Source of the DNA: Tricharina praecox | Lineage: Eukaryota | Direction: 5' to 3' | Assembly: GCF_024521635.1 (NCBI RefSeq) | Contig: NW_026250420.1 | Span: forward strand, 620,001-684,000 | Length of the DNA stretch: 64,000 nucleotides | Shown: piece after piece, positions 1-64,000 of the stretch | How positions within the stretch are numbered: the stretch's first letter is position 1 | Layout of the letters: each line of letters starts with the position of its first letter | Translations under genes and position numbers: made by a program | Notes under the pieces: model-generated | The model's input: the letters and a program-made list of their open reading frames with translations, nothing else | Databases searched by the model: none | Told to the model about the DNA's origin: nothing

Positions 1-479
1 GAAGTCCAGCGGTGTCCGAACTCGAGCGACGAGTGGCTGCCGTCCACGACGCCTCGGATCCTACGGGAATCAATGTCTCCATACGTGGCTCAGGGATGTG
101 ACGAAGAGAGTGCCTGCCTACCAGTGCGAGTAATCACCACGAACGAATAGGCGCAATTCCACAGACGCCGTATATACACGTGGCCGCCTTCTGTACCGTG
201 ACCAGCTACCTAGACCGCTGCTGCTACTCCTCATGGTGAAAATCGCTGAAGACATCGCTGAAGACGGGCCGACGGCGGGGCTCTACCCCGGGATTTTAAC
301 TCCATGACTCCATCACATCCATGATGTGTTCCTGATGCTCCGCAGTATCTATTTCCGACGTCGAGTCACACTGCTCTCCGCGGGGTCCCTGGTAGTCGAC
401 CGGAAGAGTCCACGCCGGCCCATCACTCGTCGAGTGACGAGTGACGAGCCATGGCGGTATGCATACCTACCTGACTTGA

Positions 480-557
480 CTGGGCAGGAAAGGAGTGCGA
501 CGGTTCGCCATAGTCTAGATAGGCTGTATGTGAAATAAACTGAAGATCTCTCTTTCT
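480..557 (+). mobile_element. 5'-truncated non-LTR retroposon 3' tail (family 2, (TC)n end)
   Basis: Near-identical to 43068-43146 and, inverted, to about 42311-42393. Flanked by a 13-bp direct repeat CTACCTGACTTGA (467-479 and 558-570), interpreted as a TSD. Confidence 0.8.
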
Positions 558-3500
558 CTACCTGACTTGAACTGGACCCACGGGCAGCGAGCCGTCGTGA
601 CTCGTTCGCAGTCATCGTAGCTATAGTAGCCAGCAACTCCATTGTCTACCTACATCCTACCATAGTGCTCGATAACTACTTAGTTGTGGATGTCCGAGTC
701 GAATGTAGGTAGGTAAATGACATGGTACATACACTCATGATCATATCAGATCGATGAGTCAGAGGAGGAGTCGGAGCGGCTAATATGCCCGCATTCCGGC
801 GGCCTCGCTCGCATGCGCTTCGAACTTCCCGTCGTAACTACATTTCGAGCGAATCAAGACGGGCCGGAGGATGTTTACACGTCGACGCGCATTTGTTTTT
901 TTGTTCTTAGGTATTGCCCGAGCGAATGTGAGAGAACACCAATTTGTTGTCGCATACCTACGGCCCGTCCAGACTGGCGACTAAACGCGCATGCCCAATC
1001 ACCCATGCCAACAACCCAGCTAGTAACAAAACAGCGAGTGCTCTACCGTGACCACTCCCGCCACGACCACCAGTCCACCACCACCACCACCACGACGCCG
1101 ACAAGACAGCAAATGCCACATCGCAGCTTCCGTTGACTCATAGCCCACCTTCTTCTTTTCTTTTCTCTTCTCTTCTTTGCTTGCGTACGCGTACGGTATT
1201 CCAACCACTGCAAGCTGTAGAGTAACTACCATTCCCATTACCAAACATCCCGACGCCTCAACAAACCCAGGGGCGCCACCAAAGCGCACGTGATCGCAGC
1301 CATCCGACGCCACAGCCACAGCACCCCTGGTCCCTGGACCGCACACGCACACACACACAACACCCAGGATCCACCACCCAACAGAATGGAAAACACATGT
1401 GATTGCGAACGCCGTGCTGTCCAGACTCACAATCCGGGGCTGGGGCTGTGCAGTTTGCGATCTTAATTAGTGCTGGGCCATGGTCTGGGGAGGGCGGGCA
1501 GGTCACAGGGCGAGTATACTAGGTGGGTACGGTCCCGGTATGGTATGTCTGTATGTATGTGGGTACCATCCATACTACTGTCGACACGCAAGCCACTCTC
1601 CGGGGCCAGCAGCAGCAGGCAGCCTACCTACCTGTCTACGTCTACCGCCCCGTGCAAAGCCCCCCGCAGGTATGTATAAGGTAGGTATGCACTCTCGATA
1701 GGGCGTAACAGCCAGCATCCTCACACGCACCATCCGAAAACGCATACGAATCCGGCCGGGGCGTCCCCCTCCCCCTCCCCCGGTTCCGGCCAGTACCTAG
1801 GTATATCGGTGATGAGCTGTCAGACATCGTTAACGTTCGCCCCCTCCGATCCTCCGATTCCCCTCCTCCTCCGATAGCCGTGTAGGGCAGCCCTCCCCCC
1901 TCGCCCGCAAAAGTGCCGCTTGCCGTGGTCGATCGTTCCTTTTCTCGTGCTGTTTGTTCCCTTCCTTTCCGGTTCCCCGTATGTGTGTGGGTGTGTGTGT
2001 ATGTTGTTGCTTGAACTCCACCATCGCCATCGATAGATGGGATGGGCGCAAGCGAGTGATATAGTGTGCAGCGTAGTGAGTGCACTGACGATTTCCGCAC
2101 TCTCAACGGAAAACAGGGCTGTGCATAGCGGCAGCCCCACACCTGCACACCCGCACATCCGCAACAAATCATGGCAATTGACAGCGCAGAAGGGATGGGA
2201 TGGGATAGGGATGGGAAAAGTCGGCTTCCCTGTTCTGTTGCGATCCCTTTTCTGGAATCAGGATATTTTCCGGAGGTGATCGGCAGGACGGGGGTGTGGC
2301 CCGGACCCGGGGTGGGTGGTTGTGGTGGATGTGGCTTGGCGGGGGGATCGGCGAGCCTTAACGAGCCTGCTTCTGGCCGCCCCCAGCCGGTCGGAGGTCG
2401 ACTCGGATTCGTCATGATCCGCGGGCGGAGAGGAGGATGAGAAAGAGGAGGAGGAGGAGCGACGGCACAGCTTCCCAGGCACAGGAGATGGCCAGTGCCA
2501 AAGCGCGATTCTCTTTTTTTTTTGGCGGTGTCGCTCCGTCAGTGACGGAAATGTGAAGAGATGCTGTCGTCGCGGTTGTGTCACGACGTCGCTCGCTCGG
2601 CCAGGAACAGGAATTGAGTTTTTTTAGTCATCGCCTTAGTCAACAACTGGGTAGTTGGCGCCGGACGAGACGAGACGATGCGAGACGATCTCCTGCGACT
2701 ACATACTCTACTTCGCACATACCGGTACCTAGTTCCAGCACCTATCCACGGGCCTCGTCTGACATGACATCCGATAAGCGTCTCTGCGCGCACTCAGCGC
2801 AGCGACGTAACATGCCATTTTCTTTGTTGCTTTAGCTACAAAGTACGGCACGGGGACGGGGTGCAACCGTGCAACAGCCTCTTGACGTCGGTGGATGTTG
2901 GAAGTGGCCTGTCGCAGCAAGCATCGCTCGTCATGCAGGGCTGGCAGCAGCAAGACCCTGAACCAAATTTAAACTTTTCTTTACCTTTTTCTTCTCCACG
3001 GAACGTAGTTACGCACGCATGCACAGTGATGTCATGCACGCCTAGAGTACACAAGCGAGCACACACTACCACCACCACGTCTGCACCAAGCGCCAAGGAT
3101 GATGGATGATGCTAGTCATGCTATGCTATTTCGGCACACTCGATGATGCTCACTCACACTGCTCAGATGCTGCTGCTGCCGTCAGCATACAACGCCGAAA
3201 CTGCGGATTCCCCCCAACCCACCACACCCCGTCGGAGCCGGCCGAAGAGAAGGTCGAAGATGCGCACCGAAGTGTGGTGGGCTGGGTTCCGAACGTGTTT
3301 GCGCAGACAAAAGTTTTATGGCTGCTGAGATTGATGATGATGATGCTCGATTACCTACGTACGTAGAGTACGTAGCGATTATCTACACAGCCCCACAGCA
3401 TCACAGCATCACATGGAACGTATTGTACATACCTCGGCATCGGCATTCGATGTCCGTGCCGGGGGCATTCATTTGTCATTCTCGGGCATCAGCCACACCC

Positions 3501-3747
3501 CCACCATCCAGTCATGCGCATTTCTCGGATTATTCCCAACCGTCCAGCACCCCCCCCACCCCACCCCAACAAGCAAGAATCGCACTTAGCCCCCCGGAGC
3601 CGGGGATATCCGCCCAAACCCGGCACCGGCGCCGACGCCGACAAACACCGTCCGCCCAACAATGGCCAAGAACCCACCCAATTGCAATCGCCGAGTCGGT
3701 CTCGAGCGTGACTGAACGGCCGCGTGCTCAAACAGTGTAGGAGGAGG

Positions 3748-3750
<3 letters not shown>

Positions 3751-3793
<43 letters not shown>
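3751..3793. repeat. (AG)n microsatellite
   Basis: About 21 AG units read directly. Confidence 0.95.
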
Positions 3794-3795
<2 letters not shown>

Positions 3796-4392
3796 CCGCC
3801 CTGTTGGTGAGTCACAGGGCACGCCTCGATCGCGGCCGCCAACACGTCTTTCCATGAATCGAAGTCCGCTCGACACTCGACACAGTGTCCAATCACGTGG
3901 ATGCACTTTCGCTTCAAGTGTCAGCCCAACACCCCTGTACTACAGGCTGTGGCTAACCCAGTACTAACTATACCTACCTAGGCCGGGTCACACACCAGCG
4001 ACGAAAAACCATGATCAGCTCACTTCCGCCATCCGTCGCCCTACAATCTGCTGGTCAGGCAATTGCACCCAGCTACGCACCAGCTATGTACGGATAACCC
4101 ATGACGAAAGTGAGCTGTGCTCGTTCGTTCGCTTCTTTCGCGATAAGGCAGACGCCGACAGACTGACGGACTGACGGACAGATGGACAGATGGACAGACG
4201 GACTGACAGGTTGACAAAGAAAGAAGGAAAGAAAGGAAAGAAAGAAAGAAAGAAGGAAGGAAGCTGAACGGACCAAAGGATCCGAAATGGACGGGGGAGG
4301 GGAGGTCCAGGACTCCAAGTGTGAATGTGAACGTGAACGTGAATGTGAATTGGTTTAGATATTTTCTTTTGGTTACCCACCAGCCACACTTT

Positions 4393-4436
4393 GGCACTTT
4401 ACTTCCTGGCACTTTACTTCCTGGCACTTTACTTCC
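4393..4436. repeat. 15-bp tandem repeat (GGCACTTTACTTCCT) x3
   Basis: Read directly. Confidence 0.85.
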
Positions 4437-7400
4437 CTGCCGCCTTGGATCCCTGAGCACGATCATCTCGTAAGTCAGATCGGATACATGGAGTGCCGTA
4501 TGTATCTATGATCCATCCACGCATAGCTGCCGTCGCGAAATACTAAGCTCGCATTCGTCTTCGGACCCGGAAGGCTGGAAGGCCGGAAGGCCGGACCTGC
4601 GCCGACAGGGGGCGACCGCCGACCGGCTGTTCCGAGGTTAACGGGCTTTGCACGCACCGATCTGATTGACCCGCACCGCGGCGCAGACGGATAAGGCATC
4701 AGCTCGTCCGGAACGGATCAGATAAGCGAAGACTCGCAGCGGCGTCGGGCTTGAACGCAACGCACCGTATGTTGAGTACGGTAGGAAGCACGTATGATGG
4801 TTTCGAGGGCGGTTCTCACCATCATCGTCATCGGGAAATGCGTCGACGCTTGAAACTGTGCCCAAACGAATACCTACGCTACGTACTTACATAACGCCCG
4901 GCCAATGAGCTGCCACAAGCAGGAAGTGGCAAACATGTCTACCTCGATTGAACGAGAATGCAGATTCGAAGCGGAAGCCGCGCGTTGTGTTCGTTGTCCG
5001 TTCGTTTGGACGCTCTCGTTTTTCCAAGTGGGCGTGTCTACCCGTGAGCATTCGAGGTGATGCAGGTCAACACAAAAGCTATCATGGTCGAGGTCAAGGT
5101 CGCTCGCTCCCCACCCTCCCCGAATCCCCGAGTCCCCGAGTCCCCAAGTCCCCGCTGGGTGCGTGCGTGTGTTCGTGCGCTCGTGCGTGCGGTGGTGCTC
5201 ACGAAGGCCGATGTGCTGCAGTAGAGATGCGTCATCTCCTTCCTACGGCATCCGACGACAGCGTGTGGGGGAAGGTGGATGGGTGGATGGGTGTATGGGT
5301 GGGTAGGTTTACCGTTTACGTTTCGAACCGAAAAGGGAGTTTCGGATCATTGTTTGAACTTTCTTTGCCCCGCTGATCTCCCCGAGCATAGGCTGAGCTG
5401 GGCTGGGATCGTAATGGGGACTGGGGAGGGGACGGGGGGCGTCCTCGAAATGTTGCCGGATGGTAACTTCTTACTCTAAGGATCTCAAACATGGTACACC
5501 TGTGCATAGGCTAGGCACGGTAGGTATGGCACGGTACCTGCTCTGCTCGCATGCGTCCCATGTAATGTCTGTCACCCACGTGTACGGTAAGTCGGTAGCT
5601 AAGTACGGCCAGATCTCTCGTCTGGGTCGTCTCGTCTCGAATAACCTTGTATGGGTGATCCGGCTGAGCGGGAGCGTACCGTAGGCCAGTACGCTGGGTA
5701 AGCCATGGTAAGCCATGGTACGGATGGAAATTATTCCCTGAAACGTCGGCGACTCGGCGGGCTTGATGAGGCAAGAGTAAGAGCAGGAGCGAGAGTAAGA
5801 GCCCTCCGGTCGTCCCGATGCTGTACATACCGTACTCTGCTATTCAGCCTCCTTCAGTAGCTACTTCAACCCAGCCGTATTGGAAATTGGACGAAAGCAA
5901 TAGATCCCACCGCTATTACTCTATGGACGGCTGGATACCTACCGTAGAGTAACAATCGTTGAGGTCTTTTGCTTTTCGTGAGTGAGGAGAAGTTATCGCC
6001 ACCGGCCCAGCGCTGGCTACATTGTATGGTATGCATAGGTAACTCATGTATCGTTGAGTTTCTTTTTGCATTGCATTTGCCCTTCGTCGGCAGAACATTT
6101 TCGCCACCGCCCCCCGCCGCGCCGGGGGCTCAACTGCGTTCAAGGTTCCGGTTCGCGGATGTGGTTCCGAACGCATCGATACTTATCTTGCCGAGGTGTC
6201 CGCACCTTCTTCTTTTTGTTCTTCTTCTAGAGTATGTTTTTAGGTATGTAGATTACCGATCCCCCGTTACTCGATTTCGTTCGTCGTTCGTTCGTCGTGT
6301 TGTTTGTTGCTGTCGTTGTTGTTGTTGCACGTGGTCGTCGTCGTCGTCGTCGTGGCCTTCGCGTTCTATTGCCATCACCAGTCCGCGCGCGCTCTCCTAC
6401 ACCCACATACCACAGCACCAATGCGATCGAATTCAAGTCCAATCCGGATTGATCGAGCGGAATAATTCGTCGTTTCTTACTTGGGGCCAGGGGTGCCGGG
6501 GGGGGGGCCGGGGGGGGGGGGGGGGGTGGGAGCTCGCGTGGACTAGAGTCGCCAGGATCCACGTTTATTTTTCGGGCGTTGCCGTGCGTGGATGGATGGA
6601 GGATTCGGGGAGGGGGGGAGCTAAGCATCCGCGATCTAGACGTGACGCTAATTGGGTAGCACGCTGCCACCCACGCTCGGCTGTCGCTCACCGTTGCAGT
6701 TGCGTCCGAGCAACACCTGACTGGGCCCTTCACTCCACTCGGGACAGGACAGGACAGGACAGGACAGGACAGGACAGGACAGGACATCCATGTCTCATCC
6801 GTCGTCATGCCTCGCTACAGCTTTCAGCGTTGAGCGCGGGTCCGAAGGGGATCATGGGCGGGCGGGCGCAGCGGTATCCACGGAAATCGCTCCCGGCCGC
6901 GGGGAAGGGGGGAGGTTTGGCGAGACACACAGATGCTGCTGCTGCTCGCAGATCTGTCATCTCGTTCCGAGAACACGGGAAAACTCGCAACACGGTGATC
7001 GGTCGGTACTCTAGCTACATGGTACGGGCTCCACCGGGTGTAGAGTAAACACAGATCGTCGTTTGGCCGTTCTCTTCCGCTGTGTGAGTTTGTGGTACGA
7101 CTACCGGTAGTATGGGCAACCCGATCGCTCCCTTCACCGTCCCCATCCGTCCCCGTCCTCGTCCCCGACGCTCCCCCTCTTCGACGGATCTCCGTCCCGG
7201 CCGCGGGGACATTGGGTGAAGGAAAAGAAAAAGAAAAGAATATGACCGCGCAAAAAAAAAGACCTCTTTTTCTTTTCGTTTTTACAAAAGAATCAACTAA
7301 CCGCGCTCGAGACCGCGGGAGAAAGAAAAAAGCTGCATGTGCATGTGCATCATCTGCATGTCTCGCCCAGCAGCACACCCACTCCGCTGGGAGAGCCATA

Positions 7401-8020
7401 GCTGCCATGGCATTGCAAGCCCTAGCATAGCACACAGCATAGCTCGTGGTTTTTTTTTCCCGCGACTCGGACGGAGGAGACTCAAATTTAGAAAAATCGA
7501 TCCAGGGATTCCAGGGATACTTGGGTAATCTGCACCGGCTATTGGCCGACCGCGCACCGCCCGCTGCATGTCAAAGGGGTGGTGTGTGCTTGGTGTGTGT
7601 GTGTGTGGCGGAAGAATTCCCATTCGAAGCGGTCATAGCTTCCAGTCCCTCTTCCCTTTTTTTCTTCCTTCCTTTTTTCCTTCCTTCTCGTCGTAAACGT
7701 GGCAGACGAGAAACGGCCCCAGCTCCCACCCTATCATATGTAGAGCACATACCCTACCGTGCGACGCGCTCATGGGGGGACGGGGGGACGAAGGGGATCG
7801 AAGGTGACACAGGCACAGACGGAAAAAGTGGATCCCGTTAGGGGGTTCCGAGAGTTCGGGTGTGCGTGGTCTGGACTTTGTCTCGTTCTCGGGTATCTGT
7901 ATAGCTGCACTGCCTGCAGCGGAAGGATGTGGGGGAGGATGTGTAAGAAGGGTAAGTAAGGGATGTAAGGTAGGGACTTGGGTAGGAAGGAAGGTAGGAA
8001 GGTATCGAATCGAAGACGAA

Positions 8021-8110
8021 GGGCTGGCCAGACGTACCGTACCGTACTCGCATCGAACGAACGAACGGCTGGCCTGGGCTGGCCAGACGTATGTACCGTA
8101 CTCGCATCGA
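8021..8110. repeat. Tandem duplication of about 55 bp (GGGCTGGCCAGACGTA..TACCGTACTCGCATCGAA)
   Basis: Two near-identical copies read directly. Confidence 0.75.
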
Positions 8111-11100
8111 ATCGCACCGCATCGCAGACGAGCGAGCGACCCGTCCCGTCCGCGTGGGACGTCCCCCTTGAGAAGTGTGCGCTCAACCTCCTGCTCCTTT
8201 GTTGCCCTCTCAGGATCCTATGTACATACGGCGACGGCGGGCATGAGAGGGCGGGCATGGCGGAGGGGGCATCCGTATGCTTATTCTCCACCATTCGCAT
8301 GCCTCTTCTCGCGCACGCCGTAAAGGAGGGACGCAAAACCGTACAGGTTTACGTACTCTACGTACGAGCCTCGATCGCATCATCACCATCATCACCATCA
8401 TCATCCTCCTACGAACCACCTCTACATACCACCAGCAAAAGCCTCCCTACCATTACCGCGGGCTACGGGCTGCGGGAGGCTCGCGGATGTGTGCTGGGTG
8501 TTGGGGGCGATCGATGGCATCGCAGGCCCTGGCGCGCTCCTGCCTGCTGCTCTCCCTCTCCCGGAGTCCCGGAGGACCGGTTTGACGTGAGTGGATTTTC
8601 CATGGCTAGCTGCCTAGCGCAGTTGATTCGGGCTCCAGCGAAGGAGAGTTGAAAGAGCGAAAGAGCGAAGAAAAAAAAGGAAAGGAAAGGAAAAGGGCGG
8701 AACCGGAACCGGATAAAGAAAAAGGAAAAAGAAAAAGGAAACCATAGCCACACTTGTTGCTGGTGCTGGTGATGGTGGTGACATAATATCCCATTTTGGG
8801 AGGATATAGTCGTCATAGTTGGGCTGTGCGAAGTGCGTGCAAGCCCAATAGGGAACAATTATGGGCGTTTGTGGGTGCTTTGGGTTTACTGCGGTGCTTA
8901 ATCTATCAGGATATGGTGGTTTTTTCTTTCTTTTTTTTCCTTCTCTTTCTGAAAGACTTTGCAGGGGTTGCGTGAAAATTTCTCTGCCATGCAAGGGTTA
9001 GCCACACACACCCACACACACCCGCACCCACAGACACCCGCACTACACCTTATCGATAATCGGTTTGCGTGGGAGCTGGGGCTGGATCTTGCTTCCATCC
9101 TCTTCCCAGGCTGGCTGGCTGGAGCTCACGGATCTTACGGCAGCACGCTACACCGATGCCCTGCTGGGTGTTGGGCCCTGGGCCCTGGGCCCTGGCTGGC
9201 TGGCTGTCTGTCTGCGGAGCCGTTGTCGTGCCGGAGAAGTGCCGGGCGCGTGGGAGCCGGGGAGTGCGGGCACTTATCTGAATTGGATGAAGCAGGAGGA
9301 GGAGGGCTTCCTGCATGCCGCAGGCTTGGGTTCTTCTTCGTCTTCCCTCGCCGGTCCCTGAGTAAGTCCTTACCGGCTTCTTACTCGAGTACCTTAAATT
9401 CCGCGAACGGAAAGCGAACGGACCCGGAATCCGAGGATGACGGTCCCTCTTCTTTTCTTCTTTTTTTCCCTTCTTCTTCTTTTCTTCCTTTTATCCTTCT
9501 CGTTGTCGGGGCGTGATTTTCCGAGGGTTGCATCCTCTCTTCCGGATCTTATGCATCCCACATGCTTGGTAAGTGCGGGAATAAGTGATTGAGTTATTGA
9601 GTGAGTTGAGTGGGTGTATCTCGGTCGTTGGATCCGTCCCGCTGTGCTTACGGCCGGAGAAAGTCCGTCGGCGTTTAGCCGCGCCGTAGATGTTTACTCC
9701 ATAGTTCCGAGCGCCGCACCCGGCAAGCTTACCCCCAGGACCGAACAGCCAGAGTTTGCTTGTGTGCGGACTCCATTTGTAAGGGATTAGTTAGGTATCG
9801 TGAGAAGCGGAACTGCGGTGTCGAAGTCTTCATCATCTCCAGCATCAGCATCAGCTTCGGCCGCCTGAAAGACGTGGTTACCGTACGTAGGCGCTTAAGT
9901 AACGGAACGGTCATGCTTACCCTTCGCTTCACTATTGCTGTGCAAGCGATGTGTAATTTCGTTCTCGCTCTCTCTTTCTCTCGCTCTCTCTTTCTCTCGC
10001 TCTCTCTTTCTCTCTTTCTCCCTTTCTCTCTTTCTTTCTTTCTTTCTTTCGGGGAGGGCGATGGGTGGGCGCGCATACGGTGGGAGGGAGGGAGGGGGCG
10101 GGGGTCGTGATCGGACAGCCGCTCGACACGTTCGGCGCGGTCGTTCGTCGCAGTCGTCGTCGTGGCCGTGGTCATCCCAACGTCGGCGTTCAACACGGAG
10201 CGATCGGTTGTGAGCAGCCTCAGCTCCTTACATATCGAAAAGGCATCGAGATGTTGGGTTGTTCCGGCCCGGAACGAACAAGGCCGCGCATTTCCCGACC
10301 GCACGCCCACCTCTTCACCTTCACTTCTACTGCAGGCCCACCTTCACCGCCCGTTGCCCTCCCCGAGCGCACAAACATTTTTCTTCTTATTTTTCATTTT
10401 ATTTCCGGTGCCGCGCAGAGAGAGAGAGGGTGCAAGTGTCGGAAGTGCAGACCCTCGGTTTCTCCGCGGTTCGGGGACTGCGGGCGCGGTCGGCGTTCTG
10501 GGCCTCGTGGAGGTGTGCGTGCTCACTTGCGAGCGAGCTGGGTGGGTGTCGTTCGCCAATCTGGCAAGCGGGAGGGCTGTGCTGGACTATAAGCCACTAA
10601 AAGTCCGTGCCTTGCCCCATAGGGACGGCTATGCACAAGCGAGTTGTTCTGGAAGGAATTTCTGTTTTTCTAGCGCTCATGCGGTGCGGTGCTTTGGGAT
10701 GTGGAACCGGCATGGTGCACAGCGGCCAGGGTGCCGTGCTTGTATGACAGGAATGGCTGTTGTGGTTGGCTTCGCTTTCTGGAGGTGCTGCTTCTCCCAC
10801 TCTCGCTCGACCCTCTCTCATGTGCAGGGGTGTGCTGCCTGTTGGTCGCTGTCTCAATTCCAGTTCCACTCCCCACCCACCACACCACCACCACCACCCA
10901 CCCCAGAGGTCGAGTCTGTCCTAGAGAGCTCAAGCCACATCCGTACCACCACCTACCACCACCGTGACATGCTCTGCTCCATACCTCATCCACATCCTTG
11001 TTCACATAGCCAAGTCGGCACACCACAACCCCATTCTCCACCACCCTGCCCACCCATCCGTCCCACATCCCAATCAACCCCAACAACCAAAATTGTCATG

Positions 11101-11739
11101 ACGCACAGAAACTTTTCCCTTACATATAACTGCGTCCTCCGGGTCGTGGCAAATTCACTTCCCCCATTCAACATCCTCAAGCGAAAGAAAAAACAACAAC
11201 CAGCTCGATCCCTCAGTACAGCTCCCTCCTCAGCTACCAGACCATCAGCATCCTACCTCTCCCCACCTATCGATAACACTCAATCCTATCCGAAATCCCC
11301 CACCACAGCTGGCCTACTGCTATCGTCGACCCGCCTGCGAATAATTTAGCTACCTGCTTCTGACTCTGCGAATCCTACCCTCCCTTCAGCATCGTCGCCA
11401 GCTCCCTCTACAGCTACAGTTCTTCTCCTGGAGTACGCTTCACACACCGATAGCTCTACGGGCTTCTAGCAGGTTCGCTTGACCCCCCTCTACGTTCGGC
11501 TTTTGGCGAGGACGAGGCGGAGCTATGCCTGAAGAAGGAAGCCCGTGCTCCGGCTCCCCACTGTGGCTGGTGCGCGATGGCAGGCTCGAGCTCTGGCCCG
11601 CGGATGTCCCTAAGCCTCTCGCGAAACTCTCTTGCTGACTGATTGTGACCCAGGTCAACGTCATAGACCCCCCAAAACACCCCACACCAAACAAAAAGAG
11701 ATAGGTCCGCACACCGGACCTGCTCTAGTATTAGATACT

Positions 11740-12362
11740 ATGCTCTCATCCTCCTCGCAACATCATCACCTCCCTCACTCCCACACTCAACCTCATCACT
11801 TCTCCACTTCACCTTCATCCACCCAGACCTCCTCCTACTACTACCCAGAAGACAACAACTACAACACATCGCCTTCCATCTACCACCCAGCTCCCACCCA
11901 GGCCTACCCACCTGCGAAGCGTGTCAAGGTCTACCCGAGCTTCGACTTCACAGAAATTCCCTCCACCTTTGACTGCCCTCCTCTGGTTTACTCTAGCGTC
12001 ATGCCTCAGGCAGCTCCTCTCCCCAGGAACATCGCTCCTCAGATCAACCTTCACCGGGCATCCGAGCCGGCTTCTCCCGTTACCATCGCTACCACCCTGT
12101 CGACTCACTCTTCGCCATCGCCGTCGCCGTCGAGGGTGACGATCGTGTCGGACCACCACAATTCCGCCGACTTCCCTCTGTACGAGGAGAGCTACCCGTT
12201 GAAGGAGCATCAACTCAACAAGCAAAACGTCCTGCGCCCCCGGTTCGGTGCCAACACTTCGAATCCCTCGCCCACCTTTCACGATTCGCTGGTCGGTGAA
12301 TTGGATCCGTCGTGGCCCCTTTGCACGCCGCAGTTGATGGACTACGCCAAGTTGCAGCGATC

Positions 12363-12405
<43 letters not shown>

Positions 12406-13322
12406 TACTACCAGAACCAGATGCCCGTCTTCCGCCACACTGAAGACGAAGACATTCCCGAGCTGTCTCCTTCGCGGTGTTCGGCATCCAGACCATCCAT
12501 CTCCGAGCTCGACATGCCTACCACCCCCGGACACTCGCCCGTGCACAGGGAATCAAGCAGGTGTGCGCAGACACCGACAGCTCGTGAGCACGCCTTCATT
12601 GCGCATTGGATAGACGGCTGCTTACCCCTTCAATTAGAACACCACACTGGACCCAAGCTCATGCGCACCGTCTCCGACGCCGAACAGGATGAGCTCTTCA
12701 ACCCCGGAATGGCCCCTGGTGCGACGCGCTCGCAACCGGAACGCATCGCGGACACGAATTCGCAGTTGCCGACTCTACTGCAGCAGGCGCAGAGCCAGCA
12801 CATGGCACGCTCGACTCCGGTCAAGCCCACCATGATGGTTCGCGATCACTCGCCGTTCAGAGCCAATTCCCCCTTCCACCCCGCTCGCACACAACAGGAA
12901 ATTATCCCGTCGCCCACCCGGACGACCGCTTTCCTGAACGTTGGTGCTTACACCACCGCACGGTCCCAGCGTGAGAAGAATATCGAGCGCGACGCGGAGG
13001 CTCTGAGGCAGCAGCTGCGAAAGGAGTACGAGGAGTTGCAGCAGACCCCCAAGACGATCTCGCCCAAGGATGCTTACCTCGAGTACGCCGAGCCCGAGAA
13101 CAACAACGGCATCCAGGGCGGTCTCTTCAGCAGCAGCCAGAACGATGACGCCTACTCTCAGCACAGCATCAAGAGCGAGAGCGACAGCGGTAGCTTTCAC
13201 GGCGATGACGATAACGAGCAGAGTTACGACGAAAGCTTGGCTCCCGGCAGCCGCAGGGACAGTGACGTGAACATGGACTACGGCATGCCGATCTACCACC
13301 ACCACCACAACAACGAGAACAC

Positions 13323-13354
<32 letters not shown>

Positions 13355-13914
13355 TCGGAGACCACCTCAACATTCCCGGTTACGGGTGGGGTGACGAATG
13401 CTCCAGCCAGGAAAGTTCGGAGGCTTCACGCCATTCCGACTCAAACCACGAGCTAACATCATCACCGCTCCGCAAACCGGCCGACACCATGGCCAATGAC
13501 GGCGCCTACTCCTGTACCGTGCACGGCTGCAGCCTGCGCTTCCCAACAGCCAGCAAGATGTCCAAGCACCGACGAGAGGCACACAGGAACAACACGCCGT
13601 TGAGCCGTGATGCACCCATCAAGTCACTGCTCCAGGGACCATCCCGTTGCGAGCGGACAAACCCTACCACCGGCAAGCCCTGCAACACCATCTTCTCTCG
13701 GCCTTACGACCTCACTCGTCATGAAGACACCATCCACAACACCGCGCGCCAAAAGGTTCGGTGTGAGATCTGCAACGACGAGAAGACCTTTAGCCGACAC
13801 GACGCACTGACCCGACACAAGAAGGTATGTTTCCTCCCCCGTCGCACGGACTTTTCCAATCATGAAGTCATCGACTAACGCGCAAAACAGGTTAAGCACG
13901 GTATCGACAAATAA
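11740..13914 (+). CDS. RPN4: C2H2 zinc-finger transcription factor, Rpn4/Rsv2-like (putative proteasome-gene regulator), about 702 aa; exons 11740-13824 and 13891-13914
   Basis: C-terminal fingers CTVHGC..HRREAH, CERTNPTTGKPCNTIFSRPYDLTRHEDTIH and CEICNDEKTFSRHDALTRHKK|VKH match recalled Pezizomycotina Rpn4 orthologues. Intron 13825-13890 (GTATGT..ACTAAC..CAG) completes the last finger. The N-terminus is S/P/Q-rich. The first in-frame ATG is at 11740. Confidence 0.88.
12362..12405 (+). repeat. (CAG)n poly-Gln tract inside the Rpn4-like CDS; a second tract lies at about 13325-13353
   Basis: Read directly. Confidence 0.95.
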
Positions 13915-14605
13915 ATCATCGCGCCGGTGTTTTTTATTTTATTTATTTCCTTCTTTCTTTTGGCTCGTCCAGGTTTCGCAGCAAGGAAGGGGAGGGTTTC
14001 GTCGATCGGGGTAATGGTGCGCCCTCGAAGATGTGGAGTGATCCGCATCCGTCCTTCGCTAGTCTGCGGATCGGCGCCGACCGTTGCTCCCAACCACGCA
14101 TGACGTCACCATCATCACACTCAAGTTGTGTGATGATCCACTCACGCAACCACACTTCCGATCGCCCGACTTTCCTTTCCTTCCACCTGCTTCTAGCAGT
14201 TTCTCGCACGGCTACACTACATCTCTTGTTGCATATTAGCTCCTGGCCTGGAAACACTGGTTTCTTTCCTATTAATCGGTTCACTCGCATAACGTTCCTA
14301 TGTAAATTTTTCTGTTCTCTTTCTCTTTCTCTTTGTCTTTGCGTTTGGGTTGGGTTTTACCGGTTTCCTTTTTCTGCTGGCCTGCAGCTTTGATTTTACG
14401 CAGCGTGTCACAATAACTTGGCGTTTTGTTTTGATGGGATAATCTGTTTCGAACAAATTCTTTGCTCTTTTTCTTTTTTTCTTTTTTCTCTTCTCTTTGA
14501 AAAGACATGTTGGATCGGATGGGCGATGGTGATAGAATTTTCGGGGTCATCATTAGCTTATGGAGTACTTGTGTTTTACTGTATGATATGATATGATGTA
14601 TGAAT

Positions 14606-14755
14606 ATGAAGGATGAAGGAACACTGAGTTTGCACGGTACGATATTTTGGCGGTGAATGGAGTGAAATTGGTGATGTATGGATATTGTTATGAAGGATGA
14701 AGAGATACCGAGTTTGCACGATACCATATGTTGGCGGTGAATGGAGTGGAATCTA
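14606..14755. repeat. Two diverged tandem copies of a unit of about 84 bp, downstream of the Rpn4-like gene
   Basis: TATGAAGGATGAAG..GAGTTTGCACG..TTGGCGGTGAATGGAGTG occurs twice. Confidence 0.8.
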
Positions 14756-14881
14756 TGATGAGTTGCTCCTGTTTTGATGGCTTTTGTGATAGTGAATCGA
14801 ACGGTGATTTTTGTTCAATCGTCATCGCATTCGACCTTGTTTGCTCATGGTAGTTGCGATTCTGAATGGTGATTTGACGAG

Positions 14882-16050
14882 TTTTTTTTTTGTTTAATCA
14901 TTGATTGCATGCGACCTATCTAGATCATGGCAATATCACCCCGTTCACCCCCCCGTTTCCACGCCACTGTCCAACCCGGCTTGCACCGAGCGGCCCGATG
15001 CGGCTTTCCCTGCCCCCGCCCCGGCCTGTCCCAAAAAAGTAGATACACGGTAAAGACCGAAATGGGCCTGCATGCCCGCCTCTTCCCATCTCTCCTCTCT
15101 CCCCTACGGGCTGATTCGCCCGCTCTTCCCACCTGCCTTCCGTCCCTTCTTTTGAAGGTTTTCCAAATCCTTTAAATGGGCTTGCGTGCCTTTTTCGGCC
15201 TGGCGTTTTTGCTCCCGCCGATGAAGACGGTTACATATACGCCGCCCCTGCCGCGAGCAATATCAGCCCACGACGGGACGCTTCCCTCTCTTCCAAATCT
15301 CATCCCTCTCTTCTCCGCTTTCCCTTTCCGCTTCCTCTCAACCTTCTTCCATCCCTCATCCGTCTCAGTGTCACGAGGTGGAGGCGCTGCGGACACGGCA
15401 GATGCTGGTGGTTCAGGTCGTGTGGAGTCGGACTCCAATCCCCTATGCTCAGATTGCTCATGCGTCGGGGTGGGGGGGGGGGGGGGGGGGTTGGCTCTCG
15501 CCAGCTTCTCCGGTTGGTGCGGGGTGGGCGGCCCCGTCCGTTTCCGTTTCGGCCGCGGAGGTGTTGTCGACGGAGGAGGCGGTAGCGGCTGGGAAGCAGG
15601 CACTGCTTGCGCTTGCGCCCGGAGGTCCCGGTCCTCCTCTGTGAGCTTGTCGATTCGCTCACTCATCGTAGTAATAAGACCCTTAAGGTCCTTCACCTCG
15701 TCTGCTGTCGTATTTGCCACTGACAAATAGTATGTGATAGCTGCTAACCAAGCCCTGATGTCGGTCCGTACGATCGCAAGCTCGGAGCGAAAGTAAGACT
15801 GGATGTTGATCTCAAGAAATGCGAGGAGACTGGCGCGCGACCCTCTTCCTCCATAGGCTGTGATGCTGGTGGAGGGGAGGCGGTGCACTGGCGAGCCAGG
15901 TGCCCGGGCGCCCGCAATTGTGGCAGGTGCGCTGGGACATTCCAAGAGGGGTAGGAATGAAGCCGAATTTTTTTTCGCGATGTTAGAATCAGCGAATAGG
16001 AACACGGCACGCGCGTAGCGTCTTGGCGAAACTAGGATGCGAGAGGGCGG
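14882..16050 (-). mobile_element. Non-LTR retroposon (family 1) carrying an ORF1/gag-like frame only, with poly(A) tail
   Basis: Poly(T) at 14882 on the + strand. The 3' tail is shared with the copies at 19814, 21868 and 23835. TSD TTTGACGAG(T) at 14873-14881 and 16051-16059. The frame 16050-15172 is open and contains a coiled-coil, a Pro-rich segment, GWKKVERKRK and SWADIA, typical of fungal LINE ORF1 N-terminal regions. Confidence 0.75.
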
Positions 16051-16672
16051 TTTGACGAGTGAGTTGAAACAACCAACTCAATGATCCAGTGATAGGTAGA
16101 GTGGGACGAGTGATACACGATGGATGAGAGACAGCACGAACGATTCCAACATGGACACCTTTCCATCGTTACCATTCTATTCCACAGCGCGGTAGTTGCT
16201 CTGGATGGCCAAATAATCCACTTCCGCTGTGACCCGCAGACCCAACTAGACACAGCCCTGAAGCTCCCCGCCTTGGGGTGGGGGGGGGCAGAGATACAGT
16301 CACGTGATTGCGCCGTTTGTGCGTTGGCTTGGACGTGGACGTTGACGTGGGCTTGGGCTTGGGCCTGGGCATAGGCTTGGAGAGGAGGCTGAGTGGGAAT
16401 GAGTGGGTATGAGTCAGTGCCCGAGGCGCCACAGGGCGGGCAGGCAGGCAGGTGGCTGTGCTGGTGCTGGTGCTGGTGCTCCGGCTCGGCGGACTTGCGG
16501 CTGCCGGCGCGAATGGTTGTTCTTACGTTTGTATGTTTGTACATTCGTGCTGGTCTAGTCAGTGATATGTACTCTACCTATGGGGTATTGTCAGTGACTC
16601 TGAGTGATACGTCCGACGCACGCGTGGCAGCTCAGTGTCCAGTGGATGTGGGAACGAGTGTGTTCCTGTGAG

Positions 16673-16763
16673 TGAGTAGTCCACTGGCCATTGTAATTCG
16701 GAGGACCGGTGGTGGGTGCTTGGAATACCTATTCGGTGCGGTAGGGGGGTCCAAGTTTGGGTT

Positions 16764-16805
<42 letters not shown>

Positions 16806-16890
16806 ACATACCTGTAGTTCCTAGACACGAACATACCACTTTTTTTTCACTCTATCTCCATCTCCATCGTTCCAGTGATCACCTCCACGG
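16673..16890. repeat. Dispersed repeat of about 200 bp with internal (CT)n, copy 1 (unclassified)
   Basis: Aligns by eye to 24150-24339 (TAGTCCACT..TTCGGAGGACCGGTGGTGGG..CATCTC.ATCGTTCCAGTGA..ACCTCCACG). Confidence 0.8.
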
Positions 16891-19088
16891 GTGCGTGTGC
16901 TGGCCGCGGTGCAAACGGGATTGGCTATCTACCCGGGTTGATCCGAAGACAGTCCTTCCCATGATGCCTTCATCTCGTCCGGCGCGCTCGGGCCTCCCCG
17001 GAGCGCCGATGGTGATGACGATGTCCTGGCAGTGAGTTGTGGATCGCCAAGGCCAGTCGCGGCATGTAGAGTATATAAACGGCCCGAGCGATCGTAACCC
17101 GGCCCGCCCGCTAGCCAAACGGTCAAGCTTTTTAAGCGCGCTTGGCGGGGTTGGCAATGGGTAGGTGCTCCGCTGTGGAGCTATGCGTCGTTGTGTCGTC
17201 ATCGCTGTGTCGTCCGTGCAGCGTGATGGTCACTGATCAGTACCGGTATCAGTGTAATGTTACATACAGGTTGGAACTTGGGGGTGCAACTCCGTGCAAA
17301 TCTGTGGAACTCTTCACGGAAGAACCCGAGAGTCCAGCTGTGGATCCGGTTGACCTTGAAAGTTGAGATCGGATTTTCTGGCTTTTTCGAGCTTGACCCG
17401 AGACCGGCCAGTTTCAGTCTCAGATGTGCACATTTTGTACTCTGTCGATTTCTCGAAGCTTCGCGAAACCCTCGTCATGGAATCGAGAATGTTTCTCACG
17501 GTGGGCTCAAACATCTCGTTCGTAGGTAGAGTACATCGGATGGCCGAGATCTCGTCATCGGTAACGGATGAATCATGAATACGGGAATACCCGACACTCG
17601 CAATGCCGGTACCTACAGACTACAGTCGATCTTGGGGCTACGGGCTACGGTACCTCCTCCGAGACGATTGGCGGGAAGGATCGCTATTACGTATGTACCG
17701 CCCCGCCATCCGCCGGCTATCGGAGCGGATCGCCCTCGAACCGGATTCCGGAAGATGAGCGAACTGGCTCGAGAGCTGGGAACGTACGTAAAACATGAAA
17801 CCTCCGGTACATAATACCGTAACCCAGGCTGTGCCCGATCCATACGGTCATCGGCTGGCATTCGGTCCAGTTCCAGCACGGTACGGTAGCTGGTAGCATG
17901 GCCGCTTGCGTCGATCCCGATTGTACGCTCGGGACGCCGTGTTTTTAGGCTGCTTAGGCTGCTTAGGCTTCGCGAAGGTGTCTGGGCGCTTGTCATGGTA
18001 TAGCAGTGTGTTTTGAGCGCGGCTACGATGTGTTCTTCCCGCTGGATGTCGTACATATCAGCGGAGGGACTTCTGCTCGGCGGATGATTGAGGTTTTGGC
18101 TTCGTATTGCGGTTTTCCCAGACAATAGTTAATCTGCCCACCGCACGGAAACCATTTCCTTGACCTTGGGTTTCAAGTTCTTTGCGATTTCTCATGTTGA
18201 GCGCAAGTACAGCCAGGAATCCGAGTGATCACATGTGCATGAGGAGCTACCCAAGACGACCACATCAGCGCCCTCCATGTGCTCATTCACCCTCACTATA
18301 AGCAGCCCCACAGGAGCTTGGAAAACAGTCAGTCCATTTATGATACTGGTCAAAGCTCTAAACCCCCTTGCATTAGGATGGTACCATAGAGTAGAAGCAT
18401 AATTCTCGGGAAACACTAATTCCTAAATAGAAACCAACTCGCCAACACGGTGTCCTTCCGACTCGTATGTGAATAAGAACTCGGAGCGACTATGACAGCC
18501 TAGAACTGGGAAAGCACAGATTGCACCAGCAATTTTCTATTGAGGACTACATGTGTGCGGTTCCTCTCCATCTGCTCGAGGGATGATATCGGTAATCTAG
18601 AGCGAGTGATTGTAGCCAGGGTGGCAGTTTCAGTCGACTAGACAGTCTCAAAAACCCAAAGGCTCCGATGAGAGGGGCATACCCCGCTGTTGTCCGTAGT
18701 TCTCGTAACCACAAAGTGGACTTTCAAGCTGGTCTCCATTGGCTCAAGCATGATTTTGTCCGGATTAGCATTTGCGGTTCCAGACTGTAATGGAAGAGAG
18801 CGAGGGGGTATACATTACGGTAGTCAACGCACCTGTTGTGGTATGTAAAAGGTTTCTGCCGGCCAAAGGAGACAATGTGAAGCTTTCCCGTCATGGAGTG
18901 AATTAAGCTCAAGATCATCTTAGGTCGACAGCAACCATCCACATAGACTTTGCGACTCGACTGAACTCTAAGCATGCCAGATCTCCTTCCCAACGATCCG
19001 CACGTAGGCCGTAGCCAAATCTTACTGTGCGGGTGGGATATAAACCCCCCGGATTCCCCGTCCTTCCCTTTCTTCTCCATCACCCACA

Positions 19089-19536
19089 ATGCCTTCCACT
19101 ACCACTACCCCCAACGACCGCCAGTTCTCCTCCGGCCCCCACAACTGGCTATTCTGCCAGGTCAAGGGCGGCTCGGCGAACCACTTCGACGATTCTACAG
19201 CGGGTACTACATTGGGCCGCAGAAGCCGCAGGTAAGTCGCTGTTCTTCCTCTTCTTCCTCTTCGAGTTTTCGCTGACGAATATTCGACACAAAAGAAGAA
19301 GAAGGGTCTATCCGGACTTCTCAGGCGGCTCCGCGCGAAGCCCTCCAAGGAGTGAAGGCGGCAGCTCGAAACGAGTCCGCTGGGGAAATGCGGTGATCCA
19401 CCAAGAAGGTACGTCTTTTTCCCCCGACATCTGGCGAGGGTGCGCGATGCTGACGCTGGCCGAAGTTGGAGATTGCGATACCCACCGCACACCGCCTGCC
19501 ACGCGATTCCGCGTGAGGACTGGCAGATGTGGATGA
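19089..19536 (+). CDS. Candidate small orphan protein, about 108 aa; exons 19089-19231, 19296-19408 and 19466-19536
   Basis: TATAAA at about 19038, a CT-rich leader and CACAATG start context. Two introns with GTAAGT/GTACGT donors, GCTGAC branch points and AAG acceptors keep the frame. No recognised homology. Confidence 0.4.
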
Positions 19537-19630
19537 TTGCAACACATACCGCACACCACATACCCCGCGATTTAGCGTGAGGACTGCCAGAAGTGGAAGA
19601 TTGCGACACACAACCCACACCACACACCAC
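19443..19630. repeat. Three diverged tandem units of about 60-66 bp (CGCGAT..GGACTG..GATTGC.ACAC..CACACC)
   Basis: Read directly. Confidence 0.7.
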
Positions 19631-19813
19631 ACATGACCACGCGATTCGGCGCGGATGGGATTCGGGCTGGTGGAAAGTCCTCGAGTCGGGGACGGAAGGT
19701 TTTGGGTGGATAGCAGTTACGGTTTTCTCACAATGTCATGAGTTTTTTCTGTCAGGCCTTGGTATCTACTACATTACCAAGCGCATCCAACCCTACCAAT
19801 GGCCAAAGTCGCC

Positions 19814-19983
19814 TTTTTTTTTTTGTTTAATCATTGATTGCATGCGATCTGCCTACTCTACTTAGGTAGATCATGGCAATATACACAAATACAATACACA
19901 ATCTGTTTCCACGCCACTATCAAACCCAACCGTTCATCGAGCGGCCCGATGTGTCTTCCCCTGCCATGCGCCCTAGCCTGTGT
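19814..19983 (-). mobile_element. 5'-truncated non-LTR 3' tail (family 1) with poly(A)
   Basis: T11-GTTTAATCATTGATTGCATGCGA..TAGATCATGGCAATA..TTCCACGCCACT..GAGCGGCCCGATG matches 14882-15030. No clear TSD found. Confidence 0.8.
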
Positions 19984-21867
19984 GCTGTTGTAATATCTCA
20001 CTCGTTGCTTAGTTGCTTACGCGGTCATGACGGCGGGAAGTACTAGCCGCCTACCACCCCTCTTTTCTGTATTCTCTCGTGGCTTTCAGACTTACAATAT
20101 AATAATAATACAATACTTGTTCACACATTCAAACATGTGCTCTGTGCTGTGCGCCGTGTGATATCTTGTGAGCGGCCGGGGTTCCAAGCTAACACACGCT
20201 CAAGCAGCGATGCGCCCTGGCAAAGTATTGCATAGCAGAGTACAGCCTGTGGCGGTGGCAGTGGTGGTAGATCTCGGTCAAGTTCCGATGGCTCCCCTGC
20301 GAGCTGGCCGTCCTGGACTCCTGGACTCCACCAGTGTCGTACGCAATGTCTCACAGCTAAGTTACTGGCTGATACTACAGGTATATACCTGTACATACCT
20401 GTGTGACTCCTCGAGCTGAAATCTTGTCTCATCGCGCAGTGCGCACTAATCGCCAAGGGGCTGGAGTCTGGAGTCTGGACGTCGCTGACGGGCGCGAGCT
20501 CAAGATAGCTTTTAGAGTCAAAAACTCAACATTATGGTTTTGAGTTTAGCACACTTGTCGATTTATAGAGTATAGACACGTACACAGCAAGGAGACTTCG
20601 ACTGCATGACCACAGTGTAATCTAGATTTACGACTTTGCGGGAATGCAGCAGTTTTTAGAGTTCATCTCCAGGACGGTGGTAAACTACCTGGCTATCGCT
20701 GTGAGCGCCCATCTGGCCCGTGGGCTGGACGTCGACTCGAAGTCTCATACAATGCATACCGACCTACAAGCACTACCGGTATGCCGGCCAATCACGTAGT
20801 GCTAGTCGAATAGAAACTGTAAACACGGAGGCCCTCACTACAGCTGCAGATCTTTCCAGGAGAAGGACAACCACCCATGACCGATGCAGCCTGAAGGCGC
20901 AGTTGTGCCCGCTAACAGCGAGTATCCTGCTCTTTCCAAAGGTGGGTATCGACAAGGAGGGGCGTACATAGAAGTGCCGGCCATGTGGTTGCCTAGCCAA
21001 GAGTACCTGGTTGATCAACCTCAAGACAGAATCGGTGGTTGGCAAACGTGTCTGTGGGTGGGAATAAGTAAGTGATGGAGGTGACGAGTCTTTTGACCCG
21101 CCTGTATGTATGCAGAAGTTGACTATCTACCGGCGTCAATGAGGCCTTCAAGCAGCTGAACACCTACTCTTGGTCATCGCACATCACTCGGCCATTCACC
21201 CGGTCGGCAAGTTTGTTTGGTCGTGCGAGATAAACACGTACGGTAAAGAAGCCAAACTATATATCCACTGGCCACAAAGGGCCGCCCAACGGGACTCGTT
21301 TCCCTTCTGCCGACACACCACATGCTTATCTTTATCCTCGGATCCAAGTTTCACGGATGGGCCCAGTTAGTGGTAGCCGATAACTTCGCCTATCCTTCGA
21401 CGTGCTGGCCAACTACCTACCATAGATCCCCCAGATCTGCACATAACTGTCTCGTATTCACTCCCATGGCAGCTCTATGTACTTCTGCCCTTCTCTAGTT
21501 TTAGTGCGATCCGTTACTTCGGCTTTCGAGCGGAGCTAGTTTACCTAGTCACTAAAATCCAGTATTGTAACGAGTAACGAGTCTCGCCGCCCCGACCGGA
21601 GTTGATCCGAAAAGGCTAACATGTGATGGACACCGCCAGCCGGAACGTCCGGTTCGAAAAGATGATGTGCAGACGCATGCACGGAGCGGGCAAGAGATTT
21701 TTCAGGGTGTCCAGCACCTCCACCGGCGCTAGACTGGTAAAAGCCGGGTTTGGATTTTGGGGCTATCATAGATCTCAAAGAACACGGTGGTCGTGGTCGT
21801 GATGTATCTACGGAGCTCTGCTATCCCCTACATGTCCGGCGCATGTAAATTTGTTGCACCTCACTAC

Positions 21868-21976
21868 TTTTTTGTTTGTTTCATCATCGTAGCATTCGAC
21901 CTTGACAGATCATGGCTGTATACACACATTCGGCTCCACCCCACTGTCTCCGACCGCTGGCCGCGAGCTCGATGTG
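21868..21976 (-). mobile_element. Short diverged non-LTR 3' tail (family 1-related)
   Basis: T-rich end and AGATCATGGC core. Perfect 15-bp TSD GTTGCACCTCACTAC at 21853-21867 and 21977-21991. Confidence 0.75.
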
Positions 21977-22570
21977 GTTGCACCTCACTACCTAAGTTGG
22001 CCTAATCTGGACCGATACAGAAAGGTTGTAAACGAGTGATATCAAAAAGCATTCGGCGAGTGGGGTCTTCCGCAGAGCAACTTGTGTAAGTTGGCAGAAA
22101 CAGGCTCTCTACCATCATGTATCTAGCGGCGTACATTCCCACTTCCCTCCGCCCGAAGCTTCTCTAAACATTTGGCAGTGTAGTAGTGGAGTCCGCCGCC
22201 GGTGTAGTAGTATCTGCCGGTGGCCTGTCTGCAATATCATTGCTTGTTTGTGACTTGAGTCCCGGCCCCACAACCTCTATATCAGCGCTGTTGCTCATCT
22301 ATCTAGTATTGGCACCGAGAATGTTTGAAGTACTGTGGGTCAGCGGCGGCGACGGCGACTGTCATGGTAGCAACCGTGACTGGTAGCAACCGTGACCGTG
22401 ACTGCTACCAGCACAGCTGCAACCAGACTAATCGAGATAGTGAGCCGCGTGGTTGTGTAGACGCACTGCCGCCTCCCAATCGGGCATACTTTGCAGTGCA
22501 ATAAATGTACACACGCCCCCGAAATATAGGGATAGTCCCGAGGGTGGGGCACTGCGAACCGGCGTTGTTG

Positions 22571-22787
22571 GGAAATAAAGAATTCCCTTGGAAAACAAAG
22601 CATTCCCTTGGAAAGCAGAGCATTCTCCTGGAAAACAGAGAATTTCCTTGGAAAACAGGGCATTCCCTTGGAAAACAGAGCATTCCCTCGGAAAGTAGAA
22701 TATTCTCCTAGAAAACAGATAGTTTCCTTGGAAAACAGAGCATTCCCTTGGAAAACAGAGAATTCCCTTGGAAAACAAAGAATTCCC
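22571..22787. repeat. 20-bp minisatellite (CATTCCCTTGGAAAACAGAG), about 11 copies
   Basis: Strict 20-bp period read directly; no unique spacers. Confidence 0.95.
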
Positions 22788-23834
22788 GGCCCGTTGGCTC
22801 TTGGTCCGGAGGGTACGAAACAGTCCGTCCATGGGGAGCGGTGAGTGGCATCCGATGACTTGCAGCCATGAAATTTTCAGCGGCACAGAAGAGACCGATC
22901 TCGGAGCCCCAATTGAATGCCGAGTAAGCTTTCCCAGCGCTTGCATGAGCTACAATATGTACCGGCAGATGTCGATTTCCCATCGCTGGTATATCCGCAC
23001 CCGTCCAACTACATAGGTACCCCACCTCCGAATAAAGGCCATGTTGGGACGTACATATGTAACTACCTTGGTCCTCAGCAATATGTCTCGAATTCCACGG
23101 CTTCTCTGAAGCAGTCAATGCAACCGGCCAGTGCGTTGGGTCGTCGCTGTTGGTGGTCGCCAATTCGCGCACAACCCCTCACCCTCCCCCCACCAGCGGT
23201 AGTTACTGCTGATTGCTGACCGCTGAAACCCACACTCATCATGGGGCATCACTTGCATTGGGGAGTGATATAGGGAGCTGCATATAGGCCGCACTGCACA
23301 CTGAGGATGGAGGTCAACTATAGTACTATATGTAGGACTCACTTCTCGAGAATGGCCTTAGTTACCTGGGGGGTGATCCTCCCCCCTGTCAGCGTCGTAT
23401 CGGCCGTCTACTAACTAGTGGCGTGGTGCGCGCCGAGTACGTACGGTAGTTAGCCTTGCCGACAGCGGGACGGGGGATAGTTAAGGCGAACGGAGGGCGA
23501 GGACCTATAGTAAATATTACATATACATACGGCCTAGGATGGAGGAGCAGGTGACGGTCGTCGGTAGAATTTCGGGGCTGACACTCAGCGATCCGTAAGC
23601 GGTCATAGGTAGTTCACTACGTGGCTCGTTCGGTGTTGCACGGAATGTTGAGAGTCCGGTGAGGGGGTGGGAGGTGAGAGAGTGAGAGACTGGACACTGG
23701 AAGGAGCGATATCTATTTGGTTAGTTATGGAGCTCTGCGGTTGGCACGGAGCTTTCCCCTTCTGAGAGCAAGGCGTTGCACGGTGAGAGAGAGAGAAAAC
23801 ATTCAATTTGGTTATATTATGTTCCACGGTGAGC

Positions 23835-24101
23835 CTTTTATTGTGTTTAATCAGTAATTGCCTGCGATCTAAGTAGATCATGGCAATATATGTACACACT
23901 CCGGTTCCACGCCACTGTCCAACCCGAGTTTTATCAAGCGGCCCGATGTGACTTTCCCTGCCCTCCGTCCCGGCCTGTCCTAGCAATGAAGATAGAGCGC
24001 ACCAAGGAAATGACACTAGGAAAAGACGAATACCGCTGTCTCTCCCTACTCCGCCCCGCCTCCTGCCTCTTAATCAGGAGATGCAATGAAAGAAGGTGTA
24101 G
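23835..24101 (-). mobile_element. 5'-truncated non-LTR insertion (family 1), 267 bp
   Basis: Tail homologous to 14882-15030. Perfect 15-bp TSD TGTTCCACGGTGAGC at 23820-23834 and 24102-24116. Confidence 0.82.
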
Positions 24102-24149
24102 TGTTCCACGGTGAGCATTCCACTTCAGCATGTGAGAATTAGCTCCTGA

Positions 24150-24339
24150 TGAATAGTCCACTAGCCTTTCGGAGGACCGGTGGTGGGAGTTTGGAATATT
24201 TAATGCGGTAGGTGGTTCAAGTTTGGTTTCCTCTCTCTCTCCCTCTCTCTCCCTCTCCCTTGTAGCTGCAGCCCCTAGGCCCGAATATACCACTTCACTT
24301 CACTCCATCTCGATCGTTCCAGTGAATTACCTCCACGAG
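24150..24339. repeat. Dispersed repeat of about 200 bp, copy 2 (see 16673-16890)
   Basis: Same-orientation similarity to 16673-16890. Confidence 0.8.
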
Positions 24340-27003
24340 TCCTTCCAACACAGCACACTTCAGCATGGGCGCCGAGTGATGGGTGAAGCAACCACTATTA
24401 GTAACCACTTGTAGCACCTATGCACTCCACCTATTGCATAGCGCTCCCGGGTCAGTGACTTCGGCTTGTCATGCATGCTTGGGGACAGGCGGCGGTAATC
24501 GGTAACTACTCTACCCGGTGAGATCTGCTATACAGCAGAGTAGTATAGCCACAGCCCGAGTCTAATCGCCCAGTCCTCGGCAATGCCGACAGAGAAGACA
24601 TGTGTACCTACGGTAGCTAGCCTTGTCTCAGATGTCACAGGTAGTCTCACCAGCCTCGCGAATACGGCGGAAGCCCCGAACTCGCATTCGTGTGCTCCAG
24701 AGTCTAGAGTAGTTACTAAGGTAGAATGCCTAGACTCCCGTGCCATCGTTCCCCGCCTCCTCCACCACCATCACCACCACCACCAATACCACCACCGCGA
24801 TGAAACACCAGCGTTACACGAGCCTTTCACGACTAGCTTGCGGTTAACTGTTACACGGCGCGATCGGGGAAAATACGCGGCTGTCGAATCTCAGCCCTCT
24901 CCTTCGTTCATATGCATGCTAGCCGCAGTCGAATACGGTTCCCGGACACTTTCACAGGTAACCGTCGTCCCTCCCTGCCGGTCCGTCTTCCCGCCCCCCG
25001 CCGTCTAATTCTAGCACCATTTCTTCTCTCTCTCTTCTCTCGACTCTCGAGTATCGCTCTGCTGGATAGTTACCTACGTAGTTGTCCCCCACAATCGATG
25101 CGCTTGGACCATCATCCAGATTCCACAGGACTCGAGTTATTCATAGTACCAGACGGATGATCCCATATGCACGTCCATCCATCCCTACCTTTTCCACCAC
25201 CACCACCGCCTCCAAGACCTCCACCTCCACCACTGACCACTAACCACCGACCATTGCACCAGATCTCCCCGCCCAGGATATAAATAACGGCCCGGAAAGA
25301 AAATCTTGGACCACCACCGACCGAACAAACTTTCCTTCCACTCTGGCGATATTGATTAGCTATGCATAGGTGGCTGCTAACTAGCGTACTGCGGGTGGCT
25401 AGAATATTATTAGAAACTCCCCCCGGACTGGGTAGTACGGTGGGTATGCAGGATACCACACGAGCGTGCTTGTTTGCCCCTCCCCTCCTCCCTCCCCCGC
25501 CAATATCCTCGCTCGCTCGCTTCCCCGCCAATCCGCTCGGGGGCTGTGTATGGGAGAGGGAGGGGAACATGTCTTCTGGATCATCTGGAAGGAAAAGGAA
25601 AAGAAAAAGCCAAGGCCGCACACGATGCCGCTGCATAACTTGCTCAACCTACATACATCTCCTGCGCGGCCAATCATGCACACTGGACTACCGCGAGACG
25701 GAAGAAACCATGCATGTGGCGAGGCGAGGGGGAGTTCAGCTTGTCTCGTTTCTCGACTCTGGACTCTCCGCCGTGGCCAGAGAATATCGGAGTGTATGCT
25801 TAGAGCTCCGCATCGATGTGTGTATGCTCATTGCTCTGCTCATTGCTCATTGTTCATTGCTCGTTGACAATTGACCATTGCTCAGTGCTCATTGGACCTT
25901 GAGTAGCGAGCAAATTCATCCCTTCGAATTCCCCCGATGACCTTGCTCGCCGACTGACGTAGTACGCAGCATTTCTCTTCCTTGAAGTTTGAACGCCATC
26001 CGCGTGCAGCAGCAGCAATAGCGCTAGAAAAGTTTGTTGACCCTGCCTGGAAGCGGACGGACGGACGGACTGATGGACGGACTAATGGACGGATGGTTCA
26101 TTACCCAATGATGCCGCTCGTCCTTGGTGGGCTCCACCATTTCCACCTTTCTCATCGGTGAAAGCAATCACGAATAGGTCGCGTGGGGACCTCGATCGCA
26201 AGTTCGCAATGACGGATCCCCCTCGGCCGTTGCCATCGGAAAAGTGCACGCATTGCCTATGCTACCTATGCTACCTAGCCCCGTCAGTGGAAGAACGGAA
26301 GGAAGAGGGATGGGAGCACCGCATAACTACCCAACTATCCGCCGCCGCCGCTTTCCTGCTCCACCTCCTCCTCCATCATCCACACCCCTCTCCTGCATGT
26401 ACGCTATCTATCTCAAATACAAAGTTATGCTTATTTCGCCTTTGGGTTGCGGTCAGCCGTCACGGCAAGCCCACAGCTCACATGCAATCACTCGACTATA
26501 AGCGGAGACCAACCACGGTGTTTGCTGCGGTGCGGTGCATGTAGGCAGCCAGCCAGGCAAGTGACCGGTTGTGGGCGTTTCAGGTTTCCATACATAGCCA
26601 AATTTCTTCCTGCTCGCGGTGCAGCCGGGTCCACGTTTATTGTTGTGGTTATTGCTATTGTCCGCCCTGCCGCCGTCCTGAAAACGGTATGATAATATAG
26701 GTTGTCGTCGTTGTCGTAGAGTTGGGTAGAGCAAAGCAGAGCAGGGTAGAGTAGAGCATACTACATAGCAGAGTAGAGTAGAGTAGCAAACATCCCAGAA
26801 CCGATGCATCGAAGGCTGAAGCTTCAAGATTCTAATAGCATACCTACATCATACCTACTACTATTAGGACCACCTTTCCCCCTCCGAGCCCTCCCAGGCC
26901 TCCGCCTCCGCCTCCGCCTGCCCCTCCCTCAATCCAACCCCAATCCAACCCAACCCCTCCCGGACCAAAGACCAAAGCATAAAGGTGCTATATTAATCCG
27001 AAA

Positions 27004-27120
27004 CCGAAAGGAAAAGAAAAGGAAAGAAAAGAAAAGAAAAGAAAGAAAAACGAAAACGAAAAAGAAAAGCAAAAGAAAAGAACAGAAAAGAAAAAGGAAA
27101 AGGAAAAGGAAAAGGAAAAG
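27004..27120. repeat. Purine-rich (GAAAA)n low-complexity tract
   Basis: Read directly. Confidence 0.85.
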
Positions 27121-27295
27121 CTTATGTATCATGTATGTATGCTTCGCTCTCGCTCGCTCGCTTGGTCGCTTGCTTGCTCGTTTGGTCGCTTGCTTAAGCT
27201 TTTAGGTTGAGCTGGGGTACTCTAAGCTGGGGTTTGATGTGCCTTCCCCAAAGCCTCAAGACTCAATGCTTCCGATTCATGTACCTATGATTCTA

Positions 27296-27938
27296 AAGTA
27301 TCAGGTCAAAAGTTATCGCCACTCGCCCCAACGAGATCACCACACCACACATGTAGGCCTCTCGAACACCACAACCACACAATAGAAAGTAATACAAATT
27401 TGCATACAGGATGATTAGATACATATCCGGCTTCGACAAAATTTCCAGCCAAAAGAAATCAATATTTTATGCGAAGTTATGCGGCTAACCCAAGTCCCAT
27501 TGTCTCAAGGCTATCCATTTTCAACCACAGATTCTGCGTCCCAAACACGCTGTAAAAAATATTGGACAATTGGAAGTCCTTGTTAACTATTTAGGTGATC
27601 GTATAAGAAACTGGCTCGCAAATATAAGCAGTTGTGGTTGAGCAATGCGGCCCAGGTGAAAATTTTATGGTTGACGCTGGTTGTCATGCAACTTTTTGTA
27701 TGGGAGTCCCATACAAAATGCGAAATCGCCGTTCAAGTCATGTACAAACCCCCATTGAAAGCCACCAATATTGACTAAAAGCGGTCGAATTTTTTATATA
27801 TGAGAGGGCTTATGATTTTGCGGCGTCTGTGAAAGACACAATATTTTTCCGTCAGACGAAGGGTGGGTTTTGGTTACTTGAAAATGGGCATTTTGGGTGT
27901 AAAACGGCCCCTGTGCAAAAACTTTTGACCTAGTACTT
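27296..27938. mobile_element. Non-autonomous Tc1/mariner-like DNA element (MITE), 643 bp
   Basis: 19-bp TIRs AAGTATCAGGTCAAAAGTT / AACTTTTGACCTAGTACTT (2 mismatches), with TA on both flanks (27294-27295 and 27939-27940). The interior is AT-rich and has no long ORF. Confidence 0.75.
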
Positions 27939-28336
27939 TATGTAGCCCAAACCAAACCTCAGCATCCGCATCCGAGCAACTAGGCATGTACCTACAGTGT
28001 TTAAAGTGCAAATAAGCGGATGGACTTATATGCACATAGTAGGTACATATGTAGGGCTGTCAAATTTCGGGGCAGCTGATCCCATCGCCAGGCCAGGCCA
28101 GCGGTCCGTACTCTAACTACCTGCTAACTAACTGTTAACTAACTACTTCTGTAAGTCCATCCCGTAGCAACCGGAAAGCAACCGGAAAGCTCTCGGGCCG
28201 TTCTGACCTCGAAGGCTCCAACCAGGCCTTCGGAGAATTATCATTGATTGACGCCTACTAACTGCTTGGGGCCTGTTCGGATGCCAGCTATATTTTCCAC
28301 CCTTTTGTTTCCGACTCGTTAGAGGTTAGTTGCGTT

Positions 28337-28643
28337 GGGCCTGTTCGGGTGCCAGCTGCATTTTCAAAATTCGCGGTTTTGACGAGTTGAAGGTTACCAA
28401 AGCTGCAGCTGCAAACTCACAACTTCCCGGATGACCCATTTGGCAACCTAGATATTCAACAACATGCCACACTCTTTGTTTTGTATTGTAGCTCGGTTGA
28501 CAATATACAGTTTCTCGAACTGTTAATTTGGGGTGGTGTGCCGAACGCTCACCCATTGCCCGGAAACTGAGGGTTTCAAACTGCATCTAAAGTTTGTGGG
28601 GTAGATTCAAATTTCAAAATGCAGCTACCAACCGAATAGGCCC
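28337..28643. mobile_element. PIF/Harbinger (Tourist-like) MITE, copy 1
   Basis: TIRs GGGCCTGTTCGGGTGCCAGCTGCATTTT / AAAATGCAGCTACCAACCGAATAGGCCC. The interior matches 41321-41656 in inverted orientation. An extra solo TIR-like copy lies at about 28269-28297. Confidence 0.75.
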
Positions 28644-29266
28644 TATCGAAGCTAGTTTCAAACCTCAAAGCTTCAAAACTTGGCTTGGAACTTGGCGATG
28701 AACACACTCGCAATCGCAATCGCAATCGCATGACCGAACATACGTACTCTAACCAGGAGGATGGCATTGATACCGAAGCCGTCCGTCCTCACACGCACAC
28801 GTCCGCTACTACAACAGCAGCAATCGATCGATCAAGCACGCAAGTAATTAAGCAAGCAATTTACCAAGCCATCAAGAAATGCAATGCAAAGCAGTGCAAG
28901 CACTCCAAGTAATGCAATGCAAAAACCCCACGATCTTCCGTTGCCAAACCAACCAACCAACAGACTATGTAACTCAAACAAAGAATCGAGGCGGTTCCCC
29001 GTGGCCGCCCCAACTGTGTACTCCTGCGGACGTCCGTCTAAACCCTCAGGGATACATCTCATCGGCCACAGCCAATATTGTTTCAAAATTCATATTTCCA
29101 TTCCCGGATCGTTACTATGAACCTACATACTACAGCACTGCTTATACATAACCACATAGCGACCACTGCACACAAACTCCCCCTCCCCCTAAATCCCCCC
29201 CTCCCCCCCTCCCCCCTCCCCGCTGGGCCCCCTCCCCTCCGCCATCGTCGTCATGCGCGCGAATCT

Positions 29267-29437
29267 ATGGTATAGATGGTATAGATGGTATAGATGGTAT
29301 AGATGGTATAGATGGTATAGATGGTATAGATGGTATAGATGGTATAGATGGTATAGATGGTATAGATGGTATAGATGGTATAGATGGTATAGATGGTATA
29401 GATGGTATAGATGGTATAGATGGTATAGATGGTATAG
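29267..29437. repeat. Perfect 9-bp tandem repeat (ATGGTATAG), about 19 copies
   Basis: Read directly; about 410 bp downstream of the Zn2Cys6 gene stop. Confidence 0.97.
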
Positions 29438-29847
29438 AATGGACCGAGATAGATAATAATATATGTTGCTGGTGGTGGAAAACCAGAAAACTGAAATTGA
29501 AATGTGATGGGTAACCGTTTCCCTACATACCTCCACCTCCACCTCGTATATGCAAGAGCAGGCAGGCACCAGGCATGGGGTGCTTTAGTATGGAAGAGGA
29601 ATAATGAAGGAAAGAAAAAGAAAAGAAAAGAAAGAGAGAAAAAGAAAAAGAAAAAAAGAAAAGAAAAGAGAATATTCGTTCCAAATATGTATGAAGTATG
29701 GTAAAGGATCAGGGAGAAAATGAAAAAGGAAAAAAAGAAAAAACAGCCGTTTAATCGTCTACTTCATCAAACAGAAACAAGAAGGAAAAAAGAAAAGAAA
29801 GAAAGAAAAAAGAAGAGAAAACCGAAAATGCCCCGAGCACAGCCGCT

Positions 29848-32044
29848 CTATGATCCCTCCCTCCACATCGCATGAGCGATAAAGTCGCTGGCGGTGAAAG
29901 AGCTCTGAACATCCTGTGGAGGATGCGGCGGTGGTGGTATGTAGCCTCCTCCGGTATTGACCATGGCATACTCCGGAAACGCGCCGAAATCCCATCCGCC
30001 GAGATGGTTCGTGTGTAGTGGTGAGGATGTAGCTGTAGCGGCGGCGGTAGTGGTGGTGGTAGAAGGTGGTGGTGGAGGCACCACGCCCGTTGCTCGTCGC
30101 CAGTCCATTCGTTCCCGAAAGTGCTTCACCATCTCCAAGGGGAAGCCCATCAGCTCCAGGCCCCCCCGGGCTGCGGCAGCTGCATCTGCGGAGGTGGTTG
30201 TCGCCGTTGTCGCCTGCTGTAGTAGTGTTCGGTGAATCTGTTCGATGGGTCCCACGCTCATGGTGCCAAAGTAGGCGGCACCGACGGCCGGGAAAAGAGG
30301 TTCGACGGCCAGAGCCACGCCGTAAAAGTGCGCGAGTAGCACCATGACACTCGGATCCGTCCGTCCTCTGCGCAGAAAGTCTATCGGAAGGAAAAATAAC
30401 CATTCTCGGAGCGGGTGCATGAGATGGAATTGTTCTTCTGCCGAATGCGCCGGTATTTTGTCCTGTAGCTCCTGTACAAAGCTCACCAGGTCTTCGAGAC
30501 CCTTGAGCGCCTGATCGTTGGTGTCCGGTCCCTGTGGCTGGCTCCGGAAATACTCCATGAGCGGAAGTAGGCATTGGTACACGTGGTCCACCACATAGCG
30601 ATCCCGCTGCGGATCTAAAATCTGTTGTCGGAGGGAGCCCCGTGTGAAAACATCCCCTTCCTCCATGAACTCTGCAAACTCGCTCTCGTGCTTCCAGGCC
30701 TGCATCGCATCGATGACGGTCGATGTACCCTGTAGCAGACTCGCCCAAGACCGCCTGAACGACACGATTTCATGTCAGCTGGTGGTCTCGCCCAAGACCA
30801 AGTATGGATGTTGGTGCCATGGGGAAGGGGAAGGGGGAGGGAAGGTGTCGGAAGCAATAAACTAACCAGTCGGTTACTTGCCACGAGAGAAGGATAGATG
30901 CAGCAAGCACAGCGTCCGAGTTCTCTTTCGAGAAGTCACCGATCGATTGCTGCAGGCCCTGAAAAGCGAGTCCACGGTGTTGATAGGCTAGCTGCAGCGT
31001 TGCGTAGGATTCCGTCAACCACGACAGGTGAGATGCGGAAAGGCCCAGCAAAGAATGCATCACGAAATCGTGCTTCGACGCAATCGTCAGGAACCTGTTT
31101 TGCAAGATTAGCCTCTGCAGCTGCCTATGCGGGGGAAGGGGTGGCGGAGAGGGTTGGGGTGGGACATGATCGTGTCCGCGTGGTCACTGACATTGGAACC
31201 CTCTTGGTCCAGATCGCAGAGTTGCTCGGTTCCACAGCTTGCATCTGCGATGCGATGGACGAGATGTGGTGGATCAGTCGGAGGTCCGTGGGCGAGTATC
31301 GTGTGGGGGACGGGTGGCTTTCGAGGCCCAGGTTGGGAAACGGGTATACACCGGTTTTCCTCCAGGTGTCGAGCTCCCGTTCGATTTGCGGTGTCATCTT
31401 GAGGTCCGGGATGCCTTCGACCGGACCTCCGTCCTGATAGTCACATCTTACGTTATGTTTGGTGCAATTGCGACTACGATTGAGATTACAGACCCATTAG
31501 CCAGCTGTCGCCGATACGGGATCGAAAGACAAAAAAACAATAGGAAGCCAGAAGACAGTGCCCTGATCCGAAGCCACTCGTCTCCCCCACTCACCGCCCC
31601 CTTCCTCCATGCCTCCCTCCGTACCTCCGTACCTCTCTTCCTCCCTCCCTCCCTCCAACCATCCGTCCCCCACTTCCCCCATCCCCGAATCATGCACACA
31701 CACTCGTTCACACTCACTCACCATTGCGGGGTTGTTTCATCACAACGGATATGTCTCTTCTTGCAGGTTTTACAACCCTTCCTTGACTTTGTATGGCTCC
31801 TGCGGGACTGAACTGTGGGGCCACCGTTGGCAGTAACGGCCGACGCCGAAGAGGAAGTAGAAGACATTCTTGATCGAGGAGAGGTTGGCGATGTCAGTTT
31901 CGACTGCTGCTGCTGTTGCTGTTTCTGCTGTTTCTGCTGCTTGTCGAGCGGGTACGAGAGGACTTCCGAGAGCTTCGCAACTCGATATCGAGGAGATCTA
32001 CCTGGGGACCGGGAGCTCTGCTGTTTCTGGGCGCGGGGTGACAT
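29848..32044 (-). CDS. Zn(II)2Cys6 transcription factor, UPC2/ECM22-like, about 579 aa; exons 32044-31722, 31473-31192, 31094-30867 and 30754-29848
   Basis: The spliced product reads RRSHTKSRKGCKTCKKRHIRCDETTPQC|RNCTKHNVRCDY (6 Cys), followed by a fungal TF domain (FVMHSLLGLSASHL..ENSDAVLAASILLSWQ). Three GT-AG introns with branch points preserve the frame. The start could alternatively be the ATG at 31867. Confidence 0.9.
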
Positions 32045-35000
32045 CGTGCGGCGGGATGTCCTGGTATTTGAACCCAACGGGGGGTGGAAGCTTCTCAAGT
32101 GGATCTCCCACAAACTCCGATATGCAATGCACCACTCCCCACCTGGGATCGCGCGTAGGGCTCGGGATGGTGGTTGGTGGGACAGGACAGGACGGATGAG
32201 CTCAAGGGTGATGTGATGTGGACGGAAACCCGTGGCAACAGCTACTCCTACTACTGTAGGAGGTGACGGAGTACCCGAGTCGAACCCAGACGAAATAGAT
32301 GAGATCTAGAGAGGGGGAGGGGGGGATAGGCAGACGGATATTCGAAAGATGAAACCACAGGGGGGTGGGGGACCAAAATCCAGGGCGGGAAACGAGCTTC
32401 GTTGTATGTAGTGCTTTGCGGCACGTATGACTCAGAAAGGTAGGAGAAGCCGGGCGGACAGTGGTGCATACATCGACATAAACTAGGCTTCGGAGAGAGA
32501 GGAAGCGGGAGCGAGGAGCTTGGTGCCTTCATAAGCAGCTGGACTGGGGGGAGCGGAGGTGCGGGGGGATGGGAGATGGGGGGATGGGAGATGGGGGGAT
32601 GGGATCGCAGGCAGTGGCAGTGGCAGTGGCAGTGGCAGCGGTCGAACGATGGATGGATGGATGGATGGACGGATGGGCCACGCAAGGCGACACGACCCTG
32701 CTTGCCCTCTGATATGTGTTTTCCTGCCAAGTGTCTGGGGGGACTTTAAAAAAAGGGTAATGAAAGAAGTCAGCACACATTAGTTTTTTGTGGATGGACC
32801 AAAGGTGAAGGAGGAGTCTTTCTGGCGAGTCACAATCAGCCCAGCCCAGTGCGTGGTACTGTACTGGTGTTGCTGTTTCTGCTGGTGCTGCTGCTTGCTT
32901 GCTTGCTTTCCGGGTGGAGGTTGCACGCCAACAACACAGCCTCGTGTAACGGTGTGCTTGAGCGAACAGTTTGTGAGACTCGCAGGAAGGTACGAACCCG
33001 ATTGACGGGTTCGACTTCTTCTGGGGTGGGCCCCAAAAAAGGAACAGAATCGAAGAAACCCAAAGCTGCCCACAACCTGCAACCAAGTTCCCAAGTGCCC
33101 CTGCCCCCCCCTCTGAATCCTAGAGCAATGCAGGGTGGGAGTGATCTTGGCCGCAGTGGAGGGTGTGTAACCGTGGCGCCCTCAGAGACCCGGGACGCCA
33201 AAAATGACGAGGGATCAGCCTCGCAGGGTCACTCTAGTGGTTACCTACTACTCTGCTAGACTAGACTCTACTCTAGCAGCTGCTAGCCACATCTTCTAGG
33301 GAGCCCCGTTTTAGATGCAAAGCTACTCTAAGCAAATCTTGACCGACGACAACAACGACGACGGCTCACTTCATCGATATTCCTATGCTGGGACCGACAG
33401 CGGTGTCCGTAGTCCCGCCGTAACTCTAGTGGAGCAGGTACATGTATGTAAACTACTCCAGCAACTAAGGCCACGGCAGTTGCTCCCGCCTACTAGTTGT
33501 ACATACTTACATAACAATGAAGATTCTAGTTCCATCTATGGAGGTACTATTGGGCTATAAACCGCACTCGCTGCTGGCATGTATGTACATGGAGATATGC
33601 ACTTAGGTACATACTCCTGTCGCTGAGGGGTTTCCCACGCCGAGACAGCTTGGTGGTTCATACCTGGTATGTAGTGTGTAATCACTACGGCACAGTCGGC
33701 GTGATTGAAGCCGCAGTCAGCCAGCCATCCAGTCTTTCTCTGAGATAAGTATATACCGGCACCATATACATCACGAGTGGTCCAACGGATAGATATGAAA
33801 CCAGCCAAGTATGTGCATATGATATACAGCGTAAGTACCGTCCAGTAATTTGAGAGCCATTTCTTACGCCATGCCGTAGAGAGTCTAGAGACCGGTAGGG
33901 CGTATGTATATTCATACACAGTTATGATACTAGATATTCTCTCGACTCTCGCGCTGCAGATCGGGAACAGGCCTGGTCGGGAGTCGGAACTTCTTCGCCG
34001 TAGTATACTTCATAGTAGCGTGTCGGCATCTCTGCCGATACCTGCCCAAGCAACTAACCTATGTACTCGAGACTCCTCTCGGCGGCAAGTCGATCGCTAT
34101 ATAGGCTGGGGGCATGGATGGATGGCTAGTTACCCCGCTCGAAGCAAAGCACCGCTGGTTGTGTGTGCATGGTGTGCAGTGTGCAGTGGGTAGTTAGTGG
34201 GAAACGCATCTGATCTGAACATTCAACAATGTCGGTGGCGCAGTCACGGCCTTCCTTGCGTATGTACATATAAGTTTACATGGTTAACTACGTCCGAACT
34301 CTAAATGGTGGTTCTTCACTAGTATTTAGTCTGTAGTTTCGAACTGCGTGAGACGGTGACCGACCGCCGAGTGCATCGATCTGCACGCCGCGCAGACATT
34401 CGAGGCTGCTGTGATCATCTCCCCCGGGCCCCAGAAAAACAACCTGTAAGCCTCGTCGAGAGCGGCGGATGGAACGGATGACCATGACCATGACCGGCCG
34501 TGACCGTGACCTGGCGAACCCCAAGATCTATAAGTGCGCTCGATGGGCGATTAGAGAGTACTATAGTTGTGTACGTACAGGGAACGCACTGCGGGCGTGC
34601 GGTCGATATACCGTAGTGAAGCTGTGTGCCCCCGTTGGCCGTTGGGGCCGTTGTGCCGTGCCGTGGGACAGGACGACTGGTCCTGGTTGCTGATGTTGCG
34701 GAGCGACTACTTTACACGGTATATACATAGATGGATGGATGAATACTCACCACTACAGGCTACAGCTTAAGATAGGAACACATGTACATATGTACATATC
34801 ATACTCTGCACTGATTCTCTCAAGGAGCTCCGGCTAACCAACTACCTACTACCTAAATCCAAACAACTGACCAGACTGACTGTGCCACCAGTGACCAGAT
34901 ACCGGTACATGTCGAGCTGACGGGGTTCAAGGTTGGCGATCCGCCATATGCTGATGATGATCTCACCGAGTAGAGTAGAGTACCCAGTTCTAGCGGTGCG

Positions 35001-38000
35001 GTGCGGGTAAGGCGCCTTCCCCACTCCGAACGGCTTCTGGTGACCCACATGCCAGGCAGACAGGATACAACTCCGAGTCGGTATAGCGAGAGAGGGGGAG
35101 TGGCAGAGAGGGACTGAGCAAACCGCCCGGCCCCCAGCGGAACGGGCAGAGGAGAGAGCGACGTCACGTCACGTCACGGTTGCAACTTGCAGGAAGCGTA
35201 TGGATTTGGAATCATCCATAATACTCCCCGGTACCTAGGAGCCAGATGCCAGCCCCTCGGCGAATCGGGCATACGCAGGCCGGGACAAGTCTCCCGCGCC
35301 GGGCGACAGCGGTAGGTGTATGAGTGTGTATGAGTGTACTTGTACCTATGTGTAAGTGAGAGGGGTCTCGCCGGGAAGGGGGGGCGTCTGGGGAGGTCTC
35401 GCTTTTCCCCCGGTTGCATGTGTGCAAAGCGAGCCAGCCAGCCAACTATCGTGCTAAGCAAGTATGTACTTTACTGGTACTTGGCCGGCGGAGCATGTGA
35501 CGATCCTGACGGGGCAGGATCGTGTGTCGTGTATCGTGTATCGTGTATCGTGTGTCGTGTGTCGTGTGTCGTGTGTCGTGTGGCAAACAAACCGTCCAAC
35601 TTTCGGCGCAACCCCCGAACGAGCGAGTTTCGAAATTCGGCCCGCCTCCGTAGTTTTTTTTTTCCTTTCTCACTGCCTTGCTGTCAGCCGACAAAGAAAG
35701 GAAGAAAAAAATAGGGCTGCCTAAATTCCTTCTATGTGCTCTAGGTAGAGTACTCTAACTATGGGCCTGATGCAAGACATCGGCGTTGACCGGCGACGGT
35801 CCGACGGGCAATGCGGTTAGACGCGCTCTCGCCAATGGTGCCCAGTTTTGGTAACGTGTCGTTCCTCTCAACTAACTAGAGCGTGTAGTTAGTAGGTAGG
35901 AAGCGAGTCCCACCAAAGATCTAAAAGTACATCCATTACCTTCTTAGGTACATGTGTGTACAGTGTACACTGAGTGAAAGAAACCTCGCACGTATGCAAA
36001 GTATCGGCTGCACGGTGGAATACTTTGGTATGATTGACAGCCAGCACTGATGGCCGAGGGGGGATGTAGGCAGGACCGAAGAATCCGCCCAGGCTGTGTT
36101 GTGTGGCACAGAGGCGCTGTAGGAGCTCAATGGGCTTCTGTCAGTCTGTCTGCATGGACGACTGCGGTGTCTCGCTGATGTGTCCACTCCGTCCACTGTC
36201 GACAAATCCCCACTTATAATTGGGACTCGCTTCCGAATGGATGTAATAGCGTGGGTGGAGAGCTGCCTGTACTAGGTATACTAGACTACCCCCCTTCCCC
36301 CACCCCGGAAATGTATATATTTGGAGCCGAAAAAGATCGTTCCGGTTGAATAGATACGGCCCAGGTTTTTTTTTGCGCTTGGCCATGGTGTGATAACCTG
36401 TGATCGGATCGATGAGCGCCCTGCGCCACACACACAGCGACCCCTCTCGTATCACGCAAGCATGTCATCATCGGAACAAGTTTATCCCTTAGCATCGGAA
36501 TACATAGGCATGTGTTTACACACCTTGGGGATACCAGTCGATCTGCACCGAAAAAACGTAAGCCGGTTGCGGAACATAAGGCGTGCGCCTCGCCTCGCCT
36601 CCCACGCGGCCGGTTGGCACCATAGGATTATGGTCATCCATAGGACCACAGCCTGCAACCCATCTCTCTTCTATTCATATTCCATGCAGATCTTCCGTCC
36701 AGATGTAACCGTTGCAAGTGCCGGGCCCAAACGGATGATGAGGATGGCGAGCCCGAAGGATGGAATGTTGCCAGTAAGCATACGAGCTTAGTATGTGAGT
36801 ACAACGGGAAGACCAGCCTCGTGTCTTAGAGACTCGGCGAGTATGTATTGGTGGATATGCGATAAACGTCGGTTCTCGATATGTATGCACCGCCGAATAG
36901 CCTGGGCGTTGCAGGTTGCCGATCCAGTGCCAGCGACGATATGCGACGTGGTAAAAGTTATGTACCGTAAACCCATCAAGTAGAGATGTGCTGGACCATC
37001 GCCGTTCGCTAGAGTATACTGCTATGCTTTCTCGGACGTATGCATACAGATGGCCTTCACGTGAAGGGAACTGTCGGACCAATCCACCGTGGTGTTAGCC
37101 TCGCCTGTTCCTAAGAACAACAACAGCGCAACCCAAGTATGCATGTTTCTGCCTTGTATCGAACGAATCCTGGTGGCAGGTAGCAGGGGCACGACGGGTA
37201 CTGATAGGGAGTGTTTCTGCGTGTGCGGTAGTTATACCGGGAGACCCAGGCCACAGACAGGAACGTATCGGCGCGCCCCTCGCGCGGGAGCGATAGTAAC
37301 GCAGGTCGGAGTCCCCCTCCCGCGCATTCTTCTGATGTCGATGTGTCACCCCCACTTGTCATCGGTACATCTCACTCGAACCATTCCGACCGCTCCCACA
37401 GTCCCGCTAGTTATTTCCGTAGCAGCAGCTGCCGTTTCATCTTGACTGACCGAATAGGTAGATATGTGCATAGCATGAAGATCTGATCCCGGCGACGGTA
37501 TGTAGTAGTTAGTGTGGAATCTGTTACCGAGAATAGAGACGAAGGATTATCACATTGCCCTCACCCCCCTGGTCAACCCGGTGCAATGACTATCCGGCGC
37601 GCGCAGCACCCAACCACCATCTTCGAGACAGGCGACCCACCGGCAGCTACATCAGCCTACTTCACTCTACTCGACTGCACTCTACTTTACCCTAGAGTAG
37701 AGTACAGCGACCGAATCGTCTGTATCGATAGTGTCAAAGACGGAAAGAGAGATACCCGCAGAAGGCGCGCGAATGCGGTAGGAGGAGCCGGCCGAGTATA
37801 ACCACTCGAGTATGCACTCGAATAGGTACCAGTAGTGTCTTGATTAGAATTTGAGAGCGCATTATTTGGCTGTAACCAAGTAGAGTAGGGCACGCCTTGA
37901 TTCACTAGAGTACTGTACGGTAGCTATCGGGGTAAGCCGTGGGTGTTCTCCGCATATCTGGATCTGCAAAGGAGATGTCCTCATGAGGGTGACGGTGAGG

Positions 38001-41000
38001 GGGCTGTGATTATCGCTATCGATGGGATAAATGGGGCTGGACTGCGGAGTTGAATGCGGGGTATGGGTTCTTATGTGTAGGACCACGGATTCATCGCCGG
38101 GCGGCCACACAGGCCCGGCATATAGAGCCGGTAAGTAGTTACAGCCAATGTGCCGTCGTGCCGCCGTGCTGGTGTTTAGGCGTAGAGGAGTGTGCTTGGT
38201 GTCCACGGCGTCTGTGCTTCCGATTCCGGGAAGTGGCACCTCGGCCGGAGAGTAACGGTGGGTATGGGCGTGCCATCGGAAATGGTATGGGCTTCTTGAA
38301 ATCCGTCTCTTGATATCTGCGTACGACGGACAGGCTTAAATGAATACGATGGATCGCTGCATGGGAACTCTCGGTGCCGGACACCCGACAACCCTGATAT
38401 GTATGCACCGGTATGTCCATTCCCACAGCCCTAGATCTTCGTAGAGAGAGTCGAACGGCAACCGCTCGTTGCGGCGAAGTGGCGAAGTACCTAATGTATG
38501 TCCCGTATAGAGTAGTCAGTCGGCAGTTAATCCAAGAAACCCAGCCGCTCACGCTGAAGAAAGATAACTGCTTACTGTCAATAGGACCTCGTCCCGGTGG
38601 GAGTTGGGTACTCTCCAGTAGGTATATAAGGAGTTATGTAGGCCCCGCCGTGTGCATCATCCATCGCAATCCGAGCTCGAGGGCATCTCAGCTTTATGGG
38701 GCGCCACCGGCTAGCTCCATCTCCAGGCTCCCGTCCTCACCGCAGTCACCAGTGTGAGTCAAGCCCGAGCGGTGAGCGGCCAAGAACAACAACTAGAACG
38801 AGAAAAAAGAGCCTCCTCCTCCGCCGCCACAAAACGCCCCACTCGCTAATCGCAATCGCAATTGCAATCGCGTTTCGAATCAGGCTGAGACAGCATGGCA
38901 GCATGGACCGCGAGGCAATCGCCGGCCTCGCTTGGGACCACTGCATTCTGCACGTGGCTGCATTGCGTCAGGACGAGCAGCTACTCAACTTCATATCCAG
39001 GTACCAAAGGAGAGGATCGGTACACGACGTACGTACACACAAACGCCAGTGCCGCGGTGATAGCGACCTTCCACGAACCGCCGGAGAGACCGTGGCTTGC
39101 AGGGCCGCGTCACGATGCGTGGCTGTCTCGCTTAACTCTAACTACACCTGATGATCCGCGATGCGTCAGCAACCAGTGCACCACGGATCGGAAGGAAGCC
39201 TACCGAACTCCGGGCAGCCACGCTTGTTCCTGAGAGGGCACCGTGCTGCGTGAAGTTGGTAGATGGATGGATACTGAGAGACCCTCGACGGGTACGGGCA
39301 ACTGGTGAGACTGATTCCATTGACTAGAAAGCAACAAGAAAGAAAATCAGTCTGTGTTCTTCAGACTGAACAATTTCAAAGTTCCTCTGCGGTATTGATA
39401 ATAAGGTCTGCGGTGTTGGAGAAATGTCTGATGTGTTGAACAAGACCAGACGAACAGAAAAGCGGCAACAGAGAACATTTCAACGTTGAGGCGACCGCAT
39501 CGGGTCTACCCCCGAATCCCACAATACGGCTCCCATCGGCTCGAGACGAGCCCGCCGGTCCCGGAGCTACTAGTATCTGCCGCTGCTGTCCTTCACGAGC
39601 TACCTACGATTCAATGATAGTCTTTGATAAACAGCGACCAAAGGCGGCGGGTTCGCAATCACGCAAGACCAACCATCGATCTATCCGTCCAGCATACCCA
39701 TTACATATCTGGAGCGATTGGGCCGTGGACAACGCGGCAAAACCGCACCCAATTGCCAGTCCGTATCCCTTATGTGCACAACTGGCACATTTGAGTGGGT
39801 GGCATCATGCACCGAAGATCAAAGACGCGGGAGGCGGGATTTGGAAAGAAAAAAAAGAAAAAAAACGTGGTCAAACTCAATTCATTCAATGCACGGGGCC
39901 GAATTTGCCGAGTTTAGCCGTTCGGTCACTTGGAGGACGGTGTTGGTCGATCGGTACCGGTATGCACTCTACCGATGTTGATGTTGCTCCATCCGATACC
40001 AGTACCAGCGACAGATGGACGCAGAGGAATACCGGTACGTAACGTGCATACCGGCACACACGAATGTGGCCATTCCCCCCATGTCTCTCTAGAATATTCA
40101 CTTGCCCTTCAGGGCGCCGAGCTACCGTACTATGAGGGACCACGCCGAGCTGGCGAAGAAGGCCGCTGCTTTCTACCAGTTGAATGGGGACTCGCAGAGT
40201 CGCAGACGCTTCGAACTCTCTTCGTGATGATGATGATCTCCTGCTGATCTAGCTATGTGGATATCCTAACCCACCACACCCAGTCACCCACTCCGCAGCC
40301 AGAATTAGCCGGCGTCGATATACCCCGACACCGCGAGATCTACCATCTGCTCAAGTGGTCCCGAGTCCCGACTCCCGACTCCCGACATTCACGCTCTTGG
40401 TATTCCGCCTCCACGCCTGCGCCCTATCTGGCCAACCGACTACTCGGTTACAGATGCGAACTATAAATGTGAACCTACCTCCTCCAGTTTCAGCCTTGCC
40501 CCCAGCCACCGCCACAGCGCAGCCGCAGCCCCTTACATACCTCCGCCAAGGCCCAACACGCGCAGTCTCCTCCAGCCACCGCGTCGAAACTTGGAAGCAG
40601 GTGTGATTACTCGTTAGCCTGAGCCCTAGCCTGAGCCTGAGCCTCAAGCGAGTTGTGAGTTGCGACCCGCTCCGCTCCGGGCCGATCCGGCGGCGAGGCG
40701 AGGCGAGGCGGGGCGGGAAAAAGTGGCCTGATTTTCAGGACGGCTGGTGCGCCGGTGCGCCGGGATAGATATGTGGATATGGATAATTGAAGGGAAGACT
40801 GAATGGAAGGCGCATCGTTTGGAGCAGCAGGGCCTACCTACCTACTCTATTCTGGAGCAGTATCATATAGCCATTTGGATAGTTACATACCTACATACCT
40901 GTATAGTAGTACCTAGGGGTGTACATCTCGCCAGCATCAATGTGATGATGTCTTAGTTTCTGTTTCTGCCTGGCCAAACCAAACCAACTTCGAAACCCTC

Positions 41001-41320
41001 CGAGGCTCCACCGTTCAAGTTCGCGTAGCAGAGCTACCCCCCGGGCTGTAAGGCTGTCCATCCTCCCCTCCCTCCCCACGTAAACCTCCCCACGAAAGCC
41101 TCCCCACGAAAACCGAGCAAGCAAGCAAGTAAGCCACTTGGGGTGAAATCGTCAACCGCAAACTCGCGGAGTCCTACCGTCTCCCCGGGACTCCGGGCCC
41201 CCATCGTCTCCCCCGAGCCCCCACGGAGTACCGCGGTGCACAGCAGAGTACCGCGGCAAGGCTGTGGCAGTGTGGCGGGGCTGCGGCAGCCTACAGGTTT
41301 GTTCCGCTTACAATAACTAA

Positions 41321-41656
41321 GGGCCTGTTCGATTTCCAGCTGCATTTTGAATCTACATACCACACAAAATTGAGATGCAGATTGAAACCCTCAGTTTCCG
41401 GGCAATGGGTAACCGTTCAATTCGAGAAACTGCATGTTATCGACTGAGCAATAGCTTTACAAATAAACTACCGTATACGGACAACCACCAGTAGAGTACA
41501 TACCAGCGGTAGTCAGGAAAAGTGTGCCGTGCTGTTGAACATCTGGGTTGCCGAACGGGTCATCAGGGGAGTTGAGAGTTTGCAGTTGGTAATCTTCAAC
41601 TCGTCAGAAAGTTAAAACCCCAGGTTTGAAAATGCAGCTGGTACCCGGACTGGGAC
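41321..41656. mobile_element. PIF/Harbinger (Tourist-like) MITE, copy 2, inverted relative to copy 1
   Basis: Starts GGGCCTGTTCG and ends with a degenerate TIR. TAA on both flanks (41318-41320 and 41657-41659). The interior is the reverse complement of 28337-28643. Confidence 0.78.
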
Positions 41657-41712
41657 TAAGTAAGGTAGATATATGCATATACACACACGCGCATCATAGC
41701 CAACCGAGGAGG

Positions 41713-41895
41713 CTTGGAGTCTACAGTCTTGGATTCTTGGAGTCTTGGATTCTTGGAGTCTTGGATTCTTGGAGTCTTGGATTCTTGGAGTCTTGGAGTC
41801 TTGGATTCTTGGAGTCTTGGAATCTTGAACCCCCATAGATTCTTGAACTCTTGGAATCTTGGTCCCTTGGTCCTTTAGAGTCTTGGACTTTTGAA
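41713..41895. repeat. Degenerate 8-bp tandem array (GAGTCTTG/GATTCTTG)
   Basis: Read directly. Confidence 0.9.
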
Positions 41896-42310
41896 CTCCT
41901 AGCCTCTCGGCCGGGGAGAGGCGGGGGAGGAGGGAGGAGGGGGGTTGGATTGCTTTTCCTTTTGTCTATGTACCGGCAGCATGCAATGCAACTGGAGCGT
42001 AACCATACGGCATTACATACAGCCTCGTCATGGGTCGGAGGTAGAGTATAGCATCGGTCTTCAGACCGATCATGCCTTAAGCATCGTTTTTCCAATCAAA
42101 AAAAGAAGCAAAACCAGGAAGAAAAAAAAAAGGAAAAACAAAGGGAAAAGAAAAGGGGTACGAACGAAACAGAATGGGAATGGGAATGGGAAAGAGCGGA
42201 ATGCGGAGAGTATCGGATCGGGCTGGTCTCTACATACTCGTTCTAAGGCTCACTTTGTTTTTCTGGCTGGTTCGTTCTGTACATACGATCATACTCTATT
42301 CGTCCTGGGA

Positions 42311-42453
42311 GTGAGAGAGAGAGAACTTCAATCCATTTCGCATGCAGCCTATCTAGACTATGGCGAACCATCTCACTTCCTTTCCTGACCACTGTGGTCG
42401 GTCGGGTTGGTGACCCTGCTGCCGGTCAGCACGATGTGGCGCCGCTGCCTACC
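42311..42453 (-). mobile_element. Non-LTR 3' UTR/tail fragment (family 2), inverted
   Basis: The reverse complement matches about 43008-43146, including GGTTCGCCATAGTCTAGATAGGCTGCATGCGAAAT and the (TC)n end. Confidence 0.8.
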
Positions 42454-42573
42454 TCGGGGCTGAGAAGCTGTCGGCTGCGCGTGGCATGTGCGTGCCCGAG
42501 TGATCCACCGTGCATCACCGACGACTGCGGAAGAAAAAAAACAGACGGACAAGGCCGCCCGCAATGCCCTCCA

Positions 42574-43146
42574 CCTGAAGTGGATCAAGAAGCGGGAGGA
42601 TGATCACGGCTGGTGGTGCAACAGGCCAACCAAGCAATCACGAGAGCACCTGTTCAAACACTGCTCATGGTGGAGAAGCCAGTAGAAAGCCATTCGGGCG
42701 AAGGTCGGGAAGCAGACAAAGAGAAGGAAAGAGAGATGGTCAATAGCGGAGTTGTTCGCCGACGAGCGGTGCAGCGAGGCAATCCTAGAGTTTCTAGGAA
42801 CGACGGATGTGAGGAGGAAAACTCCGCCAGACCTGGAGGAGGAAAACTCCGCCAGACCTGGAGGAGGAGGAGGAGGAGGAGGCAAGCATCGCATCGGGGG
42901 CAGAGCAAGAGTACCCAGCAGGGTACTGTGTCTGCGGCCGGTGCGAGGAAGTAGGAAATGAGGATATGCGGTGATATTTTCTTGGTACGATTTCCTTTAT
43001 TTGTTTGGCAGGCAGCGGCGCCACATCGTACTGGCCGGTAGCGGGGTATCAACCCCCGCTCGGCCAGCGTGGGCAGGAAAGAAGTGCGACGGTTCGCCAT
43101 AGTCTAGATAGGCTGCATGCGAAATAAACTGAAGATCTCTCTCTCT
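42574..43146 (+). mobile_element. 5'-truncated LINE (Tad/I-like) remnant: degenerate ORF2 C-terminus plus 3' UTR (family 2)
   Basis: Translates to LKWIKKREDDHGWWCNRPTKQSREHLFKHCSWWRSQ*..RWSIAELFADERCSEAILEFLGTTDVRR, the C-terminal zinc-knuckle region of fungal LINE pol, with an internal stop. TSD CCGCAA(T/G)GCCCTCCA at 42559-42573 and 43147-43161. Confidence 0.82.
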
Positions 43147-44079
43147 CCGCAAGGCCCTCCATCACCGCCTGGTAGATATGGGTATAGAACCTCGCCAGGA
43201 CTTTGCCAGGACTTCGCCGGGACTTCGCCTGACTGCTGGATCCGTGACGCAGTCCTCGCCGCGTACTGTAGAGGTGATCCAGAAATGCCCATCATTGCCG
43301 ACCCGCTTTCACCGAAAGCCCCCAAGAATTTGAAATCCTATGATAGTACACTCAACACACCAAATCCACTCCTCGGCATCCAACCACCCATCAGGACCAC
43401 TCGCATACTTGGTAACAAAACAGCAAAACGTCAACGCCTCGTTTGTCAGCCCATTCATCAGCCCCATTCACCACTCGCCATTCACCATTCACTCTTCACC
43501 ACACTCTTCACCACACCATTCACCGTTCACATGCCGTCCTACCGGTCCCAATCCTACCAGTACCAAATGCCCAATGTAATTCCCCCTCTTCCTCTAAGTA
43601 AGTGTAACATCCAAGTAAGTAGTAGTATCCACAACACAACACAACAGAAACCCCAACCAAAACGACAACCCCGACAACCCCCATCCCACCGCGCGTCCAT
43701 GCCAGCATACTAGATAGAGACAAGACAAGACAAGACACATCACACACGCACAACAAAAACCAACTCTTTATATTTGCATCGCATCAATCATCACTTCCGG
43801 CGGCGGCCGTCCGACCCATCTCATCTCATCTCCTCTTCCCCACACACCCGACCCAGCTGCAAACGATTGAAGACAACGGGGAAAAAAAAGAGGCCTAAAT
43901 ACGTTTGGAAGGGAATGCATAGAGGAAAGAAAGAGACAAGCAAAAAAAATGAAGAACAAGACATCCCAAAGCCCCCAAGTATCCCTACTCTTCCTCCCCA
44001 TGCCCCACGCTACGCCAGTCAAGACAAAAAAACCCGATTTTCCCAACCAGAATAAAACACCCTATCAATACAACAGATC

Positions 44080-47000
44080 CTAGTTGACATATTCCGCCTG
44101 GATAGCGATTCGATCGCCTTGTGGAATCTGAGTCAAAAATGCGTCGAAATCGGCAATGAACGAACGGTAACCGGCGACAGTCTATCAAGCCGAATGGTCA
44201 GTCTTCAATTCCCGCACGGTCCTGGGGTAGGCCAAGCCAAAAAATTAAAATGGAAACGCACCTGTCTGAACAACTCCTTGAGCTCCGGACTCGGATCCTT
44301 GTAGCGGGCGATCGCCCTGAAGAAAGGCACCAGACAGCTCTCCATCGCCTCCGGGTTTCTGCCGACAACCATGCAGAACCCCTTGAGCGCCGTGTCCTTC
44401 TCGTCTGTCTCTGCCACCTTTGCCAGTGCGTCTAGGAAGGGGTACGCAAACGTGTCCAGGTGTGGAGCGAGCTCATCGCAAGAGGCCAGGCCGAGTCGTC
44501 CGAGTGCCACTGCTGCATTCTCCGTAACCGATGAAGGAACTTTGGTAGATTGAATGATAGTAAGGAGACTGATGTAGAGCCGTTCGACGTAAGGTGTCAT
44601 ACCGACTACTAAGTTATTATTTGTCAGTCATACGCACGGCTTTCGGAGTAGATGGGGCGCCCGCTTACCCTGTTGTAGCGCGATTTCTCCACAACTCCAG
44701 CATGCATTGTTGATAACGCTAAACGCATTGTCTTCGTCGAACTCGCTCAGATTCTCGATGTCCAACTGCTGAATCAACAGCTCCATCACGTTGGGGAGAT
44801 AAGGTTGCAGCTGCGCGAATACGTAGATCGCGCAATCACCCAGAAGTGCGTAGGAAGACTGTCGGACATCGTTGTTTGTATCCTACCATCACATGTTAGA
44901 AGTGTCAGGGCCATCCGATGGATACAGGAAGGACATACAGCCATGCAATGTGTCAGAAGTTCGAAGAAGTTTGGGATGGCACCCGCCACCAATTGCGAGC
45001 TCTGGCTATCCAGAGCCTGGATGACAGCACTCAACAGGTCGAGACTGGTAACAAGGAAATCCTTCTCGGGTTCGTCTAGAGATGGGTTGTGAACAAATGC
45101 AGCCTGTTTCTCCAGGTTCTGATGGATGATACTGATGCATCGGTGAAAGATAGGTGTAGCGAAAGGTTGAAATTTTTGTCCCAGAGCAGTCGACACGTAG
45201 GAAAGGCACTCCAGCAAGGGGAACAACTCTCTCGAGTCATCCTTGACCTTCTTCCACCTCTCGATCAGAGCAGGCATGAGGATCGCCACCAGTTCATCCT
45301 GTGCGAGAGCCTCGCTGACGTGTTCCGCGAGAGTCTGTACGCAGTCGTACAGGATGAACATGTTCCGATCCTTGTACTGCCGCATGGCCGTGACAAACTG
45401 CTGGACGATAACCTTGATGTATGGCTCCAGAACACCCTTGCTCTGCTCCTCGAGGTTGGCAAAGGCAGATGCTGCAGCCTCCTGCACACGCTTGTTCCCA
45501 TCGAGCATCTTGAGCAGGATACCCTCCATCATCGGCTCAAAGTACTTTTGCAGGTGCTGCGTGTCGTGGTTGCTGGGGTCTGGATCGGTGGCAGCCCATC
45601 GTGAGTATCGGCCGAGCGTCCAACATGTGATCTGACGCACAAGCGGCTCATCGTCGTTCAACAGGGAGATCAGGTAAGGGATCAGATCGGGAAGATGGAA
45701 CGCCACACCGTCGAGACATCCATCGGCCACCGCACCCAGAGCCAGGACGGCCGCTTCTCGGTAAGGCCATTCTGGATGGCGGATGTTTTCTTTCAGGTAC
45801 GGTAGGATGACCTCCAGGACGGGCTGGTGGAAAACAGTCGCCAGTACGTCCAATGCCGCCGCCGAGCATTTCCTCAGGTTCCACCGGTCCTCAGGATCCT
45901 CCATCCCGAGCAAATCTTCAAACTCGGAATCGTACTCATCGACTTCGCCATCGCTCAAGTCCCCATCGCCGTTGCGTGGCCGCTCTTCTACTTCTACACT
46001 CTCGCCGTTCGGTAGGCGCTGCCGTGACTTGGCGAACTTGGGCTTGATATCTTCCGCCTTGTCCTCCTCGTCGGCATCGTCGCCTTCGCCGCCAAGTCTG
46101 AAGATCTCCTCCTCCGCATAGATCATCGACTTCAGCAGGATGGGAACGATCTTGGGCAGGAATGGTCCCAGATGCATCCTCAACTGATCGTGCTCTCCAA
46201 CCGTCAACCAGAACTCGGCGGCGTCCAAAGCCACGTCCACGTCGGTGTCATTCTGCTGCTGAACCAGGTAATCGACAACTCCGCTCATGACCGGTGCGAT
46301 TTTGTCGGGGCGGATGTCGACCAGGTGCACCAGCGCGCGGCACACCTCCCGACGCAACGCAGGGTGGGGATTGTTTCCGAGGCGGAAGAGACTCTCGACC
46401 AGCGTGTCGATGTTGGCGAGTACCGCCTGCGACCGCATCGGGAGGAATATGTTGATGACCTCGAGGGAGTCGGCCTGGACCGCGGAGGACGGATGGTGGG
46501 TAAACTGCAGGAATTTGGGGATCATGAACGCAAGTGGACGCTGGGGATCCTTCTCCAGAGCCTTCTTGCTGTCCTGACAGACCTTCTTGAGAGCGCTCAT
46601 AGCGCCTTCCTGCACAGCAACCGGTAAATCTGCTCCGCTGGGATCTTTGCCTTCTGTCATGGTGATCAACTGGGCCAGCACATCCGACCACGCCATGATT
46701 CCACCCTTCCGTAGCAGCTCGGTTATGACGTTTCCGGTAAAGCTTCTAATGCCACCATTCTCGTCGCGAAGGCCCTGAAGAAGTTCCGACTTGATGTAGG
46801 CAAGCGTTTGTGCCGAAAGCGAATTAGGTATTAAGGTGATGTTGTTCTTCATCAACATGGCGGCCGAGCAGCGGACAACATGGTATTCTCTGGCATCCAT
46901 GCCGGGCACGGGGATCGGTTCGGGGTGTACGAGGATATAGCATAGATAATTGTTGATATCGGGAGACTGCTGGCTCGCCTGCTGCAGCATCTATAGGGAA

Positions 47001-47214
47001 TTTCAGACGGATTAGCTATCTGTCCATCTTTCCCCTATTTCATCATCTCTGCGCGGCACCTCTGTGACGAGCATCCAAGTGACGCAAACGTTGTGGGGTA
47101 CGGGAGGCAAGATACCTGAGTAGCACGCTGCTGGGTGGCCCTATCGGAACCCAAGCTGTCCTTCAGGTACCCCGCCAACTCCCGGATGGGAGCCTCTTGC
47201 GGTTGCCACGCCAT
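44080..47214 (-). CDS. KAP104: Transportin-1 / importin beta-2 (karyopherin Kap104), about 937 aa; exons 47214-47116, 46990-44939, 44882-44669, 44608-44262 and 44181-44080
   Basis: N-terminus MAWQPQE. HEAT-repeat motifs DVALDAAEFW, an acidic H8 loop, WNLRKCSAAALDVLA, NKRVQEAAASAFANLEE and VINNACWSCGEIA. Four GT-AG introns give a continuous frame. Confidence 0.95.
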
Positions 47215-47406
47215 TGGGGTAGAAAGTGTCGATGACGGTGCGTCTCAGTGAAGCGAGAGTGTCGAACGAGGTGTGTTCGGAAAACGTTCGACGCGGAGGA
47301 GGAGGAGTGGAGTCGAGTGTTCGAGGATGGATGACCGAAAGAGCAGAGGTGGGTGGATGAATTTCTTCTTCGCTGTGTTTGCAAGCGGTAGTGAAGTGGG
47401 GGATCA

Positions 47407-47992
47407 CTAGCGGCAGCACATTAGAGTTAGACATATCGGTTTTCGCGCTTAGTTAGGGTCATTTCTTTTTTTTTTTTTTTTTACTTTTTGTTTTTGAGGG
47501 GGTGGGGGGGAGGGGCAGAGCTACATGAAAGCAAGCGGTAAAGGGCACACGAATCAGTTTCGGCAGGGGTGAATAGCACACCAAGAGGGTGGGAGGGCGA
47601 GGGGCGACGATGGGGGGAGGGGACGGGGAAGCGAACGACTGGGGTGGGGCGGCGGGGGAGGGGGCTGGTGGCGTTATTCCGGGGTGAGAGAGAAAGAGAG
47701 GAGGGAGAGAATGGAAGTTGAAGAACGAATGCGTCCCAGTCTCTTGGCTGGTTGCCGTCGCGAACCTTCCTCGTAAAACCTCCCAGCACCAACACCCGCA
47801 ATGCGGTTCACATTCACCGGCCGACCGGCAACAGTCGCCAGAGCACCGTGCTGAAACGTGGGAACCGGAAAGGCAACCCGGCAGCGATGGTGATGAAGAA
47901 GAAGAACAAGAAGAAGAGGGATCAAGAGAATGAAGCGAGAAGGACTCTAGGGCTTTAGGGAGCAAACAGGAAGCATATTGCCACAAACTCAC
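47407..47992 (-). other. Putative 5'-UTR intron of KAP104
   Basis: On the minus strand: donor GTGAGT at 47992, branch points CTAAC/CTAAT at about 47430-47420, and TAG acceptor ending at 47407, 193 nt upstream of the ATG. Confidence 0.45.
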
Positions 47993-50607
47993 CAGAGGAA
48001 TGTATTCTATATATGTTTAGCGGGTTCAAGGCAACATCAAAGTTGGCAGTTACGAGTAACGAGAGGCGGCGAATTGGAGAAGAAAGAAAAAAAGTATGAA
48101 GGCGCTGCCTGAACGGACCGACTGAATGAGAGCGGTGGGCGGTGAGAGGGAGTACTGGTGATGGTGGTGAAGAGTGGTTGGGTTTGTTTGGTTAGTGGAA
48201 GGTGGTGGTGAAGATGGTGGTGGTAGCGGTGGTAGCGGTGGTAGCGGTGGTGGTTGATGGTAGTGGTGTTGGTGGTGGTGATGGTGGTGTTGGTGGTGTT
48301 AGTGGTGGTGGTGTGTGTGCGCAGCAGAGCAGATCAGAGTACGGGTGGCCGGCGGTGGTGGGGGAAGCGACAGTTCTTGCGGGCGGGGGTGCGAATATCG
48401 GACAACCACAACATGACACAACCCACCAGAAAAAGCCGAACAAATTCAGCAAGAAGTAAGCGAGTCGAGACAGCTAAGTCAGTAAGTAAATAAGTGTGTA
48501 GGCAAGTAAGTGAGTGACACCTGGTTGGAGCACGAACACAAGCGACTCACCCGAGTGCTCTGGCGCCCTACTATGGCTTTACGTGAGCGAGACTGCTGCT
48601 GATTTGCAGTTGCGGTGATGAGCTACGGTGATGGTTATGGTTGTGGTTGCTGTGGTATTGGTGATGGTGGTGGCGATGCTGGTGGTGGAGGTGGCCGTGG
48701 TGGTGGTGATCGTCGTCGTCGTCGTGGACGTCGTGGTGGTGGTGGAGGCTGCAAAGATGTTGAAACTGCAGTAAGGGCCATATTGGGCCAATGGATGTCC
48801 GAGAAAGGGAATGTTGGGGGCTGATTTTCGAGACACTTGGCGTCGATCAGGGAAGTCTGGCCGCGGCTCACGATGGAGTAATATGGTACTTATTAAATCA
48901 TAATACGCCCATAAAAGACCGAACAGGTAATCAAGTAGCCCGCAATTGATTGCAGACATTGGACAAGGGCCGTGATTGCCACAGAAACAAGCCACGTTAA
49001 CGTTTGCCCTCAACAACGCTCAGCACTGCTCTCAAAGGCCTGCACCCCATCCAAGTATATATGATATGTATGCGTATCAGCAAGCAAGTACATGGACTAC
49101 TTACTCAAGTATATGTGTATCCCGGACTCTTTGTTCCCACCTGCCGGTAGCTATCTCCTCCCATGTGAACCTGACCTGATCTGATTGATCATGATGTGTA
49201 TGGCGATATGTCAACGGTGCCGGCGATTGGTGGCGGTGGTACATACATACATACCTGGTACCAGAGGGGGAAGTATTTAGGTAACTTTGTAGAGTACACT
49301 ACAATGTGCGGATCGCGCTCGGCATCTCTCCCCCCCCCCTCCCCTCCCAATTGCAACACCTTGTAGCACCAACACGTACTATGGCTCTCGATATTGCGGT
49401 GGTCGCCCCTCCCACAGTGTGTGGATTCATTCACTCCGATAGATAGAGTACCATACATACTTCATACATACCAATGGGACAAGGGATTCTCGAGTAGGTA
49501 CCCAGCACGTCTGCAGGCCCAGGAAGCAAGTGCGTTTGGGTATGTGTGTATGTACCGTTCACTACCCATAGTAGGCAGAGTAAGTACATAACACAGGTAA
49601 GTATGTGGTGTATAGTAGGTACTGACTTCCTCATCCCGGTTGGCGCACTCGTAGAATACTCGTAGAATACTCCAGAAGACGGAACTCGGGAATCCTTGAC
49701 GACACACCCATCCACCGCTGGCTGTGCGTGGTGGATGAGCTTAGAGTAAATACTCTACTCATGTAGGTACTTGGTTGGCAAACAACTTCCCAACCGACCA
49801 CATTTCTGCCGCCGCCCCGTCGCGTCCAATGCCAATCGTCCCCGTCGGCCCGTGCCACAGCGCGATCCCCCCAGGGCGAAGTTCGCTCGCTCTTCCGGAC
49901 CGTGTTCGAATCCTCGATCGACCGCTTCGAGGGGAGGAGTGGCTCCACTGCAGATATATACCCGTATGGATCTACCTAGGGTAGGTAGGTAGGTAAGGTG
50001 CCTAAAAGCCAATCAGTAGGATATCGGTACGGACTAGAGTAGCTAGCGATGAGCATGAGCCGGTAGTTACTAGTAACTGGATGAAGGCAAAGAAAACCGG
50101 AGGCCGCATTTGGCCGGAATACTGTATGTATGTATATGTACGGTGTACGATGTACTGTGTCAGTACTCGCAGACGGAACGTAGAGGTACGTATGTAAAAG
50201 GTTGGTGAGGTCGAGCGCTCGGTAGTTCTCCATGGCTGTGATAGTAGGTTAGGTATGTAGCAATGTAGCATCGATGAATAACGACTGGATTGGCTCGAGG
50301 TGAATCGTGACTAATGGCGTTTCGTTTCTTGGCTTCGGGTGCGCAGCGCCGCAGCGACGACCGGGTCGCAGTTTCAATTCGGATACAGACAGACCATCAC
50401 ATGCCTGATGGTGGTAACATACTGTAACACTGATTAGAAGAGGTTGCAGTATGATACATCCATACGTTACCCACGCCTTGTAGCTCCCTGTTATCATCGG
50501 GGCTGGAGTTGGAGCCTGGAGTCACGATCGTGGCAACACCGCAGGCGCTGATCTTGTAGGTACTGTAGATCGGATCGATTAGATAAAGCTGCGAAACCGG
50601 CAACGTG

Positions 50608-51540
50608 TGGTTGGGGACATCTAGTGCCGGAGTAAGTGGACATTCGGATCAGAGGGAATTAAAATCCAAATGCGGTAACATATGAGCATTTATTAAATAC
50701 ATTTGATATGTTTTTTCACGCTCCATGGCCCCGCAGGGACCGAAAATCACAATATCTCGGCCAGTTTTTACCCGTTTTCTTCGATCAAACACTCACCTAG
50801 ACCACACTGGTGCCCTCATTCCATCAGTACCATTTTTCCACCGGCCCTATGCTGTTGACCAGATGTCCGCTGCCAACTCCAGAGCTCCATGGTCCCGCCG
50901 GGACCGAAAATCACAATATCTCAGCCAGTTCTTGCCCGTTTTCTTCGATAAAACACTCCTCTGGATCGCATGAGCATGCTAATTCCATCGGTTCCATTCT
51001 TCCACAGGTCTGTTACCATTGACCGCGCTTCCGCAGCCCGCTCCAGAGCTCCAGAGCTTCAGCGCTCCACAGCCCCACTGGGAACGAAAATCGCAATTTC
51101 TCGGCCAGTTCTTGTCAATTTTCCAGGGCGCAGATATACAAAGCTCATCAATAGGTTAGCGATAAGCTGGAATTGTAGCAAATTTGTAGGTAATTTTTTC
51201 CCATTTATGTACATAATATTCTTTGTCACAACAATTAGCCACCATATTATGCTGCCAAGACATCACTATCGGGTAATCAGGCGTGCCAAGACTTTCTAAT
51301 GAGGAACTCAGCCGTGCTAAGATTGGGCTGTGGCAGCCTTGCCCCTAGGCATTCCCGGGACCTCCCATACTAAATCATTTTTCGTTCATTTATCTTGGAT
51401 CTTGGTTGCCACTCAACCACAACGTTTAAAAAAAATTGGGCTCTTTGAAAGAGCTCTTTTTTTAATTAGGTTGTTGTTGTGCACTAACCGAACGTCAAAA
51501 GTGGGAGTGAAAAAACTCCGGGTCTAGATGTCCCCAACCA
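50608..51540. mobile_element. Non-autonomous TIR DNA element (MITE-like), 933 bp, with internal 164-bp tandem repeats
   Basis: 26-bp TIRs TGGTTGGGGACATCTAG(TG/AC)CCGGAGT (24/26 match) at 50608-50633 and 51515-51540. Flanks are TG and TA. Internal repeat units start at about 50720, 50884 and 51064. Confidence 0.82.
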
Positions 51541-52309
51541 TATTCTCTCGTTGGACTTTGGACTGCGGGCTGACCAGGACTCTCCGACTCATGCTGTCAA
51601 CATAGGTAGCACAGGCGCTAGTTACCTTCATCAGATTGATTAGATAAACCACGAAAAGCTGTGAGTCTGCGACGTACCTATTCTCTCTTTGGACTGCTGC
51701 CTGACAAGGACGCTCCGACTCATGCTATCCACCGGTAACTAGGGAGGGGGCACGGGGATCGAGTGACATAACCCTGAAAGGAAGGGGGCGAGAATTTAAG
51801 ATGATGGAGAAGTTGAGGTTGTATTCATCTTCGAAGAGCCATCTAATATGGTTCCTCTCTGCTGCCTACAACGTTGGTGCCACTCAATGCGGCTAGTCCG
51901 GCTGACACATCACTCGGATCCACCGGATCCGACTAGGAAGTACATAATCTCTCCTCTCCCATGGTGGCAGACAACATCGAGGCGCCTCTGTGTCGCGGCG
52001 AGCATCGGTATGGAGCGACCTGGTGTTAGTTATGGGGGGCGTGACTAGTGCAGACCTGATGCGGTTGTTGAACGTTGAATTGTTTTCTGTTGTGGAGCAA
52101 CAGCAACAGCAGTGAGAACCTACCTACTGCGAAACTCGCCTTCACAACATGGGGCTTGAAGATGATGGGTTCCGTTAGCCTTCGCTCTCCGTGATGCGAC
52201 ACAGAAGGTACCGGCACGAATACGGTGAATCATCAAGCGGGGGGGAAGATATAACGGAGGATCATTATTGATTCAATATTCAGTACTAATTCGATTGATA
52301 CTCCACATT

Positions 52310-53006
52310 TTACCGATGGGTGCTTTGCTTCCGAGCCTTATTGATGTAATCCAAGCATTTCCCAAGTTTGGTTTCTTCCGGCTTGTTGATCCTCGCCACG
52401 TTTTGGCAGTTAGGCTCTTCACATATAGGATCTCCAAAGTCGTGGTCGGAATCAGAAGGGTAGTCCTCAGGTAGCACCTCCACCCCAAGGGTTCCCCAGA
52501 GGCTTGCACACTTGACCATCCAGCTCCTCCAATTTAGTTCGTGACCATCTGATTCGGCGGGGACCACATCCGCTTTGGGGGGTAAGAACCGTAGACATAA
52601 TCTGCCAGATGGCAGTATTCGTGTGCGACTAATCCGAAGAATTTGGCTATATTACGATCCCGACTCAGCATCCATCCAACCCCGACAATCGGTGCACACG
52701 CTTACCGGACGACCTCACAGCACATCTCTTAACAAGAATAATCAGACCATAGTCACAGTACGCCAAACCACGATAACCCTTGGTCTGGGCCCTACAATCG
52801 ACTATGACGGCGATGCCACGGCTCCCCTTCTCGCGGGAGTAATTTGCGACTCCGCGGTCACACAGCTTCCAATCCGTGAAGTCGATAAACATCTTTGCGA
52901 GCTCTTCGAGATTATTTTTGTACGGGGCATACAGCGCCTTCCTCCAGGATTTGATCAGACGGAGATCCGCGGCGGTCGATTGTTCTGCGTAGATGGGCAG
53001 TTTCAT
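52310..53006 (-). CDS. Divergent SprT-like (GCNA/Spartan-type) zinc metalloprotease, about 212 aa if the frame is restored; exons 53006-52706 and 52646-52310; frame change at 52573-52582 (possible pseudogene or assembly error)
   Basis: TATAAA 120 nt upstream and GCCATG start. Removing intron 52705-52647 (GTAAGC..TAG) gives GLAYCDYGLIILVKRCAVRSSAKFFGLVAHEYCHLADY (HExxH). The -1 frame continues DGHELNWRSWMVKCASLWGTLGVEV, resembling the recalled fungal GCNA segment PHGxEFKxWAxKCxxxFGxxGIxV. Confidence 0.7.
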
Positions 53007-53125
53007 GGCAGATAGCGGATTGCGGTTGAGATGGGCGGTGGTTCGTAGGCGGTGGAGCGAAGTACAGCGTTCGTTAACCGCTGTGGTTGAAAATGTTGGA
53101 GCTGGAACTGTGGGCCACCGTGGGC

Positions 53126-53131
53126 TTTATA
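53126..53131 (-). promoter_or_regulatory. Candidate TATA box of the SprT-like gene
   Basis: TATAAA on the minus strand, 120 nt upstream of the ATG at 53006. Confidence 0.4.
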
Positions 53132-55049
53132 CTGAATGATGAGAGGGAAGCAATGAGCCCCCGGGAAGCGACTGAAGCTGCGAAAATTTTGAGCAACCGG
53201 AAATTTGCTTCCCAGCAAACGGTTACCATCAACTTGAACCGTGGAGTCCCACTCGCTGCCGCTGCGGCCACAAAGTCATGGACGCGGTGTAGAGTACTTG
53301 ACAGCCTTTCAACAGACACCCAACCCCTCCGCCCGCCCAAACAGCGCAGCTTCCAGTGTCTTCTGCCTCCCGGGATCCCGCATACTCGCCCACCAGTAGT
53401 ACTGTTATTACATACCTCATACTTCCCGCCGAGCTTCCTCCCCGCCTGGTAAACATACTGGTTTCGAGTTCAGCTCAGTTCAACATGATCGGGCTGGTGC
53501 ACTACAGGTCTGCAAGCTCTTCCGAGGCCAACCGCAGACAATACAACTCCGCTCTAGCGGCCGGTTACAGCTCAAAAGTTCGAACTACTTGAATGAAATC
53601 GCCTTGTGGTGACTATCTAGGTAGTCTTGGAATCTTCCGAATGTACTTCGTGTGTTTTGGAAGTACTCATTGGAACACCGCATCGAGGTCGATAAGCACT
53701 GACCATTATTTGCAGAGTACAGATAAAGGCTGCCGAATTCTGATTCCTTAGAGTACCTAGAATTCCGATAACCCTGACCGTTGGGCCACAGTTCGGCGAT
53801 GGGACACCACGACTACCTGGTACATACCACGGAGCACTGGTGATCACTCCAAAACTCCACAGCCCCACAGTCTCGCACCCTAACTCCGGATACCGGTCAG
53901 AACCATGATCCATCTTGATCGGCGCCCGGGACGGGAGATGTACATACGGTGCACGCCTTCCAAGGCACTACCACGGTTAACATGCCTGTGATACCGTACT
54001 CCACGCCACGCCGTGAACGCTTCACCTTCGTTGGCCGAGGAATCCTCCGCCGACTAGAGAAAGCGAGTGACGCCCCATGTATCCCCTACAGTACATGGCG
54101 AACACTAATAACTATCGCCGTTCCTGAATCCTCTGTCAGCACTTCCCATACTCAGTATGTACCAGTACTCGCACAGGCTGCGATCTTCTCCTGAGTCTTC
54201 TCGGACATCCCAGGGTACACGAGGCAGGGAGCGTATGTAATCATTGGCTCTCACGGAGTCACGGAGGCTCGCCGTCGAACACCGCCCTCCCTCCCATACG
54301 AGAAACGCCCCTGGAGGCTGGTGATGATGATGAAAGAGTTGATCGATCCGATCCTCCACGTCGCACCAGGCCGTGCCGTGCCGTTAGTGGCTAGAAGAAC
54401 GGAAAGAAGCTTCCGTTCCCCGGAATCTTTGGGTTCGGATGTTGCGCTCCCCCTCCCCACACGCTCCCCGTCCAATGGCTCGGCCCGGACCGGACCCACA
54501 GCGAGCCGAGTCGAACGCTACAGCGATGGAGAAGGGAGCGCGCTGCGCGCCGACGTAGTTTCTGCGGCTCTGAGCTCTGCCGGAATATGGAGGAGGATCT
54601 CCGTCTGCAAGCACAGCGGCACTGGCTATCAAACTGCAATGTCTATGCCTTGCCTTATCTACCTACCGTATGAGGTTTAGATTGGCATTCGCTTGGTGAA
54701 TTCTGCATCGGTGCTCCATCTTGAAGATTAAGGTACCGAACGTTGAATCGCTGCTGATCATGCTAGATGAATCGTGACTCCCAAGTGACGACGAGTGATA
54801 CCACCTCTCCCTTCGATAATTGCACTTCCGGCTCGCGATCTGTATGATACTATGATATCTTCTCTTATTGACCGTACTGGTATCGCTACACGTCGTCGTC
54901 ATGGCCCACCCACCGCCCGCCGCTCACTGCCCACCGCTCGCCAATCGCAAATCGCAAAAAAAGAAAACCCAACTCCCAAACTCCAGCCGCCGCACCCAAA
55001 TGAACACAAAAAAAAATAAAAAATACCAAAATACCAAACCTAGATCACA

Positions 55050-55960
55050 CTAAAGTCCTACACGATCTAGCACGCCCCTCCATCCACTGACGACCTTGTA
55101 TCCGCGGCCAACCACGGGCTTCGGCTTCCGCGGGCCGTCGCGGTAGATGACGTCGACCACGATCGTTGCCAGGATCATCGCTTGCAGCAGCAGTGTGCCG
55201 ATCAGTGCCCATCTCGCCGCGAGCTATCGTCGTCATTAGTATCATTGCAGCGAGTGAGCGAGCGAGCGGAGAAGAGGGGACCCACCATCTCACCGCACAG
55301 GAACGGAAAGTCGATCTCGACGTCGTTCCAAGTCTGTTGTTTCGCCACACACACCCAGAACAGCGTCGGCGTATCGCCCCTGTTCGTCTTCCTATCCAGC
55401 GCCACCGCGGCGATGACCATGCTCAAGCAGACGCCCGTGATTGTCAACGCCGAGAACTTATGCGCCGCGGTGCCCAGCTTCCTAACATTGACCTTGATGG
55501 AGGCGATAAAGAACGCGAGGTCTGCAGCGAACGTGACAACCGCAGCCGCAAGCATGACATACGTCGCATCGAAGAAGATATCTCTCGGCCAAACATTAGC
55601 TGCGTCGCCCTGCTGCTCATGCGTCGCCGCCTGCGTCGACGTGTACGTGTACAGCACGCTGCCGATGCTGCCCAGCGTGGTGCCGGACGCGATCATGCTC
55701 GTGATCCGCAGCGTCAGCCGCGTGCGGTAGTTCAGCTTGTGGTAGTCCAGCTTCGAGATGAATTTGCGCACGCCCTGTTTCGTCGGCATTCCTGTGCGCC
55801 GCCGCCGTGGCTTCTTCGGCTTCGATTGAGAGACGAGCGGCTCCGCGGCTGGGCGCCCCGAGGATTCGTCTTCGCTGAAGTCCTCGTGGAATAGGCTGGC
55901 GCTGGAGCGCCCGAGCGTGCTGATGTCGCGGAGACCGCCGGTGGGGTCCATTACTGCCAT
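55050..55960 (-). CDS. Hypothetical 4-TM membrane protein (MARVEL-like topology), about 282 aa; exons 55960-55286 and 55223-55050
   Basis: Strong coding bias and ACAATG start. Three hydrophobic segments lie in exon 1. Removing intron 55285-55224 (GTGGGT..ACTAAT..TAG) adds a fourth (WALIGTLLLQAMILATIVVDVIY). Loop cysteines in WVC and FLC. Confidence 0.8.
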
Positions 55961-57695
55961 TGTTGCGGAGTGGGTTGCGGAGTGTGTTTCGGTCGTGTGT
56001 TTCAGTTCGGCTCGGGGGAAGATTCGTTTCTGGAGCTCTGAGGTCGTGGGATCGTGAATAAGTGGGGAGCCAGCCCCCGCAGTTTATGTACTCTCGCAAC
56101 TTCTGTTACAACACATTCACCGGGGGCAGGAGGGGAGGGGGGGTGGTGGAAAAAACAAAGTCCACGCCGTCCAATTGGACTACCGTTCTTACTCTACCAC
56201 GTCAGCCATTGCTTGATTCGATTGGCATGCACGAGGGGAATCAGCCCTACCTCTATCGTTCTGCTTATGGATGCGTGGCTGGGATCCTCGGTCAGCGCTG
56301 TGCTTGCAAGTTGCAAGTTGCAACTCGCAAGTTGCCGTGCGACTGCGGGGAGGAGCCGGGGATGCTGATCGCACCCGAAATAGCAGCAGCAAGTAGCTTC
56401 AGCCACAATGGGTCGTGACAGGAACACCACAATGCACACACCTCTCATGATTGGGCCTTGTCCGGCGGCCAATCCGCCAATGTGGCTGGGGCGTTTCAAC
56501 TTTCGAGCGTCGGACAGTGGACACGGCGGACTCTCTCAGTAACTATCGCCGCCTAGGTCAGCACAGCTAATTGTGTGTATATAGATTAACCCCATAACGT
56601 GAGACTACTCTACTCTACATAATGCCAGCAGCCGGTTACTCGCCCGCCCGCGCGTCCGGTGGTCTTGTAACAGTTGCACGCCAGTCCTGCTCCGCCACCG
56701 GGAATTCGAATTCGAATCCCATCCCGTCGTGCCTGCTCAATGCTCACTTCACTGTTCAAAGTTCAGGCGCCCCGTGGGCCCGTCCCAAAAAGTTACCTAC
56801 ATAGCGGAATCTGAGACACTACCTATTTGGGAGATGTTGGAAGGTGATAGGTACCGGACGGCTGGATCGCATCACGCCACTTTCCTCGCGCCGTCTGCGG
56901 TCTGCCTGGAGGCTGAGGGCTGAAGGCTGAAGGCTGGATGACCGGAACGCCCGACACACAGAGGGAGAGAGACAGAGAGAGAGAAAATATCGATTTGTTT
57001 CGCATACGGTTCAGCCTTTCCACTACTACCGTAGTACTAGGTAGAAGCCTTTCCCGACCGCCCGCCCGCCGCCCCCCAGAACTCCAGAGGGGCGGATCTC
57101 GATTCTCGCTACCGGTAACTACGAAAGTTGCCGTACAGTCCAAACACACGAACGCCCGAGAGAGACAGAGAGGGAGAGAGAGGGAGAACATCGATTATTG
57201 TCGCACACGGCCTTTCCTCGCTCGGGCGACCCTGGTACCACACGAACCGCGAGCGCCTTTTTTTCCGCCAACGAAACTGCACTTCCCAGCACCAGGAGCC
57301 AATTCCGAATGACATTCCATGAACAACGCCTCGACTGGACATGAGCACACACGGAGTCACGGACGCGTACAATTATCAACGAGCAGCAACAGAGATTCAT
57401 TACGCCATCCAACCCCCCAATCCCAACCATTCATCCATCACCAATCATTCCCATACGATGCAGCCGTTACAAGTAAAAAAGAAAACACAAGATCCATCGG
57501 TCCGTCATATGTAAGTAAGTAGGTCGGCCCCCCAAGCTTCCACCTACACAAAAGTCGTATGTACAATGCACAATGCACAATCCCCAGCCGTTAAAGTATA
57601 CAGAGATGCTAGAAAAAATACAATTGAAAGAAAAAGGAAGAAAAAAACCAGATCGCGAAGACAAAATAGCCGTCTATGTGCTCGTACTTGTACAT

Positions 57696-60094
57696 CTATT
57701 TCTGCCCATCAATCGGGAAGCGGTCGAGGAACTTGAACGTCTTAAGACCTGTCTCAAAGTCCGCCACGAAGCTGGAGTCCTTGCTGAACCGATCGGTGAT
57801 GTAGACTCCGGTGCCGTTGGTTGTGACGGCAGCAGCGACCAGACCGGCCCGTCCAATGCCGACACCGCCGACGGGCTTGCCGTAGTTGTAGGCATCGCGA
57901 ACGATCTGCGTGGGGCGCCCGGCGGGGAAGAGAGTCGACTTGGCCAGGAAGAGGTCCTTGGTTCCGTCCGTGACGATGATGCCGTCGAACAGGACCGCAT
58001 CGGCTCCCGTGTAGGTGCTTCCGACACCATTAGTCAAAGTCTCGGCGATGACGGTGGGGTTCGCGCCCTTCGCCTTGAAAGCGGCCGCGATCTCGGCCGC
58101 CTGTGCGAGCGAGGCCTTGGAGCCGGTGGTCGCCAGGATACCGATGTTGAGGGTGGCGATGCTGGCCAGAGGTGTACCGAATACTGCGACACCTGCGGTC
58201 GTGTTGTCGTGGTAATACTTGGAGTCGGGCCTGGGAGCGGGCTGTCCGAGGGCCTGTGCAACGCGGGTGGCGAGGTCGTTGGAGATCCTGTTGAACTGGG
58301 CGATGGCGCGTGCCTGGACGGTCTTCGACTTGACGTTTCCGAGCTCGAAACGGGCACTGTTGACAACCATCTGCTGCTCGGGCTTCGAAAGGGAGTTCCA
58401 GAACAGACGGGGCTGGGTCCAGTAGTCGAGGAAGGTGGGCGAGATCTCACGGACGTAGTGAGCGTCGACGACCTTGCGGGCAGGGGCAGTGAAGAATCCC
58501 TCTCCTTGGGTCTGGTTCGCGGCGAAAGGAGAGCCGGCGTTCAGCGAGTTCTCGCTGTAGGGGTAGATGTTCTCGTGGATCATCTGCTGGCCAGCACCGT
58601 CGCGGTGGTTGTTGTGGACTGCAACTCTGGGCCTGTTGATGGGAATCTGCTCAAAGTTGGGAGATCCCATGTTGCGGTTGATCTGAGTGTCGACGTAGGA
58701 GAAAAGTCGGCCCTGCAGCAGAGGATCGTCGGAGAAGTCGATACCACGGACGACGTGGCCGGGGCAAAACTATCGTGACGGTCAGCATTTCGAACCTGAC
58801 CGACGGGGAGAGAGAGTGATCTGCTTACCATCGACTGTTCGGTCTCGGCAAAGTAGTTGCGGACATTCTTGTTGAGGACAAACTTTCCGATCGGAGTGAT
58901 GGGAACGTATTCAACGGGAACAATCTTGGTAGGATCCAACAAGTCGAACCCATACCGAAGGACGTCCTCCTCGTCCATGATCTGAACACCGACCTCCCAC
59001 TCAGGGTAGTTTCCGCCCTCGATAGCGTCCCACAGGTCCTGACGGTGGAAGTCAGGGTTCTTACCGGCCAAAACCTGTGCCTCGGGCCAGATCAAAGAGG
59101 CTAGGCCCTGTTGTGTCTTGAAGTGGAACTTGACCAACTTGGACTCTCCGTCATCGTTCACGAAACGGAAGGTGTGCACACCAAAGCCATCGATATGCCT
59201 GTAGCTTCGGGGAATACCATGGCCGGAGAGTGCCCACAGCAGAGTGTGCATGGTTGAAGGGTTCATTCCAAAGAAGTCCCAGGCACTGTCGTGAGCCGTG
59301 GCAGCCTGGGGAATCTCCTTGTCAGGACGCGGCTTCACCGCATGGATCAAGTCGGGAAACTGTATTGCATCCTGGATGAAGAAGACGGGTACGTTATTGC
59401 CAACGATATCTAACCCCGGCAGTCAGTATACAACCCCTCAACGAGACGTCTTGAAGTTGGCATACCATAGTTTCCCTCATCAGTATAGAAACGTAGAGAA
59501 AATCCATGGACGTCTCTCGCAGTGTCGGCACTTCCACGGGATCCAGCAACGGTGGAGAATCTTAAGAAAATGGGCGTCTGCTTTCCGGCCTTGCCCAAGA
59601 AAGAGGCAGCGGTGACATTGGACCAATCGCCGTACGACTCAAAGTAACCATGAGCTCCTGCACCACGTGCATGAACTAAGCGACCGACCGTCAGCATCAA
59701 ACACAAACTATCACTAGCACCACCACCAGCACCACAATTATCACCACCACCACCCCGCCCTTCCCGGCGCAAACTCACCAGCTCTCTCAGGTATACGCTC
59801 ATGGTCGAACCGCGTAATCTTAGTCCGCAACACGAAATCCTCCAACAGAGCACCGCCTCTTGCGCCGACCTTGAGGGTATGGCGGTCATCGACGGGGGTG
59901 CCGAAGTCGGTGGTCATGTAGGTATTTGAATCGTCGACGGTGAACTGGTCAAGGAATCCATCGTCGCCGGTGACCTTTTCTTCACGGTTCCGGAGCTGGC
60001 CTTCGTCGTCACTGCCGCCGGCCTCCATGAACGGGCATGCTGCCGAGGCGAGCAATGCGTTGACGACAATGCCACTGAGTAATGAGATCCTCAT
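57696..60094 (-). CDS. catB: Secreted large-subunit monofunctional heme catalase (CatB/CAT-3 type), about 726 aa; exons 60094-59779, 59675-59466, 59409-58829 and 58769-57696
   Basis: Signal peptide [22 protein letters not shown]. Distal His motif [38 protein letters not shown], proximal ligand [11 protein letters not shown], and a C-terminal DJ-1/GATase-like domain ending [10 protein letters not shown]. Three GT-AG introns. Confidence 0.97.
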
Positions 60095-60218
60095 CTTCGA
60101 TGTATTGGTAGAGGGGAGGTCGTGGACGGTTGAGCTGGGCTGTAGGTCGGGTCAAGCAAGCAAGCAGTTCCGATCAGTGCTCGTTAAGCAGACGCTCGGA
60201 GGGGACGGGCGGGTGGGG

Positions 60219-60224
60219 TTTATA
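60219..60224 (-). promoter_or_regulatory. Candidate TATA box of the catalase gene
   Basis: TATAAA on the minus strand, about 125 nt upstream of the ATG. Confidence 0.5.
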
Positions 60225-63200
60225 TGTAGTGACAGGCAGGCAGGCCACTACACTGAGACCTGTGCTGGGGGAGCAGTGGACAGAAGGATCGGAAAGCGGA
60301 AGAAGATGTCTGAGGAATCGCCCGGGGGTGGTGGGGATGGGGGCACCCAGCGGAGAGGTCTAGGAGCCGGCTTGGTCGATGGACGGATGGCTGCTCAGTT
60401 GGGGCTAGGATGCCAGCCGAAGTCGGACGTTTACATATGCGACGAACAGATCCACCCGCCATGTCGACCACCGCTGCAAGTCCACTGCCGCCTTCTCCCC
60501 CGCCACACCACCACCTCCACCCACGGCCATGGATTATTTAGCACCAATTCTGCGTCTATTTGGCCAATCCGAGTCCCGAGGACACAATTGCCCATGTATG
60601 CCGACCGGATATGATTGGAACACGTGCATGCAACTGTCTCAATCTTTTTTCTCTCTGGGTCGGGGGGTGGGGGGCCTGGATCGGAGCAGATCTATAATGG
60701 AACTTCGGACACTGGTCACTGGTTGCTGTTGCTTTGCTTGCCTCTTCTCGGGATTGGCTGGCTGGTATGTATCATACGTGCTCTACATGCATACCTAAAA
60801 GTAAGTACTGAGCTATGTATTGTACCTGTGTAGGTATGTCCCGGAGCAGGTATATTTCCGCAGGGGACTGAGCACGCACGACGCAGAGGTTCGAGTGGAA
60901 TGAAGGAAGGGCTCACAGCGGTAGTTAGTTGGTTTGGAGGTAGCATATGTATCAATGCGTCTCCGATCCAGGGTTCAGCACCAGGTCCACTAACCACTGG
61001 CGTGTATTGCTTGAAGCTGCGGGACGGTGCATGCATGACGCAACACATAACCAAGCGTCATACAAACTTTTTTGGCGCGTGTCCGCTCCACTCGCCTGGG
61101 GGGGGGGGGGGGGGGGGGGGCATGTGTACTCTACTGTAGTTACCGGAGTATTGAGAGCGCGTAAGCACACTGTGATTGCATGGGAAATAGATACAATAAA
61201 ATGACCCGTGCTATATCACACAATCAAGATCGATGTTCGGCGAGAGCAGGATTATTGCTCGCACAGCAGCAATCGGCACTGCTTCACTGCTTCACTACTT
61301 CGCCGCGGTTTGGCCTTTCGTGGAGTGCTCAGTGCACTCCGCAGATATAGCTCGGCGGCGAATGCCGTGGAGAACTCACTAGACGGCATGCGGGCTTGCG
61401 GTACTGGCTGTGGAGAGTTGAACGCAGCAGCAAGGCAAAGGAAAACAGACCAGAGGAAAACAGGCAACTGCCTGTCGACCAAGGCATGTAGATGCAATGC
61501 ATCACGGTGGAGCCTGGCAAGTACCTCTGTATCAACCTATGTATGTAGGTATCATACTATGGCCAGGTCCGTGGAGTATCGAGAGCCTTGGCGAGCAAGG
61601 CTCTGCCTGCGGGATTTCGGTAGCTCGGACACCCAGTCAGTCAATCAACCAGTCAGTCGCCGAGGAAAACGTACATCCTCAACTTCCGACTTCCGTCTTG
61701 TGGGTCCCGCCGGTGACTGATTACATAGCAGCACCAAGCTTCCGGCGATGGGGATTGTCAGCCCACCGGTTGGTTGTTTGGTTGGTTGGTTTGCTCGACA
61801 AACCGGAAAGGCCAACCGCCTCTCAGCCGATCCGGAAACTTGGAGGCCGCCGCCTCTCAGCTACATATACCTACCCACATACATACGTCCATCTCAATCG
61901 AATGTTTTGACGGCGAACGGATGTTCCGTTCTCGTTGTCGTCGACCTGGGACCTGGGGCCTGGATCTGGAGACTCGATGCAGAGACGTTGAAACTTGAAA
62001 GTAAATACTTACGTATGAAAGATCGTCCGCGCTAGGGTCCTAACAAATCAATCGCAGCCCAGTCCAGCCCCAGCCCAGCAGATGAGAAAGCACGGTATTC
62101 TAGATCGATAGATAGATAGAGCACCCGACCCATAAGCGACGGTCACGGCGGTGGATATATCGAAGGCACATCGTATCTGTGTGGAAGACTCTACTACCTT
62201 TTCCCATACCGACTGCCGAATCCCGACAATGTGCTGGCAGATCCCAATATCCATATCTCGTCTATGTCAAACAGGAAAGTCCCGTGAGCGTGAGGGGACG
62301 AATCGGCCTCAGCGAAGGGCTGTACCCCGGATGGGCCATGCGGCAAGGTGTGTAGAGTACTCTACACACCTACCCACCTACCTATCGCCGCAGATTGGAG
62401 TGCCATGCGTTGGTTAGCTTTCCAGTTGCGACTTCAAACGGAGGAATGCGTGCGCTCGAAATGATGTCTAACTAACCTGCGTTGCGTCGTCTGGGGAGAG
62501 GCTCGGGGGCTCCGGTTCCGCGCGTCCAAAGGATCAAAGATCCCATCCGTCCGTGCGCCCAAGCCTCTCCCGGCCGTATGATACCGTGTGATGTATGTAC
62601 AGGTATGCTGCCAGCCAGCCCGCCGACTACTCTACCGCAGGCACACACTCCAGCGGCACAGACAGCGACGCTCTCCGTTCGACTCTCCGTACGTTCGCCA
62701 AAGTTATGGTTTTGGAAATGACCCCACGCCGGCAATTTATAGCGACCCCTATCCATCTGTTGATCCAAATTCCAAGACAACTCCGATCGGAGGGCGTCGC
62801 TCCCGAGAATAGGTAGGTAGCTACTAGCAGCCGCGCGGAGGTTGCTCGGTTGGTTGCGGACTTCCATGCAGCAGCGGCAGAATTCCAACGGCCCTTAAGT
62901 CAAGCCTGCCTACGGTTCGGAGGTCCCGGATTGGCCAATCATATGTGTGATAACTATGATGCATAACTGTGATGGTTATGCCGCTTTTTGATATCTGGCT
63001 GGCTAATCTCTTTGCCTGCCTCTCCCCCCTCCCCCATTCCCCGGTACTATGAATACTTCAACTAGCTGCTGTTGAGGTGGTAATGTGACAACCACCGCTC
63101 CCGATGGAGAAACTTCAAACCTCCAAGGCGGCTACCACCACCACCACCACCACCGCTCGACTCGGTTGCTCCGGAGGACGGGGACGGAAGTCGTAGCTTC

Positions 63201-64000
63201 ATGAAGACTAACCGCCCTGGTTGGCCTGGGGGGGTCTATCGGTACTAACCAGAGTAGTAGAGCACCTACATACGCTATAGTAGCCTTGGCATGCATCATC
63301 CAAGATCGCACTGTTTCTGATGAAATGGCTATCGCGATTTTTAAGCTTTCCGGATCCAGCCCTTCTGCTTCTTTGGCTGGCTCGCTCGTTCGTCTATGTA
63401 GAGTACTCTAGGTAGATACCGCTGTGTAATCGCTAGGTCTTCTAGAAAGTCTAGAAGACGAAAAACTCGTCAACATCGATATCGATAGAGTATCGCCACG
63501 TTGATTGGAGATCCGGCGATGGTCCCGGTGTGCCTACGCAATGTTAAACAACTCTAGATATAGGTAACTACCTCATATTCACTTATCTACATACACAGAT
63601 AGTCTGGCCTTTCGGTGTTTCTACGGCCGAACAAAGGATCGGATGCAAAGGACGCAAAGGACTCGACCACTCAGCTCGAGAACCCCTCCGATTCGTCTGC
63701 TCTCTCTTGTCTCTCTCTTCTCCGCTGGCCATTCGAAATTCGGAACTCGAACTCTGTCTCTCCTTCTTCATCTTCGTATTCCCCTTCGGGACGAATTATA
63801 CTCTGCTAACCACGCTGCGGTATAACCAGGCAGTTGGAGTATCTAGTGAGGGAAGGCTGCAAATGGCTGATCCGCGGCGCTACGGAGAAAATTGAAACCC
63901 CACCAAACACAACACAACACAGCCAACCCACAGCGCGCGGGCGCCGGTATGTATGGACGAGTGCATGTGTACTCTATGCATAATAACTATGGGGGTGTGA

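Follow-up and report, generated by a model that had tools for sequence, protein, structure and literature searches.

The minus-strand locus at positions 53006-52310 of the window, i.e., the whole stretch of 64,000 nucleotides of Tricharina praecox DNA analyzed here (C15:620001-684000, in a genome of 38.4 Mb and 104 contigs), is best explained, with a probability of about 0.68, as a recently pseudogenised, frameshifted duplicate of GCNA that has neither the disordered region (IDR) nor the HMG box of that protein. The locus is homologous to the protease core of GCNA, its intron falls at the same position, the flanking domains are lost, and the reading frame is broken in three sequence sources.

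A first-pass annotation had seen in this place a minimal, stand-alone HExxH+H protease of about 212 aa, assembled from two unremarkable ORFs. The ORFs (53006-52665 and 52651/52567-52310, minus strand) are present as claimed, and so is the 59-nt GT-AG intron said to bridge them, whose splicing is predicted from its own sequence and from a position shared with GCNA. Once this predicted intron is removed, the HExxH motif joins the frame of exon 1, as proposed, and exon 1 shows a weak codon bias in that frame. The full-length protease does not survive: exon 1 and exon 2 down to the stop at 52310 add up to 638 nt, which is not a multiple of three; the spliced frame ends after 137 aa, with no His after the HExxH motif; and one extra base would be needed for the 212-aa protein. 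The third His, announced within a DGH triplet, does exist (the triplet at 52549-52541, the His codon at 52543-52541), in a frame different from that of HEYCH. In that other frame it is accompanied by WRSW, which supplies the W of H-G-x-x-F-x-x-W, by the LGVEV strand, by a C-x4-C pair (52423-52406) and by one Cys of the second pair. The likeliest position of the break is the C6 run listed in Table 1, and anywhere in about 52600-52550 fits. Read across the break, the third His stands at +23 from the second His versus +14 in three fungal GCNAs, so that the lesion may exceed one base.

Table 1. Coordinates of the locus, its parts and the neighboring repeats, in window positions.
Feature	Positions	Strand	Remarks
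TATAAA box, putative promoter	53126..53131	-	about 120 nt 5' of the ATG, past a pyrimidine-rich stretch; consensus match only
Exon 1	52706..53006	-	100 codons plus one nt; start codon within GCCATGA
Phase-1 intron, 59 nt (predicted)	52647..52705	-	GTAAGC...TAG
Exon 2, spliced frame	52534..52646	-	HEYCH, then TAA at 52536-52534
HExxH motif	52609..52623	-	HEYCH, identical in Wilcoxina and Trichophaea GCNAs
C6 run	52577..52582	-	no other run of five or more C in the gene; the frame break most likely falls here
Rest of the GCNA core, out of frame	52310..52576	-	stop at 52312-52310; no HMG box
Short dispersed repeat, 3' of the gene	51760..51980		one family with 52050-52090, at least 24 other loci (40 of 131 candidates scored)
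MITE-like non-autonomous element	50608..51540		933 nt, 26-nt terminal inverted repeats; neighbor only

With regard to the parentage of the locus, the evidence comes from profiles, from pairwise alignment and from the position of the intron. Read with an X at the break, the gene scores 32.0 bits (E 4e-12 as a single comparison) against a profile of three Pyronemataceae GCNAs, two of which are 96% alike; in a control with 2000 shuffles, 1495 were reported and the best reached 5.3 bits. Masking of the HExxH motif leaves 12.1 bits, exon 1 alone gives 13.8 bits, and exon 1 and the HEYCH frame match the profile better than any other of the 1647 six-frame ORFs in the window. In direct comparison, exon 1 pairs with the GCNA exon that precedes HExxH, aligning to the basic linker, the long helix and the beta-strands of the SprT domain, while exon 2 pairs with the HExxH helix. 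The GCNA gene of the same genome has a 53-nt phase-1 intron eight codons before the first His, and the window intron lies at the identical codon and in the same phase. A degenerate pattern, A-H-E-[FY]-C-H-L, has two matches in the 38.4-Mb genome, namely this locus and GCNA, and none in the reversed control.

The identity to the GCNA of the same genome is 40 of 148 aligned residues, or ∼27%. Over 187 columns, the locus is identical to that GCNA in 44, to the one of Wilcoxina in 50 and to the one of Trichophaea in 49, whereas the latter two match the T. praecox GCNA in 106-107; Wilcoxina mikolae and Trichophaea hybrida provide its closest named relatives, at 60% identity, which points to a genome in Pyronemataceae or close to that family. 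The alignment goes on in the out-of-frame part, where it takes in the third His, the Trp, the LG-x-x-V strand and C-x4-C, although taken alone this part is only weakly similar to the three GCNAs (shuffle p 0.10, 0.02 and 0.05), and the HEYCH frame alone gives p 0.09, 0.96 and 0.78. No unjoined piece of the gene matches Pfam SprT-like (PF10263).

The core is of the GCNA type and not of the SPRTN type, in agreement with the initial assignment: the alignment score is 101-108 against all three GCNAs (p 0.001) and 32 against the SPRTN of the same genome (p 0.40), which rules out SPRTN as the parent. The similarity to SPRTN/Spartan (the C20 copy; PF10263 + PF22934) is that of a common HExxH zincin family; there is no significant SPRTN alignment, and the zinc-binding domain of Spartan was not found. 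A PF10263 search of the genome returned three matches: one is SPRTN on C20, the other two are exons of the GCNA gene on C61, and the window locus is absent from them; the separate full-length GCNA that the first-pass annotation had suggested looking for is the one on C61. Protein and pattern searches, which very diverged paralogues may have escaped, found the GCNA-type copy to be single in the genome (one further match at E 0.2, L024). As a side remark, the frame of the full-length GCNA (L004 644-900) runs beyond the HMG box and adds a hydrophobic tail that neither named GCNA has, which probably reflects an unrecognised intron or an earlier end of the protein. Next to SPRTN on C20, and convergent with it, is a plus-strand ORF (L002 2361-3362) that bears a short motif, possibly the centromere-chaperone domain of Scm3, and past it a proline-rich tail.

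Compared with GCNA/ACRC (PF10263 + HMG box; the C61 protein, KAF8250191.1 of Wilcoxina mikolae and KAF8541901.1 of Trichophaea hybrida), the locus shares the collinear SprT core, the HE[FY]CHL motif, the third-His region, the first C-x4-C pair and the intron codon. It differs in having no disordered region and no HMG box, in the loss of one Cys from the second pair, in a loop nine codons longer before the third His and in the frameshift that removes this His. The absence of both flanking domains had been noted from the start, and it stands: in the alignment, the start codon falls where the disordered region of GCNA comes to its end, no disordered-region ORF or tblastn match occurs within 49500-55200, no HMG match was found in the flank, and the frame ends 13 codons past the last Cys. 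The C2C2 zinc finger is incomplete, with three of four Cys remaining, all of them in the out-of-frame part. The GCNA features present in the locus are the homologous SprT-like domain and the HExxH motif, and those it lacks are the third His in the same polypeptide, the disordered region, the C2C2 zinc finger and the HMG box, the last being present in the GCNA of Wilcoxina mikolae. According to a statement in PMC5098910, the disordered region of GCNA is retained “almost without exception”, and a table in PMC3730723 gives one SprT-like HMG gene for Podospora; the comparison literature also included PMC9240642.

Whether the break is real can be judged from three soil-metagenome runs (X1-X3), all from one study, that contain DNA of the locus. 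The X1 contig covers 51484-52903 with one substitution in 1420 bases and no gaps. The X2 contig (depth 4.3) covers 52248-52949 and represents a haplotype ∼1% divergent, with eight substitutions and 701 letters for 702 window bases, i.e., a one-base deletion. This gap was considered as a frame-restoring change and ruled out by span arithmetic, the net effect being -1. The X3 contig (52184-52335) lies off the break site and shows a net loss equal to that of X2, which suggests that the deletion sits at the 3' end. The gene is therefore broken in both contigs that span the site, as well as in the reference. Because X1 is gapless there and the X2 deletion cannot restore the frame, the break is not an assembly error, and because it is common to haplotypes ∼1% apart, it is not a private mutation. 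In the homologous frames, the X2 substitutions are five replacement and three silent (pN/pS 0.46, p 0.24), compatible with neutrality or with selection; in the 137-aa frame they count as five replacement and one silent. The residue after the third His is E in the reference versus G in X2 and in all three GCNAs; the H-E of the reference fits decay.

As for the history of the copy, a neutral simulation (substitutions only, 400 runs per identity level) that took a 150-codon GCNA core to 27-55% identity gave a mean of 3.4-5.4 stops, and none in 0.75-2.25% of the runs. The copy has no stops in the homologous frames, all its alignment gaps save one preserve the frame, and it keeps GT-AG, the TATAAA box and a favorable start-codon context. 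These signs point to selection for an open frame during most of its history, followed by a late break. Retroposition is ruled out by the retained intron, and neither flank shows similarity or synteny with the GCNA locus.

Another question is whether the gene might be intact in practice, with the break bypassed by a second intron of 41 nt (52589-52549) or by a -1 frameshift at C CCA AAG, giving a protease of 199 or 212 aa. This is unlikely. Among 32 frame-opening GT/GC-AG introns, only the 41-nt candidate retains the third His, and at 33.1 bits its product does as well as the frameshifted reading; however, its donor is GTTCTT, a branch motif is lacking, the third His would come to stand at +9, and the X2 haplotype has CGG in place of the CAG acceptor. 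A correctly phased heptamer of the X XXY YYZ type, a possible slippery site, does lie at the break, yet slippage by one base in a C run followed by AAA yields such a heptamer unaided, and no frameshift-stimulating RNA structure was found, the RNA 3' of the heptamer folding worse than shuffles in four of four windows (z +1.2 to +2.8). In favor of an intact gene, the promoter-like box, the start context and the first intron look undamaged, and in PMC13092972, zebrafish Acrc without the IDR is given as rescuing 50.9% of mutant embryos versus 95.1% for the wild type, so that such a core can act in vivo. A further reading, somewhat less probable again, would have the 137-aa product kept as a catalytically dead half-domain, a decoy or regulator of GCNA or of its substrates. 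The stop in the last exon, the break common to both haplotypes and the codon bias of exon 1 would suit it; against it are the five replacement and one silent X2 differences in the 137-aa frame, with no sign of constraint, the low confidence of the exon 1 model (pLDDT 52.6), and a downstream frame still open over 88 codons, which fits a recent break rather than long use of a short form.

An intact gene with a homopolymer error in the assembly is highly improbable: a C6 run is where such an error would be expected, and it is met by an independent, gapless soil contig and by a second haplotype with no restoring indel. The chance that the GCNA resemblance is accidental and the ORFs are noise is close to nil, since an intron common to both genes in codon and phase, collinear motifs along ∼150 residues, the shuffle controls and a motif found twice in the whole genome weigh more than the unjoined pieces without a Pfam SprT-like match and the large searches without a homologue. 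The preferred reading, a pseudogenised GCNA duplicate, has to face objections of its own. The pN/pS ratio between haplotypes would suit either neutrality or selection, the break is common to haplotypes ∼1% apart, the depth of X2 is low and all three runs are from one study. The profile consists of three GCNAs, two of them nearly the same, and the out-of-frame part is weak when taken alone (p 0.02-0.10); the third His lies farther from the second His than in the three GCNAs, and the simulation covers substitutions only.

How might such a copy have come about? A dispersed, DNA-level duplication that kept the intron would have copied only the C-terminal core of GCNA, starting where the disordered region ends and reaching as far as the zinc finger, and placed it behind a start codon of its own. 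The copy would have diverged fast yet stayed an open reading frame for long, and its past role was presumably that of a zinc metalloprotease of the HExxH+H type. In this type, HExxH and a third His (H467 in zebrafish) bind zinc and the Glu activates water, as described in PMC13092972; in PMC10815813, SUMO-interacting motifs of the disordered region are reported to recruit ACRC to crosslinks. Without this SUMO-binding region and the HMG box, which target GCNA to DNA-protein crosslinks, the copy may have acted as an untargeted or retargeted protease. It would have been broken later by a frameshift past HExxH and ahead of the third His, with the C6 run as the probable site. Its present output would be a 137-aa peptide at most, with two of the three zinc ligands, and this product should be inactive because the third ligand is missing.

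Comparable events are on record in Drosophila, where PMC11210505 counts, for the Spartan family, 27 duplications and no fewer than 20 losses, and where a preprint (bioRxiv 10.1101/2025.05.14.653954) describes an amplification of Gcna confined to the SprT-encoding half and proposes it as a meiotic driver. The fungal copy resembles these duplicates (the D. obscura Gcna copies with an amplified SprT-like region, the D. miranda Gcna pseudogene) in its probable birth and death; it differs in being one dispersed, ∼27% identical, unamplified and broken copy, without evidence of drive. It is a long shot that a stand-alone GCNA core is still active in Pyronemataceae, either intact in a sister species or rescued by cryptic splicing or -1 recoding, and engaged in meiotic genetic conflict in parallel to the sex-ratio driver of Drosophila obscura. 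If the bare protease core was long-lived, the birth and death of Spartan-family genes known from Drosophila would occur also in fungi, and the copy would offer a natural minimal GCNA core to be sought in sister genomes; as a single broken copy, it would be an evolutionary footnote and not a new enzyme. An IDR-less fungal GCNA copy appears to be unreported, Gcna duplication and loss being already known in Drosophila; no report of a GCNA duplicate in these fungi was found in titles and abstracts, and supplements or JGI annotations could list copies.

Searches elsewhere were made mostly with exon 1. A word-index search, at near and longer lengths, gave no real homologue, and phmmer over 1.84 billion representatives gave a single match, a spurious one to a 2693-aa bacterial repeat protein. 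The JGI metagenome motif scan had no matches; in the JGI protein scan, one of 55 candidates, a phage exonuclease-like ORF, was rejected. In the ESM Atlas, the top score for exon 1 was 0.89, below threshold, from Mutator-like fragments, and a PDB sequence search with alignment returned nothing under E 0.06. The word-index, phmmer and JGI searches exclude only close, annotated orthologues, because GCNA itself was not returned. The predicted fold of exon 1 alone has two helices followed by four strands, and its best fold-search match (Z 4.9) did not rise above background.

The surroundings of the locus had been described as a TE-rich interval, which holds for one side: the MITE-like element and the short repeat lie 330-1700 nt downstream, while the 2.2 kb upstream are single-copy and the gene itself is within no repeat. 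Capture inside a transposon is ruled out on these grounds. A RIP signature is absent, with TpA/ApT of 0.65 and (CpA+TpG)/(ApC+GpT) of 1.16, values that resemble the genome window. The gene neighbors are a catalase gene on one side and on the other a HEAT-repeat gene that we label transportin-like. A minus-strand ORF at 55202-55960 encodes ∼250 aa, has a basic stretch at the N-terminus as well as several hydrophobic segments, and gave no Pfam matches. The summed depth of the short repeat family is very high in the soil runs.

The MITE-like element occurs at no fewer than 15 other loci, at 75-85% identity, and contains internal tandem units of 164-180 nt. Elsewhere, TA borders the element on its left in four of four cases and on its right in three of four; in the window copy, the left TA is TG; we take these flanks to be a Tc1/mariner-like target. 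A local duplication of ∼130-140 nt (50569-50607 with 51541-51601, and 51630-51732) seems to have received the element in one of its copies. Three partial copies (C66:6685-7213, C60:5725-6253 and C23:6917-7445) are of equal length, score and identity, lie 5.7-7.4 kb from the contig start, and may mark a shared subtelomeric block.
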